NCBI GenBank assembly: GCA_963662665.2
Contig: CAXXJS010000050.1
Coordinates: 26,259 to 90,258, forward strand
DNA: 64,000 nt
Reading direction: 5' to 3'
Source of the DNA: Candidatus Latescibacterota bacterium
Lineage (GTDB): Bacteria; Latescibacterota; UBA2968; GCA-2709665
A program made the translations under genes and the position numbers. This document shows, in pieces, positions 1-64,000 of this stretch (its first letter is position 1; each line of letters begins with the position of its first letter). The notes under the pieces are model-generated. The model was given only the letters and a program-made list of their open reading frames with translations. It made no database searches and was not told the origin of the DNA.

Positions 1-672
1 CTCAAAACAGACACGCTGAAACTTCCGGCTTCGCTTTCCGTCGAAGACGGCGCCCTCGTCGAACCGACAGCCTGCGCGGTACAGGCGTTGAAACGCCGCG
101 CCCGCGTGCAACCTGATGACCGTGTCCTGATCATCGGCATGGGCATTATGGGTCAGCTTCTTGCCCTGCTCGCCAGGCATTACGGCGCGTCAACAGTAAT
201 TGCCGCGGACATGGTGCCCTACCGGCTGAACAAAGCCATGGAACTCGGGGCCGACCTGGGCGTAGACGTCACGCGGGAGAGCCTGTCCGAGTCCGTCGCC
301 GCCGCCACAGATGGGGACATGGCCGACCTGGTTGTGGTCGGCCCGGGCACTGTGACGGCGATGGAGGCGGGGCTTTCAGCCGTTGGTGCGGGCGGGACCG
401 TGCTTCTGTTCACCCCCGCCGAACCAGGCCGCGCGCTGGAGATCGCCCCGTACGATCTTTACGCAAGGGACATCACCCTAACGACCAGCTATTCCTGCGG
501 TCCGCCGGACACCGCGGAAGCACTGGACGTCGTTGGCCGCGGGGTGGTGACCGCGAAAAAACTCGTCACCCACCGGTTCCCCCTCGAAGAAACCGCCGTC
601 GGATTTCAGACGGTTGCGGAAGCCGGAGACTCCATCAAGACCCTCATCGTCATCGACGAAACGCTGGCCTGA
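1..672 (+). CDS. Zn-dependent alcohol/polyol dehydrogenase (MDR superfamily), 5'-truncated by window edge
   Basis: Frame 1 is open from nt 1 (LKTDTLKLPASLSVEDGALVEPTACAV...) and continues into ORF 88..672. It has a Rossmann motif (IIGMGIMGQ) and a C-terminal half like threonine/sorbitol dehydrogenases. Confidence 0.8.
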   Translation, partial: LKTDTLKLPASLSVEDGALVEPTACAVQALKRRARVQPDDRVLIIGMGIMGQLLALLARHYGASTVIAADMVPYRLNKAMELGADLGVDVTRESLSESVAAATDGDMADLVVVGPGTVTAMEAGLSAVGAGGTVLLFTPAEPGRALEIAPYDLYARDITLTTSYSCGPPDTAEALDVVGRGVVTAKKLVTHRFPLEETAVGFQTVAEAGDSIKTLIVIDETLA

Positions 673-803
673 CGGCCCGTTGAAAAATTCCATCGGGCTG
701 CCTGCCCGTGCGTACGCACGCTTGCCTGCGCGCAGCGCGCAAGCAGGCAGACAGGGTCCGACCCTGCATTCCACGGTTTTTCGTTTCCAGAAAGGATGCC
801 GGC

Positions 804-995
804 ATGCCCTATGTCAACGTCAAGATGCTCGACGGCCGCACGACGGACCAGAAACGGGAACTGGTCAAGGCCATCACAGACGCACTTCAGAATATCTGCG
901 GCGCCAAACCGGATGGCACCATGGTGGTCATCGAGGAAGTGACCCGAGACCACTGGTCGGTAGGCGGGGAGCTGATTTCAGACAGGGACGCATAG
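804..995 (+). CDS. 4-oxalocrotonate tautomerase family protein
   Basis: MPYVNVKMLDGRTTDQKRELVKAITDAL... has the Pro-1 tautomerase signature. ATG at 804 is preceded by AAAGGA at 791-796. The upstream part of ORF 708..995 is Arg/Cys-rich noise. Confidence 0.85.
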   Translation: MPYVNVKMLDGRTTDQKRELVKAITDALQNICGAKPDGTMVVIEEVTRDHWSVGGELISDRDA

Positions 996-1079
996 CAAAT
1001 CCCGGCGGGCAAACGCGCTGACGGGACGTCCGGAGCTTTTACACGGGAATGCCCACCGCCGGCTTTTTTGCGTTTGATC

Positions 1080-1108
1080 TTGACAGATTTATGCGTGCCT
1101 TCTATATT
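1080..1108 (+). promoter_or_regulatory. sigma-70 type promoter (TTGACA-17 nt-TATATT)
   Basis: TTGACA at 1080-1085, a 17-nt spacer, then TATATT at 1103-1108. It lies downstream of a hairpin plus T-run (about 1005-1070) and upstream of the TPR gene. Confidence 0.5.
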
Positions 1109-1264
1109 GAACCGATCAGCAGTTTGCACTTAAAAAGTGGAGACAATCGCCGATCGGCTCAACCCGCGCAACGGTCTGAGCCGTGTTCCAAAGTGTTGTG
1201 CTGACGCTGGCTGGATCAACCGTACATCGCAAATAAAGAAAGGGGAAAGGCTTTGAACCTCAAT

Positions 1265-2491
1265 ATGCGATTCCTTTGCCGGGCGGGCATTCCCGTGCTC
1301 GCGCTTCTTGTATTGGGCAGTCTCGTATTCACACCCCCGGAGGTGTACGCCGCAAAAAAGAAGATAACAAAGGGCGATGCCAAAATAGCCAAGCGGTCCG
1401 CCCATCTCTACATCAGCCAGCGGCTGTTCGACAAGGCCCTCGCCCAGTTGCTGATTGTTATCGAAGGCGATTCGAACGACGTACAGGCGCACTTCATGCT
1501 GGGGGAGATTTACTCCGAGAAGAACATGCAGGACGAGATGAGGAAGGAATTCGAGTGGGTACTCGCAACCAGGAAAGGGAAGAAAAAATACGCCAAGAAA
1601 ATCCAGCCGTATCTGGATATGTGGTGGAGCCGCAACTACAATAGCGCCGTTCGCGCGATCGGCGCCGAAGACTACGGCGCGGCCATCGAATCTCTTCAGA
1701 AATCCATCGCCCTGGCGCCGGAGAAGCCCATGTCCTACCAGGCGCTGGGGGTGACCTACCTGAACATGGGCCAGGCCCAGGCCGGAATCGACGCCTATTT
1801 GAAAGCGGTCGAACTCGACAGCACCGAAGCCTCCTCGTTTGTCAATCTGGGCCGGGCATATATGAACCTCAAGAAGTACGAAGAAGCGAGAGAGTGTTTC
1901 GCCCAGGCCCATAAACTGGTTCCCGACAATGCCGGTTATCTGAACGACCTTGCCCGCGCCCAACAATACGTGGGCGACAAGGCGGCCGCTCTCGAATCCG
2001 CCGAGAAGGCCCTGGCCATCGACCCCGAGAATCTGGACGTATTGATAATGGCCGGTCAGATGCACCTGATGGGAGGCAATTACGAGAAAGCGGCCGAACT
2101 CCTGGAAAGGGTGGCCGTGCAGCGGCCGGAAGACGTCGATACGCTGTTCAACCTCGCGGAATGCTACAGGAATCTGGGCAGAACCGAGGAGGCCGTCAAC
2201 CTGTTCCTGAAGAGTGTCCAGGCCAATCCACAGGACTCCGACGCGTGGTTTCGTCTGGGTCGAATTTACGAAAAACAGGGCAGGTACCAGGACTCCATCG
2301 ATGCCCTCAAGATGGTTGTCAGTCTGAAGGCCACCAGCGTACAGGGATGGCAGGCACTGTCCCGGTCGTGGGCCCTGCTTTCGAAGGAACAGTCAGACGC
2401 GGGTATGGACGATGCGGCCTCGGAAAGCGCAAGGAATGCCGAAGAGGCGTACAATATGAGTACGAGCCTGGAGGAGCAGGCGGGTGAGTGA
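1265..2491 (+). CDS. secreted TPR-repeat protein
   Basis: N-terminal signal peptide (MRFLCRAGIPVLALLVLGSLVFTPPEVYA), then repeated TPR-like A/Y/L patterns (AxxxYxxAlxlxP). A TTG at 1253 is an alternative start. Confidence 0.8.
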   Translation: MRFLCRAGIPVLALLVLGSLVFTPPEVYAAKKKITKGDAKIAKRSAHLYISQRLFDKALAQLLIVIEGDSNDVQAHFMLGEIYSEKNMQDEMRKEFEWVLATRKGKKKYAKKIQPYLDMWWSRNYNSAVRAIGAEDYGAAIESLQKSIALAPEKPMSYQALGVTYLNMGQAQAGIDAYLKAVELDSTEASSFVNLGRAYMNLKKYEEARECFAQAHKLVPDNAGYLNDLARAQQYVGDKAAALESAEKALAIDPENLDVLIMAGQMHLMGGNYEKAAELLERVAVQRPEDVDTLFNLAECYRNLGRTEEAVNLFLKSVQANPQDSDAWFRLGRIYEKQGRYQDSIDALKMVVSLKATSVQGWQALSRSWALLSKEQSDAGMDDAASESARNAEEAYNMSTSLEEQAGE

Positions 2492-2521
2492 ACCGGATAG
2501 GTCGCCAGGAGAAGATAGCCG

Positions 2522-3532
2522 ATGTATCTGACAGACGAAAAAGTAGCCGTTCTGGGCGCGGCCGGAGCCATCGGCTCAAATCTCGCTCAGACCCTGCTGG
2601 CATCGGGAACCGCCGGCAGGGTTTCCATGTACGACCCGTTCGAACCGGGTTTGGAAGGCGCCGCCGAGGAAATCTACCACTGTGGTTTTCCTGGCGCCAA
2701 CGTCACCTGGACCGCGGATATCGCCGAAGCGCTTTCCGGAGCCGCCTATGTTATCAGTTCGGGCGGCGCGCCCAGAAAAGAGGGGATGACCCGCGAAGAC
2801 CTCACCCGTGACAACGGACTGATTGCCAAACAGCTCGGTCTCGACGTCAAACGGTATTGTCCGGACTGCAAGTTCGTCATCATCATTTTCAACCCCGCCG
2901 ATATCACCGGGCTCTGCACGCTGGTGCACTCCGGGCTTCCCGCGGGAAGGGTTTCCACGCTGGCCGCACTGGACAGCACGCGGCTCCAGACCGCCCTCGC
3001 CCAGCATTTCAGGATCCGGCAGGACCGGGTAACAGGCTGCAAGACCTACGGCGGTCATGGCGAATCCATGGCGGTATTCACGAGCGGAACCGCGGTCTGC
3101 GGCATTCCCCTTACGGAGATCCTGGAGGGCAAGACCGTAAACGGCATCGGCCTGACCACCGATGCGTGGAGCGGTATCCGGTCCCACGTGACGGGCGGCG
3201 GGGCCCGCATCATTCAATTGCGCGGGCGATCCTCCTTCCAGTCTCCCGCCCAGCAGAGCGTTTTCATGCTGCGGGGGCTGTTCGGCGAACCGTACGACTG
3301 GCCGTGCGGCGCGTACGTGAACAATGCCGAGTTCAGAAACATCATGATGGCCATGCCGGCGTCTCTTTCGGCCGATGGCGTGACCTGCAGCATGCCGGAC
3401 GGCACGGAGGAAGACCTTGGGGCATTGAGAGACTCCTACGGGCACCTCGTGGGACTTCGGGACGAGATCATTCGCGAGGGCATCCTGCCGCCGCTTTCCG
3501 AATGGGGGAGCAGCAACCCGAATCTGGCATAG
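2522..3532 (+). CDS. malate/lactate dehydrogenase family oxidoreductase
   Basis: N-terminal VAVLGAAGAIGSNLAQ dinucleotide fold, GGAPRKEGMTREDL substrate loop and GGHGESM catalytic-His region. GGAGAAG RBS upstream. Confidence 0.8.
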   Translation: MYLTDEKVAVLGAAGAIGSNLAQTLLASGTAGRVSMYDPFEPGLEGAAEEIYHCGFPGANVTWTADIAEALSGAAYVISSGGAPRKEGMTREDLTRDNGLIAKQLGLDVKRYCPDCKFVIIIFNPADITGLCTLVHSGLPAGRVSTLAALDSTRLQTALAQHFRIRQDRVTGCKTYGGHGESMAVFTSGTAVCGIPLTEILEGKTVNGIGLTTDAWSGIRSHVTGGGARIIQLRGRSSFQSPAQQSVFMLRGLFGEPYDWPCGAYVNNAEFRNIMMAMPASLSADGVTCSMPDGTEEDLGALRDSYGHLVGLRDEIIREGILPPLSEWGSSNPNLA

Positions 3533-3692
3533 TGTATGGAACAATGTCGCACGTCCAGGGGGCGCCCGTCGGGTTGCCCCTTTTCGTTTGCCGCGATGCG
3601 GCGTTTTCGTTATTTTCCCGCCACGTCCCGCCGTCCACGGATTGCTTCTCATTTCCTACTCGTCGAGGAAACCCCTGCCCGCCCAATACGAC

Positions 3693-4823
3693 ATGCTCAT
3701 TAAAGGCGGTACGGTTATAGACCCGGCGCAGGATCTGCACGCCGTCCGGGACGTGGCCATAGCGGGCGGGCACATTGCCGCAGTGAACGTTGAAATCTAC
3801 GAGGAGACGGCGCAGACCGTGATCGATGCCGCCGGCTACCTGGTGACGCCCGGCCTGATCGATCTGCACGTCCACGTCTGGTGGGGGGTATCGCATTACG
3901 GCGTCGAGCCTGACTCCACGTGCCTGGCCAGAGGCGTGACCACCGTTTATGACACCGGTTCATCGGGCGCCGACACGTTTCCCGGATTCAAGAAATACGT
4001 GATCAACGCCAGCGCCACCCGCATCAAGGCCTTCCTGCACGTCTCGTCCCAGGGCCTGTTGTCGCCAGGCATAGGCGAACTCACCGACCTCCGGTTCGCC
4101 GACGTGGGCCGCGCCGCAGGGATGTGTGAAGAACACAAAGACGACATTGTAGGCGTCAAAATCCGAATGTCGAGAAGCCTCGTCGGCGAGAATGGCAAAG
4201 AGTGCCTGAAGCGGGCGCGCCAGGTTTGCGACGCCACCGGTCTCCCGCTGATGATCCATCCAAACGCCAGTCCTGTCTCTTTCGAAGACATGATGGACGA
4301 ACTGCGCCCGGGAGACATCGTCACCCACTGCTTTCATAGGAGCGACACAGGCATTCTGGACGAATCAGGCGTGGTCCGACCCGCCGCCCGCAGTGCCGCT
4401 CAAAACGGGATCCTGTTCGACGTGGGCCACGGCCAGGGCAGCTTTTCGTTCGACGTTGCCGAGGCGGCGATGTCCCAGGGTTTTCCCCCCGGCACCATTT
4501 CCAGCGACCTCCATGCCTACAATCTGAACGGGCCCGTTTACGACCTCGTCACCACGGTTTCCAAATTTCTCGTATTGGGCCTTTCGCTGGATGAGGCCAT
4601 TGAGAAAGTAACCGCGGCCCCCGCCCGTGCGATGAGCGCGCTTGGCGAAATCGGCACCTTGCGTCCCGGCGCGACGGCGGACCTCGCCATCCTCGAACTC
4701 CGGACGGGCAGCTTCGCCTTCAACGATACCCGCGGCGGGACCCGTTCGGCCAGGGAGAAACTCGAAACGGTTTCCACCATCAGAGGCGGCCGGCTGTACG
4801 CGCCGTCTGCTTTCGACGATTGA
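3693..4823 (+). CDS. amidohydrolase/deacetylase family metallohydrolase (dihydroorotase/D-aminoacylase-like)
   Basis: MLIKGGTVIDP...VTPGLIDLHVHVW carries the HxH metal motif. Start set at ATG 3693, where homology-like sequence begins. Confidence 0.8.
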   Translation: MLIKGGTVIDPAQDLHAVRDVAIAGGHIAAVNVEIYEETAQTVIDAAGYLVTPGLIDLHVHVWWGVSHYGVEPDSTCLARGVTTVYDTGSSGADTFPGFKKYVINASATRIKAFLHVSSQGLLSPGIGELTDLRFADVGRAAGMCEEHKDDIVGVKIRMSRSLVGENGKECLKRARQVCDATGLPLMIHPNASPVSFEDMMDELRPGDIVTHCFHRSDTGILDESGVVRPAARSAAQNGILFDVGHGQGSFSFDVAEAAMSQGFPPGTISSDLHAYNLNGPVYDLVTTVSKFLVLGLSLDEAIEKVTAAPARAMSALGEIGTLRPGATADLAILELRTGSFAFNDTRGGTRSAREKLETVSTIRGGRLYAPSAFDD

Positions 4824-4839
4824 ACCGGAGACGACCCGC

Positions 4840-5622
4840 ATGAATATCATGGTATTGTGCGACCTGGAAGGCGCCGCCGGCGTCGTGGACTTCCACACCC
4901 AGACATACGACAACACGCGGTACAATGACCAGGCGAAGAATCTGTCAACCCTGGAAATCAACGCGCTGGTGGACGGGGCCCTTGAGGGAGGTGCGGAACA
5001 GGTGATCGTCCTGGACGGACACGGCAGCGGCGGTATCAACGTCGAACTGATCCACTACGAAGCCAGGGTGATGTTCGGCCGTCCGCTGATCTCCGCGTGG
5101 GACCTCGGCATCGACTTCAAGGCCATGTTTCTGTACGGGCACCATGCCATGGAAAACACGCCCAGGGGTGTGCTGTGCCACAGCTGGAGTTCGCGCGATA
5201 TTGCCAATTGCTGGCTGAACGGAGAGCTCATCGGCGAAATCGGGTTCAATATCGCCCATGCAGGGGAGGCCGGCGTGCCCACCGCGTACATCAGTGGAGA
5301 CCTTGCCGCGATCGACGAAGCGAGAGAGTACGTCGGTAATATCGAAGGCGTCGTCGTCAAGGAAGGGCTCAGCCGGACCGCGGCGCTCACGCTTTCTCCC
5401 GCAAAGGCCCGGGACCTGATCCGCGACGGGGCAAAGAGGGCAATGGACCGTATCGGAGAGTTCGTCCCGTACACCGTTCCGGGTCCCTACGCCTTTGTCA
5501 CCGAGTATCAGGCCGCGTCCAGCGCGGCGTCGAAAGCCTCGCGCCGCGACGTTGAACGCATCGATACGCACACCGTCAGAATAACCGGCGATACACTCGC
5601 CGAGATCGCCGAAAAACGATAA
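4840..5622 (+). CDS. M55 family D-aminopeptidase (DppA-like)
   Basis: MNIMVLCDLEGAAGVVDF... matches the characteristic M55 N-terminus (xxSxDxEGxxGV). ATG at 4840, 17 nt after the preceding stop. Confidence 0.8.
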   Translation: MNIMVLCDLEGAAGVVDFHTQTYDNTRYNDQAKNLSTLEINALVDGALEGGAEQVIVLDGHGSGGINVELIHYEARVMFGRPLISAWDLGIDFKAMFLYGHHAMENTPRGVLCHSWSSRDIANCWLNGELIGEIGFNIAHAGEAGVPTAYISGDLAAIDEAREYVGNIEGVVVKEGLSRTAALTLSPAKARDLIRDGAKRAMDRIGEFVPYTVPGPYAFVTEYQAASSAASKASRRDVERIDTHTVRITGDTLAEIAEKR

Positions 5623-5645
5623 CCGCGCGATTCAAGGAATGTTAA

Positions 5646-6743
5646 ATGAGCTACTCTCCCGTCGGGATCGAAAAGTGGGACCTGGATACGCCGGCCCTGA
5701 TGCTCGACCTGGACCTATTGGAGAACAACATCGCCCGAATCGCCGCCCGGTGCAAAGCCTGCGGCGTTCGCTGGCGTCCGCATACCAAGGGAAACAAGAC
5801 CCCGGCCATTGCGCACAAACTGCTGGACGCCGGCGCCATCGGCATTACCTGCGCCAAGCTTGGTGAGGCCGAAGTCATGGCCGCGTCGGGAATCAAGGAT
5901 ATCCTGGTTGCCAACCAGGTCGTGGGCGAAAGAAAAATGGCCCGTCTGACCCACCTGCAGCGGCATGCAGACGTTATGGTCGCCGTCGATCACCCCGTCC
6001 ACGTCAACATGATATCGGAAGCGGCGCAGGCCGTCGGTGTCAGCGTTCGGGTCCTTGTCGAGCTGGACGTAGGGATGGGGCGTTGCGGGGTAGGGGCGGG
6101 GAAACCCGCCCTGGAACTGGCGCAACGGGCCCATGCTGCGCCCGGCGTGGTATTCTCGGGCCTGATGGGCTACGAGGGTCAGGCGATGGATCTGCCCGAC
6201 GCGCGGAAGGAAGCCGCCTGCGCCGAGGCCATCGCCCATCTTGCGGTATCGCGGGAGCGCATTGAGGCGTTCGGCATCGAATGCCCGATCGTCAGCGCGG
6301 GGGGAACCGGAACGCTGGCCTACACGCCGGCCTGCCCGGGCCTCACCGAAATCCAGGCCGGCGGCGGCATTATGATGGACACCTTCTACGCCACGTCGCT
6401 TGGCGTCAGAGGACTGGATCATGCCCTCTCCATTCTTGCCACCGTGGTCAGCCGCCCTGCGCCGGACCGCGCCTATATCGACGCCGGTCGTAAAACCACG
6501 TCCTCCCAGTTCGGCATGCCCTGGGTCAAAAGCAGGGATGACATCGACGTCGTCGGCCTTTCCGCGGAACACGGTTACCTGGAACTCAAGGGCGCCGACC
6601 ACCCATTGAGAATCGGCGACAAGATCGAACTCATTTCCGGTTACAGCGACATGACGGTTTTCATGCACAACGAGATCTACGGCATTCGGAACGACCGGGT
6701 GGAAGCCGTGTGGGAAATCCTCGGCAGGGGTAAATTGCAATAA
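5646..6743 (+). CDS. DSD1-family PLP enzyme (D-serine dehydratase / D-threonine aldolase-like, alanine racemase N-terminal fold)
   Basis: RWRPHTKGNKTPAIAHKLLDAGAIGITCAKLGEAEVM resembles the PLP-lysine region of DSD1/D-Thr aldolase enzymes. Confidence 0.8.
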   Translation: MSYSPVGIEKWDLDTPALMLDLDLLENNIARIAARCKACGVRWRPHTKGNKTPAIAHKLLDAGAIGITCAKLGEAEVMAASGIKDILVANQVVGERKMARLTHLQRHADVMVAVDHPVHVNMISEAAQAVGVSVRVLVELDVGMGRCGVGAGKPALELAQRAHAAPGVVFSGLMGYEGQAMDLPDARKEAACAEAIAHLAVSRERIEAFGIECPIVSAGGTGTLAYTPACPGLTEIQAGGGIMMDTFYATSLGVRGLDHALSILATVVSRPAPDRAYIDAGRKTTSSQFGMPWVKSRDDIDVVGLSAEHGYLELKGADHPLRIGDKIELISGYSDMTVFMHNEIYGIRNDRVEAVWEILGRGKLQ

Positions 6744-6839
6744 ACGAACAGGCGCCGCCCGGGTTCGGTGCCTCGTTGAAAGACGTTGCGCCCGCCGTGT
6801 TATCCCGGACGCCAATACGCCAATCAAGGGACAATCGAG

Positions 6840-7046
6840 ATGACTGAGCCGCGTGTCGTGGTGGACCAGGCCGGCAACAGCGTCGCCGTCATGCTGGACA
6901 TCCGCGAATACAATCGCCTCCTGGAGGCATCCGAACAGCTGGAATCCCTTCATGCACAGGAAGGTGACATGGCGTCCGGGTCGGACTACACCCCGGAAGA
7001 GAAAAAGGCGCTGGAAGACCGGCTCAAGTCTCTGGGCTATCTCTGA
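6840..7046 (+). CDS. small hypothetical protein (68 aa) with C-terminal EE..RLKSLGYL tail
   Basis: ATG at 6840. MTEPRVVVDQAGNSVAVMLDIREYNRLLE is an antitoxin-like N-terminus. No family recognised with confidence. Confidence 0.45.
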   Translation: MTEPRVVVDQAGNSVAVMLDIREYNRLLEASEQLESLHAQEGDMASGSDYTPEEKKALEDRLKSLGYL

Positions 7047-7096
7047 GTGTCCCTTTTTGTCCCACGTCTTCGATCCATCTCCCGTGGCGAGACCGT

Positions 7097-7684
7097 ATGA
7101 GTACCGTAGTCGATTCCGATACGATTGTGGTCGTTTCCGGCCTGCCCCGATCGGGCACTTCGATGATGATGCAGATGCTTGAAGCGGGCGGAATGGACGT
7201 CCTGTCGGACGGGCTGAGAACCGCCGACGAAGACAATCGCAAGGGGTATTTCGAATACGAGAGCGTCAAGGCGCTGAAGACGGATCAAAGCTGGCTGCCC
7301 GAGGCCGGGGGCAAGGCCGTCAAGATCATCTCCGAACTATTGAAGTACCTTCCCGATACGCATACGTACCGCATTATATTCATGCAGCGGGCAATGGAGG
7401 AAATCCTCGCCTCGCAACGGCAGATGCTGATCCGGAGGGGCGCGCCGGCAGGAGCCGGGACAGGAGACGACGGGATGGCGCGTATCTTCCGCAAACATCT
7501 GGATCAGACGGAAACCTGGCTGTCCGATCGTCCGGGCTTCCGTACCCTTTATGCGGAACATCGGCAGATTCTGGCGGATCCGGCCCGGGAGGCCGCCCGT
7601 ATCAATGCGTTTCTCGACCATCGCCTCGATGAAGCGGCCATGGCCGCCGCCATAGACGCTTCTCTCTATCGCCAGCGTCGTTAG
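7097..7684 (+). CDS. sulfotransferase family protein
   Basis: VVVSGLPRSGTSMMMQML is a 5'-PSB (PAPS-binding) loop. The 195-aa size is typical of small bacterial sulfotransferases. Confidence 0.75.
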   Translation: MSTVVDSDTIVVVSGLPRSGTSMMMQMLEAGGMDVLSDGLRTADEDNRKGYFEYESVKALKTDQSWLPEAGGKAVKIISELLKYLPDTHTYRIIFMQRAMEEILASQRQMLIRRGAPAGAGTGDDGMARIFRKHLDQTETWLSDRPGFRTLYAEHRQILADPAREAARINAFLDHRLDEAAMAAAIDASLYRQRR

Positions 7685-7713
7685 ATTCGCAACTACCCTG
7701 CAATAACCCATCC

Positions 7714-7745
7714 AGGCGGCCCGTACGGGTCGCCTTCTTCTTTCC
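7714..7745 (+). terminator. hairpin plus T-rich tail after the sulfotransferase gene
   Basis: AGGCGGCCC-GTAC-GGGTCGCCT forms 9 bp including one G-U pair, followed by TCTTCTTTCC. Confidence 0.5.
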
Positions 7746-7778
7746 CTGTCAATCCGCTCCACGCGGGGCCGGACCTAC

Positions 7779-7926
7779 CCCCGTTCCCCCTTCCCAGGGG
7801 AAGGGGGGAACTGTCATCGGTTGATGATCTCCCGGAACTTCACCCCCTCTCCCCCGGGAGAGGGGGCCGGGGGGAGAGGTCCCGCGCCCTCACTGAATTT
7901 GTAGGGGCGACCGGCCGGTCGCCCTC
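7779..7926. repeat. cluster of three GC-rich palindromes (REP-like)
   Basis: GTTCCCCCTTCCC-AG-GGGAAGGGGGGAAC (about 7782-7811); CCCCCTCTCCCCCGGGAGAGGGGG.. (about 7843-7880); GGGGCGACCGGCCGGTCGCCC (7904-7924). Confidence 0.7.
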
Positions 7927-7992
7927 ATAATGGCGCTGATGAACGTGATTGACGGCGCAGGGCCATTTACGTGTCCGACAGGGCGCGGTGTA

Positions 7993-8088
7993 TCCTTCTT
8001 CCTTCTTCCTTCTTCCTTCTCCCTTCTTCCTTCTTCCTTCTTCCTTCTCCCTTCTTCCTTCTCCCTTCTTCCTTCTCCCTTCTTCCTC
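7993..8088. repeat. heptanucleotide tandem repeat (TCCTTCT/CCCTTCT), about 13.5 units
   Basis: Read directly: TCCTTCT x4, CCCTTCT, TCCTTCT x3, CCCTTCT, TCCTTCT, CCCTTCT, TCCTTCT, CCCTTCT, then TCCTCA. Confidence 0.95.
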
Positions 8089-8252
8089 ATTACCGTCTTT
8101 CCCTTTGTGTCTTCGTGTCTTTGTGTGAATCGGAGTTTCGGTTTGTTCGGGCTAGCCGAATGTCGTTCATGTTCACAAGTGTGGACGAAACACAACAGGA
8201 GAGCCGTCCTATGTGAATACATATCTTATTGTTTATAAATATCTTGTGAATT

Positions 8253-8268
8253 TGGCACGCTGTTTGCA
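8253..8268 (+). promoter_or_regulatory. sigma-54 (RpoN) -24/-12 promoter
   Basis: TGGCACGCTGTTTGCA matches the consensus TGGCACG-N4-TTGCW at every specified position. It lies 88 nt upstream of ATG 8356 in an AT-rich spacer. Confidence 0.7.
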
Positions 8269-8355
8269 TATATCTGCTGGTGCAACAGTGACCACACAAA
8301 ACGGAATCACGTTTGTTTGCGAAGCTTCTCTACCTTCCGGGTCTATGGAGCCTCC

Positions 8356-9720
8356 ATGAATAGCCTGCACAAATTTGGATCGGGCCTGCTTCTTTGGGTT
8401 TTCCTTAGCGGTTGCGCCACGTACACCCACAACGCCGCCAATTTCAGGAGCAGCCTCGTCGACGGACACTACGAAACCGCGCTGCAAAGCCTGGGCAAGG
8501 CCAGGAAGGGTCCGGCGCGTCTGCTCTATCTTATGGAGAACGGTCTTATTGCGCATTACAGGGGCGAATACCGCGCGTCCAACCGTTTCTTCGAAGTTGC
8601 GGAGCGGCTCTCTGACCGGCTCTTTACACGTTCCCTGTCCCGCGAGGCGGTTTCGCTGGTTACCAACGATCAGGTACGCGCCTATCGCGGCGAGGAATTC
8701 GAACTCGCATTCATCAACTATTACAGAGCGCTCAACTACTGGTATCTGAACGAGCCGGAAGACGCCCTTGTGGAGTGCCGCAAGGCCAACCTGAAACTGG
8801 ACCGCTTTGCCGCCCGCGCCGATTACGACGCCACGTACAGGAACGATGCCTTCATTCACTATGTGACCGGCCTTATTTACGAAACCACCGGCGAACTCAA
8901 CGACGCCTACGTGTCCTATAGGAACGCATTGGATGCCTACGTTACGTATCAAGAGGCATTTGGCCTGGAAGCGCCCGCGTCCCTGAGGAGAGATCTGGCG
9001 CGCGTTGAGAAAGCCCTGGGTTATACCGAGGACCCGGACGATGGCGCCGCTGCTGCAGATTTGCGCACACCCGCCGGCGGCGAACTGGTCCTCTTCTCGG
9101 AAATCGGTTTCGTGCCCCACAAAGTTCAGGAGGAAATCAGCCTGCCCATTTACGAAGGCGACCTCAAAGCAAGAAAAAAAGGCCGCGTGGAAGGCGTCTC
9201 ACGAAAAATCGCGCACCGCCACTTCAAACCCCACTATGCCGGCAAATCGAAAGTCAAATACTGGCTGCGCGTGGCCCTGCCGGCGTACGAGGACGTCGCT
9301 CCGCGTACCCGGACCATCAGGGTCAGCGCTGCCGGACGTCAGACCACAACTGCCCTGGCGGAAGACCTCTCCGCCATCGCCTGGCAGACATTTCAGGACA
9401 AACAACCCGTGATGCTTGCGCGTACGGTCGCGCGAGGTCTTGTCAAATACGCCGCTTCTGCCAAGGCGGAAGAGAAAAACAAGGTCCTCGGCTTTTTCGT
9501 CAATCTGCTCTCCGCCGCAACCGAGGCGGCCGATACCCGAAGCTGGGTCTCGCTGCCGCACAACGTGCAGATTGGCAGGCTCGTCCTGCCTGGCGGCACT
9601 CACACCCTCACGCTGGAATCGCTCGACAGTCGGGGGCGCGTCATAGAAGCCGCAACCATTACGGATATACGTATCCGACCGGGAACCCGCACTTTCGTGA
9701 ACTACCGAACGTATAAATAG
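8356..9720 (+). CDS. hypothetical lipoprotein (COG3014-like; this family is often linked to LpoB)
   Basis: ATG at 8356. Lipobox in LLLWVFLSGCATY. About 455 aa. The family name is from memory only. Confidence 0.7.
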   Translation: MNSLHKFGSGLLLWVFLSGCATYTHNAANFRSSLVDGHYETALQSLGKARKGPARLLYLMENGLIAHYRGEYRASNRFFEVAERLSDRLFTRSLSREAVSLVTNDQVRAYRGEEFELAFINYYRALNYWYLNEPEDALVECRKANLKLDRFAARADYDATYRNDAFIHYVTGLIYETTGELNDAYVSYRNALDAYVTYQEAFGLEAPASLRRDLARVEKALGYTEDPDDGAAAADLRTPAGGELVLFSEIGFVPHKVQEEISLPIYEGDLKARKKGRVEGVSRKIAHRHFKPHYAGKSKVKYWLRVALPAYEDVAPRTRTIRVSAAGRQTTTALAEDLSAIAWQTFQDKQPVMLARTVARGLVKYAASAKAEEKNKVLGFFVNLLSAATEAADTRSWVSLPHNVQIGRLVLPGGTHTLTLESLDSRGRVIEAATITDIRIRPGTRTFVNYRTYK

Positions 9721-9746
9721 TCACCGCAACCGAGAGGAGGAACACC

Positions 9747-10547
9747 ATGAAGCGGCAAATCTGGATCTGTTTGACCCTGGCCCTCGCGGGGTGGAGCCAG
9801 GGGGGATGGGCGGCTGACGTTCCCACACGGGGCGCCGTTATCAACATCGTCACCTGGGACGGCAAGAACCTGCCGCCCATATACGAACGCTCCGACCAGC
9901 TTCCGCTCACCCTGGAAGACGTCATCAATCTCAGCAGGAATGACTTTGGTGACGAAGCGATCAGCCGGATGGTTCGCGAGCGCCGGTTTGCGGGTAACGC
10001 GTCGGCCAACGCGCTGATCGAACTAAAAAAAGCAGGCGTTTCGAAGACGGTCCTTCAGGCGATCTCGCTCCATGCGCTGCCTCCGAACCGCGCGCTGAGC
10101 CTCGCAATTCAGCTCGAATTCGCCGGCCGGTCGCGAGAAGCCCGCAAACGGTATCTCTACGTAATCATACCCGACGGCCCCACCGAACGCATCTTCACCG
10201 CGGACCTGGGCGCAGTGCTGGCGGGGACCTGGCGGCGGGACGAGCGGGTGGACCTTACCGATCCCCTCCTGCCTAAACAGGTCCGGCGCATCACGTTTGC
10301 GGACCGGGTGCCGCTGAAGACGTCCGGGTCCAAAACGATGCAGGTCTTCACGTCGACCAGACCGGATATCTTCCAGTCGTCGGATATTCCCGAGGCCGAT
10401 CGTGCCGGCGTGCGCGAATTCGCCTTCGACTATCCCGCGAGTTCGCCCTTGCAGGACTGCCGGCTGCAGGTGCGCTATCGCCAGGACGTCCTGTTGCCCT
10501 ACAAGTGGCACATGTCGGGCGCTCATTTCCAATGCGAATGGAATTGA
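9747..10547 (+). CDS. secreted hypothetical protein
   Basis: GAGAGGAGG RBS. Signal peptide MKRQIWICLTLALAGWSQGGWA. No recognisable domain. Confidence 0.65.
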   Translation: MKRQIWICLTLALAGWSQGGWAADVPTRGAVINIVTWDGKNLPPIYERSDQLPLTLEDVINLSRNDFGDEAISRMVRERRFAGNASANALIELKKAGVSKTVLQAISLHALPPNRALSLAIQLEFAGRSREARKRYLYVIIPDGPTERIFTADLGAVLAGTWRRDERVDLTDPLLPKQVRRITFADRVPLKTSGSKTMQVFTSTRPDIFQSSDIPEADRAGVREFAFDYPASSPLQDCRLQVRYRQDVLLPYKWHMSGAHFQCEWN

Positions 10548-10626
10548 AATCGCAACCACCCGTGGGGATCAAAACGTGAAACGGCATTGCCGCCGCACCA
10601 TCCATCATACCGAAAGGAGATTCGCC

Positions 10627-11223
10627 ATGAAACCAGGAAACTGCATCGCCCTCGCCGTTGTTCTCGCGTTCGCCGTTGGCTGCGCGGGACCCAGAGTCTT
10701 CTCAAAGGGCGCGTACGAAGATCCAAACGCCATTGCACTGCTGGATGACCGATTCAGCGAAAACGATATGCAACTCATCGCGAAGAAAATGATCCAGTCC
10801 ATGTCCGGCAGCAACATTGTGGGGAGCAACGGCGCGCCGGTCGTCATGATCGGAAAAATGCGCAACCGTACCGCAGAACATATAGATATGACCATGCTAT
10901 CCAATAAGGTCCGCACACAGCTCATCCAGAGCGGTAGATTTCGCTTTGCCGACGTACAGAACCGCCGGGACATCGCCGAGGAGTACGAGTACCAGCAGTC
11001 CGGATACGTGGACCCGGAACAGGCCAGCGGTCCAGGCAGGCAGACGGGCGCGGAATATCTGCTCACCGGCACCCTCACGGCCAACGTTCAGCAGGTCGGA
11101 AAGGACAAGCTGATCTACTACAAGGCCACCTTCCAGCTAACCAATCTGCTCACGTCGGAAATCGCCTGGACCGACGAGAAGGAAATCCGTAAGGCCTACA
11201 AGAAACGACACGTTGGAATCTGA
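10627..11223 (+). CDS. lpoB: penicillin-binding protein activator LpoB-like lipoprotein (COG3417)
   Basis: AAAGGAGA RBS. Lipobox LAFAVGCAG. GKMRNRTAEHIDMTMLSNKVRTQLIQSGRF..AEYLLTGTL resembles the LpoB/FlgP-like core. Confidence 0.7.
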   Translation: MKPGNCIALAVVLAFAVGCAGPRVFSKGAYEDPNAIALLDDRFSENDMQLIAKKMIQSMSGSNIVGSNGAPVVMIGKMRNRTAEHIDMTMLSNKVRTQLIQSGRFRFADVQNRRDIAEEYEYQQSGYVDPEQASGPGRQTGAEYLLTGTLTANVQQVGKDKLIYYKATFQLTNLLTSEIAWTDEKEIRKAYKKRHVGI

Positions 11224-11274
11224 CCGATCGGCAGACGGCAATTCACCCAAGTCCAGTCTGAAAGGAAACCCGTC

Positions 11275-11829
11275 ATGAAAACCGCACGTTTCACTCTGAT
11301 TCTCACCTGCTGCCTCGGCTTGCTTTCACTGCCGGCGGGCGCCCGGGAATCCGGACGCACCGATGGACCGGAAGGCAGCGAACTGGGCCGTGGAGGCTAT
11401 CCTTTCGGCGGTCCGGAGGGACGATTCTACGTCGCCCCGTCATTCGGTTCGGGCATCTTCGAAAGAAACGCGGACGGCAGCCGAACCGGCCTGCTCTACA
11501 GCCTGAACCTGGGTTACGAGCGTGACGGCTGGCTGGCGATAGAGGGCGGTTATGCCTATCTTTCAGATAGAGAACTGTCCATCTACAGCGTGGGTTCCCG
11601 CTTCGACTACAATGCCGACCCCTTTGTGTATTTTCTGTCGGCTCAGGCGGGACTCTACAAGCCCGCGGACGGCGAGAGCAACTTCGGACTCGCCCCCGGC
11701 GCCGGCATCGACATCATTCTCAACGACCGTATCCGAATCGGTCTGAATTACAAGCGGGACTTTATCTTTACCGACGGCAACACAACGGATATCGATCGCC
11801 TATTCGCCGGGCTGAAGTTCTACTTTTGA
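11275..11829 (+). CDS. outer-membrane beta-barrel protein
   Basis: Signal peptide, alternating aromatic/glycine strands, and a C-terminal ...FAGLKFYF ending in Phe, which is an OMP sorting signature. Confidence 0.7.
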   Translation: MKTARFTLILTCCLGLLSLPAGARESGRTDGPEGSELGRGGYPFGGPEGRFYVAPSFGSGIFERNADGSRTGLLYSLNLGYERDGWLAIEGGYAYLSDRELSIYSVGSRFDYNADPFVYFLSAQAGLYKPADGESNFGLAPGAGIDIILNDRIRIGLNYKRDFIFTDGNTTDIDRLFAGLKFYF

Positions 11830-11870
11830 GCCGGAGCATCGGACGACGCGTACGCCGCCATGCCAAAGCA

Positions 11871-11905
11871 AACGGGCTGCCCGGCTTCTTCACCGGCAGC
11901 CCGTT
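11871..11905 (+). terminator. 11-bp perfect hairpin after the OMP gene (no U-tract)
   Basis: AACGGGCTGCC-13 nt-GGCAGCCCGTT. Confidence 0.35.
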
Positions 11906-12012
11906 ACGCATGGTGCGTTTGCATTGCCACGTGTCGGCCGATTGGTTACCTTTGAACGGCCGGGAGGATGGGGTGATGCGACGGCGGCGTTCGGCTATTG
12001 AGGCTCTTTTCC

Positions 12013-13245
12013 ATGGTCATTCGAGATCCGATCCACGGCGACATCCGGTTCAGCGAAGTGGAACGCCGGCTGATGGATACCCGCCAGTTCCAGCGGCTGC
12101 GGGGCATCCGCCAGACGGGCACCGCCCATCTCGTTTACCCGGGGTGTACGCATACCCGGTTCGAACACTCCCTGGGCACCGCCGCGATGGCGAGGCACAT
12201 TGCAGGCGTTCTCAGAGATTCCGGGTCCAGCGTAAGTACGGACCAGGAAACCGCGGTTGTCCTGGCGGCACTCGTCCACGACGTGTCTCATTTCCCGTTC
12301 GGCCATACGTTTGAAGACGAATGCAAGCTGTTTCCACGCCACGATTCGGCGGACCGGATGCGATACGCGCTCTCTCAGGACGAACTGGCGAGCGCACTAG
12401 ACGCATCCGGTCAGCGAGAGCAGGTGGTGGGGCTCCTGACCGACCGCGGCTTCGATCCGCCCTGGATGCGGCAGATCGTTACCAGCACCGTCGATGCCGA
12501 CCTGCTCGACTACCTCCGCCGCGACGCGTATTTCGCGGGCTTGAAGCACGATTACGACGACCGTATTCTGAGCACCTTCACCGTTGCCGACAACAAGCTC
12601 GCGATCAACCTCGAGAAACTCAGCACCCGGACGGAACTGCTGCATCTTCTCCGTCTGCGTTATTTCCTCACCGAACGCGTCTATTATCACCATGCAAAGG
12701 TCGCATCCGGCGCCATGATTGCCAAGGCGGTGGAACTGGCCGTGCAACTCGGTCTTCGGGAGGAAGACATTCGAAACCTTACCGACGGCGGGCTTCTTCG
12801 GTCTCTCATCGCGCGAAAGGACGAGCGCATCGAACGCCTGGTCCGCGGCGTGGTCTACCGCGATCTGCTGAAAAGGGCATACGTGTTGTCCACAGGAGAA
12901 ATCGGACGGCGCGCCCGGGATGAACTGATCGCATCGTACAACAGGTCCGTCGAATCGAGGCAGCGCGTCGAACGGGAAATCGCCGACGCCATCGTCGTGG
13001 AACCCGACCAGGTCATCCTGTATTGCCCCGATATTTCCTCCATCAAGGAGGCCAGGGTCTTCACGAAAACCGGAACCGGAGTCCGGCGCCTCAACGAACC
13101 GCTCGACAGTCCACCGTTCGACGTGAAGGCGGTGGAGGACCAGTACGAACGGCTCTGGAAACTCTACGTCTTTGTGCCAGACGGCTATCAGGAACGCGCC
13201 GGCAAGATCTGTGAGCGTCTGTTCGGAGAGAAAAACGCCGTTTAG
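12013..13245 (+). CDS. HD-domain phosphohydrolase (COG1078, SAMHD1/dNTPase-like)
   Basis: IRDPIHGDIRFSEVE..FQRLRGIRQTG..RFEHSLGT...HDVSHFPFGH are the typical HD...D motifs. ATG at 12013; the TTG at 11998 is less likely. Confidence 0.8.
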   Translation: MVIRDPIHGDIRFSEVERRLMDTRQFQRLRGIRQTGTAHLVYPGCTHTRFEHSLGTAAMARHIAGVLRDSGSSVSTDQETAVVLAALVHDVSHFPFGHTFEDECKLFPRHDSADRMRYALSQDELASALDASGQREQVVGLLTDRGFDPPWMRQIVTSTVDADLLDYLRRDAYFAGLKHDYDDRILSTFTVADNKLAINLEKLSTRTELLHLLRLRYFLTERVYYHHAKVASGAMIAKAVELAVQLGLREEDIRNLTDGGLLRSLIARKDERIERLVRGVVYRDLLKRAYVLSTGEIGRRARDELIASYNRSVESRQRVEREIADAIVVEPDQVILYCPDISSIKEARVFTKTGTGVRRLNEPLDSPPFDVKAVEDQYERLWKLYVFVPDGYQERAGKICERLFGEKNAV

Positions 13246-13267
13246 TGCGGGATTCCAACGTTTCGTA

Positions 13268-13909
13268 TCATTTGCGGTCCTGCCGCTGGCCGGGATGTCT
13301 CACCGCGTGAAATAGCGGCAGTTCGTCGGCCATCCTGACTTCTATGCGTTTGTGACACGACGGGCAGACTGAAATCAGATTGTCCAGCCGGTTTGCCGCC
13401 GCGGCGGAAGCGAACAGCCGGACCGGTGTCTTGTGATGCACGTCAAGCTGCCGCCCCAGCGTCTCTTCGGTTACCCCGCAATTCCTGCACCGGAAGCCGT
13501 CTCGTTCTCTCGCCAGCGCGGTCTGCACCTTCCAGTTCCCACCCCTGTATTCCGGGCGTCCAGTCAAAACCAGACGGTTCGGGTCATCCGGAAGTACCGA
13601 CGTCCATGCGTCGCGGCAGGCTTTGCCGCAAAAGCGAAGTCGCACCTCTCCACGGGCAAACCAGGTCGGGACGCCGAACGGTTTCCCACACTGCTCGCAG
13701 CGGACCGCGATCTTCTGCACATCATGCGCCCGCCGGGCATCCGGGAATCGCAATTGCAACTGATTGGAGAAAACCGGAGCGCCGCTTCCCATGTGTCCGT
13801 GCCCGAAGTTAACCCACAACACGCCAATCCATATACAAACAGCCGAGAATATGAATAACACATTGACTATAAGTGTGTTACGAAAATAAGTCAACCTCGA
13901 CCTTCGCAT
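13268..13909 (-). CDS. HNH endonuclease with N-terminal transmembrane segment
   Basis: CRNCGVTEETLGRQLDVHHKTPV...NLISVCPSCHKRIE is an HNH motif with Cys4 zinc ligands. Hydrophobic N-terminus LIVNVLFIFSAVCIWIGVLWV. Confidence 0.75.
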   Translation of the reverse strand: MRRSRLTYFRNTLIVNVLFIFSAVCIWIGVLWVNFGHGHMGSGAPVFSNQLQLRFPDARRAHDVQKIAVRCEQCGKPFGVPTWFARGEVRLRFCGKACRDAWTSVLPDDPNRLVLTGRPEYRGGNWKVQTALARERDGFRCRNCGVTEETLGRQLDVHHKTPVRLFASAAAANRLDNLISVCPSCHKRIEVRMADELPLFHAVRHPGQRQDRK

Positions 13910-13945
13910 CGTGGAAACGAGCGATCTGTAAAGCCGCGGTAACGC

Positions 13946-14587
13946 TCAATCGCTCAGCCGGAACCGGACGGGCATCGTCATTTTCACCGCGACTGAGCGG
14001 TCGTTCTGTACCGCCGGTTCGAATTCGAATTGTGAGACCGCCTCGATCGCCGCACCCCTGAATATCTCTGGTCCCCGCACCACCCGCACGTCTCTGACGC
14101 CTCCGTCGGCGCCAACCGTGAACATCACGAACACCACCCCCTCCAGCCCGGCGCGCTTCGCCATTTCAGGATAGATTGGCATTGGGCTCCGAACCAGCGA
14201 AGGCTGCCGCTCAACCCGCCAGAATTCCACGACTTCCTCCTCAACGGGCTCGGTCTTGTGGCGCACGGGCGGTGACAGGTCCAAGGGAGCATGATCCAGG
14301 TCCAGTTCCGTCGATTCGATTGTCACATCCTCTGGCACGTCGTCGCTATCCGCTTCAACAGGCACGGCGGGTCGTTCGGGCATCGGGCGACGCATCTGCC
14401 GGGTTTCGGGGATGTGCTCGAACGTCAGCACCTCGGTCCGCCGACTTCGCGCGGAGGTGTCCATCTCGAAGGAGGGAAACATCACCGCGAGGACCAGAAG
14501 AAGCAGGAAGGAAATGCCGACGCACCGCGTCATCACTTTCGGATACGCCAACTTCAGGTCCACGTCCGGATTCTTATTACGCAACAT
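13946..14587 (-). CDS. tonB: energy transducer TonB
   Basis: N-terminal TM anchor, a Pro/Glu-rich linker, and a C-terminal TonB domain (PIYPEMAKRAGLEGVVFVMFTVGADGGVRDVRVV..). Confidence 0.8.
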   Translation of the reverse strand: MLRNKNPDVDLKLAYPKVMTRCVGISFLLLLVLAVMFPSFEMDTSARSRRTEVLTFEHIPETRQMRRPMPERPAVPVEADSDDVPEDVTIESTELDLDHAPLDLSPPVRHKTEPVEEEVVEFWRVERQPSLVRSPMPIYPEMAKRAGLEGVVFVMFTVGADGGVRDVRVVRGPEIFRGAAIEAVSQFEFEPAVQNDRSVAVKMTMPVRFRLSD

Positions 14588-14657
14588 CGTCGGCCTCCTT
14601 TCCGGTCGTATGTGAACCCTTGCAGGTTAAGGTTCCGCTTGTCGGTTATTCCGCAGT

Positions 14658-14680
14658 ATCGCAAACTGCCAGTTTGCGAT
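14658..14680. promoter_or_regulatory. 23-bp perfect palindrome ATCGCAAACTG-C-CAGTTTGCGAT upstream of tonB
   Basis: Read directly. The 19-bp core CGCAAACTGCCAGTTTGCG recurs at 24241-24259. Confidence 0.6.
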
Positions 14681-14820
14681 ACGTTGAAAGTCACTACGCT
14701 CTGGAATCACGTTCGGTCCGGTTACCGCGTGCCTGGAGGATTAATTGATTAATAATTCAGATCAAAAAAACGGTCGATTGTCCTCTGCGCCCGAATCTCA
14801 ATCAGCGATGCCGGAAGGGT

Positions 14821-16968
14821 TCATTGGCGCCCTTTCGCCGCGAGCCGGTCTTCGTGGAACGGCCCCGTTTCAAACGTCCTGGCCACAACGTCCAGCTGAC
14901 GCAGATACGTTTCCTTCTTTCGATTCGGGCCGTAGACTCCGAAGTCCAGAAAATAGAGCCGATCCGTCTTTTCATCCACCAGCACGTAGCTTCTGAAGGG
15001 CCCGCCCTTCCACGCGACAGTGTTCTGCCACACGCCTTCCAGGTACACCGCCAGCCGGTCTCCCAACACCCGCTGACTCACCTTCAGGCCCGTCTGATCC
15101 ACGACGTCGTTTTCAAAGAACCGGGCGGCGATCTCGTTCCGCTTCCGGATGCACCACGCCTCTGTCAAACGATCCGGGCTGACGCCGTCCTCTCGATATA
15201 CAAACAGCCATTGTGTCACGCGCGCGTGGGTTCGCGTGAGTACCACAAACCCGCTATCGGCATCGGTATCGATGAAATTGAAGCCGAAGGGAATGCGCAC
15301 GCGCCAACCGAACCGGTCGGTCAGTTCCAATGCAAGCGTCTCTCTTTCGCCAAAACGGAAGAGAGACTCGGCGACTCTTTCGTCGCGCTTCCCGTCGATC
15401 GCGCCGTAAATCCGATCCGCCTCCGTCATAATATTGGCTGCCAGCGCATTGCGGTCCTCGCCCGTAACCAGAACCACCACCTGGTCGTCGGCCCACACGT
15501 CCCGCCGGATGACAACGGGCGTCGCTCCGTCCCGGATGGCCCTTCTGTGCACCGGTGTAACGAGGGAGCGTACCAGACCGCCTGCTTCACGGTCTCCATC
15601 CAGCGGCGCGGCGATCACGATATTCTTCCGTCGCAGCCTGTTGAAATCTCCGGCGTGAACGAACGAGATATGGTAGAGGCGCTCCTTCCTCGGCGTCAGG
15701 ATTTCCCTCTCCATAGCCTCCAGAAAGGGTTTCTGAAACGTGCGATAGTCCAGGGAATCCGCAACGACCGTGACCAGATCGATCCGTCCGGAACCGGGAG
15801 GCAGCCCATCCAGCCACAGCATGGAAAGCAGCCGGTCCTTGAACGTCGCCAGTTTTACGAAGGCTTCAGAACGGCCCGGAACCTCGAGCACGGGGCCCAC
15901 GCGTCCGCACTGAATCAACACCGCCAGAATCAGACCCGATGCCAGCAGCAGACCCGAGCGGGACAGGCGGCGTTCGGCGCCGCGCCTGGCGTCCAGCAAC
16001 CGTGAAATTCGGCGAACGATCTGCTTCCGGTCTCCGGCGGCGCCAATGCCCATTGCCGATCCGGCCGGTGACGTCATCATCTCCGTCAGGCGGGTGAGAC
16101 AACCCGCGTATCCCCTGGCGCTTCCGGAAATGCCCACCACCGCGTCGTCGCAGGCGACCTCCCGTTCCAGGTCCATCTGCCGGGCAATCCACCAAACGGC
16201 CGGATGGAAGAAAAGCACACAGCCCGCGAGCGCCTGGAAGAGTCTGGTCCAGTCGTCCAGCCGGTGCAGGTGCGACAGTTCGTGCAGGACCACCTGATCG
16301 AATTCGGCCCCGGTCAGCCGCTCCAGCATGGACTCCGGAATCAGTATCACGGGTTTGAACAGCCCCGTCGCCGCTGGCGTTCCCACTTGCCTGGAACTGC
16401 ATAGACGCACCCAGCGCCGCGTATCGCTTGATCGGATCAAATGGCGCAATCTGTCTTGATATCGGGCAGGAAGGGGCTTTGCACTCTGTTTGAGGCGACG
16501 GAGGAGTCGAAAACCCAGAAAGAGTCTGGCCGACAGCGCCAGCGCGACCAACATCCAGATTGCGAATACGACCGGCGGCCACCAAACCGGCAGTTCCGGT
16601 GTAAACGCCGGCTCCTCGCGTTGCCCGTCCCAGTGCCGATCAGCGCCCGGCGACGGTTCGAGGTCGGCCGCATCGCCCGGCGTCCGTGAAGCGGCCTTCT
16701 CCGGATCGTACTTCTCCCCGGCCTTTAGCCACATCCGCGCGGCGCCCGCATGACCCGGCGGGATTCCAACGTGGGACCACGACAACGCGAACACAATCAG
16801 CAGAGTGGCCGTCCAGATCACGTACCGGGTCCGTGCGTTCAGCCAACGCGCAAAGTTCAACAGGCACGCGACCGCAAGCGTAAGGACAAGGCCCTTCCAC
16901 AGTCCGCTGAGCGCGGAGGACACCACTACCCGGGAGAGGGCGTCGAAAATTTCATAGGCCGCCAACAT
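14821..16968 (-). CDS. M56-family (BlaR1-like) membrane metalloprotease/sensor with a large non-PBP C-terminal domain
   Basis: Multi-TM N-terminus and zinc motif VVLHELSHLHRLDDW. The C-terminal ~370 aa lack a transpeptidase/PBP sensor domain and resemble DUF4837 (from memory). Confidence 0.8.
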   Translation of the reverse strand: MLAAYEIFDALSRVVVSSALSGLWKGLVLTLAVACLLNFARWLNARTRYVIWTATLLIVFALSWSHVGIPPGHAGAARMWLKAGEKYDPEKAASRTPGDAADLEPSPGADRHWDGQREEPAFTPELPVWWPPVVFAIWMLVALALSARLFLGFRLLRRLKQSAKPLPARYQDRLRHLIRSSDTRRWVRLCSSRQVGTPAATGLFKPVILIPESMLERLTGAEFDQVVLHELSHLHRLDDWTRLFQALAGCVLFFHPAVWWIARQMDLEREVACDDAVVGISGSARGYAGCLTRLTEMMTSPAGSAMGIGAAGDRKQIVRRISRLLDARRGAERRLSRSGLLLASGLILAVLIQCGRVGPVLEVPGRSEAFVKLATFKDRLLSMLWLDGLPPGSGRIDLVTVVADSLDYRTFQKPFLEAMEREILTPRKERLYHISFVHAGDFNRLRRKNIVIAAPLDGDREAGGLVRSLVTPVHRRAIRDGATPVVIRRDVWADDQVVVLVTGEDRNALAANIMTEADRIYGAIDGKRDERVAESLFRFGERETLALELTDRFGWRVRIPFGFNFIDTDADSGFVVLTRTHARVTQWLFVYREDGVSPDRLTEAWCIRKRNEIAARFFENDVVDQTGLKVSQRVLGDRLAVYLEGVWQNTVAWKGGPFRSYVLVDEKTDRLYFLDFGVYGPNRKKETYLRQLDVVARTFETGPFHEDRLAAKGRQ

Positions 16969-16978
16969 AGGCCATCCT

Positions 16979-17356
16979 CTATCCGCTGTCGTCCACCATC
17001 TGTTTCATACGCTTGAGAACTTCGGGGTCCACTGCTTCATTCTCGAGAATGTTCAGCACCAGGGTTTCCGGCGAATTGTTGAAAAACCGGCTCATCATGT
17101 AGCGAACCACGCTTCTTCTGGCGTCTTCTCGGCCGACCACCGGATGGTAGACATAGGCCCTGCCCTCCTTTTCGTGGGACACGTAGCCTTTCCGTTCGAG
17201 AATCCTGAGCGTTGTCAGTACCGTGCTGTAAGCGAGCGGTTCCTTGCCGGGCAGCGCCGCGACCACGTCGCTCACTGTGGCCGCCTCCTTTTGCCAAAGT
17301 ACGTTCATCAACCTGAGTTCGGCTTCCGTTAGCGTGGGTGACTTCGGCCTTGCCAT
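16979..17356 (-). CDS. blaI: BlaI/MecI/CopY family transcriptional repressor
   Basis: LTEAELRLMNVLWQKEAATVSDVVAAL..YSTVLTTLRILERKGYVSHEKEGRAYVY is a winged-helix penicillinase-repressor fold. Confidence 0.9.
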   Translation of the reverse strand: MARPKSPTLTEAELRLMNVLWQKEAATVSDVVAALPGKEPLAYSTVLTTLRILERKGYVSHEKEGRAYVYHPVVGREDARRSVVRYMMSRFFNNSPETLVLNILENEAVDPEVLKRMKQMVDDSG

Positions 17357-17426
17357 TCAATCCACTCCTATCTTGATTACATTTGACCACCGGGTTACGT
17401 GCTGGGAGCATTAATTCCTTAATATA

Positions 17427-17455
17427 AAATATATGGAAATTCCATCCTTTGTCAA
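17427..17455 (-). promoter_or_regulatory. candidate blaI promoter with an inverted repeat in the spacer
   Basis: Minus strand reads TTGACA-17 nt-ATATTT. The spacer contains ATGGAA-A-TTCCAT (17433-17445), a possible operator. Confidence 0.4.
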
Positions 17456-17574
17456 TTATAAAATTAATATTTAGTCGCAGATTCATCCGGCGACGCCGTC
17501 CGGTTGGGCTTTTTCAACGGGCTGTTTACATCGAGAAAGCAAGATTGTGACATTCCCAAAGCGCCAAAATATAC

Positions 17575-17603
17575 TTGACATGCATTACCGGATTGGATAA
17601 ATT
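17575..17603 (+). promoter_or_regulatory. candidate promoter of the tetR-efflux operon
   Basis: TTGACA (17575-17580), a 16-17 nt spacer, then ATAAAT/TAAATT. Downstream direct repeats CAT(T/A)CGTTT x2 (about 17609-17632) may be the operator. Confidence 0.45.
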
Positions 17604-17660
17604 AAAACATTCGTTTAAATCATACGTTTGCTTGAATTCACCCATTGAAGTTCTGAATCG

Positions 17661-18305
17661 ATGAACCAGACCGACACCCACAGCCGCTTGCTCGACGCCG
17701 CCGAGCAGCTCTTTGCCGAACACGGAATCGGCGCCACGTCCCTGCGGGCCATCACTTCCGAGGCGCCCGCAAACCTGGCCGCCGTCCACTACCACTTCGG
17801 CTCCAAAGACGCGCTGATCGAAGCCGTCTTCGCCCGACGGCTGGAACCGCTCAACCGGGAACGCTGCCGCCTTCTGGACGCGGAAGAGGCTGCCGCTGGC
17901 GGCGCACCCTCCATTGAAGCCACCATAAACGCCTTCGTTGCGCCCGTGATGCGGCTGGCGTACGATCCTGCGGGCGGCGGCGAGAACTTCATGCTGCTCA
18001 TCGGAAGGCTCTACTCCGAACCTGGAGACCTGGCATACAAAATCACGGAACAGTTCAGCGAGGTCTTCCATCGATTCACGTCGACGCTTTCGCGCAGCCT
18101 GCCCCACCTGTCCCGGACCGACCTGCTCTGGAGGTTCTTCTTCATGGTGGGCGGCATGAGCATGCCGCTGATGGGGAGGCATATCATTCCGGTCAGAACC
18201 GGCGGACTTTGCGATCCGACAGACATCGAAAACAACATCAAACGCCTCGTTGCCTTCCTCGCTGCCGGCCTCCGCGCCGCCGCCCCCAACGGAGACACAA
18301 CTTGA
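17661..18305 (+). CDS. TetR/AcrR family transcriptional regulator
   Basis: LLDAAEQLFAEHGIGATSLRAITSEAPANLAAVHYHFGSKDALIEAVF is a TetR-family HTH. Confidence 0.9.
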   Translation: MNQTDTHSRLLDAAEQLFAEHGIGATSLRAITSEAPANLAAVHYHFGSKDALIEAVFARRLEPLNRERCRLLDAEEAAAGGAPSIEATINAFVAPVMRLAYDPAGGGENFMLLIGRLYSEPGDLAYKITEQFSEVFHRFTSTLSRSLPHLSRTDLLWRFFFMVGGMSMPLMGRHIIPVRTGGLCDPTDIENNIKRLVAFLAAGLRAAAPNGDTT

Positions 18306-19744
18306 GACGCGTAATTCCCGTTCTCGCCCTGCTGCTGGCGGCCTGCGCCGCAGCGCCCAGGGTGAACCCACCGGACCTGAACGTGACGATCCCGGAGCGC
18401 TGGTCTGCCGGGCAGCCCGGCGCCGTCGAAACGGACACCCTCTGGTGGCGGGCCTTCGATGACGAAACCCTGACCGGCCTCGTCGCGGAAGCGCTCGCGC
18501 ACAACCTAAACCTTCAGGCCGCCGCAGCCCGTGTACGCGCCGCCGCCGCGCGCGCCAGAATCGCCGGCGCCCCTCTATATCCCGATGCGGCGGGCCGAGC
18601 CAGCGGGTCACGCCGCAAACAGAATTTCATCGGCCTGCCCATCCCCGGATCCGGAAACGGCATTCCAACCTCCACCACCAACAGCGTCGGCCTGTCACTC
18701 GATATCTCCTGGGAACTGGACCTCTGGGGTCGGCTGGGCGCCGGGGCGTCCGCGGCGCTGGCCGATATGCAAGCCGCTCGCGCCGATTACGCTGGCGCCC
18801 GACTCTCTCTTGCGGGACAGACCGCCAAGACCTGGTTTGTCGCTGTGGAGGCCCACAGGCAGGTTGAACTGTCGGAAGCCACCGTGGAAAACTTCAGGAC
18901 CTCCAGCGAGGTCGTGCGGGAACGTTACAGACGCGGTCTGCGCCACGCCCTCGACCTCCGCCGCGCCCTGTCCAGCCTGGCCGGCGCCGAGGCCGTCCTT
19001 CAACAACACCGGCTCGTCTTCGGCGCGACCTGCCGTCAACTCGAGGTTCTCATGGGCAGATATCCCGCCGCCGCCCTGAACCCCGGCATTACCCTGCCCG
19101 CGCTGCCCGAAGCCGTTCCCGCCGGCCTCCCCGCGGACCTCGTCTCCCGCAGGCCGGACCTTGTGGCGGCCGAACGCGGGCTGGCGGCGTCCTACGCCCG
19201 TTACACGCAGGCAAAAAGGGCGCTTTTCCCCCGCATCAGCCTGACCGGTTCCGCCGGCACCTCGAGCAAGGAACTGAAAAATCTGCTCGACGGCGACTTC
19301 AGTGTGTGGAACCTGGCGGGAAACATCCTGCAACCGCTTTTCCAGGGCGGACGAATCCGCGGCGGCATTCAGCAGGCGGCCTCGCAATCCGAACAGGCGC
19401 TGGCGCTCTACGTCAATGGCGTCCTGGCCGCCTACGCGGAAGTGGAAAACGCACTTGCGGCCGAGGGCCTTCTGACAAAACTACAGGCCGCGCTCGAAAT
19501 TGCAACCGAACAGGCGCTGGCCGCGCGCCGTCTCGCCGAAGACCGGTACGCGGGCGGGCTTGTGGACCTCAACACGATGCTCGACGCCCAGCGCGGCGCC
19601 TATGCCTCAGAAAGCCAGCTGATTGCCGTACGCCGCCAGCGGCTGGAAAACCGGGTCAACCTGCACCTGGCCCTCGGCGGCGGCTTCGCGGGAATCGACA
19701 GAATGGTTTCGACAACAGCTTCTACGCAAACGGAAGGACTGTAA
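18302..19744 (+). CDS. RND efflux outer-membrane factor lipoprotein (NodT family)
   Basis: The TTG start at 18302 overlaps the tetR stop. Lipobox in LRRVIPVLALLLAACAAAP, followed by the duplicated OMF repeat pattern. Confidence 0.85.
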   Translation: MRRVIPVLALLLAACAAAPRVNPPDLNVTIPERWSAGQPGAVETDTLWWRAFDDETLTGLVAEALAHNLNLQAAAARVRAAAARARIAGAPLYPDAAGRASGSRRKQNFIGLPIPGSGNGIPTSTTNSVGLSLDISWELDLWGRLGAGASAALADMQAARADYAGARLSLAGQTAKTWFVAVEAHRQVELSEATVENFRTSSEVVRERYRRGLRHALDLRRALSSLAGAEAVLQQHRLVFGATCRQLEVLMGRYPAAALNPGITLPALPEAVPAGLPADLVSRRPDLVAAERGLAASYARYTQAKRALFPRISLTGSAGTSSKELKNLLDGDFSVWNLAGNILQPLFQGGRIRGGIQQAASQSEQALALYVNGVLAAYAEVENALAAEGLLTKLQAALEIATEQALAARRLAEDRYAGGLVDLNTMLDAQRGAYASESQLIAVRRQRLENRVNLHLALGGGFAGIDRMVSTTASTQTEGL

Positions 19745-19747
19745 GAA

Positions 19748-21001
19748 ATGAGAACCCTGCAAGACGGAAATCCGGACAGACGCGGTCTTTCAGGCTGGAT
19801 TCGGCGGCATCCGAAGGCGTTGCTCCCCGTCGCGGTGATTGCATTCGGGATGCTGATTGCATTCGTCCTCATCAGTGCACGGTCCGAAGTCGTGGTAGCA
19901 CCCCCGAAGGTGCCGCCCCCGCTGGTACGGGCGATGACAGTCGAAAACCGGGACGTTCAACTTCAGATCGAGGCGCAGGGCATTGTCACGCCGCGCACCA
20001 GGACCAGCCTGGTGTCCCAGGTTGCCGGGCAGATCATCTCGGTCTCTCCTGCATTCGCCAACGGCGGGTTCTTCAAAACCGGAGACGTGCTGCTCGCCGT
20101 CGACCCTCGCGACTACGAACTCGCGGTGGACCGCGCGCGGGCCGTGGTCTCTCAAGCACAGGTACGACTCGCGCGAGAGGAGGAAGAGGCAGACCTGGCG
20201 AAGCAGGAATGGCAGCGCCTGGGCAATGGCGAAGCCACGGACCTGGCCCTTCGAAAACCCCAGTTGGCTGATGCCCGCGCCGCCCTCCAGGCAGCGATGG
20301 CATCCCGGGAACAGGCCCGCCTCGCGCTTGAACGAACCCGGATCCGAGCGCCTTACGAAGGCCGCGTACTCTCCAAGGTCGTGGACCTGGGCCAGTACGT
20401 AAATCCCGGCGCTCCGGTTGCGCGCATATACGCCGTCGACTACGCCGAGATCCGCCTGCCGGTGCCGCACGAACAACTCGCCTTCCTGGACCTGGTCTAC
20501 AACGCCCGCAGCGAACTCGAACCCGGTTCCCGGCCGAAAGCCCGGGTTCAGGCCGTTTTCGCCGGGGCCCCGCGTACTTGGCAGGGTGAAATCGTACGCA
20601 TCGAAGGGGAAATCGACGCCCGCACCCGAATGGTCAATCTGGTCGCCCGCGTCGATGCGCCGTACGATCGGGGAGACGATGCGAACCGCGCGCCGCTTTA
20701 CGCCGGGCTGTTTGTGGAGGTTGAAATCCTTGGGCGGGTCGCCCGGAGCATCGCCGTTGTTCCCCGCTCGGCCATCCGGGGCGCCGATCAGGTGCTCGTC
20801 ATCGACGAGGACGACCGTTTGCGTTTTCGTCGCGTCAATCTGTTGAGACTGGAAGCCGAAAACGCCCTCGTCCGTTCGGGCCTCGCAGGTGGAGAACGGG
20901 TCTGCATATCCACTCTGGATGTCGTTGTGGAGGGCATGCAGGTCCGGATCCTATCTGAAAAGAGCCAGGCCGTGTCCCCGGCTGATGGAGGTGCCGGATG
21001 A
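19748..21001 (+). CDS. RND efflux periplasmic adaptor (MFP/HlyD family)
   Basis: N-terminal TM anchor, then lipoyl/barrel-sandwich and coiled-coil pattern (..RIRAPYEGRVLSKVVDLGQYV..). Confidence 0.9.
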   Translation: MRTLQDGNPDRRGLSGWIRRHPKALLPVAVIAFGMLIAFVLISARSEVVVAPPKVPPPLVRAMTVENRDVQLQIEAQGIVTPRTRTSLVSQVAGQIISVSPAFANGGFFKTGDVLLAVDPRDYELAVDRARAVVSQAQVRLAREEEEADLAKQEWQRLGNGEATDLALRKPQLADARAALQAAMASREQARLALERTRIRAPYEGRVLSKVVDLGQYVNPGAPVARIYAVDYAEIRLPVPHEQLAFLDLVYNARSELEPGSRPKARVQAVFAGAPRTWQGEIVRIEGEIDARTRMVNLVARVDAPYDRGDDANRAPLYAGLFVEVEILGRVARSIAVVPRSAIRGADQVLVIDEDDRLRFRRVNLLRLEAENALVRSGLAGGERVCISTLDVVVEGMQVRILSEKSQAVSPADGGAG

Positions 21002-24000
21002 ATCGCGCAATCGCCTGGTTCGCCGAAAACAGCGTCGCCGCGAATCTGCTCATGGTTGTTATCCTGGCCAGCGGCATACTCACGATTTCCAGCCTCGAAG
21101 TCGAGCATTTTCCGGAGTTCTCGTCCGACGTCATCTCGGTTTCAGTCGTTTATCGCGGTGCGGCGCCGGAGGAAGTGGAAGAAGGCGTCTGTGTGCGGAT
21201 CGAGGAGGCGGTGCAGAGTCTGGAAGGCATCAAACGCATTCGTTCCACCGCTTCCGAAAACCGGGGCAGCGTCAACATCGAACTCAAGCCCGGCGCGGAT
21301 GCCCGCAAGTTGTTGGAAGACGTCAAGTCCGCCGTTGACGGGATCGACACGTTTCCCGACGAAACCGAACAACCCGTCATCCAGGAAGTCTTGTTGCGTC
21401 GCCAGGTGATCAACGTGGCCGTTTCCGGCAACGCCGACGAAGCCACGCTCAAATACCTGGGTGAGCAGGTGCGCGACGAGATCACGGCCATACCCGGAAT
21501 TACCCTGGCGGTACTCAGCGGTGCGCGCCCGTACGAGGTTTCCATCGAAGTCTCCGAATCCGCGCTGAGGCGATTCAGCCTGACCATTGACGAAGTCGTC
21601 CGGGCTGTACGCCGTTCCTCCCTTGACCTGCCGGGCGGCGCCATCAAAACGGAAGGAGGCGAAATCCTGTTGCGGTCAAAAGGGCAGGCCTACCGGGGGC
21701 CGACCTTTGAAGACATCGTCCTGCGCACTCGTCCCGACGGCGCCGCGCTCACCGTTGGCGACGTTGCCAGGGTTGTGGACGGATTTGCGGACGCGGATCT
21801 AACCGGACGTTTCGACCTGGAACCCGGTGTGATTGTACAGGTCTTTCGGGTGGGCGACCAGGATGCGCTTGAAATCTCCCGAAATGTCAAGGAATACGTC
21901 AAATCGGCGGAATCCCGCATGCCCGAGGGCATTTCCCTGACCGTCTACGCGGATTTCTCCAGGATTCTGGAGGGCCGGCTGAACCTGATGCTGAAGAACG
22001 GCCGCGGCGGTTTCATCCTGGTCCTCTTCATCCTGGCCATGTTTCTGAGGCTTCGCCTGGCCTTCTGGATCGCCCTGGGGATTCCCATCTCCTTCCTCGG
22101 CGCTATCTGGGTGATGCCGTCCATCGGCGCGTCCATCAATGTGATCTCGCTGTTTGCATTCATCGTGGTGCTGGGCATCGTTGTAGACGATGCCATTGTC
22201 GTCGGCGAAAACATCTACCGGCGGTTCCAGCAGGGCGAACACGGCCTGCGCGGCGCCATCGCCGGCGCCCAGGAAGTCGCCGTGCCCGTCACCTTTGCCG
22301 TGTTGACCTCCATTGCCGCGTTTTCGCCCCTGTTGATGGTTCCGGGCAACACCGGCAAGATCATGAGACTGATCCCCGAGATCGTCATCCTTACCCTGGT
22401 TTTTTCACTGGTGGAATCCCTGTTCATTCTTCCCGCCCACCTGGCGCACGTCAGGCTGCGCGGCAGAAAGAAAACAAGCGGCCGTATCGGCCGGTTGTTG
22501 AGGGCGTTTCGAGACGGTTTTTCAACTCGCGTGGAAGGGCTTATCCATCGGGTTTACCGCCCGCTGCTCGACCGCTGCCTGGAGTGGCGTTACCTAAGCG
22601 CGTCAGTGGGTGTGGCCGCGCTGACACTGACGGTCGGACTCATTGTCGGCGGCTGGATTCAATTCCTGTTCTTCCCACAGGTCCCGGCAGACAACGTGGC
22701 GGCGAACCTGACGATGCCGCAGGGAACACCCGCCGAGACGACAGCACGGGCCGTCAGCCGCCTTGAAACGTCAGCCTTTCGGCTTCAGCGCGAACTGGAA
22801 TCTGAAAGCGATCAGAAAATCTTCATGCATATGTGGGCCGTTGTGGGGGATCAGCCCCTCAGGACGGCGCAGCGCCGGTTTCAGGGGGGGAATGCCGCTT
22901 ACTCCGGTGCGCACCTGGGCGAGGTCAACGTTGAACTCACGCCCGCCGAGGAGCGAACCGTCAGTAGCGTCGAAATCGCGAGGCGCTGGCGCGAACTTAC
23001 CGGACCCATTTCCGATGCAACGGAACTGACGTTCACCTCGTCCCTCTTTTCCGCGGGCGATCCCATCAACATCCAGCTTACCGGCCCCGACTACGCCGAA
23101 CTCCGGGCCGCGGCGGAAAAGTTGAAGAGCAAACTCGCGGAGTACCCGGGCGTGCTGGACATTGCCGACTCGTTTCGTCCGGGCAAAAAGGAGGTTAAAC
23201 TCGCGCTGACCGAAGAGGCGCGCCTGCTTGGCCTCACCATGTCCGACCTGGCTCGGCAGGTGCGCCAGGCGTTCTACGGCGAAGAAGCGCAGCGCATCCA
23301 GAGAGGAAGGGACGACGTTCGGGTGATGGTACGCTATCCCGAGAGCGAGCGGCGGTCGTTGAATAACCTGGAGACCATGCGCATCCGAACGCCGGAAGGC
23401 GCCGAAGTGCCCTTCTCCGTTGCCGCCCGGACCGAACTCGGGAGGGGCTACGCCGCCATCAATCGCACCGACCGCCAGCGAATTGTAAACGTAACGGCCG
23501 ACGTGGACCGGAACAGAGCCAATGCCAATGAGATTCTGGCCGACGTTACGTCGCAGGTGCTCCCGGCCATTGTGGCGGACCACCCCCGCGTACGCTACAG
23601 CCTCGAAGGCGAGCAGCGGGAGCAGCAGGAAACTGTCTCCGGCCTATCACGAAGCTTCGGCGTCGCCCTCATTGTCATCTTCGGCCTGCTCGCGATTCCC
23701 TTCCGATCCTATCTCCAGCCGTTCATTATCATGGCCGTTATCCCCTTCGGGTTTGTGGGCGCCATTTGGGGCCATATCATAATGGGCCTGGACCTCACCA
23801 TTCTATCACTATTCGGTCTGGTCGCACTGTCCGGCGTGGTCATCAACGACAGCCTCGTCCTCGTGGACTTCATCAACCGCAGGCGCGCGGCGGGAAACAG
23901 CCTGGAAGAAGCCATCCGCGAAGCCGGCGTGGCCCGCTTCCGGCCCATCATCCTCACGTCTCTCACGACCTTCGGCGGCCTCTCACCGCTGCTCTTTGAG

Positions 24001-24198
24001 ACCAGCCTGCAGGCCCAGTTCCTCATCCCTATGGCGACCTCTCTGGGCTTCGGCGTCATCTTTGGTACCGCCGTTATCCTGATTCTGGTTCCCGTCACTT
24101 ACGCCATCCTGGAAGACGTGAGGCACGCCGTCGCCGGGTTGGTCGGCCGCCAGCCGGCCGCCCGCCCGGACGTTGCGCCCGAAACGGGCGATGACTGA
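20998..24198 (+). CDS. RND efflux permease (AcrB/AcrD/AcrF family)
   Basis: 1066 aa. The start overlaps the MFP stop (ATGA). 12-TM architecture with two large periplasmic loops and the typical VVDDAIVVGENI motif. Confidence 0.95.
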   Translation: MNRAIAWFAENSVAANLLMVVILASGILTISSLEVEHFPEFSSDVISVSVVYRGAAPEEVEEGVCVRIEEAVQSLEGIKRIRSTASENRGSVNIELKPGADARKLLEDVKSAVDGIDTFPDETEQPVIQEVLLRRQVINVAVSGNADEATLKYLGEQVRDEITAIPGITLAVLSGARPYEVSIEVSESALRRFSLTIDEVVRAVRRSSLDLPGGAIKTEGGEILLRSKGQAYRGPTFEDIVLRTRPDGAALTVGDVARVVDGFADADLTGRFDLEPGVIVQVFRVGDQDALEISRNVKEYVKSAESRMPEGISLTVYADFSRILEGRLNLMLKNGRGGFILVLFILAMFLRLRLAFWIALGIPISFLGAIWVMPSIGASINVISLFAFIVVLGIVVDDAIVVGENIYRRFQQGEHGLRGAIAGAQEVAVPVTFAVLTSIAAFSPLLMVPGNTGKIMRLIPEIVILTLVFSLVESLFILPAHLAHVRLRGRKKTSGRIGRLLRAFRDGFSTRVEGLIHRVYRPLLDRCLEWRYLSASVGVAALTLTVGLIVGGWIQFLFFPQVPADNVAANLTMPQGTPAETTARAVSRLETSAFRLQRELESESDQKIFMHMWAVVGDQPLRTAQRRFQGGNAAYSGAHLGEVNVELTPAEERTVSSVEIARRWRELTGPISDATELTFTSSLFSAGDPINIQLTGPDYAELRAAAEKLKSKLAEYPGVLDIADSFRPGKKEVKLALTEEARLLGLTMSDLARQVRQAFYGEEAQRIQRGRDDVRVMVRYPESERRSLNNLETMRIRTPEGAEVPFSVAARTELGRGYAAINRTDRQRIVNVTADVDRNRANANEILADVTSQVLPAIVADHPRVRYSLEGEQREQQETVSGLSRSFGVALIVIFGLLAIPFRSYLQPFIIMAVIPFGFVGAIWGHIIMGLDLTILSLFGLVALSGVVINDSLVLVDFINRRRAAGNSLEEAIREAGVARFRPIILTSLTTFGGLSPLLFETSLQAQFLIPMATSLGFGVIFGTAVILILVPVTYAILEDVRHAVAGLVGRQPAARPDVAPETGDD

Positions 24199-24240
24199 AA
24201 CCGGCTTTACCTGCCCATGCGCGGGCGCTCGACCCTGCGC

Positions 24241-24259
24241 CGCAAACTGCCAGTTTGCG
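24241..24259. promoter_or_regulatory. second copy of the 19-bp perfect palindrome CGCAAACTGCCAGTTTGCG
   Basis: Read directly. It lies 43 nt after the RND permease stop. Confidence 0.6.
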
Positions 24260-24363
24260 CTACGGTCTCCGTGCCGTGGTTTCTGGCGTAACCGGCGGAC
24301 CACATTACCCGTTAAACTCAAGCCATTGTCAGCCTGCGCAACCGGACGTCGCTTGTCAGGGCA

Positions 24364-24427
24364 TTGACAATTTTGCAGTCAATTGCAAATTTGTCTTGAC
24401 TTTTTTGCAGTTTAGTGCAAATTTGTC
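24364..24427 (+). repeat. tandem 32-nt direct repeat ending 2 nt before the ATPase ATG
   Basis: TTGACAATTTTGCAGTCAATTGCAAATTTGTC / TTGACTTTTTTGCAGTTTAGTGCAAATTTGTC, about 27/32 identical. Confidence 0.85.
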
Positions 24428-24429
24428 AT

Positions 24430-25614
24430 ATGGCTGAACTGATATCCAGATACCTCGAGACCGCTGTGGCCGACGATCTTAGCGATAGGATGATCTTTGT
24501 CGCCGGGCCACGCCAGGTAGGAAAAACAACGCTCGCGACGCTGCAGGCGAGCCGTTATTCAAACAGCGTATACCTAAACTGGGACAATCGAACCCATCGG
24601 GAACGGATTCTGCGGCAGGAATGGGATCCCGACAGCCAGATTCTCGTCTTCGACGAACTTCACAAGTTCGAACGCTGGAAAGGACTCATCAAAGGCATCT
24701 GGGACACAAGAAGGGAGAATGAACGGATCATCGTAACCGGGAGTTCGAGGCTGGACACATACCGACGAGGTGGTGACTCACTCATGGGACGTTACCACTT
24801 GTACCGGCTCCATCCGTTTTCCGCATCCGAACTTGAAGGCAGGCAGAAACAAAACGACCCGGCCGAACCCTTTGAATTGACATTCGGAAAGGCCAGCCCG
24901 GACAACGTCCGGCATTTGATGGCATACGGAGGATTCCCGGAGCCGTGCCTTTCCGGGCGTTCGCGTACACACCGCCGCTGGCTTCAGGAACGTTTCGAAC
25001 GGGTCTTCAGGGAAGACATACGGGACACTACCGTTGTCAAGTCGCTGTCCCAGATCGAACTGTTGGGCGCGATGATGCCGAAACGCGTCGGTTCTCCGCT
25101 CTCGTTAAACGCAATCTCCGAAGACCTGGAAGTCAGTCCGCACACGGTTCGAACCTGGATGGACCTGCTGTGCCGGAACTACTACACCTTTCCCGTCGCT
25201 CCGTATCACCGTCGCATCGAACGGGCCGTGAAGAAATCGGCCAAATACTATCTGTGGGACTGGTCCGAGGTTGCCGACGAAGGCGCCCGATTCGAGAATC
25301 TCGTCGCCTCTCATCTCCTTAAATTCTGCCATTTCCTTCGGGATGCCGAAGGGATAAAGGCGGAACTGCGTTTATTGCGAGACCGTGAAAAACGTGAAGT
25401 GGACTTTGTGGTTCTATGGGATGAAAACCCGTGGTTCCTGATTGAATGCAAGCTGACCGCACCCCGAAGCCACGGGCACCTCGTTCGTTTTGGTGATCTC
25501 CTGAACGTGAAACAGAGATATGTCGTAACTCTATCCGAAAGAGACGACTACCAGGACCGTCGTACGGGCGTCCGCGTCCTGCCGGCGTCCAGGTTTCTGA
25601 CGGCATTCCCGTAG
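24430..25614 (+). CDS. AAA+ ATPase (COG1373, DUF4143-type)
   Basis: Walker A in MIFVAGPRQVGKTTLA, a later DELH Walker B-like motif, and a C-terminal region like DUF4143. Confidence 0.8.
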   Translation: MAELISRYLETAVADDLSDRMIFVAGPRQVGKTTLATLQASRYSNSVYLNWDNRTHRERILRQEWDPDSQILVFDELHKFERWKGLIKGIWDTRRENERIIVTGSSRLDTYRRGGDSLMGRYHLYRLHPFSASELEGRQKQNDPAEPFELTFGKASPDNVRHLMAYGGFPEPCLSGRSRTHRRWLQERFERVFREDIRDTTVVKSLSQIELLGAMMPKRVGSPLSLNAISEDLEVSPHTVRTWMDLLCRNYYTFPVAPYHRRIERAVKKSAKYYLWDWSEVADEGARFENLVASHLLKFCHFLRDAEGIKAELRLLRDREKREVDFVVLWDENPWFLIECKLTAPRSHGHLVRFGDLLNVKQRYVVTLSERDDYQDRRTGVRVLPASRFLTAFP

Positions 25615-25653
25615 ACAATCCCGAATTGACCGCATGTTTCGCGAAGTGTCCTA

Positions 25654-26442
25654 TTATAGAAGCGACCTGACAAACCCCCCGTCCACCTGAAGCGACGTGC
25701 CGGTGATGTAGCTCGAGCGTTCCGATGCCAGGAACACGACGTAGTCCGACAGTTCCTCCACGGTCCCAAGGCGGCCCAGCGGTATTTCTTCGACCAGCGG
25801 CCGCATCTCGTCCCCGATCGAGGTCCCATGCGCCTTTGCGGCTTCCTCGAACTCTTCCCTCAATAGCTCGGAATCGATAAACCCCGTACAAACGTTGTTC
25901 ACCAGAATCCGATCGCGCGCATATTCGTTCGCAAGGGTCTTCGCTGCGGCCGCAACCGCCGTTCGCAACACGTTCGATACCGTATTTCCGGCCGGCTGCT
26001 TGACCGCGAATGCGCACAGGTTGATAATCCTCCCGCCGCCCCTCGCCTGCATCAGCGGAACGGTGCGCCTGCACATCCGGAGAACGTAATTCAGGATCAG
26101 ATCAGTATATTCCCGCCACATTGCTTCCGTGACTTCCGCAAAAGGCGTCGCGGCCGGACCTCCGGAGTTGTTCACGACGATATCGATGCCGCCAAATGCG
26201 TCCACCGTCTCCCTCGTCAGTCGATCGACGGTCTCCTCAACGGAGAGATCTCCGGCCACGGTGAGTACGTCCGAGCCCGTTAAGGCCCGGATTTCTGCCG
26301 CCACCGCTTCGAGACGGCGCTCGTTTCTCGCGCAAATGGCGACCCGCGTCCCCTCCCGGGCAAGCGCCATCGCGCATCCTTTCCCCAGGCCGCGGCTTGC
26401 GCCTCCCACAACCGCCACCTTATCCTTCAATCCCATGTTCAT
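25654..26442 (-). CDS. SDR family oxidoreductase
   Basis: MNMGLKDKVAVVGGASRGLGKGCA contains TGxxxGxG. GAGGAG RBS upstream. The longer ORF N-terminus is not SDR-like. Confidence 0.85.
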   Translation of the reverse strand: MNMGLKDKVAVVGGASRGLGKGCAMALAREGTRVAICARNERRLEAVAAEIRALTGSDVLTVAGDLSVEETVDRLTRETVDAFGGIDIVVNNSGGPAATPFAEVTEAMWREYTDLILNYVLRMCRRTVPLMQARGGGRIINLCAFAVKQPAGNTVSNVLRTAVAAAAKTLANEYARDRILVNNVCTGFIDSELLREEFEEAAKAHGTSIGDEMRPLVEEIPLGRLGTVEELSDYVVFLASERSSYITGTSLQVDGGFVRSLL

Positions 26443-26639
26443 CTGAAGATCTCCTCGGATTGACGTGACAACGGCCCTCCGTTCACCCGTACGTTCGCAT
26501 GGGACAACGAACGACCGCATTTTGATTGACATTCGTTCACGCCGCGCGCATGATACCAGACACTTCGGCGGATTCCAACGTACGGACGTTTCGCCGCAGA
26601 TCCATGTCTTACACCACACCAGAAAGAAGAGGCCGGAGT

Positions 26640-28511
26640 ATGAGATCAACCGAGGTTCTCGCCCACAATTTCCGTCATCACGGACCCGCCACCACCAGCA
26701 GCCACCCCAGGGGTACCGTTGCCGCAGCCGACGGCGACGGCAGGAACGTGGTTCTCGTCTGGCTCTTCGATCACCGTGGCGGATACGCGCTGCTGGTTAT
26801 CGATGCCGCGACCGGCGAAAGCCGGGAGTTCCCGGTACCCTTTCCGCCCGGAGGCGATTGCCCCTATGCCTCCCTCCTCTCCAGCCGAAACCGCTTTTAT
26901 ACGCACTTTAACGGCTATTTTGTGGAGTTCGACGTCAACGCACTGGAATACACGTTTTGCCACCAAACCGCTCCCCGCATGGCCATGGGAATGACCGAAG
27001 ACGACAGGGGAGTGATCTGGTCTTCTACTTTCCCGCAAAGCGGGCTTGTGTCCTACAATTCGGAAAACGGCGATTTCAGAGATTACGGACACCTGTACGA
27101 CCAGAACTGGCGGCAGTATCCCACCACCCTCGCCGCCGACGACGCAGGCTGGGTCTACTTTGGCATCGGCACGACCCTTTGCCAGGTTATCGCGTTTGAC
27201 CCGGAAGGCGAATCGGCCGCGCCACTGCTGGCGGAGCACGAACGCTCCCGAGGGAGCGCGTCCGTTTACCGGGACCTCAACGGGAGAGTCTACGCACTTC
27301 CGCCAACCGGAACCCCGTGGCCCGGGGACAACCCGGAGGCAGAATCCTGGTACGAACTCCACTGGGGTGAACGTAAGGTGGTGCCCAGGCGAAAAAGGCG
27401 TGAAAAACCCTATATCTTCGGAGATTCCGGACACGTCCATCCGGATTTCCCCGACGGGAGCAAGCTCCTGCAATGCTGTCTTTTCGAACGCGTCCTTTCG
27501 GTGGAAGGCCCTGATGGCGAGCAATCGACCGGTATGTCGTTCAACTACACGAGTGAAGGCGCGCACATCATGGGCGTTGCCGCGTCGCCCGACCGGAGCA
27601 TCTGCGGGGGCACGTTTTTTCCGAGGCGCACGTTCAGCTATCGCCCGGAAACCGATACGTGGATCGAACGGGAAAGTTTCGGCCAGTGGAATACCGTGGG
27701 CCGCCAGGGGGACCGTTTCTTTGTTGGCGGGTACGGAAGTGGTTCCCTGCTGGAATGGGACCCGTTCAAACCGTGGGTGACAACCGAAAAGGAGAATCCG
27801 GCTTCGAATCCCTTCTTCCACAGAATCTGCACACCCACCCTGCATCGCCCGCACAAACTGCTTGTCCACCCCGACGGAAAGACGCTGGTGGTGGGCGGGA
27901 CCCCGGGTTATGGCTATACGGGCGGCGGTCTGCTTATCTGGAACTGCGAAGGGCAAACCGGGACCCTGCTGGAACATACCGACCTGTTGCCGGATCACTC
28001 CACCGCAAGCCTCGCGGCCCTTCCCTGCAGGAAGCTCCTGGGCGGCACGACGACCAGCCCGGGGACGGGGGGCGAGCAGAAAGCGACCGAAGCGGAACTC
28101 TACATTCTGGACATGGAAACGAAAAAGCTGGAATGGCGCCAGGTCCTCTTCCCCGGGGCACAGGAATACACGGACCTGTGCGCGGGGCAGGACGGTCAGG
28201 TGTACGGCATTGTTGACCGGACCCGCTTTTTCGTCTTCTGCCCCGAGAGACGCGAAGTCGTTCACCAGGAGGAAACGGAGCTGACTTTCGGGCTGACGGC
28301 GCACCAGCAGGGGCCGCGTGTCTTCGTGACGGCGCCCGACGATACGGTCTACATTCTGTTCGAGAAGGGCATCGCCCGTATCGAAAGCGGCACGAACGCG
28401 ATCAAAATGTGCGCGCCTTCACCGGTGCCCGTCAGCAACGGTGGAGACTATCTCAACGGCCGCATCTATTTCACCAGCGACTCTCATCTTTATAGCTGGG
28501 AAATCCCGTAG
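26640..28511 (+). CDS. hypothetical protein, probably beta-propeller-like
   Basis: Long ORF with coherent coding composition and repetitive G/W/Y/D-rich strand-like segments. Start uncertain (ATG 26640 or 26604). Confidence 0.55.
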   Translation: MRSTEVLAHNFRHHGPATTSSHPRGTVAAADGDGRNVVLVWLFDHRGGYALLVIDAATGESREFPVPFPPGGDCPYASLLSSRNRFYTHFNGYFVEFDVNALEYTFCHQTAPRMAMGMTEDDRGVIWSSTFPQSGLVSYNSENGDFRDYGHLYDQNWRQYPTTLAADDAGWVYFGIGTTLCQVIAFDPEGESAAPLLAEHERSRGSASVYRDLNGRVYALPPTGTPWPGDNPEAESWYELHWGERKVVPRRKRREKPYIFGDSGHVHPDFPDGSKLLQCCLFERVLSVEGPDGEQSTGMSFNYTSEGAHIMGVAASPDRSICGGTFFPRRTFSYRPETDTWIERESFGQWNTVGRQGDRFFVGGYGSGSLLEWDPFKPWVTTEKENPASNPFFHRICTPTLHRPHKLLVHPDGKTLVVGGTPGYGYTGGGLLIWNCEGQTGTLLEHTDLLPDHSTASLAALPCRKLLGGTTTSPGTGGEQKATEAELYILDMETKKLEWRQVLFPGAQEYTDLCAGQDGQVYGIVDRTRFFVFCPERREVVHQEETELTFGLTAHQQGPRVFVTAPDDTVYILFEKGIARIESGTNAIKMCAPSPVPVSNGGDYLNGRIYFTSDSHLYSWEIP

Positions 28512-28527
28512 CAGGAGGCCAACGAGC

Positions 28528-29331
28528 TCAAGGGTTCTGGCCGGAACGCCCCCCCGTGACTGGCCGTCGGATTCGATCGCAGGCCAATGATCGTCCCCGG
28601 TGATTGCATCCAAAGGCCATTGTCTTCCAATTCTCGTAAAACCGTCTTGCGTATTCCCGAAAGAAATCGAGGCGGTCCGTCACGGCCTGCTCGAAACCCG
28701 GCATGGCATCCTCGCCGAGCGTTTCGAGCAGGGCCTCGTGGTAGGCGGGAACGGCGTCCCATTCCTTTATGGTCTCCGCCGTGATTTCTATATGAAACTG
28801 GGCGGAAATCGCGTGACTCCCCATGCTCATCGCCTGGACCGCGCATAACCCGGACGATGCAAGGACCTCCAGTTCACCCGGCACGGTCTTTACCGCGGAG
28901 CTATGCCACTGAAGGCAAGGCAGCGTCGCCGGGAAACCCTTTAGGAATCCACTCTTCTTCCCTGGCTTCGTCAGGGAAATGTCCATCACCCCCACCTCGG
29001 GGATCCGGTTCGGACCGACGTGGCCGCCCAGAGCCGCGGCCAGCAACTGGTGTCCCAGGCAGATGCCCACGAAGGGCATCTTTTTCTCAGCGACCGCGTA
29101 GCGAATGGCGGCTTTCTCCTGCACCAGCCACGGGTACGCCTCCTCCTCCCATACGTCCATCGGGCCGCCCATCGCCCAAAGCGCGTCATAGGCGTCCAGG
29201 TCCGGGATATGCTCGCCCGCGTCCAGTTCCACAACGTCCCACCGGATCCCGTCTTCAGCGAAGAATTCGCGAAAGAGGCCGGGATGTTCGACGTCCAGGT
29301 GTTGAAAAACCAGCAACCGCTCCAGGGCCAT
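28528..29331 (-). CDS. class I glutamine amidotransferase
   Basis: PFVGICLGHQLLAAALGG is the nucleophile elbow GxCxGxQ. The layout is GMP-synthase-like GATase1. Confidence 0.85.
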   Translation of the reverse strand: MALERLLVFQHLDVEHPGLFREFFAEDGIRWDVVELDAGEHIPDLDAYDALWAMGGPMDVWEEEAYPWLVQEKAAIRYAVAEKKMPFVGICLGHQLLAAALGGHVGPNRIPEVGVMDISLTKPGKKSGFLKGFPATLPCLQWHSSAVKTVPGELEVLASSGLCAVQAMSMGSHAISAQFHIEITAETIKEWDAVPAYHEALLETLGEDAMPGFEQAVTDRLDFFREYARRFYENWKTMAFGCNHRGRSLACDRIRRPVTGGRSGQNP

Positions 29332-29506
29332 GACGTTCTCCCGGATTTTCCTTCTGGATTCCGGTCTGCGAATTCAATATCTTGGAGCTGGGACCTGCGC
29401 CGACCGTTTGACAATCCTTCGAAGAGCTCAGGACAAGGCTAAGGGACCGCGGGCAAGGGTCACGAACCGGGTACGGCACCGTTGAATGTCACACGTGAGT
29501 GACAGA

Positions 29507-30220
29507 ATGAATCTATTGCGAAAATGCGGAGCGGAATTCCTGGGCGCGTTCGCCATCGTGCTGGGCGGTTGCGGCGCCGTTGCCGTCAACCAGATCAGCG
29601 GCGGGGCAGTCTCTCACGTGGGTATTGCCACGTCGTTCGGGCTCATTGTGATGACGATGGTTTACGCCACCGGCCACATCTCCGGGGCGCACTTCAATCC
29701 CGCCGTTACGATCGCCTTCTCCTTTACGCGACACTTTCCCAAACGGGAGATCGCGCCGTACATTGCCGCCCAATGCATGGGCGCCGTCCTGGCCAGCTGC
29801 ATCCACCTCGTCACCCTGTCTCCCGTCCTGAATGCCAGCCTTCCCGGACAGGAACTCGATCTGGGTGTCACCCAGCCTCTGGACGGCGCGTGGACCACGG
29901 CCTTCGTATGGGAGTTCCTGCTCGCCTTCCTGCTGATGGTTGTAATTATGGCGGTTGCCACGGACTACCGCGCTACAGGTCAGGCCGCCGGCCTTGCGAT
30001 CGGCGGCACGATCTGGTTCGAAGCCATGTTCGCCGGCCCCGTTTGCGGGGCATCCATGAATCCCGCTCGCAGCCTGGGCCCGGCCCTTGTTTCCGGCAAC
30101 TGGCTGCATTTTTCAGCCTATGCGGCGGGTCCTGTGCTTGGCGCGTTTGCCGGCGCGCTTTACTACGAATTTATCAGGTGCCATCGGGACGGGGGGGCGG
30201 AAGTCAAGGGCTGCTGCTAA
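29507..30220 (+). CDS. MIP/aquaporin family channel (NIP-like)
   Basis: Two NPA boxes (SGAHFNPAVT, GASMNPARS) and six TM segments. ATG 29486 is an alternative start. Confidence 0.85.
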   Translation: MNLLRKCGAEFLGAFAIVLGGCGAVAVNQISGGAVSHVGIATSFGLIVMTMVYATGHISGAHFNPAVTIAFSFTRHFPKREIAPYIAAQCMGAVLASCIHLVTLSPVLNASLPGQELDLGVTQPLDGAWTTAFVWEFLLAFLLMVVIMAVATDYRATGQAAGLAIGGTIWFEAMFAGPVCGASMNPARSLGPALVSGNWLHFSAYAAGPVLGAFAGALYYEFIRCHRDGGAEVKGCC

Positions 30221-30233
30221 CCTTGATTCGCAA

Positions 30234-30989
30234 GTGCGCCGTGAAAAGGCGCGGAACTTCAGTGGGTGAGAGTCCCACCCGACAGATGTTGCCACAGTCG
30301 GAAGCAATCGGAGCGGAGACGTAGGTAACGACATCTCCGAAGCCTCCGGTGTAGAGGGTCGCCAGGCGACTCGGCGAGTATGTGGGCTGAAACGTGAGTA
30401 AACGCTGAGCAGGCCTCGAAAAGGGTAATGCGGGAGCCGACCCGGCTTGCGAACGGGGAAGGCCGCCGTCGTTGGGGAAGCAGGCAACGAGAGCACCCAA
30501 CGGTCCCGCCGGGGTAATGGCGGAGGCACGCATACAAGGAGATCCGACGCAACACGGGAAGCCCCAGCGGTGGTGGAGAGCCACCAACCGGAAGCCCGTG
30601 AGGGCCAGGCCGGGCCGTATGGGGTGGCGGACAGGCTCGTAGTACCTGTGATGCCGGGTAACGCCGGCGGAGGAAAGGGGCCTGACTTCGGATGTGCTTG
30701 TGAAGGGGACAACTGTCGGGAGAGTGGCGCAAGCCTATAACCTCCTCCAGAATAAGACGAGGCGACTCCAGATCAAGCTAAGGTTTCAGGTGAAGCTGTC
30801 CGGGCAGATCGGGCAGTGTGTACCTGAAGGCGATGTCCGTCGGAGAGCCGGATGCGGTAACTCCGCACGTCCGGTTCGACGAGCGGGATGTGGAAACGGA
30901 GCAGGGAGGGGCTATTGAGGCACCGCCAGACGAAAGGGGCGGGAACAGACAGGCCACTCCTAAACCACCGCGCCACATCTCGACTCTAC
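30234..30989 (+). mobile_element. ORF-less group II intron (756 nt)
   Basis: 5' GUGCG; near-consensus domain V at 30845-30877; DVI helix with a bulged A at 30983, 7 nt from the ...UAC 3' end; EBS1 UUGCGA (30447-30452) is complementary to the 5' exon UCGCAA (30228-30233); an intron-free paralogous site lies at 54941-55140. Confidence 0.8.
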
Positions 30990-31172
30990 TTCTTCGGGGA
31001 AGTAAAACCGAATATTTGCAAGTAGATAAAGGCGATTTAACTTCTGATTACCAGGATACACCAGGTCACTGGACGTGGACTGAAAAAACGTCCTTTTTGA
31101 CGACCGTTACGGCCAGCTTCAAGGGTTTTCGTCGCGTTGCCGAGTTGCTGTTTTTTTCACATTGAGGCTAAT
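30990..31172 (+). repeat. 200-nt repeat, copy 1 (3' part; the 5' 17 nt are 30217-30233, split by the intron)
   Basis: About 91% identical and gap-free against 54941-55140 once 30234-30989 is removed. Confidence 0.9.
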
Positions 31173-31455
31173 GCCTGCCTGTGCGTCACTCGATCCTGAC
31201 AGCCCGTTGAAAAAGTCCATCCGGTCTGCGTCCGGCCCTTGCGGCCGAATGACTGAGTTGCGCCCCCTCCCCGAATCCCCGATTCGACGCGGTCGCGCGC
31301 CTTGTCTTCGGCCACAATGACTCGGCCTCGCCTGCAGAGCGACTCTTTCAACGGACTGCTAAGTGAAACCTGCCGGCAAACCCACTTTTCGCCCCGGAAC
31401 CCGTCCTTTGAAAGCGCAGCCTGCCGTAGTCTGCCTCTCTTTGCTGTGCGCCGGT

Positions 31456-32292
31456 TTATATCACCAGCGCGACCGCCAGAATGGCCAGCGCCACCCCGGC
31501 CGCGGCGACCCGATTGAGGCGTTCCTTCCAGAAGAAATGGGCGGACAGGTTGTCGAGCAGGATCACACTGCAACCCGTTGCAGGAAAAAAGAGAGTGCCC
31601 GGCAGCCGACTGAGGGCAGTCAAAATGACGGACAGCGCCAGGGCGTTGTACGTGCCCAGGCCGATACCCGTTGCGAGTTCGTGCCGCCGGGGGCAACGCA
31701 TTTTTCCCGCAACGAAGATATAGCCAATGGTACCCGCGGTGGCGCCCATTACCACCAGGACCTGGATGAATTCCCCGTCGAGTCCGGCATAGTGGACCGA
31801 ACGCAGGCAGGAGTGACTCAGTCCCTGCGCAAGAAAAACCGCGAACAACAGGCCGAAGGTGTTGCCTCCCGTCGCGCGGACACTTCCCCTCGCGCCCGAG
31901 GTCATCATCACCAGCGCGGGAAAGGCAAGGATGATTCCACCAAATTGTGAGAGTACGACCGGTTCCCGCCAGAGCCAGATTCCCAGGGCAACGGGCACCG
32001 CAATGGACATGCGAAACGCCGTCAGCACGGCCCCGACCGATGCGATTTCCAGGACTCGCATCATCAACGACATCGAACCGATGAATACGGCGCCCGTCAT
32101 CAGGCCGGTTTGCACCGCCGCGGCGGAGAAGGTAAACCGACCCGTTGACAGGAGATAGACGGAAAGGACAGCGCAGAGCACCAGATAGTTCGTAGAGACG
32201 ACAACGGGCGCGTAATAGCCGCGTCGCTGGGAGAATTTGCAAATCTGGACGAATCCGAAATCGAGTAGAATTGCGAATATCAACCAGGACAC
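31456..32292 (-). CDS. DMT/EamA-like membrane transporter
   Basis: About 10 hydrophobic helices. Start proposed at GTG 32292 (VSWLIFAILLDFG), preceded by GAGGCG. The upstream part of ORF 31456..32469 is non-membrane junk. Confidence 0.65.
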   Translation of the reverse strand: MSWLIFAILLDFGFVQICKFSQRRGYYAPVVVSTNYLVLCAVLSVYLLSTGRFTFSAAAVQTGLMTGAVFIGSMSLMMRVLEIASVGAVLTAFRMSIAVPVALGIWLWREPVVLSQFGGIILAFPALVMMTSGARGSVRATGGNTFGLLFAVFLAQGLSHSCLRSVHYAGLDGEFIQVLVVMGATAGTIGYIFVAGKMRCPRRHELATGIGLGTYNALALSVILTALSRLPGTLFFPATGCSVILLDNLSAHFFWKERLNRVAAAGVALAILAVALVI

Positions 32293-32413
32293 TGAAGGCG
32301 CCTCATCCGTCCGTTTCGGCCGATCACATTGGGCCTGTACAGAAATTTCGCGTTTGAGGAATACTGCGCGTGTGAAGGGAATGCCCCTTGCGGCAGCGCC
32401 ACGGGAAAGGGCA

Positions 32414-33187
32414 TTATTCTGCCCATGCCTCCCGGATCCACGGCAGGGCCGCCCGCAATGGCGCAACAAACAATTGTGTCTCGTAATGTGTCAGATTCTG
32501 GACGACGATCAGCTCAATCTGCACGTCCCCTTCTTTCAGCGTCCGCACGGTCGTTTCGACCGGTTCGAACGGAACCACCTCATCGACAACGCTGTGGATC
32601 ACCAGCAGCGGAACCTGCCAATCGACCTCGGCCACATTCTCCTCCGGTCTCGCCGATATGGGAATAGCCGCCCGGAACAGATTCGGGTGTCGCGCCGCCA
32701 TATACCAGGCGCCCCGACCGCCCATGCTGAAACCCGTTACAAGCGTCCTTTTTTCGTCGATCGCGTAGTTGGCCTTAATTGCCACGATCAGATCCAGCAA
32801 TTGCTTCTCGCTCTCCGCGTTGTCCCAGCCCTGCGCCGTTGCTTCGGGCGCCAGGATAATCGCCCCCAGGTCTTCGAGGGCCGGCTGAACCAGGACCTCC
32901 AGCATAGAGCGACCGTAATAGGGCACAACCACACCGCCGTAATGCAGCGATAGAATCAGTGGCGTGGGTTGTCCGGCGTTGTATCCGGACGGGATGAGAA
33001 CGGTGTACCGCTGGCCTCCGGGCGAGAGGACTCTGTTATGTATGCCGGGTGCCTGTGGCATGCCGGCCTCTCCGGACCCGGCCGGCTCGTCGGAACCGCA
33101 GGCTGCCACCACGGCAGCAAGCACTCCTGCCAGCAACCAATGGCCGGCGGGCGATTTTTTCCTTAACTCCTGGCGTGAGTTTATCAT
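32414..33187 (-). CDS. alpha/beta hydrolase lipoprotein (esterase/peptidase S9-like)
   Basis: Lipobox LAAVVAACGSD and nucleophile elbow GFSMGG. GAGGAAG RBS before ATG 33187. Confidence 0.8.
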   Translation of the reverse strand: MINSRQELRKKSPAGHWLLAGVLAAVVAACGSDEPAGSGEAGMPQAPGIHNRVLSPGGQRYTVLIPSGYNAGQPTPLILSLHYGGVVVPYYGRSMLEVLVQPALEDLGAIILAPEATAQGWDNAESEKQLLDLIVAIKANYAIDEKRTLVTGFSMGGRGAWYMAARHPNLFRAAIPISARPEENVAEVDWQVPLLVIHSVVDEVVPFEPVETTVRTLKEGDVQIELIVVQNLTHYETQLFVAPLRAALPWIREAWAE

Positions 33188-33281
33188 ATCTTCCTCGTTG
33201 GCGTCTCCGGGCACGATCCCGATCTGACTGAATATACGGTATCAGCGACGCACAACAAAACAGGTTAATTAAGGACGTTTC

Positions 33282-34904
33282 ATGACAGGCGCCGACATTC
33301 TGATTCAAAACCTCAAGGCCCAGAACGTCCGCTGTATCGTGGGCATGCCGGGGAACCAGAACATCGACATTTACGACGCTCTCTTGCGGGCCGGCGGGAT
33401 AGACCACTATCTGATCAGAAACGAACAGGGCGCAACGCTTGTCGCCAACGGATATGCCCGCGCGTCGGGCGACGTGGGGGTTGCGCTCACCGTTCCCGGC
33501 CCCGGCGCCACCAATGCTTCCACGGGGATCGTAGACGCCCACACGGACTGCGTTCCCGTCCTGCTGATCACCGGCGGCACCGAAGTGGCGTTTAACGGAC
33601 GGGACCGGAGCAAGTGCTTTCACGGCCTGGACCAGGCCGCTTTCTTCGCGCCGATCACCCGCTTCTTCGCCCGCCCGGAACGCCTCGACGACATCCCCGA
33701 AGCCGTTACGGGCGCCTTCTCCGCTCTGCGCGCGCCCAGACCGGGGCCGGCGGTGATCGAACTGCCCGTGGACGTTGCCGCCGCGGAAGGCCAGGCCGGC
33801 ATCGCCGAATACGTTAAAGGGATGCGGCCCCCGCCCAACCCGGCCGACCTCCGTCGCGTCGCCGAAGCGATCGCCCGCATGGAACGGCCGGCCATCCTCA
33901 CTGGCGGCAATACGGCCGATGCGAACGCGGCCGGTGAACTTCGGGCATTTTCCGAAGCTCTCAATGCCCCCGTACTCTTCAGCCGGCTCGGCAAGGGCGC
34001 CTTTCCCGATTCCCATCCGCTGTCCGCCGGCCACTGCCGCGCCGGGCTGGCTCAACGCGTCCTTCAACAGGCCGACGGGCTGATTGCCGTGGGCTGCCGA
34101 TTCACACAGATCGACACCTCCGGATGGACCATGGAACTGCCGTCCGCGCGCGTGCAACTCGATCCCGACCCGGCCGAACTGGGCCGTGAAATCCCCACAG
34201 ACGCGGGCGCTGCAGGGGACCTGAAGCAGATGCTGCCCACGCTCCTGGATGCGTTGAACGTGACGGGAAGACCGGCCAATAACTGGATCGAAATGCTGCA
34301 TCGATCACGGCGCGAGATCGCCCGTTCCCGCAGGCCGTTGCCGATCATGTCGGCAATGAGAGACAGTCTGGAACCGGACGCGATCGTGTCCGTGGACGTG
34401 ACCTCCATCGGCTACAGGTCATTCGACGAATTCCCCGTGGATCATCCGCGTTGCTTTATGTACCCCTGCCATTCGGTCACGCTGGGTTTCGCGGCGCCGG
34501 CCGCGATAGGCGCGAAACTCGCACAGCCGCACCGGCAGGTGGCCGCGTTCTGCGGCGACGGCGGATTTCAGATGACCGCGTTCGAACTGGCTACCGCCGC
34601 CGAACATGGTATTGAAATCATCTGTGTGGTCATCAACGACGGCAGCCTGAGCGCGATCAGGGGCGCCCAAGCCAAGGCTTTCAACGGCCGGATCATCGAC
34701 ACGGACATGCAAACGCCCAGAATCGCCGATCTCGCCCGATCCATGGGCGCCCGGGGCATCCGCGTGGATGAACCCGATCGCTTCCCCGCCGTTTTCGCCG
34801 ACGTGATCGGTCTTGAAGGTCCTACCGTTATCGAAGTCGTGATGCAGGAACAGCGCGATAGCCTCATCCGGCAGGTGCCGTGGTTGTATCCGGACCAGAC
34901 GTAG
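33282..34904 (+). CDS. thiamine diphosphate-dependent enzyme (acetolactate synthase large-subunit-like)
   Basis: N-terminal Pyr domain (GMPGNQNIDIYDAL..NEQGA) and a C-terminal ThDP motif (GDGGFQMT...NDGSL). Confidence 0.85.
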   Translation: MTGADILIQNLKAQNVRCIVGMPGNQNIDIYDALLRAGGIDHYLIRNEQGATLVANGYARASGDVGVALTVPGPGATNASTGIVDAHTDCVPVLLITGGTEVAFNGRDRSKCFHGLDQAAFFAPITRFFARPERLDDIPEAVTGAFSALRAPRPGPAVIELPVDVAAAEGQAGIAEYVKGMRPPPNPADLRRVAEAIARMERPAILTGGNTADANAAGELRAFSEALNAPVLFSRLGKGAFPDSHPLSAGHCRAGLAQRVLQQADGLIAVGCRFTQIDTSGWTMELPSARVQLDPDPAELGREIPTDAGAAGDLKQMLPTLLDALNVTGRPANNWIEMLHRSRREIARSRRPLPIMSAMRDSLEPDAIVSVDVTSIGYRSFDEFPVDHPRCFMYPCHSVTLGFAAPAAIGAKLAQPHRQVAAFCGDGGFQMTAFELATAAEHGIEIICVVINDGSLSAIRGAQAKAFNGRIIDTDMQTPRIADLARSMGARGIRVDEPDRFPAVFADVIGLEGPTVIEVVMQEQRDSLIRQVPWLYPDQT

Positions 34905-34933
34905 CGATCCTGATTGCGAGAAAGCGAGGCCCG

Positions 34934-36067
34934 ATGAAAATTACAGAGGTTAAAACCTTTCCGGTCTTCTACGGTACACGAAACTACCTTTTCGTCAAGA
35001 TTGAAACCGATGAGGGTATCTACGGCGTAGGTGAATTCGGGATCACTTGGAAGGAGCAGGCCGGCGTTGGCGCCATACGGCACATGGCCTCCGACCTCGT
35101 GGGCCGCGACCCACTTAACATAGAACAGATATGGCAGGTCCTGTTCAGAGGCGATTTCTTCCCGGGCGGGCGCATTCATATGGCCGCGCAGAGCGCAATC
35201 GACGTCGCCCTGTGGGACATCAAGGGTAAAGCCCTGGACCAGCCCGTCTACATGCTGTTGGGGGGCAGACTCCGCGATCGTGTGGTCTGTTATACCGGTA
35301 TTGGAGGCGGGACGCCCGATGAGTCGGCCCGATCCGCGAAGGAACGTGTCTCCGAAGGATGGAAATACCTCCGCATGTCGGTCCTCGATCGTGACGGCAT
35401 CCTTGAACCCTCAACGGCCGTGCGGGATTCGGTAACGCATTTCGCCGCTGTTCGCGAAGCCGTCGGCCCGGAAGTCGAAATCTGCATCGACGTCCATACC
35501 CGGCTGGACCCGCCCGACACCATCCGCCTGGGCCGCAAACTGGAACCGTACGATCCGTTTTTTATCGAGGATCCTCTGCGATGTGAAAACGCGCAGACCT
35601 ACCGGCTTGTCCGCAGCCACGTGAACTGTCCGCTTGCCGTGGGGGAACACTACGCCAACAAGTGGGAATTCCGCCAGCTCATCGAGGAAGAACTGGCCGA
35701 CTACGCGCGCATCGACCTCTGTATTGTCGGCGGTCTCACCGAGGCTCGAAAGGTGGCGAACTGGTGCGAGACCCACTACATCAAGATCGTTCCCCACAAT
35801 CCGCTCGGGCCGGTTTCGGCGGCCGCGTGTCTTCATCTGGACGTTGCCACGGACAACTTTGCCGTGCAGGAAGGCGGTCTGGTTGGCCGCACCGTGATGG
35901 AGGACCTGTTCCCCGTTCAGGTGCCGTACGAATCCGGTTACCTGCTGGCGCCGGACCGCCCCGGGCTCGGGGTTGAATTCGACGAAGCCGCGGCCGGAAA
36001 ATATCCGTTCCGGTGGGGGCACGGTCCGCGCCTTCAGCGGGAAGACGGGTCGTTCACGAACTGGTAA
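34934..36067 (+). CDS. enolase-superfamily dehydratase (D-galactonate/mannonate dehydratase-like)
   Basis: MKITEVKTFPV..FVKIETDEGIYGVGE..ALWDIKGKALDQPVYMLLGG is typical of the galactonate dehydratase subgroup. Confidence 0.85.
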   Translation: MKITEVKTFPVFYGTRNYLFVKIETDEGIYGVGEFGITWKEQAGVGAIRHMASDLVGRDPLNIEQIWQVLFRGDFFPGGRIHMAAQSAIDVALWDIKGKALDQPVYMLLGGRLRDRVVCYTGIGGGTPDESARSAKERVSEGWKYLRMSVLDRDGILEPSTAVRDSVTHFAAVREAVGPEVEICIDVHTRLDPPDTIRLGRKLEPYDPFFIEDPLRCENAQTYRLVRSHVNCPLAVGEHYANKWEFRQLIEEELADYARIDLCIVGGLTEARKVANWCETHYIKIVPHNPLGPVSAAACLHLDVATDNFAVQEGGLVGRTVMEDLFPVQVPYESGYLLAPDRPGLGVEFDEAAAGKYPFRWGHGPRLQREDGSFTNW

Positions 36068-36295
36068 GCACGCGAATCGAAGCAGGCCGTACGGGGGAGG
36101 GGGAATGAGACATGGAGGAGACACCCGACTGAAGGGTCGATCGAAGACATTGCGAAATCGTTCGGGAATCGTCACCTGATCGCCACGACGACGAAACACC
36201 CGGGCATTACCATTATAGCGACCATAGAGTCACTCCTCCCATGGAAAGCGCCGTGACAGACCCGCCGCCGCTCCCCATATTTACCTGGGATAGCT

Positions 36296-36339
36296 AAAAA
36301 AGAAGGGTTACGCCATTATAGCGTAACCCTCTGTTTTTT
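36296..36339. terminator. bidirectional Rho-independent terminator
   Basis: AAAAAAGA-AGGGTTACGC-CATTATA-GCGTAACCCT-CTGTTTTTT: a 10-bp stem flanked by an A-tract and a T-tract. Confidence 0.8.
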
Positions 36340-36425
36340 GGTGCCGAAGCCGAGACTCGAACTCGGACGGGCATGCGCCCACTGCGCCCTCAACACAGCG
36401 TGTCTACCATTTCCACCACTTCGGC
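36339..36425 (-). tRNA. tRNA-Leu (GAG anticodon), CCA encoded
   Basis: The reverse complement reads GCCGAAGTGGTGGAAATGGTAGACACGCTGTGTTGAGGGCGCAGTGGGCGCATGCCCGTCCGAGTTCGAGTCTCGGCTTCGGCACCA. It has a long variable arm and anticodon loop TTGAGGG. Confidence 0.9.
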
Positions 36426-36442
36426 ATCAAAGAACCGACCCT

Positions 36443-36838
36443 CTACCGCACCGTATCTGCCGGCGAAGTTACCGGCGAGGTGCTTTCGGTAGACGTTCCC
36501 TGTCCGGTCTGATCCAGCGGCTGAGGCAGACCTCCGGGAATGCGCTGAAGCGGCACGGGCTGGTCCCGGAGCGCTCGCTCGGCCGCGGTTTCAGGCGCCG
36601 TACTGTCACCCCTGGACGTATACCAGAGGCCGATACAGGTAAGAAAAAATGCCACCGCAAGAACTGTGGTCATCTTGCTGAGAAACGTCGCGGCGCCGGC
36701 CCCCCCGAACATCGCGGTGCCGCCGCCGCCGCCGCCAAATGCTGTGGACAACCCACCCCCCTTGCTGGCCTGCAAGAGAATGGATACGATCAGAACCAGG
36801 CAAATCAGAACGTGTACAATCAGAAGAAGCGTTGCCAT
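36443..36838 (-). CDS. secG: preprotein translocase subunit SecG
   Basis: MATLLLIVHVLICLVLIVSILLQASKGGGLSTAFGGGG is the SecG signature, followed by a Pro/Thr-rich tail. Confidence 0.85.
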   Translation of the reverse strand: MATLLLIVHVLICLVLIVSILLQASKGGGLSTAFGGGGGGTAMFGGAGAATFLSKMTTVLAVAFFLTCIGLWYTSRGDSTAPETAAERALRDQPVPLQRIPGGLPQPLDQTGQGTSTESTSPVTSPADTVR

Positions 36839-36846
36839 ATAGAATC

Positions 36847-37617
36847 TCAATCCGAAACAGGATAATTAGCCGCTCTTACAATGGACGCGAACGTATCGGG
36901 CTCAAGCGAAGCCCCGCCGATCAATCCGCCGTCGATGTCGGGCCGGGAAAACAGATCGGCGGCATTTTCCGGCTTGACGGATCCCCCGTACTGGATGCGT
37001 ACCGCCCGCGAGACGGTGTCGTTGAAAAGACCCCGCAGTACCCGGCGGATTGACGTATGCACGGATTCGGCCTGTTCGGGTGTTGCCGTCAGCCCCGTGC
37101 CGATGGCCCACACGGGTTCGTAGGCGACCACGCACCCGGCCGCCTCCGATGCGGGTACATTACCGAACGCCGCTGTTACCTGTCTCCGCACAACCCGTTC
37201 CGTGGACCCGGAACGGCGCTCGTCGATGGTTTCACCGACACAGACGATCGGTTTCAGCCGGACGCCGAGGGCGGCCCTAAGCCGCTGATTTACAGTTGTA
37301 TCCGTTTCGCCGAAGTAAGTGCGTCGTTCAGAGTGTCCTAATATAACGTACTCACATCCGCATGTCAACAGCATCCCCGCCGATATCTCTCCTGTAAACG
37401 CCCCTTCGTTCTCCCAGTGCAGATTCTGCGCGCCCAACTTCACGGAACTGCCCGCCAGTTTTTTACGTACGCGTTCCAGAACCGTAAAGACGGGACACAC
37501 CACGACCTCCACCCTTGCGATGCCGTCCACAGCATCCACAATCCCGCGCGCAAGGTCCTCCGCTTCTCCCGACGCCTTGTGCATCTTCCAGTTTCCCGCC
37601 ACGACTGGCACTCGCAT
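36847..37617 (-). CDS. tpiA: triose-phosphate isomerase
   Basis: MRVPVVAGNWKMHK...ILGHSERR...YEPVWAIGTG. GGAG lies 7 nt before ATG 37617. Confidence 0.9.
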   Translation of the reverse strand: MRVPVVAGNWKMHKASGEAEDLARGIVDAVDGIARVEVVVCPVFTVLERVRKKLAGSSVKLGAQNLHWENEGAFTGEISAGMLLTCGCEYVILGHSERRTYFGETDTTVNQRLRAALGVRLKPIVCVGETIDERRSGSTERVVRRQVTAAFGNVPASEAAGCVVAYEPVWAIGTGLTATPEQAESVHTSIRRVLRGLFNDTVSRAVRIQYGGSVKPENAADLFSRPDIDGGLIGGASLEPDTFASIVRAANYPVSD

Positions 37618-37657
37618 CACCATCTCCACACGAAATGACGCACTCAAACCGGTTGAT

Positions 37658-38854
37658 TCACGACTGACGCTCCGACAATGCAGCTACGCCCGGCAGCTCT
37701 TTGCCTTCCAGGTATTTCAGGAACGCCCCGCCGCCCGTGGAAACATGCCCCAACCGGCCCGCAAGACCGCACGTCGTCAATGCCGCTACCGTTTCTCCGC
37801 CGCCGGCCAGTGTATTGACGCCTCGTGACGATGCCTTCGCAACGGCGTGCGCCAGCGCCTCCGTGCCGGGGGCAAAAGTCGAAATCTCCGACACGCCCAT
37901 CGGTCCGTTCCACACCACGCATCCGGCGTTCAGGATCTCCTCCGAATATTTCGTACGCGTTGCAGGGCCGATATCGAACCCTTCCAGGTCCACTGGCATT
38001 CTGTCTCGTGGCACAACCTGCACGGCAGCGCCCTCCCGCGCCACGGCCGCAACCACGCAGTCGGTGGGCAAAATCAGCCGAACGCCCGCTGAAGCGGCGC
38101 GCTGAAGGAGGATTTCCGCCATGCCCACCCTGTCCGCTTCCAGAAGGGACCGTCCGATCTCCAATCCCATCGCTTTGAAGAACGTGTACGACATACCCCC
38201 GCCAATAAGAAGCGTATCAACGAGGGACAGCAAATGCTGGATGACGTCGATTTTCCCCGAGATCTTCTTGCCGCCCATAACCGCAACGAACGGCCTGGCG
38301 GGCGCCGACAATGCCTTCTCCAGTGAATCCAGTTCCCGCTGCATCAGAAACCCCGCCGCGCAGTCCACGAAGTGGTGGGTGACGCCTTCCGTGGACGCGT
38401 GCGCCCGGTGAGCCGTTCCGAAGGCGTCGTTCACGAAGGCCGAACCCAATTCACAGAGCCGCCGGGCGAATTCAGGATCGTTTGCTTCCTCAGCGGCGTG
38501 AAACCTCAGATTTTCAAGCAGCACAACGCCATCGGCGCGTTTTGCAAGCGCCTCCGCCTCCGGACCTGTACTATCCGGGGCCGCCAGGACTTCGCGACCA
38601 ATCAATTCGCCCAGGCGTACAGCCACGGGCTTCAGGGAAAGTTCGGGTATAACGCGTCCTTCGGGCCTTCCGAGGTGCGACATCAGAATCGGAACGCCGC
38701 CCCGGTCCAGGATGTATTGGATCGTGGGTACAGCAGCCCGTATACGCGTGTCGTCCCCGATCTCGCCGTTCTGATGAAGCGGCACGTTGAAATCCACCCG
38801 CACCAGCACCCGCCGACCCTCAAGCTCCAGATCCGTAATTGAAAGTTTCGCCAT
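37658..38854 (-). CDS. pgk: phosphoglycerate kinase
   Basis: RVLVRVDFNVP...ILMSHLGRP...GGGMSYTFF...STGGGAFL motifs. Confidence 0.95.
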   Translation of the reverse strand: MAKLSITDLELEGRRVLVRVDFNVPLHQNGEIGDDTRIRAAVPTIQYILDRGGVPILMSHLGRPEGRVIPELSLKPVAVRLGELIGREVLAAPDSTGPEAEALAKRADGVVLLENLRFHAAEEANDPEFARRLCELGSAFVNDAFGTAHRAHASTEGVTHHFVDCAAGFLMQRELDSLEKALSAPARPFVAVMGGKKISGKIDVIQHLLSLVDTLLIGGGMSYTFFKAMGLEIGRSLLEADRVGMAEILLQRAASAGVRLILPTDCVVAAVAREGAAVQVVPRDRMPVDLEGFDIGPATRTKYSEEILNAGCVVWNGPMGVSEISTFAPGTEALAHAVAKASSRGVNTLAGGGETVAALTTCGLAGRLGHVSTGGGAFLKYLEGKELPGVAALSERQS

Positions 38855-39047
38855 ACCACCTTTTCCTGGCGCGGCTATCCGTTCCGGGGTCCATATGACA
38901 GGGAGCCGTCACGCGCTCGCATCCTGCGTGGTACGGCTCCCGGATGCCCGCTAACCGGTACGTTCATCCGATAGCGGTTTTCTGATATGTATTCTTGAGC
39001 GACCCCGAGGCGCGTCCTACGTCGGGCGGTCGATTTCCGATGGAATC

Positions 39048-40061
39048 CTATGGGTTCGCCCATCGGGTCTTATCCAACGCCTCGACGAGGTCCACGCACC
39101 GGCAGGAATACCCCCATTCGTTATCGTACCAACCGCACACCTTTACCATATTCCCGCCCATAACACTTGTCATTTCCGAATCGAACACACAGGAGTGGGG
39201 GTTGCCGATTATATCCGCTGAGACGAGGGGCTCGTCCGAATATTCCAGAATACCCTTCAGACGATCCTCGGAAGCCGCCTTGAACGCCTCGTTTACCGAC
39301 TCGGTGGTCGCCGGCGTCCGCAGTGTAGCTACGAAATCCGTGTAGGAGCCGTTGGGCGTGGGAACCCGCACGGCAATGCCGTCCAGGTTGCCGTTCAGCT
39401 CGGGGATCACCTTGCCCACGGCGCTGGCCGCGCCGGTTGTCGTTGGAATCATGGACACGGCCGCAGACCGCGCCCTGCGCAGGTCCGGGTGCGGCGCATC
39501 GATCATGCGCTGGTCGCCGGTATATGAGTGAATGGTTGTCATCAGCCCCTTTTCGACTCCGAACGCCTCCTGCAAAACGCTCACCATGGGGGCCAGGCAG
39601 TTCGTGGTACAGGAAGCATTGGAGATCACCCTGTCCTGCTCGGTCAACGTGTCCTGGTTGATGCCCATTACCACCGTAGGCACGTCGCCTCGGGCCGGGG
39701 CCGAGATGATCACCCGCCCCGCGCCTGCGTCGAGATGCTTGCCGGCGCCGTCTCTATCCGTGAAGAAGCCGGTGGACTCGATCACCACGTCCACCCCGAG
39801 AGACCGCCACGGCAACATCACAGGGTCGCGTTCGGCCCGTACGATGACCTCGCTGCCGTCCACGGCCAGCGATTTGTCCCTGATTTCGACGTGGCCCGGG
39901 TATCTCCCGTGTGTGGAGTCGTACTTCAGCAGATGTCCGAGCGTGCCGGCATCCGTGAGATCGTTCACCGCCACCACGTCGATGCGGGGCCTGCGCATGG
40001 CCGCCCGGAAAACCAGCCGGCCTATTCGCCCGAATCCGTTAATGGCCACCTTGATCGCCAT
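39048..40061 (-). CDS. gap: type I glyceraldehyde-3-phosphate dehydrogenase
   Basis: MAIKVAINGFGRIGR...SNASCTTNCLAP...WYDNEWGY. GGAGG RBS upstream. Confidence 0.95.
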   Translation of the reverse strand: MAIKVAINGFGRIGRLVFRAAMRRPRIDVVAVNDLTDAGTLGHLLKYDSTHGRYPGHVEIRDKSLAVDGSEVIVRAERDPVMLPWRSLGVDVVIESTGFFTDRDGAGKHLDAGAGRVIISAPARGDVPTVVMGINQDTLTEQDRVISNASCTTNCLAPMVSVLQEAFGVEKGLMTTIHSYTGDQRMIDAPHPDLRRARSAAVSMIPTTTGAASAVGKVIPELNGNLDGIAVRVPTPNGSYTDFVATLRTPATTESVNEAFKAASEDRLKGILEYSDEPLVSADIIGNPHSCVFDSEMTSVMGGNMVKVCGWYDNEWGYSCRCVDLVEALDKTRWANP

Positions 40062-40225
40062 GTTGTCTACCTCCAGGTCAAATATAAACCCGTCGGCCGA
40101 TCGCCGCCGGGGGATACGATGATGCACCGCGACAACAGATGGCTAGGAGCGCACGGTACACAATTGCTCGTTGCGCTTTCGGTTGAACCGATGCAACTGA
40201 CAGCCGTCAACGCGGGATGTCCGGG

Positions 40226-41263
40226 TCAGCCGAAAAAGACCCTGGCGATATCGTACAGGTTCATGTCCACGGTGCGTAGTTTGGATACCGCGTCTCTTAG
40301 CCGAACCGCGACGATATTGGTGCCCCGAAGCGCCACCATATTGCCGAAATCTCCGGCGTTCACCAGATCGATTGCAGCAATGCCGAAGCGCGTGCCCAGG
40401 ACCCGATCGAACGCGGTGGGGTTTCCTCCGCGCTGAATGTGCCCCAGAACGGTCACCCGGGTTTCAAACCCCGTTCGTTTTTCGATTTCGTCGCCAAGGA
40501 CAATTCCAATCCCGCCCAGGCGGACGTGGCCGAAGGCATCGCGTTCCTCGGACTGAAGGACGAGAGATTCATCTGACAGATTGGCGCCCTCGGCAACCAC
40601 CACGATACTGAAGGTCTTGCCGCGGTCGTGGCGTTTCTGGATGGAGGCGCACACCATATCCAGCTCCACCGGCTGTTCGGGAATCAGAACCATGTCGGCG
40701 CCGCCCGCAATGCCGGCTTCGACGGCTATCCATCCCGCGTGGCGCCCCATCACCTCCACAACCATCACGCGGTTGTGAGACTCGGCGGTGGTATGCAACC
40801 TGTCGATGGCATCGGTGACAATATTGATGGCCGTATCGAAACCGAAGGTCTGGTCCGTGCCGTCCAGGTCGTTATCGATGGTCTTGGGCACGCCAATCAC
40901 GTTCACGCCGTCTTCGTACAGCTTGCTGGCCACGCCGACCGTGTCGTCTCCCCCGACGGCGATCAACGCATCCAGATCCATCTTCAGAATGTTCTGTTTC
41001 ACGATCTCGCTGCCGTTTGGCTCGTTATATGGGTTCGTCCTGGATGTGCCCAGAATGGTGCCTCCCCTGGGCAGAATACCCGAGACCGCATTCAGGTCCA
41101 GCGGCATGGAAATCGACTCGAGCATGCCTTTCCAACCCAGCATAACGCCAACGATCTCGTATCCGTATGCGTCTATGCCTTTCCGCGTAACCGCGCGTAT
41201 TACCGCATTCAGCCCGGGACAATCACCTCCGCCGGTTAAAATGCCAACACGCCTGTTCGCCAT
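40226..41263 (-). CDS. pfkA: 6-phosphofructokinase
   Basis: VGILTGGGDCPGLNAVIRAV...VIGVPKTIDNDL...MGRHAGWIA. Confidence 0.9.
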   Translation of the reverse strand: MANRRVGILTGGGDCPGLNAVIRAVTRKGIDAYGYEIVGVMLGWKGMLESISMPLDLNAVSGILPRGGTILGTSRTNPYNEPNGSEIVKQNILKMDLDALIAVGGDDTVGVASKLYEDGVNVIGVPKTIDNDLDGTDQTFGFDTAINIVTDAIDRLHTTAESHNRVMVVEVMGRHAGWIAVEAGIAGGADMVLIPEQPVELDMVCASIQKRHDRGKTFSIVVVAEGANLSDESLVLQSEERDAFGHVRLGGIGIVLGDEIEKRTGFETRVTVLGHIQRGGNPTAFDRVLGTRFGIAAIDLVNAGDFGNMVALRGTNIVAVRLRDAVSKLRTVDMNLYDIARVFFG

Positions 41264-41367
41264 GGTTGCGCTCCGCGCCAGGTCCGATTTTAACGCATGA
41301 AACGTCGTACGGACGGTGTCCGTTTACACGGCATACGATCAGAAATATAATCCATTCGGAGAGACTG

Positions 41368-41396
41368 AATTTAAGACATCCCTCCCTTAGTGTCAA
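41368..41396 (-). promoter_or_regulatory. candidate promoter of the glycolytic operon
   Basis: Minus strand reads TTGACA-17 nt-TAAATT, about 105 nt upstream of the pfkA start. Confidence 0.4.
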
Positions 41397-41432
41397 GCTG
41401 TTTTTTTCGTCAAAGTGTTTGGAATCAACGCG

Positions 41433-42212
41433 TTAGATGAAAAGATGGGAGCCCGGTCCGTCCGCCCCGGCATTGGGTTTTTCCGCGTCAAAATACGGAC
41501 AGGCCAGGGCCGCTACGTCGACCACGGAAGCGCCCGCGTCCAGCAGCGCCCCGGCGCATGAGTTGGCCGTGGCCCCCGTGGTAACCACGTCGTCCACGAG
41601 CAGGACCCGGCGGTCCCTGACCGGATCGGTCCGTCGCCCGCGGAAGGCTCCTTCCATGTTTGCGTCGCGTTCCGTCGAATCCAGGGTCGTCTGTGTCTTC
41701 GTGTCTCGTACACGCTTCAACGCCCGCTCCTCGACGGACAGATCCAACGTCCGTGCAAGCGCCCGGGCAATCAATACGCTCTGGTTGTAGCCGCGTTCAC
41801 GCAGCCTGCTGCCGTGAAGGGGTACCGGCACCACGACCGGCCCGCCCTCCGCGATGGGTTCCCCGGCCAGCATCCGACCCAAAGCGCGGCCAAGCACCTG
41901 GCCGGCGACGGTCTGTCCCTGGTATTTCAAATTGTGTACCAGACGCTGCACCGATTGATTGAACGGCGTAAGCGCATACATCCGGGAAAAAACGAACGTC
42001 TTGTCCGCGCAATTCGCGCAGGGACCGGATTGCCAGGGACAGCCGCAACGTCCGCATCGCGGACCATGGATGATGCCCAGAGTCTCCCAGCACGCGGGGC
42101 ATAGCCCGTCAGATTCGTCAAGGGGGGTCCGGCACAGCAGACAGTGCGGGGGGTACACGAACCCGAGTACGGATTCCCGGAGGGATTGAAGAATGCGTCT
42201 GAATCCGTCCAT
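41433..42212 (-). CDS. comFC: ComF family protein (phosphoribosyltransferase domain)
   Basis: N-terminal Cys4 zinc finger (CLLCRTPL..CPACW...CGRCG) and PRT motif VLLVDDVVTTGAT. ATG at 42212. Confidence 0.75.
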   Translation of the reverse strand: MDGFRRILQSLRESVLGFVYPPHCLLCRTPLDESDGLCPACWETLGIIHGPRCGRCGCPWQSGPCANCADKTFVFSRMYALTPFNQSVQRLVHNLKYQGQTVAGQVLGRALGRMLAGEPIAEGGPVVVPVPLHGSRLRERGYNQSVLIARALARTLDLSVEERALKRVRDTKTQTTLDSTERDANMEGAFRGRRTDPVRDRRVLLVDDVVTTGATANSCAGALLDAGASVVDVAALACPYFDAEKPNAGADGPGSHLFI

Positions 42213-42393
42213 TTTCACGTCGCAATCACCAGAACGATTAAAAATGGCTTGCATAACCGCTCTGTTGACAATACATTCCCATCCCGAACGCGATCGTCCG
42301 CGCACGGTCTGCGAAACCCGCTCCAAAAGAGCGGTTTCCACCTCCCCGCAAGTGCACGGCCACGCCCCTTGTGTCCTTTCCCGTTAGACATCC

Positions 42394-44370
42394 ATGAAAA
42401 ACACCCGCGCGATCATCTTCGATCTGGACGGTACGCTCTTCGATCTGGATCCACTGGTTCAGGCCGCCCGAAAACGGGTCGCGCGCCATCTGCACGTCCA
42501 TGGATTCTTTGCCTCCGAATCCTGTGCCCTCCGCCTTATCAACGACATGGAACGGCGGCATGGGCCCTACTACTCTTCGTCTCCGTACTATTTCGCCTTC
42601 TACGATATCGCAAAAAACCTGCAGCGCGACAAACCCGATCGATTTGCCGACTATATCAACAGTCAGCGTCCCAACCATCGAAGCCTGGAAGACACCGATA
42701 CCGTCGAGGCCTTCGTTGCCCAGCTCGAATACGTTTACAACAGCGACTCGGTTGAAGACGTAAAGCTCTTCCCGGGCGCCGTCCAGACCCTTAAGGAACT
42801 TCGTGACGCCGGCTGCATGCTTTTCTTGGTGACATTCGGAAGAATGCTGCGGCAGAAAAACAAAATCGACTTGCTCAGCATTGCACCCTATTTTCATGAA
42901 ATAATCAACGAAGGCCAGCCTTCTCACGACTACTGGTTCGCTGAACTCATCAAAGCCCATGGACTTTCTCCCGAGGAAGTCGTCTGCGTGGGCGACAGGG
43001 CCCAGGATGAGATCAGGGCGGGCAACCGTATCGGATGTACAACGGTCTGGATGCGCCGTGGAAGATACGCCGAGGAAGAACCCGGAGAGGGCGACCGGCC
43101 AACCCATCAGATCCGGCTCCTCCCTCAGCTGTCTACCCTCATCCATCTGGCGCGTATGGACAAAGACCGGGGCCGGCTGAAGGTGGCCGTACTCGGGGGC
43201 GGCACCGGGCTTCCCATTGTGTTGCGCGGCATCCAGACCTATACAGATCGCCCCTCCGCCGTCGTGGCGGTAACGGACACCGGTGCTTCATCGGGCCGCA
43301 TACGCTGGAATCTGGGCGTTCAGCCGCCTGGCGACATCCGCAACGCGCTCACCGCGCTCGCCGACCGGCGCCGGGTCTCTCCGGGACTCGTCCGGGTTTT
43401 CCAGCACAGGTTTCCGGATAGCGAACGGGAAGCCGGGATCTTCCGAAACGACAATATCGGTAATTTCCTCATTGCCGCGTTGACCCAGCAACTGGGGGAT
43501 TTTCAGAAGGCCATTCAGACAGCGGGCGACATTCTGCGTATACGCGGTGATATCTTTGCCGCCACCAGCGAGAACGTGGACATTTGCGCCGAGCTCGAGA
43601 ATGGCGAGCAGCGGTATACCGAGTGGATGGTACGCCAAACCGGCAAACCTCCCTTGAAACGCGCGTATCTTGTCGCCAACAGCGATATCCTTCGGGAATT
43701 GCAACAGCCTGACGGGGCCCTCTTTCGCAAAGACGATTCCCGAACGGGCCAGGTGGAAGTCCACGCGAGGCCCGGAAGCAACTTTCGTCCCGCCAATAGT
43801 GAAGTCCGGGCGCCGCGTGGTGCGGTGCAGGCCATCGCGGACGCGGACATTGTGGTGCTCGGCCCCGGCAGCCTCTTCACGAGCGTGATCACGAATCTGC
43901 TCGTACCGGACATCCGGCGGACCCTGTGTGCCCGGCACCACGGAAAGACCTTCTACGTCTGCAACATCGTGACCCAGCCGGGGCAGACCGACGGATTTAG
44001 CGCATCGGACCATCTACGCGCCATCCTGCGCCACTTCCCCGAAGGACATACCGGTTTCCTGGACCACGTGCTTGTGCAGGATCCGGACGCGTTCCACAGG
44101 CCCGGAGGCCGAAAATGGCAACCCGTGTTGCATGCCTACCTCCGCGACGGCAAGGAACCCGTGTCGTGCGATCCAGATGAGATCCGTCGTCTGGTAACCT
44201 GTACGGTTACGGATCTGCTGGAGGACTACACCTCCGAGGTTAAGAGCCGCCGTGCGGGAGACTTTATAAGCCACAATCCCCACAGGGTTGCCGACGCCGT
44301 CTGCCGGATCTATTGCGGGTTGGAAGTGCCTGATTACGGGGAGTTGGACAATGGCTCGGCGCCCGATTGA
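42394..44370 (+). CDS. fusion protein: HAD-family hydrolase (N-terminal) plus YvcK/CofD-family (UPF0052) domain (C-terminal)
   Basis: IIFDLDGTLFDLD is HAD motif I, with ..VCVGDRAQDEI as motif IV. From about residue 262, KVAVLGGGTGLPIVLRG..VTDTGASSGRIRWNLGVQPPGDIRN matches the YvcK/CofD signature. Confidence 0.8.
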   Translation: MKNTRAIIFDLDGTLFDLDPLVQAARKRVARHLHVHGFFASESCALRLINDMERRHGPYYSSSPYYFAFYDIAKNLQRDKPDRFADYINSQRPNHRSLEDTDTVEAFVAQLEYVYNSDSVEDVKLFPGAVQTLKELRDAGCMLFLVTFGRMLRQKNKIDLLSIAPYFHEIINEGQPSHDYWFAELIKAHGLSPEEVVCVGDRAQDEIRAGNRIGCTTVWMRRGRYAEEEPGEGDRPTHQIRLLPQLSTLIHLARMDKDRGRLKVAVLGGGTGLPIVLRGIQTYTDRPSAVVAVTDTGASSGRIRWNLGVQPPGDIRNALTALADRRRVSPGLVRVFQHRFPDSEREAGIFRNDNIGNFLIAALTQQLGDFQKAIQTAGDILRIRGDIFAATSENVDICAELENGEQRYTEWMVRQTGKPPLKRAYLVANSDILRELQQPDGALFRKDDSRTGQVEVHARPGSNFRPANSEVRAPRGAVQAIADADIVVLGPGSLFTSVITNLLVPDIRRTLCARHHGKTFYVCNIVTQPGQTDGFSASDHLRAILRHFPEGHTGFLDHVLVQDPDAFHRPGGRKWQPVLHAYLRDGKEPVSCDPDEIRRLVTCTVTDLLEDYTSEVKSRRAGDFISHNPHRVADAVCRIYCGLEVPDYGELDNGSAPD

Positions 44371-45043
44371 CGCCGTCATCTTCGACTTGGACGACACGCT
44401 GTTCGACTGCACCGGGCAACTGACCGAACCGGCGCGGCTCCGGGCGGCCGAAACACTGGCGGCGGCCCTTCCCGATTCGAATGTGGTTTCCCTCCATCGC
44501 CTGCAGGCGGAACTGGCTGACCGACTCAGTTCCTCCGATTCCATACGAGAAATCGCCCGCCGCCACGACTTGCCGGCCGACGTTGTGGAGCGTGCGCTTT
44601 CAGCCTACAACCGGGGCCAGGTGGAAGACATCATGCCCTTTCCGGATACGTTCCCCACGCTGGATGAACTCACGGCCAGGACGTACCGCGTCTGCCTGGT
44701 GACGACGGGGCGCCCGGAGCGACAACGGCGAAAGGTGCGCCGCCTGGGCCTTTCCGGCTATTTCAGCGAGGAGCAGGGCACGCTCTTTTTCCACGACGAC
44801 CGGGACGTTCGTGAAAAAGACGAGGCGCTTCACGAGGCGGTCCGGCAACTTGGCGTTTCACCCGACCGGATCCTGTCCGTAGGAGACAAGCTGAATTCCG
44901 AAATCGCCGCTTCGAAGCGCCTTGGGATGCGCACCGCGCGCCTGTGCTTCGGCAGACAAGAAAACCAGCGCCCTCGAACCCCCGAGGAACGCCCGGACCA
45001 CGAATTGAACCGCCTGTCGGACCTGCTGGGATTGCTGCCCTGA
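44351..45043 (+). CDS. HAD-family hydrolase
   Basis: MARRPIDAVIFDLDDTLFDC...SVGDKLNSEI. It overlaps the previous gene by 20 nt. Confidence 0.8.
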   Translation: MARRPIDAVIFDLDDTLFDCTGQLTEPARLRAAETLAAALPDSNVVSLHRLQAELADRLSSSDSIREIARRHDLPADVVERALSAYNRGQVEDIMPFPDTFPTLDELTARTYRVCLVTTGRPERQRRKVRRLGLSGYFSEEQGTLFFHDDRDVREKDEALHEAVRQLGVSPDRILSVGDKLNSEIAASKRLGMRTARLCFGRQENQRPRTPEERPDHELNRLSDLLGLLP

Positions 45044-45054
45044 ACAGTGCGTAT

Positions 45055-45927
45055 TCAGGCAGGTTTCTCCTGTTTTCCGAGTTCCACGGTTACACGATCG
45101 CCGCGCCGCAACCCCAGCTCCCGCGCGGCATTTCCTCCGTTAATCGCAACCTCCAGCGTCTCCTCGCTTCCAAATAAAACCAGCGCTTCGCCGTCCGGAA
45201 CGTCGGCATACGTGCGGCAGATACCTTCAAACAGGTTATTCCGGACGCGAACGCGGACCTCGCCGTCGCCTATGCGCCTTCTGCCAAGATTGCTGATCGC
45301 ATTCCCGAATCGATCCACGTGCACGATCCGCCCCGCAACCTCGTCGTCGCGCTCCTGAACCGTCCAGGCATCCAGACGGATTGGATTCGCTACAGGCGGC
45401 CCCAGATCGGCCGACGGGACCTGGTTCGACAGATGTGCCGCCACCGGACCGAAGATATCCCGTCCGTGGAAGGTGGGGCTAACCACGGACCTGAAGAACG
45501 CCGCATTCGTGATCTCAAAGACGTTCCACGAGGGCTCGAGCTGAAACACACCGCTGAACAATCCGTTATCGGGCCCGACGAACAGGTAGTCCGCCGATTC
45601 GACCGCGATTGCGCGGCGCGCGCTTCCCACGCCCGGATCCACGACGGCGAGGTGAACCGTACCCGCAGGGAAATAGCGGTACGCGCTGGACAGGACATAG
45701 GCCCCGGAGGCCACGTCCCGTGAAGGGACGTCGTGGGAGACGTCTACCAGCGAAGCATCCGGCGCGATAGCGAGCATCGCCCCCTTCATTGCCGCCACGT
45801 ACCCGTCATAAAGCCCGAAATCCGTTGTCAATGTGATCAGGCCCAGGGGAGACCTCTCGCGGAAATAGCCAGTGAAGGACGACACCAATATAACGAAAGC
45901 GACGCGAAACTGCGAAACCGGATTCAA
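45055..45927 (-). CDS. SAM hydrolase / SAM hydroxide adenosyltransferase family (DUF62)
   Basis: ITLTTDFGLYDGYVAAMKGAML..VDVSHDVP is the DUF62 signature. The N-terminal 30 aa are hydrophobic and the start is uncertain. Confidence 0.8.
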   Translation of the reverse strand: MNPVSQFRVAFVILVSSFTGYFRERSPLGLITLTTDFGLYDGYVAAMKGAMLAIAPDASLVDVSHDVPSRDVASGAYVLSSAYRYFPAGTVHLAVVDPGVGSARRAIAVESADYLFVGPDNGLFSGVFQLEPSWNVFEITNAAFFRSVVSPTFHGRDIFGPVAAHLSNQVPSADLGPPVANPIRLDAWTVQERDDEVAGRIVHVDRFGNAISNLGRRRIGDGEVRVRVRNNLFEGICRTYADVPDGEALVLFGSEETLEVAINGGNAARELGLRRGDRVTVELGKQEKPA

Positions 45928-46005
45928 ACCCGCCTTCCGGCTGTCCCGTGAAAAAGCGAGCCAAACCCGTACGTTGCCTTACAAACTAAACCCTGATTCC
46001 CGCGA

Positions 46006-46695
46006 TCAAAACAGTTCCGCCTCCTTCATACTCAGGAACCGCTCCGCCCCCAGAATGATGTGGTCCAGGACCTCGATGCCCATAATCTCACCCGCCTGAA
46101 CCATCCGGCGCGTCAGTTCTATGTCCTCCCTGCTCGGCGTTACGTCGCCGGACGGGTGGTTGTGCGCCAGGATGACGCTGGCCGCGCACGAGCCCACGGC
46201 AGGGAAAAATACCTCTCGAGGATGAACGAGCGACGCGTTCAGCGATCCCACCGACACCTCCTCCCTGCAGATGACCTGGTTTCGGGCATTCAGAAAGACC
46301 GCCACGAAATGCTCTTTTCTTCGATCCTTGAACTCCGCGAGCAATCCGACCGCGTCGGCCGGTTTCGTTATGGAAGGTTCGATTCCCATCCCCTGGTTCA
46401 ACGCCCGTCTTGCCAGTTCGAACCCGGCAACGAGACCGGCGGCCTTCGCCCGGCCGATGCCCTTGATTGCCGTCAGTTCCGCCTGCCCCATCCCCATTAG
46501 CGCCTGGAGTGAATGCTGTTTCAGGATTTCTCCGGCAACCTTGAGCACATTCTTGCCTTCATACCCCGTCCGCAGAAGGACCGCCAGCAATTCCTCGTTC
46601 CTCAGCGCTTCGGCGCCGAGCCTCTCCAGTTTTTCCCTGGGCAGATCCACGTCCGCAACACCGTCGATTCCCCTGCGCCGCGCCAGCGTGTCCAT
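46006..46695 (-). CDS. radC: RadC-family JAB-domain protein
   Basis: LSNEELLAVLLRTG-like HhH region and JAMM motif ILAHNHPSGD. Confidence 0.9.
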   Translation of the reverse strand: MDTLARRRGIDGVADVDLPREKLERLGAEALRNEELLAVLLRTGYEGKNVLKVAGEILKQHSLQALMGMGQAELTAIKGIGRAKAAGLVAGFELARRALNQGMGIEPSITKPADAVGLLAEFKDRRKEHFVAVFLNARNQVICREEVSVGSLNASLVHPREVFFPAVGSCAASVILAHNHPSGDVTPSREDIELTRRMVQAGEIMGIEVLDHIILGAERFLSMKEAELF

Positions 46696-47178
46696 ATTGT
46701 CGTTTTCCAGGTTGAAGTGAACCGACGTCCAAAAACAAGCTGTCAGCGTTCAGCTTTCAGCAATCAGCCAAAACCGGTGAGCAAAGTGGCCGGGTGATAC
46801 CTAATGACGATATCAGCGCCAGGATGTTGGCCGGAAAAAGGATAAAGCAAACACCGTTCCGTCAGGACGAGAAACGTCAGTGCGTCCTGAAAAGAGAGTG
46901 CCGCACGACTTCGCGGTTCAAATCTGCCGGCACGGGCCGCACATTCTGTTCAAGCCCGTCGATTCGAAAGGAAAGATCCGTCCATACGAACGATAAACGC
47001 GAGAATCGGTTTTCCGGAAAATAATACCGGAAAGTGCTGACCCTTTTGGTTATATTCTCAACCGATTCGTCGATGGCGACCCTGCTTATGGATGATTTCA
47101 AGCAGTCCTGATCGCCCGGCGCGCAGTCGTTGTCCCACGAGGGGATCGTAAGCTCTCAGAACGGGAGGATGATCCTAG

Positions 47179-47476
47179 ATGTACCGGGCGGCCGCGGGGG
47201 GAGGGCACCCGGATTGTGCGGAACTCCTGATGCCGCCCGCCGCCGGCGTTCACCATGAACTGCCGATAAAGGGTAACGGCGAGCGGGGAACCACGTCACT
47301 TCAGGAGGCCGTTGCGCCCAGCCCCTCGAAAGAGGAAGGTTTGCCGCTGGGAAGCAAGCTTGCGGTTGCGCGTCTCCTCATCGATGACGGGGCATTCTAC
47401 GACGTGTATTCGGCGTGCGCTCTGAATGACACGTTCCGGCTGCACAATCTCATCGGGCTGGACACTGAGGTTGTAA
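47179..47476 (+). pseudogene. ankyrin-repeat protein fragment
   Basis: ..LAVARLLIDDGAFYDVYSACALNDTFRLHNLIGLDTEVVNA resembles bacterial ANK repeats. It is preceded by an in-frame TAG and followed by an unrelated fragment. Confidence 0.3.
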
Positions 47477-48211
47477 ACGCCGCCGCCGGAGCTGGAACTG
47501 AAAGGACTCAATAGCGAATTGGATGGATTGAAAGAGAAAGCCCGTTTGGCGAGCAGGCAGTTGAAGATGGTGCAGCAATTATTAGATCGCGGCGGGCTTG
47601 CCAGCGCTGAAGACCTGGAGAAAGCCAGGGCGGATTCAATTCTCGCCGCGACGCAGATTGAGAAATCGTTGTCAGCGGTGGAACTGTTGAAATTGGGGCC
47701 TATAACTCCCCTGCGCAAGAAGGCGTTTTTTACGTTCAAGGCAAGGGATGCGGAAGTTGCCGATGCTGAAGCCGCATACACCGTGGTTCGCCGGCAGTTG
47801 CGAAACTACACGTTGTTGGCGCCAGTGCAGGGACGGATACTGATGGTCTTGCGCAAGGCGGGCGCCGTGCCTGCCGTGGGCGATACGCTGATGTTGATCG
47901 GCTCGGAGGATCCCATGTTGGCCGAGTGCCGCGTGCCGGCAGAGTTCGCTCCCTGGCTGAAGGCGGGGCAGCGGGTTGACCTCTGGCCGCAATGGGAAAG
48001 CTCATTTGAAATTTCAGGAAGGGTTCATTCCGTACGGCGGTACGTTCAACGGGAGAGTTACCCCTCCGTGCGAGTCCTGGTGAAGATCGATTCCGAGCCT
48101 CCTCTGATTCCCGGCAACAGACTGGTGGCTGAGGTAAAGCTGCGCCGCGCCAGTGTTTTGGAGTTGCTTCTGTTTCCGTTTGACTGGTCGATCGCCGGCG
48201 GACTGGAATAG
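47477..48211 (+). pseudogene. 5'-truncated HlyD/MFP-family adaptor fragment
   Basis: The frame opens right after a TAA at 47474. It has the coiled-coil plus ..YTLLAPVQGRILMV.. beta-barrel part only, with no N-terminal TM or lipoyl half and no credible start. Confidence 0.55.
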
Positions 48212-48320
48212 CCGGATCGGTCTCGTTGTGCCCTGAGTCCAGGTTGGTAATGAGCAGCTTCGATCTGACGAGGATCGGCATGTGCGGATCGGCGTGCCGT
48301 GCGGCTTTGGACGGATGGCG

Positions 48321-49259
48321 TCAGACGCGGACGAGCTTGCGGAAACTGCGCATTTCCCGGGGAGGATCCAGTTGCGAACCGAAGGCGCTCCAGGACACTT
48401 CTCCAACGTAGATATCCCCATGCGAATCCACCGCCAGCCCGTGCGGAGCAGTGAACTGACCCGGACCCTCGCCGGACATGGGGTCTCCCAGTCTTGCAAG
48501 GCGGTTGCCCGCCGGATCGTGAATACTTACGCATGAGCCCACGTTGGGATAGGCTGCGTTAACCTCCAGTTGCGTGGGCAGCTGCCCGACGTACACGAGG
48601 TCGTCGTCGATGTGCAGGCCGCATGGGCGGTGCAGATTGTTCCACTGCGTAAGATAGTTGCCCTCGGGGTCGAATACCTGCACTCGGTGGTTTTCCCGGT
48701 CGGCGATATAGACGGATCCGCGGCTGTCCGTACAGACGCTGTGTACCAGGTTGAACCGGCCGGGGTCCGTTCCGTAGTCACCCCAGGAGAACAGGTGTTC
48801 CCCTTCCGGCGAGAACTTGTGCACCCGTGCGTTGCCGTAACCGTCCGAAATATAGAGGTCTCCGGTTGCAGGATCGAAGGCCACTTTGGTAGGCTGGTTG
48901 AACGGCGTCCCGCTTTGAGCCGGGGCGCCCCGACCCGGGGTTCCAATCACCATCAATACCTCGCCATCCAGCGTACACTTCCTGACGCAGTGACCCTGGT
49001 CGTCCACGCAATACAGCATCCCGTCCGGACCCAGCGTCAGGCCGTGGGGGCGCACAAACAGGCCCTCGCCCCAGGATGACAGGAATTGCCCGTTTCTGTC
49101 GAACACGATAACCGGATGTTTGCCGCGGTTGAACACGTAAACCCGGTCGTCTGAATCCACGACCATATCCACCACCTCTTTGAATCGCCAGCCGCGGGGC
49201 AAACGCGCCCAGTCGGACTGTTCCTCATACTGGTATTTGCCGCTGCCCAGAAGCGCCAT
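48321..49259 (-). CDS. NHL-repeat beta-propeller protein (peptidyl-alpha-hydroxyglycine alpha-amidating lyase-like)
   Basis: Repeated ..V.VDS.G.VYV.DR.NHR(V)Q.F.. blades, for example RGSVYIADRENHRVQVFDPEGNYL. Confidence 0.8.
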   Translation of the reverse strand: MALLGSGKYQYEEQSDWARLPRGWRFKEVVDMVVDSDDRVYVFNRGKHPVIVFDRNGQFLSSWGEGLFVRPHGLTLGPDGMLYCVDDQGHCVRKCTLDGEVLMVIGTPGRGAPAQSGTPFNQPTKVAFDPATGDLYISDGYGNARVHKFSPEGEHLFSWGDYGTDPGRFNLVHSVCTDSRGSVYIADRENHRVQVFDPEGNYLTQWNNLHRPCGLHIDDDLVYVGQLPTQLEVNAAYPNVGSCVSIHDPAGNRLARLGDPMSGEGPGQFTAPHGLAVDSHGDIYVGEVSWSAFGSQLDPPREMRSFRKLVRV

Positions 49260-49574
49260 AGAATACCCCTTTTGTCATAGTTGATTGATGGACCCCCACT
49301 GCGGGGCGCGCGTGCGGGAACCACCCGGTACCGCGAAGTTCACTGAATTCCGTGCGTGATTCTATCGGTGTCCAGTATACGCCACCGCATTCCGGCCTGT
49401 CAACCGGAACACGCGCCGCCGGCAGGAGACCCGTCGCAAGTCCGGAATCTTGCGCCATCCGTTTACGGGGCACAAATTTCTTGTCTATGTCCAAACACCG
49501 CGCTATCTTTTCGCCGTACGTCACTCGAACAGGCAGCGAATTCCATAACCCAACGCACACAGGAAACCGACTTT

Positions 49575-49847
49575 ATGAACATTTTTCCCGTTCACGCCGC
49601 CTTCAGGGGGTTCCAGTGCGACCTCCCGGATGCGCGTATCCTGAATTGCATCCAGCAGGCGCTGAATGCCGGAAAGCTGAAGCGTCCCTCATTCACGCGC
49701 TGGCCCGGGGGCGAACCGATCTCCGTCCACGTCGGTGAGTCCCATCTGACGAACTGGAGGCGCCAGTACCATGAAGGCGTGAACGTGGACATTCCCGCAC
49801 ACGCGGCGCAAGAGCTGGACGACATTCTCGGCGTGCCCCGCACGTGA
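49575..49847 (+). CDS. hypothetical protein (90 aa)
   Basis: AGGAAA RBS before ATG 49575, directly upstream of the PhyH gene. No family recognised. Confidence 0.4.
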   Translation: MNIFPVHAAFRGFQCDLPDARILNCIQQALNAGKLKRPSFTRWPGGEPISVHVGESHLTNWRRQYHEGVNVDIPAHAAQELDDILGVPRT

Positions 49848-49911
49848 ACGAAACCGGGGACGTTGGGGGGTAGTGGAACTTCCATCTCCAACCCGGAAAA
49901 AGGAGTCTGCA

Positions 49912-50721
49912 ATGGACGACGAAGAGAGATATTTCTTTGATCTCAACGGCTATCTCGTGGTTGAGAACGCCCTCTCCTCAGCGGAAGTCGCCGCGTGCAA
50001 CGAAGCCATCGACCGGAACGGCCACCAGATTCGAGAACGTCCCGATGAACAATCCCTCTCGGGTAAATCCAAAACGTTAAAGGGTGAGCAGGGCCGCGGC
50101 GACCTGGGCGGCATGCTCACCTGGCCGAAGCCCTGGTGCCAGCCCTTCAGAGACCTGCTGGCTCATCCGGCAATCGTACCGTATCTCAACGAATTGTTGC
50201 GCGAAGGCTTCCGCCTGGACCACGTCTACGGTATCATCATGCGCCAGGGAACGGAAGGACACGTACTGCACGGCGGCGGCACTACGGACGACCTGACCCA
50301 TTTCTACCAGTTCCACAATGGCAGGATGCGATGCGGTCTTACGGTTGTCGCCTGGATGTTTACAGACTGCGGACCTGGAGACGGGGGCTTAGCGTGTATA
50401 CCAGGCAGCCACAAATCCAATTATCCGACCCCGAGGGGCGTGGCTCTGCTGGATAGAGACATCGGCGTGGTGCGGCAGGTGGAGGCGAAAGCAGGTTCGG
50501 CCGTAATCTTCACCGAAGCCCTCACCCACGGCACCATGCCCTGGACGGCCGAACATCAGCGGCGGTCCATTCTGTACAAATACGCGCCGGGACCACTGAC
50601 CTATGCGAAGGTGTACGTGCCTCAGGGCGTGGAGAACGTAATGGACGAATTCACGCCTGCGCAGCGCGCCGTGCTGGAACCGCCGTACCGCACCCAGCGG
50701 CCGACACTCGCGGGCAGCTGA
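49912..50721 (+). CDS. phytanoyl-CoA dioxygenase (PhyH) family Fe(II)/2OG oxygenase
   Basis: FFDLNGYLVVENALS is a typical N-terminus. HxD...H ligand pattern (VLHGGG.., CIPGSHK). AAAGGAG RBS. Confidence 0.85.
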   Translation: MDDEERYFFDLNGYLVVENALSSAEVAACNEAIDRNGHQIRERPDEQSLSGKSKTLKGEQGRGDLGGMLTWPKPWCQPFRDLLAHPAIVPYLNELLREGFRLDHVYGIIMRQGTEGHVLHGGGTTDDLTHFYQFHNGRMRCGLTVVAWMFTDCGPGDGGLACIPGSHKSNYPTPRGVALLDRDIGVVRQVEAKAGSAVIFTEALTHGTMPWTAEHQRRSILYKYAPGPLTYAKVYVPQGVENVMDEFTPAQRAVLEPPYRTQRPTLAGS

Positions 50722-50820
50722 CCCTATTGAATGCGCCCGCGCACGGACAGCGCCAGGGGTAGGGCCCCGACACGGCAGAATCCGGGTGCCGATAACCCGC
50801 AATCGGATTTATCGCAAGAG

Positions 50821-50850
50821 ATAGCCCCGGTCTGATTCGACCGGGGCTAT
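50821..50850. terminator. 12-bp perfect hairpin between convergent genes
   Basis: ATAGCCCCGGTC-TGATTC-GACCGGGGCTAT, with no clear U-tract. Confidence 0.45.
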
Positions 50851-50887
50851 CGCACAATTCCTATCGTCCATCCCGCCAATGCCGGGC

Positions 50888-52036
50888 CTACAAATAATTC
50901 ACACCATACCAAAGTGCAGGTATCGGGAACACCTGCGCAAGGATCTCGCCCGCACGACCTCCGGACTTCAGCAGGGCCTCTTCGACGCCGTCCAGCGTGC
51001 CGAATATCAACTGCACCGCCGCCCCCTGGTCGGGCGCCACCACGCGGTCGCCCCCATACGAGAAGATCATCTCGTCTCCCTGCTCCGTGAAGACCAGGCT
51101 TTGCGCTTCCGTCTCTCCCACCACCTCCGCAAAGTAGGGCCGCATCCGCTCCATGAACTGGACGAAATTGATCAGTGTGACCGTTCCCGATGAATTGGCC
51201 GGTGCGCCCGTAAGCCCTCTCGACTGAAGACAATCCTGGAACCAGCGGTCGCAGCCCATCACGTGGACGCCGAGCGCCCGGAGGTCCAGTTTCCGGATCA
51301 GCTTGCCGAGCGCGCCGGCCAGGCACCCTCGATCTCCTGCCGCCTCCTGTACCGGTATCCGGTCGTCCGCCTCGCGGGGCTGCTGCACGATCACGTATCC
51401 CCGCGTCATCCCGGCTTCACACACTTTGTACACCAGCGCGGGCCGGTTCATCACAAACCCGTTGAAGGCGTGGGTATAGTCGGAAGGGGGCCGCATCCAC
51501 CGCACGGGCTCCTCCCGGTACACCGACGCCATCGCGGGCACGTCGTCCGGAGATGCCTCCACCAGTTCCACGCTCGCGTCGTCGAAATCTCCGGCCCTTT
51601 CCGCGGACACGGAAAATTCCCAGTCGCGGCCCACGTACCGGCAACCGAACCGGTGGTACATCTTGCGATACCCTGAAACCAGCATGAAGTCCACCCCGTC
51701 TTCCCGGCAGACGCGCATCGTGTCTTCAAACAGGGCCGTTGCGTACCCATTGCCGCGGTGTTCTTCGTACGTGGCCACCCCGCCCAGGGACGACGCGCGC
51801 ACCGTGCATCCGAATATGGACGCGTTCCGCCGCAGCGCGCCGATGTGGGAAACGACCCGGCCGTTTGCCACCACCACCCGCATTTCCCCGGCGTGCGCCG
51901 GGGTGTAGAAGTGGGGGTATTCTTCCGCGAGTCCGGGCCGGAACACCGTGTGGACCAGGTCGCACAGACTCTGGAATTCACCGGGATGCAGGCTGCGCAT
52001 GCCATCGCGCCAGGAAGAATCGGGTTCTCTGGGCAT
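50888..52036 (-). CDS. GNAT N-acetyltransferase (Eis-like, with C-terminal SCP2-like domain)
   Basis: ..LGGVATYEEHRGNGYATALFEDTM.. is acetyl-CoA-binding motif A. The 382-aa, two-to-three-domain architecture fits Eis-like enzymes. Confidence 0.8.
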   Translation of the reverse strand: MPREPDSSWRDGMRSLHPGEFQSLCDLVHTVFRPGLAEEYPHFYTPAHAGEMRVVVANGRVVSHIGALRRNASIFGCTVRASSLGGVATYEEHRGNGYATALFEDTMRVCREDGVDFMLVSGYRKMYHRFGCRYVGRDWEFSVSAERAGDFDDASVELVEASPDDVPAMASVYREEPVRWMRPPSDYTHAFNGFVMNRPALVYKVCEAGMTRGYVIVQQPREADDRIPVQEAAGDRGCLAGALGKLIRKLDLRALGVHVMGCDRWFQDCLQSRGLTGAPANSSGTVTLINFVQFMERMRPYFAEVVGETEAQSLVFTEQGDEMIFSYGGDRVVAPDQGAAVQLIFGTLDGVEEALLKSGGRAGEILAQVFPIPALWYGVNYL

Positions 52037-52167
52037 TCTGGCCTCCCTTCACCTGGAAACGGGTAGTCTCCAACGAGTCAGACTTACTGCTAAAAAATGA
52101 TTTGAAACCGAATTCACCCGGGCCGGGACGGACAGACGGGGATTATGGCAGTATCCGACGCCGTCGT

Positions 52168-53115
52168 CTACGCCTCTTCCCCCGACATAAAACCAGGCAC
52201 GCTGAAATATCGTTCCGCCGAATCGCAGATCACCGTGATAACGCGCCGGCCTTCGCCCAATTCCTCCGCCACCTGTAGCGCGGCCCAGACGTTTGCCCCG
52301 GCCGAAATGCCGCTCAGGATACCCTCTTCGGCCGCAAGGCGTCTGGAGGTTTCGAACGCATCCGCCGCGGTCGCGCAAATCACGCTATCGTAGACTCCCC
52401 GGTTCAGAACCTCGGGAACGAACCCCGCGCCGATGCCCTGGATGTCGTGAAGCCCCGGCGCACCGCCGGACAGCACGTTGGACCGCTCCGGTTCCACCGC
52501 CACCACCAGGACGCCGGGCATTTCCGCTTTCAGGACCTCGCCCACGCCCGTGATGGTGCCGCCGGTGCCCACGCCGGCCACGAACGCGTCCAACCGCCCC
52601 TGGACCGCATCCATGATCTCGCGCGCGGTTGTGCGCCGGTGCACCTCCGGATTGGCGGGATTGGCGAACTGCTGCGGCATGAACGTGTTGTCGGGGGCTT
52701 CACGCGCGATGCGCAACGCCTCGTCCACGGCGCCCTGCATGTCCTCCACGCCCGGCGTGAGCACCACCTCGGCCCCAAAGCTCTGCAAAAGGTCCCGCCT
52801 CTCACGGCTCATGGAATCCGGCATGGTGAGAACCAGCCGGTATCCCTTTGCCGCCGCCACCAGCGCCAGGCCGATGCCCGTATTCCCGCTGGTGGGCTCA
52901 ACAATGGTCATACCGGGCTTCAGACTGCCGTCCTGCTGTGCCGCATCGACCATGGCGTACGCAATCCGGTCCTTCACGGAAGCCACGGGGTTGGCGGCCT
53001 CGATTTTAACGGCAACCTCGGCCATGCCCGGTTCCACCATCCGGTTCAGCTGCACCATCGGCGTGTCGCCGATCAGTTCAAGAATATCGTCCGCCACCGC
53101 ATTCGCCAATGGCAT
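52168..53115 (-). CDS. cysK: cysteine synthase A (O-acetylserine sulfhydrylase)
   Basis: GDTPMVQLNRM...NPVASVKDRIA (PLP lysine)...TSGNTGIGLA...GTGGTITG. Confidence 0.95.
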   Translation of the reverse strand: MPLANAVADDILELIGDTPMVQLNRMVEPGMAEVAVKIEAANPVASVKDRIAYAMVDAAQQDGSLKPGMTIVEPTSGNTGIGLALVAAAKGYRLVLTMPDSMSRERRDLLQSFGAEVVLTPGVEDMQGAVDEALRIAREAPDNTFMPQQFANPANPEVHRRTTAREIMDAVQGRLDAFVAGVGTGGTITGVGEVLKAEMPGVLVVAVEPERSNVLSGGAPGLHDIQGIGAGFVPEVLNRGVYDSVICATAADAFETSRRLAAEEGILSGISAGANVWAALQVAEELGEGRRVITVICDSAERYFSVPGFMSGEEA

Positions 53116-53193
53116 GTTGTTCCTCTCGAAGCCTTCAGCCGGTTCCGGTCAGCGCGTTTGATCCGGCAATCCGGTAGGGTACAAATCCATCGA

Positions 53194-53652
53194 TCAGACG
53201 TCCTCTGTTCTGACACTGCTGTTTGCCACGGCCTGGATCGCCATTTTTCCCAGCCGCTGGATATCTTCGGCGATCGTATCGTCCTCCAGGTCGGCAGGGC
53301 CGCACCAACGGAAACCCTCCGCCTCGGAGGCGGCCACTTTCAGGCTGCCCCCCGTCACGCGGGCGAAATAGATCAGGTCTATGTGCTGATGATCGGCGGA
53401 AATCTGTTCCAGGAGAATACACTCGGGGCGGCTCAGCACGTCCACGGTGCCCATCCGGGACCGCGGCGAAAGCAGGGCCACCTCCAGGCCGCATTCTTCC
53501 AGGACCTCACGGACGGCCGCATCGCACGGCAGTTCGTCCTTATCGATATGCCCGCCCGGCGGAAGCCAAAGCCTGAGCCGCTTGTGAAAAAGCAACAACG
53601 TTCTGCCGTCCTGAACGATAAACGTGGTTGCGGTGAAATCTCGCGTTGTCAT
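53194..53652 (-). CDS. NUDIX hydrolase
   Basis: Nudix box GGHIDKDELPCDAAVREVLEECGLEV. ATG at 53652 with a GGAAGG RBS. The longer ORF N-terminus is repeat-derived. Confidence 0.85.
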   Translation of the reverse strand: MTTRDFTATTFIVQDGRTLLLFHKRLRLWLPPGGHIDKDELPCDAAVREVLEECGLEVALLSPRSRMGTVDVLSRPECILLEQISADHQHIDLIYFARVTGGSLKVAASEAEGFRWCGPADLEDDTIAEDIQRLGKMAIQAVANSSVRTEDV

Positions 53653-53968
53653 CCTTCCGAATATACCTTGCGTCGTCCATGGGGGAAAGAAAAAAGCGAC
53701 TGTGATTTGTGTGATTAGAACCTGATTAGCGTGATTGAGGCAATGGCGTTTAATAAGAATGGAAAGGATGAACAGGATAAAACCAGCCGCGGCTACGCGT
53801 CGTTCAGGCGCAAATAGACGGACGGTGTGGCAGCACATCCGTATCACTCCCCCCTTGAGGGGGAGTCGCAGAAGCCGAGCCGATCCCTGAGCCTGTCGAA
53901 GGGCCGGCGACGGCTGATGCGGTGGGGGGAATTCAACAACGAATGGTGCATGTTTCAGTTTTGGTCGT

Positions 53969-53995
53969 AATCCTGCCTATCCTGTGCATCCATGT
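53969..53995 (+). repeat. short interspersed repeat (ATCCTG..ATCCTG..ATCCATG family)
   Basis: AATCCTGCCTATCCTGTGCATCCATGT. Confidence 0.7.
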
Positions 53996-54041
53996 AGTGT
54001 ATTGTTTTGGGAGGCGGGTAGGGGGTGACGTTAATCTGTGT

Positions 54042-54425
54042 CTACCAGATGGTCTGTGAATAGAACGCCTGGATTATTGAATTGGAGGTGACGATGGGGC
54101 AGGCGTTCAGGCTGGCGGTTGCGACAATGATCCGATCGGCAGGGTCGCGATGGTCCCAGTCGAGTTCGAGGCTTTTGATCCAGGTCCGCGTGCATACGGG
54201 CAGGATATCGATACGGTCGACTTGCTCCAGTTTATCCGTGAATTCCTGAATCGAAACCGGAATTAGTAGCTGTTCCTTCTTGACTTTAATACCGATTTCC
54301 CATATCGATATGTCGCTCAGGGCAATCCTGTCGTAGTCGGAGATCGCCTGTTCGGCAGCCTGAGACAGCCGATCCGGATCCAGTGTCCAGAACACAAGGG
54401 CCGACGTGTCCAACAGGACCATCAC
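54042..54425 (-). CDS. vapC: type II toxin VapC (PIN domain)
   Basis: MVLLDTSALV...DRIIVATA carries the acidic PIN residues. There is a 4-nt overlap with the upstream antitoxin gene. Confidence 0.9.
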   Translation of the reverse strand: MMVLLDTSALVFWTLDPDRLSQAAEQAISDYDRIALSDISIWEIGIKVKKEQLLIPVSIQEFTDKLEQVDRIDILPVCTRTWIKSLELDWDHRDPADRIIVATASLNACPIVTSNSIIQAFYSQTIW

Positions 54426-54652
54426 AGGTCAGTCCATTCATCGGTGGTTGGCAAATTGACGTCTTCGCGGTAGATCGCGCCCCCCTGAATGGCGCCGAAC
54501 ACCTCTTCTACGGTCTTTTTTGGTTCAATAGGCTGAATGCGCAAAACCGGCCGCCTTCGATCCGTGACAATCAGTTCTTCGCCGGTTTTCTCAAGCTCGC
54601 GAAAGACTCGTAGCATATTGGCTTTCAGCTTGCTCTTCGAAATGGATTGCAT
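54422..54652 (-). CDS. vapB: type II antitoxin (Phd/YefM-like) paired with VapC
   Basis: MQSISKSKLKANMLRVFRELEKTGEELIVTDRRRPVLRIQPI is the prevent-host-death type. ATG at 54652. Confidence 0.8.
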   Translation of the reverse strand: MQSISKSKLKANMLRVFRELEKTGEELIVTDRRRPVLRIQPIEPKKTVEEVFGAIQGGAIYREDVNLPTTDEWTDL

Positions 54653-54674
54653 GCGTTCTCCCAGGCTGAATAAG

Positions 54675-54726
54675 TGACTATAGTCATAACCATAGTCATT
54701 ATACACAGAAATAAAATTCCTGTCAA
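54675..54726 (-). promoter_or_regulatory. consensus sigma-70 promoter plus operator palindrome of vapBC
   Basis: Minus strand reads TTGACA (54726-54721)-17 nt-TATAAT (54703-54698), followed by the perfect palindrome TGACTATAGTCA (54675-54686) and the half-site CATAGTC (54691-54697). Confidence 0.75.
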
Positions 54727-54940
54727 CGAATTGTCTTACATAGTTTGACAGGGTTAACAAGATATATTGGCATTTTGCCACGAGGCTCGAAATTTGGGTC
54801 GTTTATATTATCGGCTGAATCTGGTTTTTCCGGATGCTATACTGACTATCCCGAGCATCCATGTTTCCCACGTCTTCACGCGGGCCGGTAGCCGAATGCT
54901 GGCGCGCGGCCAACCGCTACCGCCATTTGTGACAACACCA

Positions 54941-55140
54941 CTAACCTTGATTAGTAATTCTTCGGGGAAGTAAAACCGAATATATGCAAGTAGATAAAGG
55001 CGATTTGACTTCGGATTACCAGGATACACCAGGTCACTGGACGTGAATTGAAAAAACGTCCTTTTTGACGACCGTTACGCCCCGTTTCAGGGGTTTTCGT
55101 CGCGTCGCCTTGTTGCTGTTTTTTTCGAATTGGGGCTAAT
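54941..55140 (+). repeat. 200-nt repeat, copy 2 (intron-free)
   Basis: Colinear with 30217-30233 plus 30990-31172. Contains hairpin plus U-tract structures: GGACGT-11 nt-ACGTCC-TTTTT, and CCCC-GTTTCA-GGGG-TTTT. Confidence 0.9.
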
Positions 55141-55321
55141 CGCGCAGCCGGAACTTGATTTCGTCTACAGAAGCCGTCTCGAGGAACGATTCCAGTTCTT
55201 TCTTCAGGTTTTCCTTCGATTCGGCTATCGTGTTCCCCTGGCTCGCGATATCCAACTCTGGACAGAGCGCGACGTACCCTTCGCCGACTCGCTCAATAAA
55301 TGCCGTCAACTGCCTTGCCAT
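55136..55321 (-). CDS. HicB-like antitoxin-fold small protein (UPF0150/DUF1902-like), no HicA partner
   Basis: MARQLTAFIERVGEGYVALCPELDIASQGNTIAESKENLKKELESFLE. It is a paralog of 55722-55904. Confidence 0.7.
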   Translation of the reverse strand: MARQLTAFIERVGEGYVALCPELDIASQGNTIAESKENLKKELESFLETASVDEIKFRLRD

Positions 55322-55358
55322 CACCAACTCCGATCGGTCGAAACCGATTCTCCAACAC

Positions 55359-55387
55359 GGATATACAGGATGTACAGGATTATAACC
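55359..55387 (-). repeat. short interspersed repeat (inverted orientation)
   Basis: The reverse complement reads GGTTATAATCCTGTACATCCTGTATATCC. Confidence 0.65.
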
Positions 55388-55653
55388 CTCGAAAACCAGC
55401 TAACCCTGTGTACAGCCGCTGAGGGGTGCCGCTAATTTACAGACGCCCGAACACCGTCATGGATTCACTGGAAATTCCCAAAAAAAAACCATCAGAACAG
55501 AGATGGACAGGATAAACGGGGCAACACACAGTCGAATCAATACCTGCTCAACGAAAAAAGTGTTCCGGAAGTAAGGGATTTTAGCCCTGATCGAACGATG
55601 AACATCGAAGGGCTGCACGTCCGCTGCAAGAATTGCCAACGGACTTTTGATTT

Positions 55654-55709
55654 TGTCCTGCCTATCCTGCCTGTGGGTACGCACGCAGACAGGTGCAACC
55701 ATGTTCCCC
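55654..55709 (+). repeat. short interspersed repeat, long form with internal hairpin
   Basis: TGTCCTGCCTATCCTGCCTGTGGGTACGCACGCAGACAGGTGCAACCATGTTCCCC. Confidence 0.75.
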
Positions 55710-55721
55710 TATTTCAATTCT

Positions 55722-55904
55722 TCAATGCAACCGTTGCTTGATCTCAGAATCTGAGGCCGTCTCCAGGAACAACTCCAGCGCCTCTTTCAAATTATCCCTT
55801 GCTTCCGACACGGCTGTTCCCTGACTGGCGACGTACAGCTCAGGGCAGCGTGCGACGAAGCCGTCGTCTTCACGTTCGATAATCCTTGTCAGTTGCCGTG
55901 TCAT
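55722..55904 (-). CDS. HicB-like antitoxin-fold small protein, paralog 2
   Basis: MTRQLTRIIEREDDGFVARCPELYVASQGTAVSEARDNLKEALELFLETASDSEIKQRL. Confidence 0.7.
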   Translation of the reverse strand: MTRQLTRIIEREDDGFVARCPELYVASQGTAVSEARDNLKEALELFLETASDSEIKQRLH

Positions 55905-56021
55905 CGCAAGCTCCCGACATGCGGATTACGTAGCTTCGCGGTTTGTTTCATCCTTCGCTTTTGCAGTCGACGTTAATCACAGTCCATCATTTTAATCATA
56001 CGAATCACAGGCCTATCCTGT

Positions 56022-56639
<618 letters not shown>

Positions 56640-56678
56640 GCGACCCCCTTCTCTTCGCCAGAGTCAACACCACCAAAC

Positions 56679-56700
56679 ATGGATGGACAGGATTATAACT
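56679..56700 (-). repeat. short interspersed repeat (inverted orientation)
   Basis: The reverse complement reads GTTATAATCCTGTCCATCCATG. Confidence 0.65.
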
Positions 56701-56857
56701 AAAAGAGACACTAAGACTATTCAAACATGGGCATCAATTTACCAGCTTTTCAGTCCGTCTTCTCAGATCCGAAAACTGTCACGTCGTCATCCGTTTTCGC
56801 CCGAGCCATGCTGTACCCCGTCTGAATGGTTCTACCGCTTTTCTGGCCTTTTGCCTT

Positions 56858-56922
56858 TATCCTGCCTATCCTGCCTGCCTGTGCGTGTGGCACGCACGCA
56901 GACAGGTCTATCCATGTTCCCC
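56858..56922 (+). repeat. short interspersed repeat, long form with internal hairpin
   Basis: TTATCCTGCCTATCCTGCCTGCCTGTGCGTGTGGCACGCACGCAGACAGGTCTATCCATGTTCCCC. Confidence 0.75.
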
Positions 56923-56947
56923 TGCATCAATCCTCGATGGTCTTTTG

Positions 56948-57445
56948 CTACCAACCTCCAACCTGAGTCCGGTCCACGACATCCCGTGTCAGGATCTCGA
57001 ACGCCGCGCCGAGGCCCTCCAGGCGGGCTTCTTCGCGATGGCCGGCGGCGCTGTAGATGCCGTATCCCTTCAGGCGTTTCTCCTCCCACAGCAGTTTCTT
57101 GTTTTTTACGTCGTAGCAACTGACGTCCAGATAGACCGATATCTGGAACTGGTCCTCCTGACCCCGGTAGGTGAACGGGTCGTCCCGCACCTCTACAATC
57201 GTGCCGCGAAGCACCACGTCGGCACGGTCTTCGTCCATCACGCGCAGCGCCGCGTCCTGCAGGAACGCCTGGATCAGGCTGTCCGTGAGCGCCTGCTGTA
57301 TTTCCGGCTCCAGACTCTCATTCTCCATCAGCGGAATGGCCACCGAGCGAAAGCCGGAGCCACCTGTCGCGGAGGTCGAATAGTACGCACATCCGCCAAG
57401 CCAGAACATCACCAGCATGGCGCAGGGAAGGAGGGAACGCTTCAA
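56948..57445 (-). CDS. lptE: LptE-like LPS-assembly lipoprotein
   Basis: Lipobox MFWLGGCAY. ..SVAIPLMENESLEPEIQQALTDSLIQAF..VVLRGTIVEV..ISVYLDVSCYDVKNKKLLWE resembles the LptE family pattern. Confidence 0.65.
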   Translation of the reverse strand: MKRSLLPCAMLVMFWLGGCAYYSTSATGGSGFRSVAIPLMENESLEPEIQQALTDSLIQAFLQDAALRVMDEDRADVVLRGTIVEVRDDPFTYRGQEDQFQISVYLDVSCYDVKNKKLLWEEKRLKGYGIYSAAGHREEARLEGLGAAFEILTRDVVDRTQVGGW

Positions 57446-57930
57446 TCCGATTCCTCCGTCGCGTCTCCGGATTCCTCCTCGGTCGCCTCGGTGGACGCTT
57501 CTTCCTTCGGTGCTTCCGCGGACGCCTCCTGCTCCGGCGCCTCGGCTTCGGCGCTTTCGGCGGCATCGTCGCCGCTTTCCTCCGCGGCTGCTTCGCCGTC
57601 GGCCGTTGGCGCCTCGGCCTCATCGCCGGGTGCTTCCGTCTCGTCAGGCACCTTGTTCACTTCGTCGATGTAGTTCATTCTCAATTCGTACAGCGCGTGC
57701 TCGAGAAACTTCTGTTCGTTGTCGCTGAGATTGCCCTTCGTTTTCGCCTGCAGCATGCCCAGGATGTCAATCGTGTTTTTCGCCTGGGCAAGGTCCCGTT
57801 CCACCTTGTTGGACGCAGGGTTCATCACCTTGCCAAGATGCTGCCAGGCCGCCCCCTGAAACATCAGTACGATCTGCGTAAACAGAAACTCGTTTATCTG
57901 CTCCTGGGTAATGGGTTCACTTTCAGCCAT
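57442..57930 (-). CDS. DUF1844 domain protein with acidic C-terminal tail
   Basis: ..AWQHLGKVMNPASNKVERDLAQAKNTIDILGMLQAKTKGNLSDNEQKFLEHALYELRMNY is the DUF1844 core, followed by an E/A/D-rich tail. Confidence 0.8.
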   Translation of the reverse strand: MAESEPITQEQINEFLFTQIVLMFQGAAWQHLGKVMNPASNKVERDLAQAKNTIDILGMLQAKTKGNLSDNEQKFLEHALYELRMNYIDEVNKVPDETEAPGDEAEAPTADGEAAAEESGDDAAESAEAEAPEQEASAEAPKEEASTEATEEESGDATEESD

Positions 57931-58133
57931 GTGGATAACCTCCTTTGGATAAATGATTTAAGCACTTCGTGGCCATGTATCTACAAGACTTGAATCAATA
58001 AGAGTAAGACGGAAGAGGGGAGAGGGGAGAGATCGCCTGCCTTGTAATGTTTCATCTCAGGCCGCAGGCAAGTCGGAGGCACAAATCGGGCAAGGATTTC
58101 CTCTACCGTCTCACGTCTCCCTTCTCCCCGACT

Positions 58134-58787
58134 TCAGGTTTTTCCGCTACCGTCTCCCGTCTCCCCGTTTAACGCGGCTGTCAGCCGCGCGATCGCCGTT
58201 TCAGCGTTCGCCCACCCTCGTACAATGTCCATCTGCCGCTCCCCGTGTTTCACGACCACGCTTGGAAACTCCCGGACGCCCATCGAGCGGCGAAGGTTGA
58301 AGCCTTCCTGCAATTCCGCCTCTATCTCAGGTGATCTGATGTCCCGCTCAAACCGGTCCGCGTCCAGCGGCGGCGAAAGCGATCCGGCAATCGCGGTCAG
58401 CGTCTCAATATCCGAGGGGTTCCGCGCCTCCCGGTAATACGCACGCTGGATGGCGTCGAACATATCTGGCACGGCGTCCACTCGCTGCGCCCTCGCCGCC
58501 AGCACCGCGCGGCAGGCGGGGTAGGTCGACCGGCGGGGATCGCATTCGCGCCAGAAGTCCCAGTTGAATTCCGCCCCGGTCGCTGCCGCGACTTCCCGCC
58601 AGTTCCGCTTAACGTACTCACGTGTCTCCTCGGGCATCGGTTCGTTCGAATCCCTTGCCAGACCGCCCATCACGTACACCGTCTGAACAGCCTCCGGAAG
58701 GGCCGAAACGATCTCCCGCAGCACCGGCCTGAACCCCCAGCACCACGAACACATCGGGTCTGCCACGTAATAGAGTCGTTGGTCCAT
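58134..58787 (-). CDS. DsbA-family thioredoxin-fold protein
   Basis: YYVADPMCSWCWGF carries the CxxC motif. The last ~10 codons run into a GGGAGACGG-type repeat. Confidence 0.85.
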   Translation of the reverse strand: MDQRLYYVADPMCSWCWGFRPVLREIVSALPEAVQTVYVMGGLARDSNEPMPEETREYVKRNWREVAAATGAEFNWDFWRECDPRRSTYPACRAVLAARAQRVDAVPDMFDAIQRAYYREARNPSDIETLTAIAGSLSPPLDADRFERDIRSPEIEAELQEGFNLRRSMGVREFPSVVVKHGERQMDIVRGWANAETAIARLTAALNGETGDGSGKT

Positions 58788-59062
58788 TTTTCGCTCCCTG
58801 GCAAAGAGGCGACGGGCACTTTCAGCGGGCTGTTAAGGTACAATATTAAAGACGCGGGTTGAAAAAGGCAAGCGTATCGATCCTGTCTGAATCCGCGCGG
58901 CGACGATTTAGTGCGCCTTTCCGGCGGCGCGATAGAATCCGCTTGCGCTGGTGCGATGATTATTTGTACTTTCATCCCCGCTGAATTTGCCAGCCTCCGT
59001 CCCGTGCGGGAATCCGGTAGCGGGACCTCGAAATCGGAAAACACACAAAAAGGAGGTCGCCC

Positions 59063-59527
59063 GTGAACGTGGAAGTCACAATTAACGGCGAGCGCCACAG
59101 CCACGACGTGGAGCCCAGGCTGCTGCTTGTGCATTATCTGCGCGACGTTTTGGGCCTCACAGGCACCCACGTTGGCTGCGAAACCAGCCTCTGCGGCGCC
59201 TGTACCGTGATGCTCAACGGGCAGGCGGTCAAATCCTGTACATTGCTCACGGTACAGGCCAACGGCGCCGAAATCACCACCATCGAAGGCCTGGCCGAAA
59301 ATGGCGAGCTTCACCCGGTCCAGGAGGGCTTCTGGGAGTGCCACGGCCTGCAGTGCGGCTTCTGCACCCCCGGGATGATTATTGCCGCCCACCAGTTGCT
59401 GGAGCGCAACTCACGGCCCACCGAGGCGCAGATTCGGCGCGGCATCGAGGGCAACCTCTGCCGCTGCACCGGGTACCAGCACATTGTGGACGCCGTCCAG
59501 TACGCAGCCAGGAAAATGAGATCCTAA
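59063..59527 (+). CDS. coxS: (2Fe-2S)-binding small subunit of a molybdenum hydroxylase (CoxS/CutS-like)
   Basis: GTG start after [19 protein letters not shown] and CGFCTPG..CRCTGY are the two [2Fe-2S] motifs. Confidence 0.9.
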
Positions 59528-59540
59528 GAGGAGGTCTTCC

Positions 59541-61871
59541 ATGCCTGTCAGCAAATCAGTAGGCGCGAGAATCAAGCGCAGGGAAGATCCCCGGCTGATT
59601 CAGGGCCTTGCGCAGTACGTAGACGACATTCAAATGCCCGGAACGCTGCACGTGGCCGTCCTGCGCAGTCCGTACGGACACGCGCACATCCGGAGCATCG
59701 ACACCGCCGCCGCTGCGGATCACCCAGGGGTAGTCGCCGTGGTGACCGGCGACGATCTCAAAGATAATATCGGCACCATTCCATGCGCCACCACCGACCC
59801 CGAAGCTTTTCCCGGCATCCAGGTTCCGGAGCATCCGGTCCTGGCCCATGGCAAAGTGCGGTTCGTCGGGGAACCGGTTGCGGCCGTTGTGGCCGACAGT
59901 CCCTACACCGCCAGTGACGCGGCCGAACTCATCGAGGTCGACTACGACCCGCTCGACGCCGTCAACTCCGCGGAGTCCGCGCTGAGTGAAGGCGCACCCA
60001 TTCTGCACGAACAGTTCGGCAGCAACCAGGCCTTCACCTGGGCTATTGCCGGCGGCGACATCGACGATGCATTCGCCCAGGCCGACCGCGTGGTCAAACA
60101 GCGTTTCGACCACCAGCGCCTGGTGCCCAATCCGCTGGAAACCCGCGGCGTGGTCGCACGGTTTGAGCCCGGCCGCGGCAAACTCACGGTCTGGTCCTCT
60201 ACCCAGATCCCGCATCTGCTCAAGACCCAGTTGTCGGTGATTCTCAACCGGCCGGAGCAACTCGTCCAGGTCATCGCCCCTGAAGTGGGCGGCGGGTTCG
60301 GCTGCAAACTGAACGTGTACGCCGAGGAAGCCCTGGTCGGTCACCTCGCGATCCAGCTAAAAAAGCCGGTCAAGTGGATCGAGAGCAGGCGGGAGAACTT
60401 CCTTCACACGATCCACGGCCGCGACCAGGTAGGCGACGTGGAGATCCCCGTAAAAAACGACGGGACCATCCTGGGTCTCAAATACTCCGTGCAGGCCGAC
60501 GTGGGCGCCTATTATCAGTTGCTCACACCGGCAATTCCAACCCTCACGGGATTGATGCTCTGCGGCTGTTACAAGTTCCAGAACGTCTCCATGGAACTTA
60601 CCGCCGCGTTTACCAACAAAATGTCCACCGATGCCTACCGGGGGGCGGGAAGGCCGGAGGCCACTTACCTCATCGAACGCATGCTGGACTGCGTGGCCTT
60701 CGATCTGGACATGGATCCCCTGGAGGTCCGCCGCAGGAACTTTATCGGCAAGGACGAATTCCCCTTCACCACCGGTACGGCCGTTGCGTACGACAGCGGC
60801 GACTACGACATTGCACTGAACAAGGCGCTCAGGAAGATCGATTACGAGGGATTCCGCAAGGAGCAGGCGGAAGCCCGCGAACAGGGCCGGTACCTGGGGC
60901 TGGGCTTCTCAACCTACGTTGAAATCTGCGGGATGGGCCCCTCGGCGGCCATGCCGGCAGGCGGCTGGGAAAGCGGCACCGTGCGCGTGGACCCCACGGG
61001 CACGGTCACCGTTCTCACCGGCGTCTCGCCCCACGGCCAGGGCCAGGAAACCACGTTTGCGCAACTCATCGCCGACGGCCTTGGGGTGGACATCGACGAC
61101 GTGCGGATCATCCACGGCGATACCGAAGCCGTGCAATACGGCATCGGGACGTTCGGCTCCCGCGCGACCGCGGTGGGCGGCACGGCCATGGTCATGGCCA
61201 TGGAAAAGGTTAAGGAAAAAGCCGTCAATATCGCCGCGCATCTCCTGGAGAGCAATCCGCATGACATCGTCCTCGAAGACGGAAAATACGGCGTAAAGGG
61301 CTCGCCCGACCAGGGCGTGACCCTGATGGAAATATCCATGGCCGCCCACGGGGGCGTGAACCTGCCGCCGGATACCGAGCCGGGTATGGCTGCCACACAC
61401 TTCTTCGAACCCTCCAACTTCACGTACCCGTTCGGCACCCATATCGCCATCGTGGAAGTGGACGCGGATACCGGCGAAGTGGACATCCTGCGCTATATCG
61501 CCGTTGACGACTGCGGCAATATCATCAACCCGCTGATCGTCGAGGGTCAGATCCACGGGGGCATCGCGCAGGGCCTGGGCCAGGCGCTCTACGAAGAGGC
61601 CATCTACGACGAGAGCGGCCAGATGCTCACCGGCTCGTTCATGGACTACGCCCTGCCAAAGGCGCACAACTTCCCCCGCTTCGAACTGGACAACACGGTC
61701 ACGCCCTCTCCTGTGAACCCCATGGGCGTCAAGGGCGTGGGTGAGGCGGGCACCATCGGCTCAACGCCGTCCATTGTGAATGCGGTGGTCGACGCGCTCA
61801 AGCCATTCGGCGTACGTCATATCGATATGCCGCTGCGTCCTGAAAAACTCTGGAAGCTGATGCAGGGGTAG
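59541..61871 (+). CDS. coxL: molybdopterin-binding large subunit, form II CoxL-like (xanthine dehydrogenase family)
   Basis: The active-site loop reads TDAYRGAGRPEA (AYRGAGR, the form II signature), not the form I AYXCSFR. Confidence 0.9.
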   Translation: MPVSKSVGARIKRREDPRLIQGLAQYVDDIQMPGTLHVAVLRSPYGHAHIRSIDTAAAADHPGVVAVVTGDDLKDNIGTIPCATTDPEAFPGIQVPEHPVLAHGKVRFVGEPVAAVVADSPYTASDAAELIEVDYDPLDAVNSAESALSEGAPILHEQFGSNQAFTWAIAGGDIDDAFAQADRVVKQRFDHQRLVPNPLETRGVVARFEPGRGKLTVWSSTQIPHLLKTQLSVILNRPEQLVQVIAPEVGGGFGCKLNVYAEEALVGHLAIQLKKPVKWIESRRENFLHTIHGRDQVGDVEIPVKNDGTILGLKYSVQADVGAYYQLLTPAIPTLTGLMLCGCYKFQNVSMELTAAFTNKMSTDAYRGAGRPEATYLIERMLDCVAFDLDMDPLEVRRRNFIGKDEFPFTTGTAVAYDSGDYDIALNKALRKIDYEGFRKEQAEAREQGRYLGLGFSTYVEICGMGPSAAMPAGGWESGTVRVDPTGTVTVLTGVSPHGQGQETTFAQLIADGLGVDIDDVRIIHGDTEAVQYGIGTFGSRATAVGGTAMVMAMEKVKEKAVNIAAHLLESNPHDIVLEDGKYGVKGSPDQGVTLMEISMAAHGGVNLPPDTEPGMAATHFFEPSNFTYPFGTHIAIVEVDADTGEVDILRYIAVDDCGNIINPLIVEGQIHGGIAQGLGQALYEEAIYDESGQMLTGSFMDYALPKAHNFPRFELDNTVTPSPVNPMGVKGVGEAGTIGSTPSIVNAVVDALKPFGVRHIDMPLRPEKLWKLMQG

Positions 61872-61971
61872 GCTGTCTGCCCGGCCCATCGGGTGGCGCG
61901 AAAAACCGGGCGGCGAACGGTTGAACGCGCTCGCACGGAAGTTCAAATTTTCGATACCTGGAGAGATTACA

Positions 61972-62838
61972 ATGATTCCTAGCCCATTCGACTATCATGC
62001 GCCGAAGACCCTGAGAAAGGCGCTCAGCCTGCTTCAGGAACACGGAGACGACGCAAAGATCCTGGCTGGCGGCCACAGCCTCATCCCGCTGATGAAACTG
62101 CGGTTCGCCTCTCCGGCAACCCTCATCGACCTTGGCGGCATCACGGGTCTGCGGAAGGTCGTGGCCGGAAACGAAACCATTTCGATCGGCGCCCTGGCGA
62201 CTCACTACGCGGTTGAGAGCCACCGTCTGCTGAAGTCCAGGTGCGGCCTGCTACCTGAAACCGCCTCGGCAATAGGAGACGTCCAGGTGCGCAATCGCGG
62301 CACGGTAGGCGGCAGCCTGGTCCACGCGGACCCGGCTGCAGACTGGCCCGCCACGATGCTGGCGTTGAACGCCGAACTCGACGTCTCCGGCCCCGATGGC
62401 GTGAGGAGCGTTGCCATTGGCGATTTCTTCGAAGATCTGCTCACCACCGCCATTGGCGACGACGAAATCCTCACCCGGGTCCGCATCGCCACGCCGCCGG
62501 ACAACTCGGGCGGTGCGTACGTCAAGATGCACCAGTCCGCCTCGGGATTCGCTATCTGCGGCGTTGCCGCCCAGGTTACGCGGGACAACGGCAGCTGCGC
62601 CTCGGTCGGCGTCGGCGTCACTGGGGTATCGCCGGTGGCTTACAGAGCCTCGGCCGTTGAGGCAGCGCTGCAGGGGGGACCGCTCAACGACGAGTCCATC
62701 GCGTCGGCAGCCGAATTGGCCGCCGACGGCGTCGAGGAACTCCAGGAAGACCACCACGCTTCGGGCGACTACCGCGTGCACCTGGCGCGGGTCTATACCC
62801 GGCAGGCGCTCACGCTTGCTGCCCAGCGGGCTGCCTGA
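61972..62838 (+). CDS. coxM: FAD-binding medium subunit (CoxM/CutM-like)
   Basis: MIPSPFDYHAPKTLRKALSLLQEHGDDAKILAGGHSLIPLMKLR. GGAGAG RBS. Confidence 0.9.
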   Translation: MIPSPFDYHAPKTLRKALSLLQEHGDDAKILAGGHSLIPLMKLRFASPATLIDLGGITGLRKVVAGNETISIGALATHYAVESHRLLKSRCGLLPETASAIGDVQVRNRGTVGGSLVHADPAADWPATMLALNAELDVSGPDGVRSVAIGDFFEDLLTTAIGDDEILTRVRIATPPDNSGGAYVKMHQSASGFAICGVAAQVTRDNGSCASVGVGVTGVSPVAYRASAVEAALQGGPLNDESIASAAELAADGVEELQEDHHASGDYRVHLARVYTRQALTLAAQRAA

Positions 62839-62942
62839 CCGCGTCCGCACTTTGTAACCGTCAAACGCGTGCGTTCGGTTAAGGCGGCCGGGCGCGCGCC
62901 CGCACGTACCCACCACCCCCGTAGATTGCGGAGGAAGCGCTC

Positions 62943-63452
62943 TTGAAAATAACGGGCACGCACACCATCAACGCGTCCCGCGAGCGGGTCTTCGGAATAC
63001 TCACGGACCCCGATGCCCTCGCCAGGTGTATACCGGGCGCCCGGAAGCTGGAACTTGCCGGCGAGAACACGTACGAACTGGAAATCAACGCCGGCGTAGG
63101 ACCCATTAAGGGCAGTTACAGCGGCACGGTCCGGCTGGAAGACCTGAATCCGCCCGAATGCTATCGAATGATCGTCGACGCGAAGGGCAAGACCGGGTTT
63201 GTCAAAGGTGAGGGCAGTATCGATCTCGCAACCGAAGGCGACGGTACCCAGGTCTCGTACAGCGGCAACGTGCAACTGGGCGGCCCCGTTGCGGCCGTGG
63301 GCCAGCGGCTGCACATGAGCGTTTCGAAGATGATGACGCGGCAGCTGTTCGGCGCTATAGAGGCCGAGGCCAATGCCACTCCCGGCGAAACCGTGAAGCA
63401 CGGCATCCTGCGGGACTATCTCCGCGGCAAGAGGCCGGGCGCCGGACAATAG
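62943..63452 (+). CDS. coxG: CoxG-family SRPBCC protein
   Basis: TTG start. KITGTHTINASRERVFGILTDPDALARCIPG...GPIKGSYSGTVRL. Confidence 0.85.
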   Translation: MKITGTHTINASRERVFGILTDPDALARCIPGARKLELAGENTYELEINAGVGPIKGSYSGTVRLEDLNPPECYRMIVDAKGKTGFVKGEGSIDLATEGDGTQVSYSGNVQLGGPVAAVGQRLHMSVSKMMTRQLFGAIEAEANATPGETVKHGILRDYLRGKRPGAGQ

Positions 63453-63516
63453 CGGTTCCCGTCCGGACCGGCTGAGATAACCAAAAACGCGCGAGTTCTG
63501 CAATCCGGAATCCCGT

Positions 63517-63882
63517 ATGCCCCATATCAACTGGAACGACGTCCCCGTCAACGACCTGGCGCCCGGCGTGCGAATCCGCGCGCCCTATGGCGAAAACCTC
63601 ATGATCTCCCTGCTGGAAATGGATGAGGGTGCGGTCGTGCCGCTGCACCATCACCCCCACGAACAGGGCGGCATCATGCTCGAGGGGCGGGTCGAACTCA
63701 CGATTGGGGACGTTACCCGTACGGTTGAGAAGGACGCCGCGTATCTCATTCCGCCCAATGTGCCCCATCGCGCGGTTGCCGTGGACGGTCCCGCCGTTGT
63801 GCTGGACATCTTCAGCCCCGTCCGGGAAGACTACGTGGAACTGGGCAACCGCTACATCCCGCCTGACGACGCGCCCGGATAA
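63517..63882 (+). CDS. cupin domain protein
   Basis: ..VPLHHHPHEQGGIMLEGRVELTIGD....IPPNVPHRA are the two cupin motifs. Confidence 0.8.
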   Translation: MPHINWNDVPVNDLAPGVRIRAPYGENLMISLLEMDEGAVVPLHHHPHEQGGIMLEGRVELTIGDVTRTVEKDAAYLIPPNVPHRAVAVDGPAVVLDIFSPVREDYVELGNRYIPPDDAPG

Positions 63883-63924
63883 ACGCACAGGCCGCCGTGT
63901 CGCAGATCGAGAATTGAAAAAAAC

Positions 63925-63953
63925 AGAGGGTCGGGAGTGATTCCCGACCCTCT
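63925..63953 (-). terminator. Rho-independent terminator, strongest on the minus strand
   Basis: AGAGGGTCGGGA-GTGAT-TCCCGACCCTCT has an A7 tract on the plus-strand 5' side, which is a U-tract on the minus strand. It probably ends a minus-strand gene beyond the window edge. Confidence 0.65.
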
Positions 63954-64000
63954 TCTCGTTCCTCCGCGTGGCCCTCATCCCTCTTCATTCTACCCGATTG

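Follow-up and report, generated by a model that had tools for sequence, protein, structure and literature searches.

An ORF-less intron and its insertion site

The window analysed here is a 64-kb stretch of DNA from a Candidatus Latescibacterota bacterium. The locus is made up of the following features, given in window positions:

29486-30220, + strand: aquaporin (MIP family) gene (PF00230, E=2.2e-50)
30217-31175, + strand: filled copy of a ~200-nt MITE-like repeat, consisting of 30217-30233 plus 30990-31175
30234-30989, + strand: ORF-less group II intron, 756 nt (Rfam RF02003 and RF00029, shared boundaries, no RT domain)
54941-55143, + strand: empty copy of the same MITE-like repeat (alignment to the filled copy minus the intron)

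The TAA stop codon of the aquaporin gene (30218-30220) lies inside the terminal TTAACC of the repeat. The intron starts 13 nt downstream on the same strand, where it interrupts the repeat 17 nt inside its left inverted repeat. Removal of 30234-30989 was observed to give an ungapped alignment of 200 nt to 54941-55140 at 91.5% identity. The first-pass annotation had described this gapless alignment correctly, but the empty partner that it called a paralog is a copy of a MITE-like repeat. In a related metagenome, the insertion site was found to be empty in all repeat copies examined, which comprise 10 pattern-matched sites and further copies detected by BLAST; no intron sequence was found in these loci and the BLAST-detected copies align uninterrupted across the junction. 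A scan for consensus promoters and terminators around the intron locus found none. The + strand has a negative GC skew all along the window and, judged from this skew and for this one insertion, the intron might be located on the lagging strand. A lagging-strand location has been reported for class F introns (PMC8919778).

The 756 nt from 30234 to 30989 form a complete and structurally intact group II intron ribozyme with no RT ORF. It begins with GUGCG at 30234-30238, as noted in the first-pass annotation, and its 3' end, ...CUCUAC, closes at 30989. Both termini that characterize group II introns (5' GUGYG and 3' AY) are therefore present, and they are conserved in 27 relatives. A search with Rfam models, suggested at that earlier stage, recovered DI with RF02003 (89.7 bits, E=2e-18) and DV/DVI with RF00029 at 30843-30989 (35.7 bits; E=5e-05 for the local search and 0.0024 for the whole window), and the RF00029 match stops exactly on the predicted 3' end at 30989. 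The match does not reach the Rfam gathering score of 40, and a long insertion in DVI is the main reason for this. Different boundaries in related genomes had been envisaged as a sign against an intron; both boundaries were observed to be identical across the 27 complete relatives in public genomes, which have unrelated flanks. The group II intron reading rests on the covariance models, on this boundary conservation, on covariation over the whole fold and on covariation of the exon-binding sites EBS1, EBS2 and EBS3 with the exons. Together these support the earlier reading, in which a group II intron without an ORF would need a trans-acting IEP or self-splicing and has its filled and empty sites on the same contig.

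A Pfam search of the ORFs within the intron gave zero matches, in agreement with the earlier claim that no RT or maturase is encoded inside it. No RT was found in the 64-kb window, where the sole sizeable ORF with a YxDD motif encodes a molybdopterin oxidoreductase; the YVDD motif at 59616 is part of this protein and was rejected as an RT. A second copy of the intron was not found within the window. A weak TPP riboswitch match (19.9 bits, E=0.43), which overlaps with DII/DIII at 30589-30693, was taken as noise.

Fold of the ribozyme and class assignment

The consensus fold of 14 ORF-less copies consists of 201 pairs in which 96.6% of the cells are paired, against 34-46% in slid controls. Seventy-two pairs were found to have changed on both sides over these copies and none of 500 shuffles matched the observed values. 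All six domains were mapped on window coordinates by transferring this fold to window positions:

30239-30557, + strand: DI, 319 nt (consensus fold of the 14 ORF-less copies)
30288-30293, + strand: alpha (GUUGCC), pairs with alpha' at 30483-30488
30483-30488, + strand: alpha' (GGCAAC), at the tip of an extra DId3 stem-loop (covariation)
30558-30628, + strand: DII, helices 17-20 with compensatory changes
30632-30684, + strand: DIII, helices 21-23
30686-30842, + strand: DIV, 157 nt, with a basal stem, a DIVa-like hairpin and a decayed ORF remnant (alignment to the IEP-encoding copies L002 and L007)
30845-30877, + strand: DV, with the AGC triad, an AC bulge and the 5-nt loop UAACU (RF00029; helix 30, 99.5% paired)
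30881-30986, + strand: DVI, 106 nt, branched, with the bulged branch-point A30983 (helices 31-34)

The alpha-alpha' pseudoknot in DI (helix 5) is 96.3% paired, and three of its six pairs have changed on both sides. The C30293:G30483 pair is private to the window copy, with U:A found in this position in the sister copies. DIV had been described as a short hairpin, which does not hold: its 157 nt enclose a decayed remnant of the start region of an IEP, and the DIVa-like hairpin at 30719-30745 holds the dead start-codon position. Both-sided changes are found in all seven pairs of the DIV basal stem, and the inner hairpin hardly varies across all ORF-less lineages. The near-consensus DV proposed earlier, GAGCCGGAUGCGGUAACUCCGCACGUCCGGUUC, aligns to RF00029 with its AGC triad and AC bulge. 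DV is invariant in the relatives and its 5-nt loop is UAACU in the window versus [G/C]A[A/G]AU in the relatives; C30861 in this loop is private to the window, with A in the other 13 aligned ORF-less copies. DVI closes as the first-pass annotation had drawn it: A30983 stays unpaired where the CUCG and CUC arms meet, at a distance of 7 nt from the end. Its basal stem is retained in 14 relatives with both-sided changes at two positions. The domain has three helical segments and is ~55 nt longer than the DVI of Ni.ha.I1.

The intron appears to belong to the IIB-like bacterial class F/g3 type (IIF-like). The blastn match of DI falls within Ni.ha.I1 of Nitrobacter hamburgensis plasmid 1 (PMC3552965), an intron given as 'g3, Bacterial F' in the supplementary table, and DI of the two introns can be aligned at ~75% identity. 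They also share the same 5' and 3' ends, the DV sequence and the DVI basal stem, and both are located inside a mobile element. Ni.ha.I1 differs in that it encodes an IEP (1,911 nt) and has a DVI of ~52 nt, whereas the window intron has no ORF and a branched DVI of 106 nt. The window intron itself is without an IEP, but the IEP of its full-length sister introns is 49% identical to that of Ni.ha.I1 and contains RVT_1 and GIIM with no endonuclease domain. A tblastn search against plasmids was uninformative for class assignment; the link to Ni.ha.I1 comes from the DNA similarity and the supplementary table.

The structure points to the same class. EBS3 is located in the DId coordination loop (A30517-T30990), which is the IIB-type arrangement and not the delta-delta' of IIA. 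A 5-nt DV loop and an alpha' on the tip of the DId3 stem-loop, both of which are present in the window intron, are hallmarks of IIE/IIF ribozymes (Nagy et al. 2013, PMC3753933), and a long structured D6, here a DVI of 106 nt, was described in the same study as a tendency of IIF. Ni.ha.I1, a named member of the class, has a short DVI, and the long D6 is thus a tendency and no rule. The coherence of class F has been questioned by Toro & Martinez-Abarca (PMC3552965).

Recognition of the flanking exons

The sites involved in exon recognition are:

30220-30233, + strand: 5' exon, IBS2 ACCUU (30220-30224) and IBS1 UUCGCAA (30227-30233) (complementarity)
30422-30426, + strand: candidate EBS2, AGGGU within the internal loop AAA[AGGGU]AAU; pairing partner IBS2 at 30220-30224
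30447-30453, + strand: EBS1 (UUGCGAA) in the loop of hairpin 30436-30463, 7-bp complement of 30227-30233
30517, + strand: EBS3 (A), pairs with IBS3 T30990
30990, + strand: IBS3 (T), first base of the 3' exon, pairs with EBS3

EBS1, EBS2 and EBS3 of the window intron fit its own flanking exons perfectly or nearly so. The EBS1-IBS1 pairing of the first-pass annotation is real, though its length of six was too short: it comprises 7 bp, which covary in 23 insertions. Over these 23 independent insertions, 132 of the 161 positions are paired versus 65 +/- 6.7 with permuted exons, a value reached in 0 of 5000 permutations. EBS3 is a single variable column; in 21 of the 23 insertions its base forms a pair with the first one of the 3' exon (expected 10.1 +/- 2.1; 0/5000). 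For EBS2, a 6-mer complementarity scan was negative. The loop at 30422-30426 is complementary to exon positions -14 to -10 in many copies and its permutation test gave 6/5000, with a control loop also giving 105/5000; we therefore consider it, with moderate confidence, as a candidate EBS2 with weaker support than EBS1 and EBS3. Another candidate for EBS2, the loop on the second DId3 hairpin, was rejected, since it is identical among copies with different targets and corresponds to alpha'.

The repeat consensus, ACCTTGATTCG[C/T]AA^T (^ marks the insertion site), is compatible with EBS2, EBS1 and EBS3. The left end of the repeat is ACCTTGATTCGCAA^TTC versus the variant …TTAGTAA^TTC in the empty copy, and the insertion site of the empty copy (UUAGUAA^U) was observed to form one mismatch and one G-U pair with EBS1.

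Loss of the ORF, movement and biological meaning

The nearest relatives of the intron are from Latescibacterota. Among them are the full-length sisters L007, L104, L115 and L031 (MAG OZ244744.1), which are 1,979 nt long and contain an intact 441-aa ORF with RVT_1 and GIIM. They show 89-92% identity to the window intron in DI-DIII and 95% in DV-DVI, with the same architecture and the same DVI expansion, but differ from it in their intact ORF and in their target site (…AUCCAUG^U). A 5' ORF remnant is visible in the window DIV when it is aligned to IEP-encoding relatives. The window intron thus descends from an RT/maturase-encoding intron by a deletion that took nearly the whole DIV ORF and spared the DIV stem and the hairpin which once carried the start codon.

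The DIV remnant is common, almost base for base, to the window intron and three copies from Candidatus Latescibacterota genomes (L029, L118 and L067), and these four form one clade which is sister to the full-length copies. The three occupy sites that differ from that of the window, in other genomes. As an example of this divergence, the window intron has UUGCGAA as its EBS1, L029 has CAUGGAU and L118 has UGUCAGC; all three match their own exons at seven of seven positions, and the target motif of L029 is that of the full-length copies. The same deletion at different sites with different EBS sequences indicates that ORF loss came before movement. Furthermore, the remnant is ~67% identical to that of the full-length sister or cannot be aligned to it, whereas the core is 89-95% identical; since the remnant is both shared across sites and decayed relative to the sister, the deletion is older than the window insertion. 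These observations make it highly improbable that the intron was still full-length on insertion and lost its ORF later, in place, a course of events that would need no trans mobilisation, even if internal ORF deletions are frequent in the intron family, where at least five independent losses were found.

The ribozyme structure has been kept under selection after the ORF was lost, as judged from the pattern of substitutions. In the four-copy clade, variation is found in 10% of the paired columns versus 26% of the unpaired core and 31% of distal DIV, and there are five compensatory double substitutions. This bears on whether the window intron, though a real ORF-less intron, is now stranded as an immobile and perhaps splicing-dead fossil, either with its helper protein gone or as a result of its private mutations. 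We consider this unlikely. It would agree with the absence of an RT from the 64-kb window, with the window having one filled and one empty repeat copy and with the empty state of all repeat copies examined in the related metagenome, and reviews describe bacterial ORF-less derivatives as mostly immobile (PMC4424553). It would also agree with five private changes of the window copy at positions that are invariant in the other 13 aligned ORF-less copies, including an A to C change in the DV loop. This loop usually makes the zeta-zeta' contact. However, only 4 of the 198 pairs in the window copy are non-canonical and its fold is as intact as those of its sisters, two of the compensatory double substitutions are private to it, and all three exon-binding sites match their flanks perfectly or near perfectly. 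The mismatched IBS1 alone accounts for the empty window copy being unoccupied.

Conserved structure, lack of an ORF and location in a 3' UTR might also be expected of a domesticated, protein-free ribozyme or of a cis-regulator of the aquaporin mRNA. HYERs (PMC11754743) resemble the window intron in being ORF-less, compact, group II-derived and multi-copy, and the same work reports that group II ribozymes can hydrolyse DNA and reverse-splice without protein. They differ in having a class IIC architecture with a small DI, recognition of ~7 bp and no EBS2, and they are hydrolytic endonucleases and not spliced retroelements, whereas the window intron is IIB-like with a DI of 319 nt, EBS1, EBS2 and EBS3, a branch-point DVI and a class F sequence match. 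Copies at unrelated, EBS-matched sites reflect the behaviour of a retroelement, and the site is within a mobile repeat and is not conserved beside aquaporin genes. Domestication or a cis-regulatory role is therefore scarcely credible here.

A closer parallel is TeI3 of Thermosynechococcus elongatus (Mohr et al. 2010, PMC2882425), in which a single deletion of the DIV ORF likewise left ORF-end remnants and DIVa. In TeI3 and in the lineage of the window intron, breakpoints are common to copies at different sites, EBS sequences have diverged with good EBS/IBS fits, and insertions are found in intergenic regions and mobile elements. TeI3 relies on the IEP of related ORF-containing introns; such a helper is presumed by analogy for the window intron. 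The two differ in class, since TeI3 is IIB1/CL with endonuclease-containing IEPs and the window intron is class F/g3-like with a sister IEP that lacks the endonuclease. Trans splicing and mobility of TeI3 were shown experimentally within one cyanobacterial genome, whereas the window intron and its relatives occur in uncultured soil phyla and the compared copies come from different genomes. The first-pass annotation had overstated the novelty in this respect, as the same situation had been described and tested in T. elongatus. As in the window lineage, RmInt1 and RmInt2 of Sinorhizobium meliloti (PMC5894124) are endonuclease-less and home into other mobile elements. RmInt2 targets the inverted repeats of ISRm17, and the window intron is likewise located in an inverted repeat. 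These introns differ in being class D/IIB3 and ORF-containing, and the family of the window intron has few Sinorhizobium matches.

Taken as a whole, the locus is probably best explained by a trans-mobilised, non-autonomous class F/g3-type intron that derives from an ORF-encoding ancestor and resides in a MITE-like repeat. The intron would have arrived by reverse splicing into the left inverted repeat, and a related full-length intron would have provided its endonuclease-less RT/maturase in trans for cDNA synthesis, a step modelled on the experiments with the Thermosynechococcus ORF-less introns. Movement after ORF loss presumably used such a trans-acting protein, for which the precedent is a set of ORF-less introns that are mobilised in trans, have breakpoints in common and differ in their EBS sequences (PMC2882425). 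The intron may then be co-transcribed with the aquaporin gene and may splice itself from the aquaporin 3' UTR, possibly helped by an RT/maturase bound to the retained DIVa-like hairpin; class F introns self-splice in vitro without protein (PMC3753933). An appearance of retargeting could arise from gene conversion that exchanges EBS segments among copies. The lack of an RT/maturase gene in the 64-kb window and the five private changes, with that in the DV loop among them, also count against this explanation.

Non-autonomous introns of this kind are already known, and the window intron is a clean new example with exact boundaries, domains, exon-binding sites, target and origin, together with a natural filled/empty pair. 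There is also some biotechnological interest in self-splicing class F ribozymes that are compact and have a programmable recognition of 13 nt (PMC3753933, PMC11754743). The intron family was found in Latescibacterota, Acidobacteriota, Planctomycetota, Gemmatimonadota and Alphaproteobacteria, and its classifiable copies comprise 38 that are ORF-less and 32 that are ORF-sized. A review considers bacterial ORF-less introns to be rare and short-lived (PMC4424553), with which the proportion of about one half observed here is at odds; the rarity claimed in the first-pass annotation was overstated for the same reason. Among the matches listed, one assembly has both ORF-less and full-length copies and 18 have ORF-less copies only, although the scan for co-occurrence required an exact DV match and single-type assemblies may conceal other copies. 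On the basis of these 18 assemblies, ORF-less copies may persist and spread in genomes without any cognate RT/maturase, an idea that we hold to be quite doubtful; if true, non-cognate RTs would be used, or protein-free reverse splicing followed by host-mediated copying.

These results suggest that ORF loss has recurred in a class F-like intron family which is widespread among uncultured soil phyla, and that the ORF-less lineages are structurally constrained, shift their target specificity and are about as numerous as the autonomous copies. The 'driver IEP' model of Thermosynechococcus is thereby extended to a further intron class and many phyla. In soil bacteria, losing the ORF and then being mobilised in trans thus seems to be a recurrent and successful strategy and no rare dead end.

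Boundaries, fold and exon recognition

The reading of the 756-nt segment at 30234-30989 (+ strand) as a group II intron that lacks an ORF turned out to be correct, on the evidence of Rfam matches, termini common to 27 copies, a covarying fold and covariation between exon-binding sites (EBS) and exons. Each of the five features first listed is present. The intron begins with GUGCG at 30234, ends with CUCUAC at 30989 and lies, as first described, 13 nt past the TAA stop (30218-30220) of an aquaporin ORF (PF00230, E=2.2e-50) on the same strand. Rfam models, proposed as a check, matched at both ends of the ribozyme. RF02003 (group-II-D1D4-4) is a high-confidence match to domain I (DI) at 30260-30397 (89.7 bits, E=2e-18), and RF00029 matches DV and DVI at 30843-30989 (35.7 bits; E=5e-05 local, 0.0024 whole-window), stopping precisely on the predicted 3' splice site. 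The RF00029 score is under the gathering score of 40 because the model must skip ~80 nt within DVI. The absence of a reverse transcriptase or maturase frame was also confirmed, as no ORF within the intron has a Pfam match and the sole sizeable YxDD ORF of the whole window is a molybdopterin oxidoreductase. No further intron or intron fragment was found in the 64-kb window. Across 1-64000, all 8-kb intervals have a negative + strand GC skew (-0.02 to -0.09) except at the start (+0.002); under the usual rule the + strand, and the intron with it, would be the lagging one, in agreement with a bias that class F introns are reported to have.

A consensus fold computed from 14 ORF-less copies only has 198 pairs, with compensatory double changes in 69. 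When the alpha-alpha' pseudoknot is added, 96.6% of cells are paired versus 34-46% with the partners slid by 1-3 columns, and double-sided changes occur in 72 pairs versus 13-23 in these slid controls; none of 500 shuffles reached the observed values. Mapped to the window, the fold gives the following domains.

Domains of the window intron (consensus fold mapped to the window)
30239-30557, + strand, DI
30558-30628, + strand, DII
30632-30684, + strand, DIII
30686-30842, + strand, DIV
30845-30877, + strand, DV
30881-30986, + strand, DVI with bulged A at 30983

The DV and DVI of the first-pass annotation, with A30983 as the bulged residue, are recovered by both the RF00029 match to 30989 and the consensus fold. 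DVI (106 nt) is conserved in sequence across phyla and is ~55 nt longer than that of Ni.ha.I1, a Nitrobacter hamburgensis intron. Its expansion holds a hairpin, CCGCC-AGACGAAAGG-GGCGG, at 30923-30942 and at homologous positions in relatives, where the loop is near-invariant across phyla and the stem covaries; L067, an ORF-less Latescibacterota copy, has lost it by deletion. This hairpin may serve as a module for a tertiary contact or for binding a protein.

The proposed pairing of EBS1 with IBS1 was upheld and spans 7 bp in the window (30447-30453 with 30227-30233). The EBS1 loop differs among relatives and is each time complementary to its own 5' exon: in a set of 23 non-redundant insertions, pairing holds at 132 of 161 positions, compared with 65 +/- 6.7 when exons are permuted among copies (0/5000). 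A column-by-column screen recovered EBS3 as A30517, the lone variable base in GGGGUA[A]UGG, for which the first base of the 3' exon is a pairing partner in 21 of the 23 insertions (10.1 +/- 2.1 expected; 0/5000 permutations). This pairing is the IIB arrangement. An internal loop, AGGGU at 30422-30426, pairs with ACCUU at 30220-30224 and is complementary to exon positions -14 to -10 in many copies. We take this loop as an EBS2 candidate with moderate support, as it gave 6/5000 permutations and a control loop 105/5000, the latter probably because related copies have related targets.

Relatives, class and loss of the ORF

A blastn search of plasmids returned ~100 records with homologous DI, including an IEP-encoding intron in Planctomyces sp. 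SH-PL62. A Bradyrhizobium plasmid carries a 725-nt ORF-less copy with ends identical to those of the window intron and unrelated flanks. Scanning one genome per species with the conserved DV-to-DVI junction matched at least 117 stretches; among the matches listed, almost all sources are soil MAGs, of Acidobacteriota (Bryobacterales, Terriglobia), Planctomycetota, Gemmatimonadota (Longimicrobiales), Latescibacterota and Alphaproteobacteria, and the closest relatives are all Candidatus Latescibacterota. These include three ORF-less copies, L029, L118 and L067 (92%, 89% and 81% full-length identity), and four 1,979-nt introns encoding an IEP, L007, L104, L115 and L031, which are 87-90% identical over intron positions 1-450 and 93-95% over DV-DVI by blastn (88-92% over DI-DIII for L007 in global alignment). 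The boundaries were borne out in related genomes, where 27 complete copies have the termini GUGCGCCGUG... and ...CGACUCYAC in common. In the collections searched, no record contained the window sequence itself.

The DI match in the N. hamburgensis plasmid falls within Ni.ha.I1, classified as 'g3, Bacterial F' (CP000320 75444-77354; Toro & Martinez-Abarca 2013, Table S2). The L007 IEP (441 aa; RVT_1 and GIIM, without an endonuclease domain) is 49% identical to that of Ni.ha.I1 over its whole length. The window intron also has a 5-nt DV loop, alpha' on the DId3 stem-loop and a long DVI, the traits described for IIE/IIF ribozymes, such as the 5-nt loop and alpha' at the DId3 tip (Nagy et al. 2013, PMC3753933). 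We keep the label at 'class F/g3-like', judged by likeness to Ni.ha.I1 and these traits, because the coherence of class F is disputed (PMC3552965). HYERs, also described recently, are ORF-less group II derivatives of class IIC with ~7-bp recognition (PMC11754743); they do not match the window intron, which is IIB-like.

DIV had been described as a short hairpin, which did not hold: it is 157 nt long and its 5' part, GGGAGAGUGGCGCAAGCCUAUAACCUCC, aligns with the IEP start-codon region of the full-length relatives, GGGAGAUUGGUAUGAGCCUAAGACCUCC. The AUG is gone, a stop follows soon downstream and similarity then fades. The start-codon hairpin is near-invariant in all ORF-less lineages, and in the DIV basal stem each of the seven pairs has compensatory changes. 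DIVa is the IEP-binding site in other group II introns (PMC2882425), and by analogy retention of the DIV hairpin would be expected if the RNA still needs recognition by a maturase supplied in trans.

The DIV remnant is common, almost base for base, to the window intron, L029, L118 and L067, and these four form a single clade, sister to the full-length Latescibacterota introns, in a ribozyme-core tree. Therefore, the ORF was lost once, before the four copies separated. They are at unrelated sites and differ in EBS1 (window, UUGCGAA; L029, CAUGGAU; L118, UGUCAGC; each a 7/7 fit to its own exon), with EBS3 shifting in step; the L029 target motif is that of the full-length copies. The simplest reading of these sequences is that the ORF-less RNA would have moved and retargeted after ORF loss.

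Within this clade, the share of columns that vary is 10% for paired positions, 26% for the unpaired core and 31% for the distal DIV remnant. Compensatory doubles occur in five pairs. Two of these doubles are private to the window copy, and one of the two, at 30293:30483, turned U:A into C:G within the alpha-alpha' tertiary helix. In the window copy, non-canonical pairs number only 4 of 198, equal to the closest sister. It has five private changes at positions invariant across the 13 other aligned ORF-less copies; these include the alpha change, which is compensated, another that leaves its pair as G-U, and a DV-loop change from A to C at 30861 that might make a tertiary contact weaker.

A MITE-like repeat as target

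The segment at 54941-55140 had been taken for an uninterrupted paralog. Deleting 30234-30989 does give a 200-nt ungapped alignment with it (91.5% identity), but it is rather a member of a repeat family. Metagenome assembly LXNJ01 has 10 occurrences of the 26 nt directly 3' of the insertion point, and within these ten loci (L121-L130) BLAST found ~18 copies, full or partial, of the ~200-nt unit. The window holds two more, the filled copy at 30217-30233 plus 30990-31175 and the empty copy at 54941-55143. All ten pattern-matched sites are empty, as are further BLAST copies aligning across the junction, and no intron sequence was found in the LXNJ01 repeat loci. The unit starts with TTAACCTTGATTCG and ends with CGAATTGGGGTTAA, which makes its ends inverted repeats at 11 of 14 bases. 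Internally it has a terminator-like hairpin with Us after it, and units are at times arranged head-to-tail via a common TTAA. It has no Rfam match, and we interpret it as a MITE-like element.

The intron is inserted 17 nt within the left inverted repeat, where the consensus of the family, ACCTTGATTCG[C/T]AA|T, fits EBS2, EBS1 (G-U allowed) and EBS3, and therefore the intron appears adapted to this repeat. The empty window copy reads UUAGUAA|U; its pairing with EBS1 would have one mismatch and one wobble, which is enough to explain why no intron occupies it. Bacterial group II introns usually home into other mobile elements, inverted repeats included (PMC5894124).

The empty copy is flanked at 54042-54655 (- strand) by a PIN-domain toxin (PF01850, E=1.5e-17) with a weak Phd/YefM-like antitoxin match under the Pfam cut-off (25.3 bits), and by a 63-aa ORF at 55136-55327 (- strand), which has no Pfam match and by eye resembles a small antitoxin. 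A direct repeat pair (46 nt, 83% identity, spacing 1,213 nt) was observed at 55676-55721 and 56889-56934. Directly 3' of the filled copy is a second repeat, where 31189-31232 forms a 44-nt inverted match (82% complementary) with 17492-17535, 13.6 kb upstream, and 31199-31358 is 91% identical over 160 nt to positions 1978-2138 of the LXNJ01 contig L123.

Frequency of ORF-less copies and comparison with TeI3

The census was anchored on each DV match in the fetched genome loci, with an exact DV match required and DI located by profile; the distance from DI start to DV start is 349-693 nt in ORF-less copies and 1,510-1,850 nt in ORF-sized ones. Among the matches listed, 71 copies were classifiable, single genomes giving several (nine from one Bryobacterales MAG), and 49 more were left unclassified, mostly where the locus ended. 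ORF-less introns had been called uncommon in bacteria and are described as rare in a 2015 review (PMC4424553), but this does not look like the case in the present family, where 38 of the 71 are ORF-less, 32 ORF-sized and one intermediate. A 2022 survey noted ORF-less expansions in some genomes (PMC8919778). In the ribozyme-core tree, ORF-less copies are found in at least five separate clades, each beside full-length relatives of the same phylum.

Bryobacterales MAG OZ252029.1 holds at least nine ORF-less copies and one full-length copy. Its locus L080 (5029-7401, - strand) carries three ~792-nt ORF-less introns of this family head-to-tail and spacer-free, with the junction ...CGACUCCAC|GUGCGCC.... 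This array looks like a tandem duplication or assembly effect and not repeated homing, because only the first intron has an EBS1-matching upstream exon (UUUCUCA with UGAGAAA). Two 2,758-nt copies from Acidobacteriota MAG CAWBIY (L020 4187-6944 and L089 2234-4991) are outliers in the ribozyme tree; a profile search found an internal DI start <800 nt upstream of DV, which suggests a compound or nested arrangement, with one intron inside another or adjoining it.

The window intron and its ORF-less sisters essentially follow the pattern of the TeI3 introns of Thermosynechococcus elongatus, for which trans-splicing and trans-mobilisation via 'driver' IEPs were demonstrated experimentally (PMC2882425; also PMC8643678). 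In both, a single deletion left ORF remnants and a DIVa-like region in place, copies at different sites have a common breakpoint, the EBS families have diverged and fit their IBS well, and the insertions lie in mobile elements and in intergenic DNA. Class F ribozymes self-splice in vitro without protein, by branching and hydrolysis (PMC3753933), which makes protein-independent excision of the window intron plausible.

The window intron is a cleanly resolved non-autonomous bacterial group II intron, a known kind and, on its own, ordinary to specialists. To our knowledge, such derivatives have no earlier description in class F/g3-like introns and these phyla in the literature searched. The point worth pursuit is at the level of the family: recurrent ORF loss, persistence and numbers on par with full-length copies.
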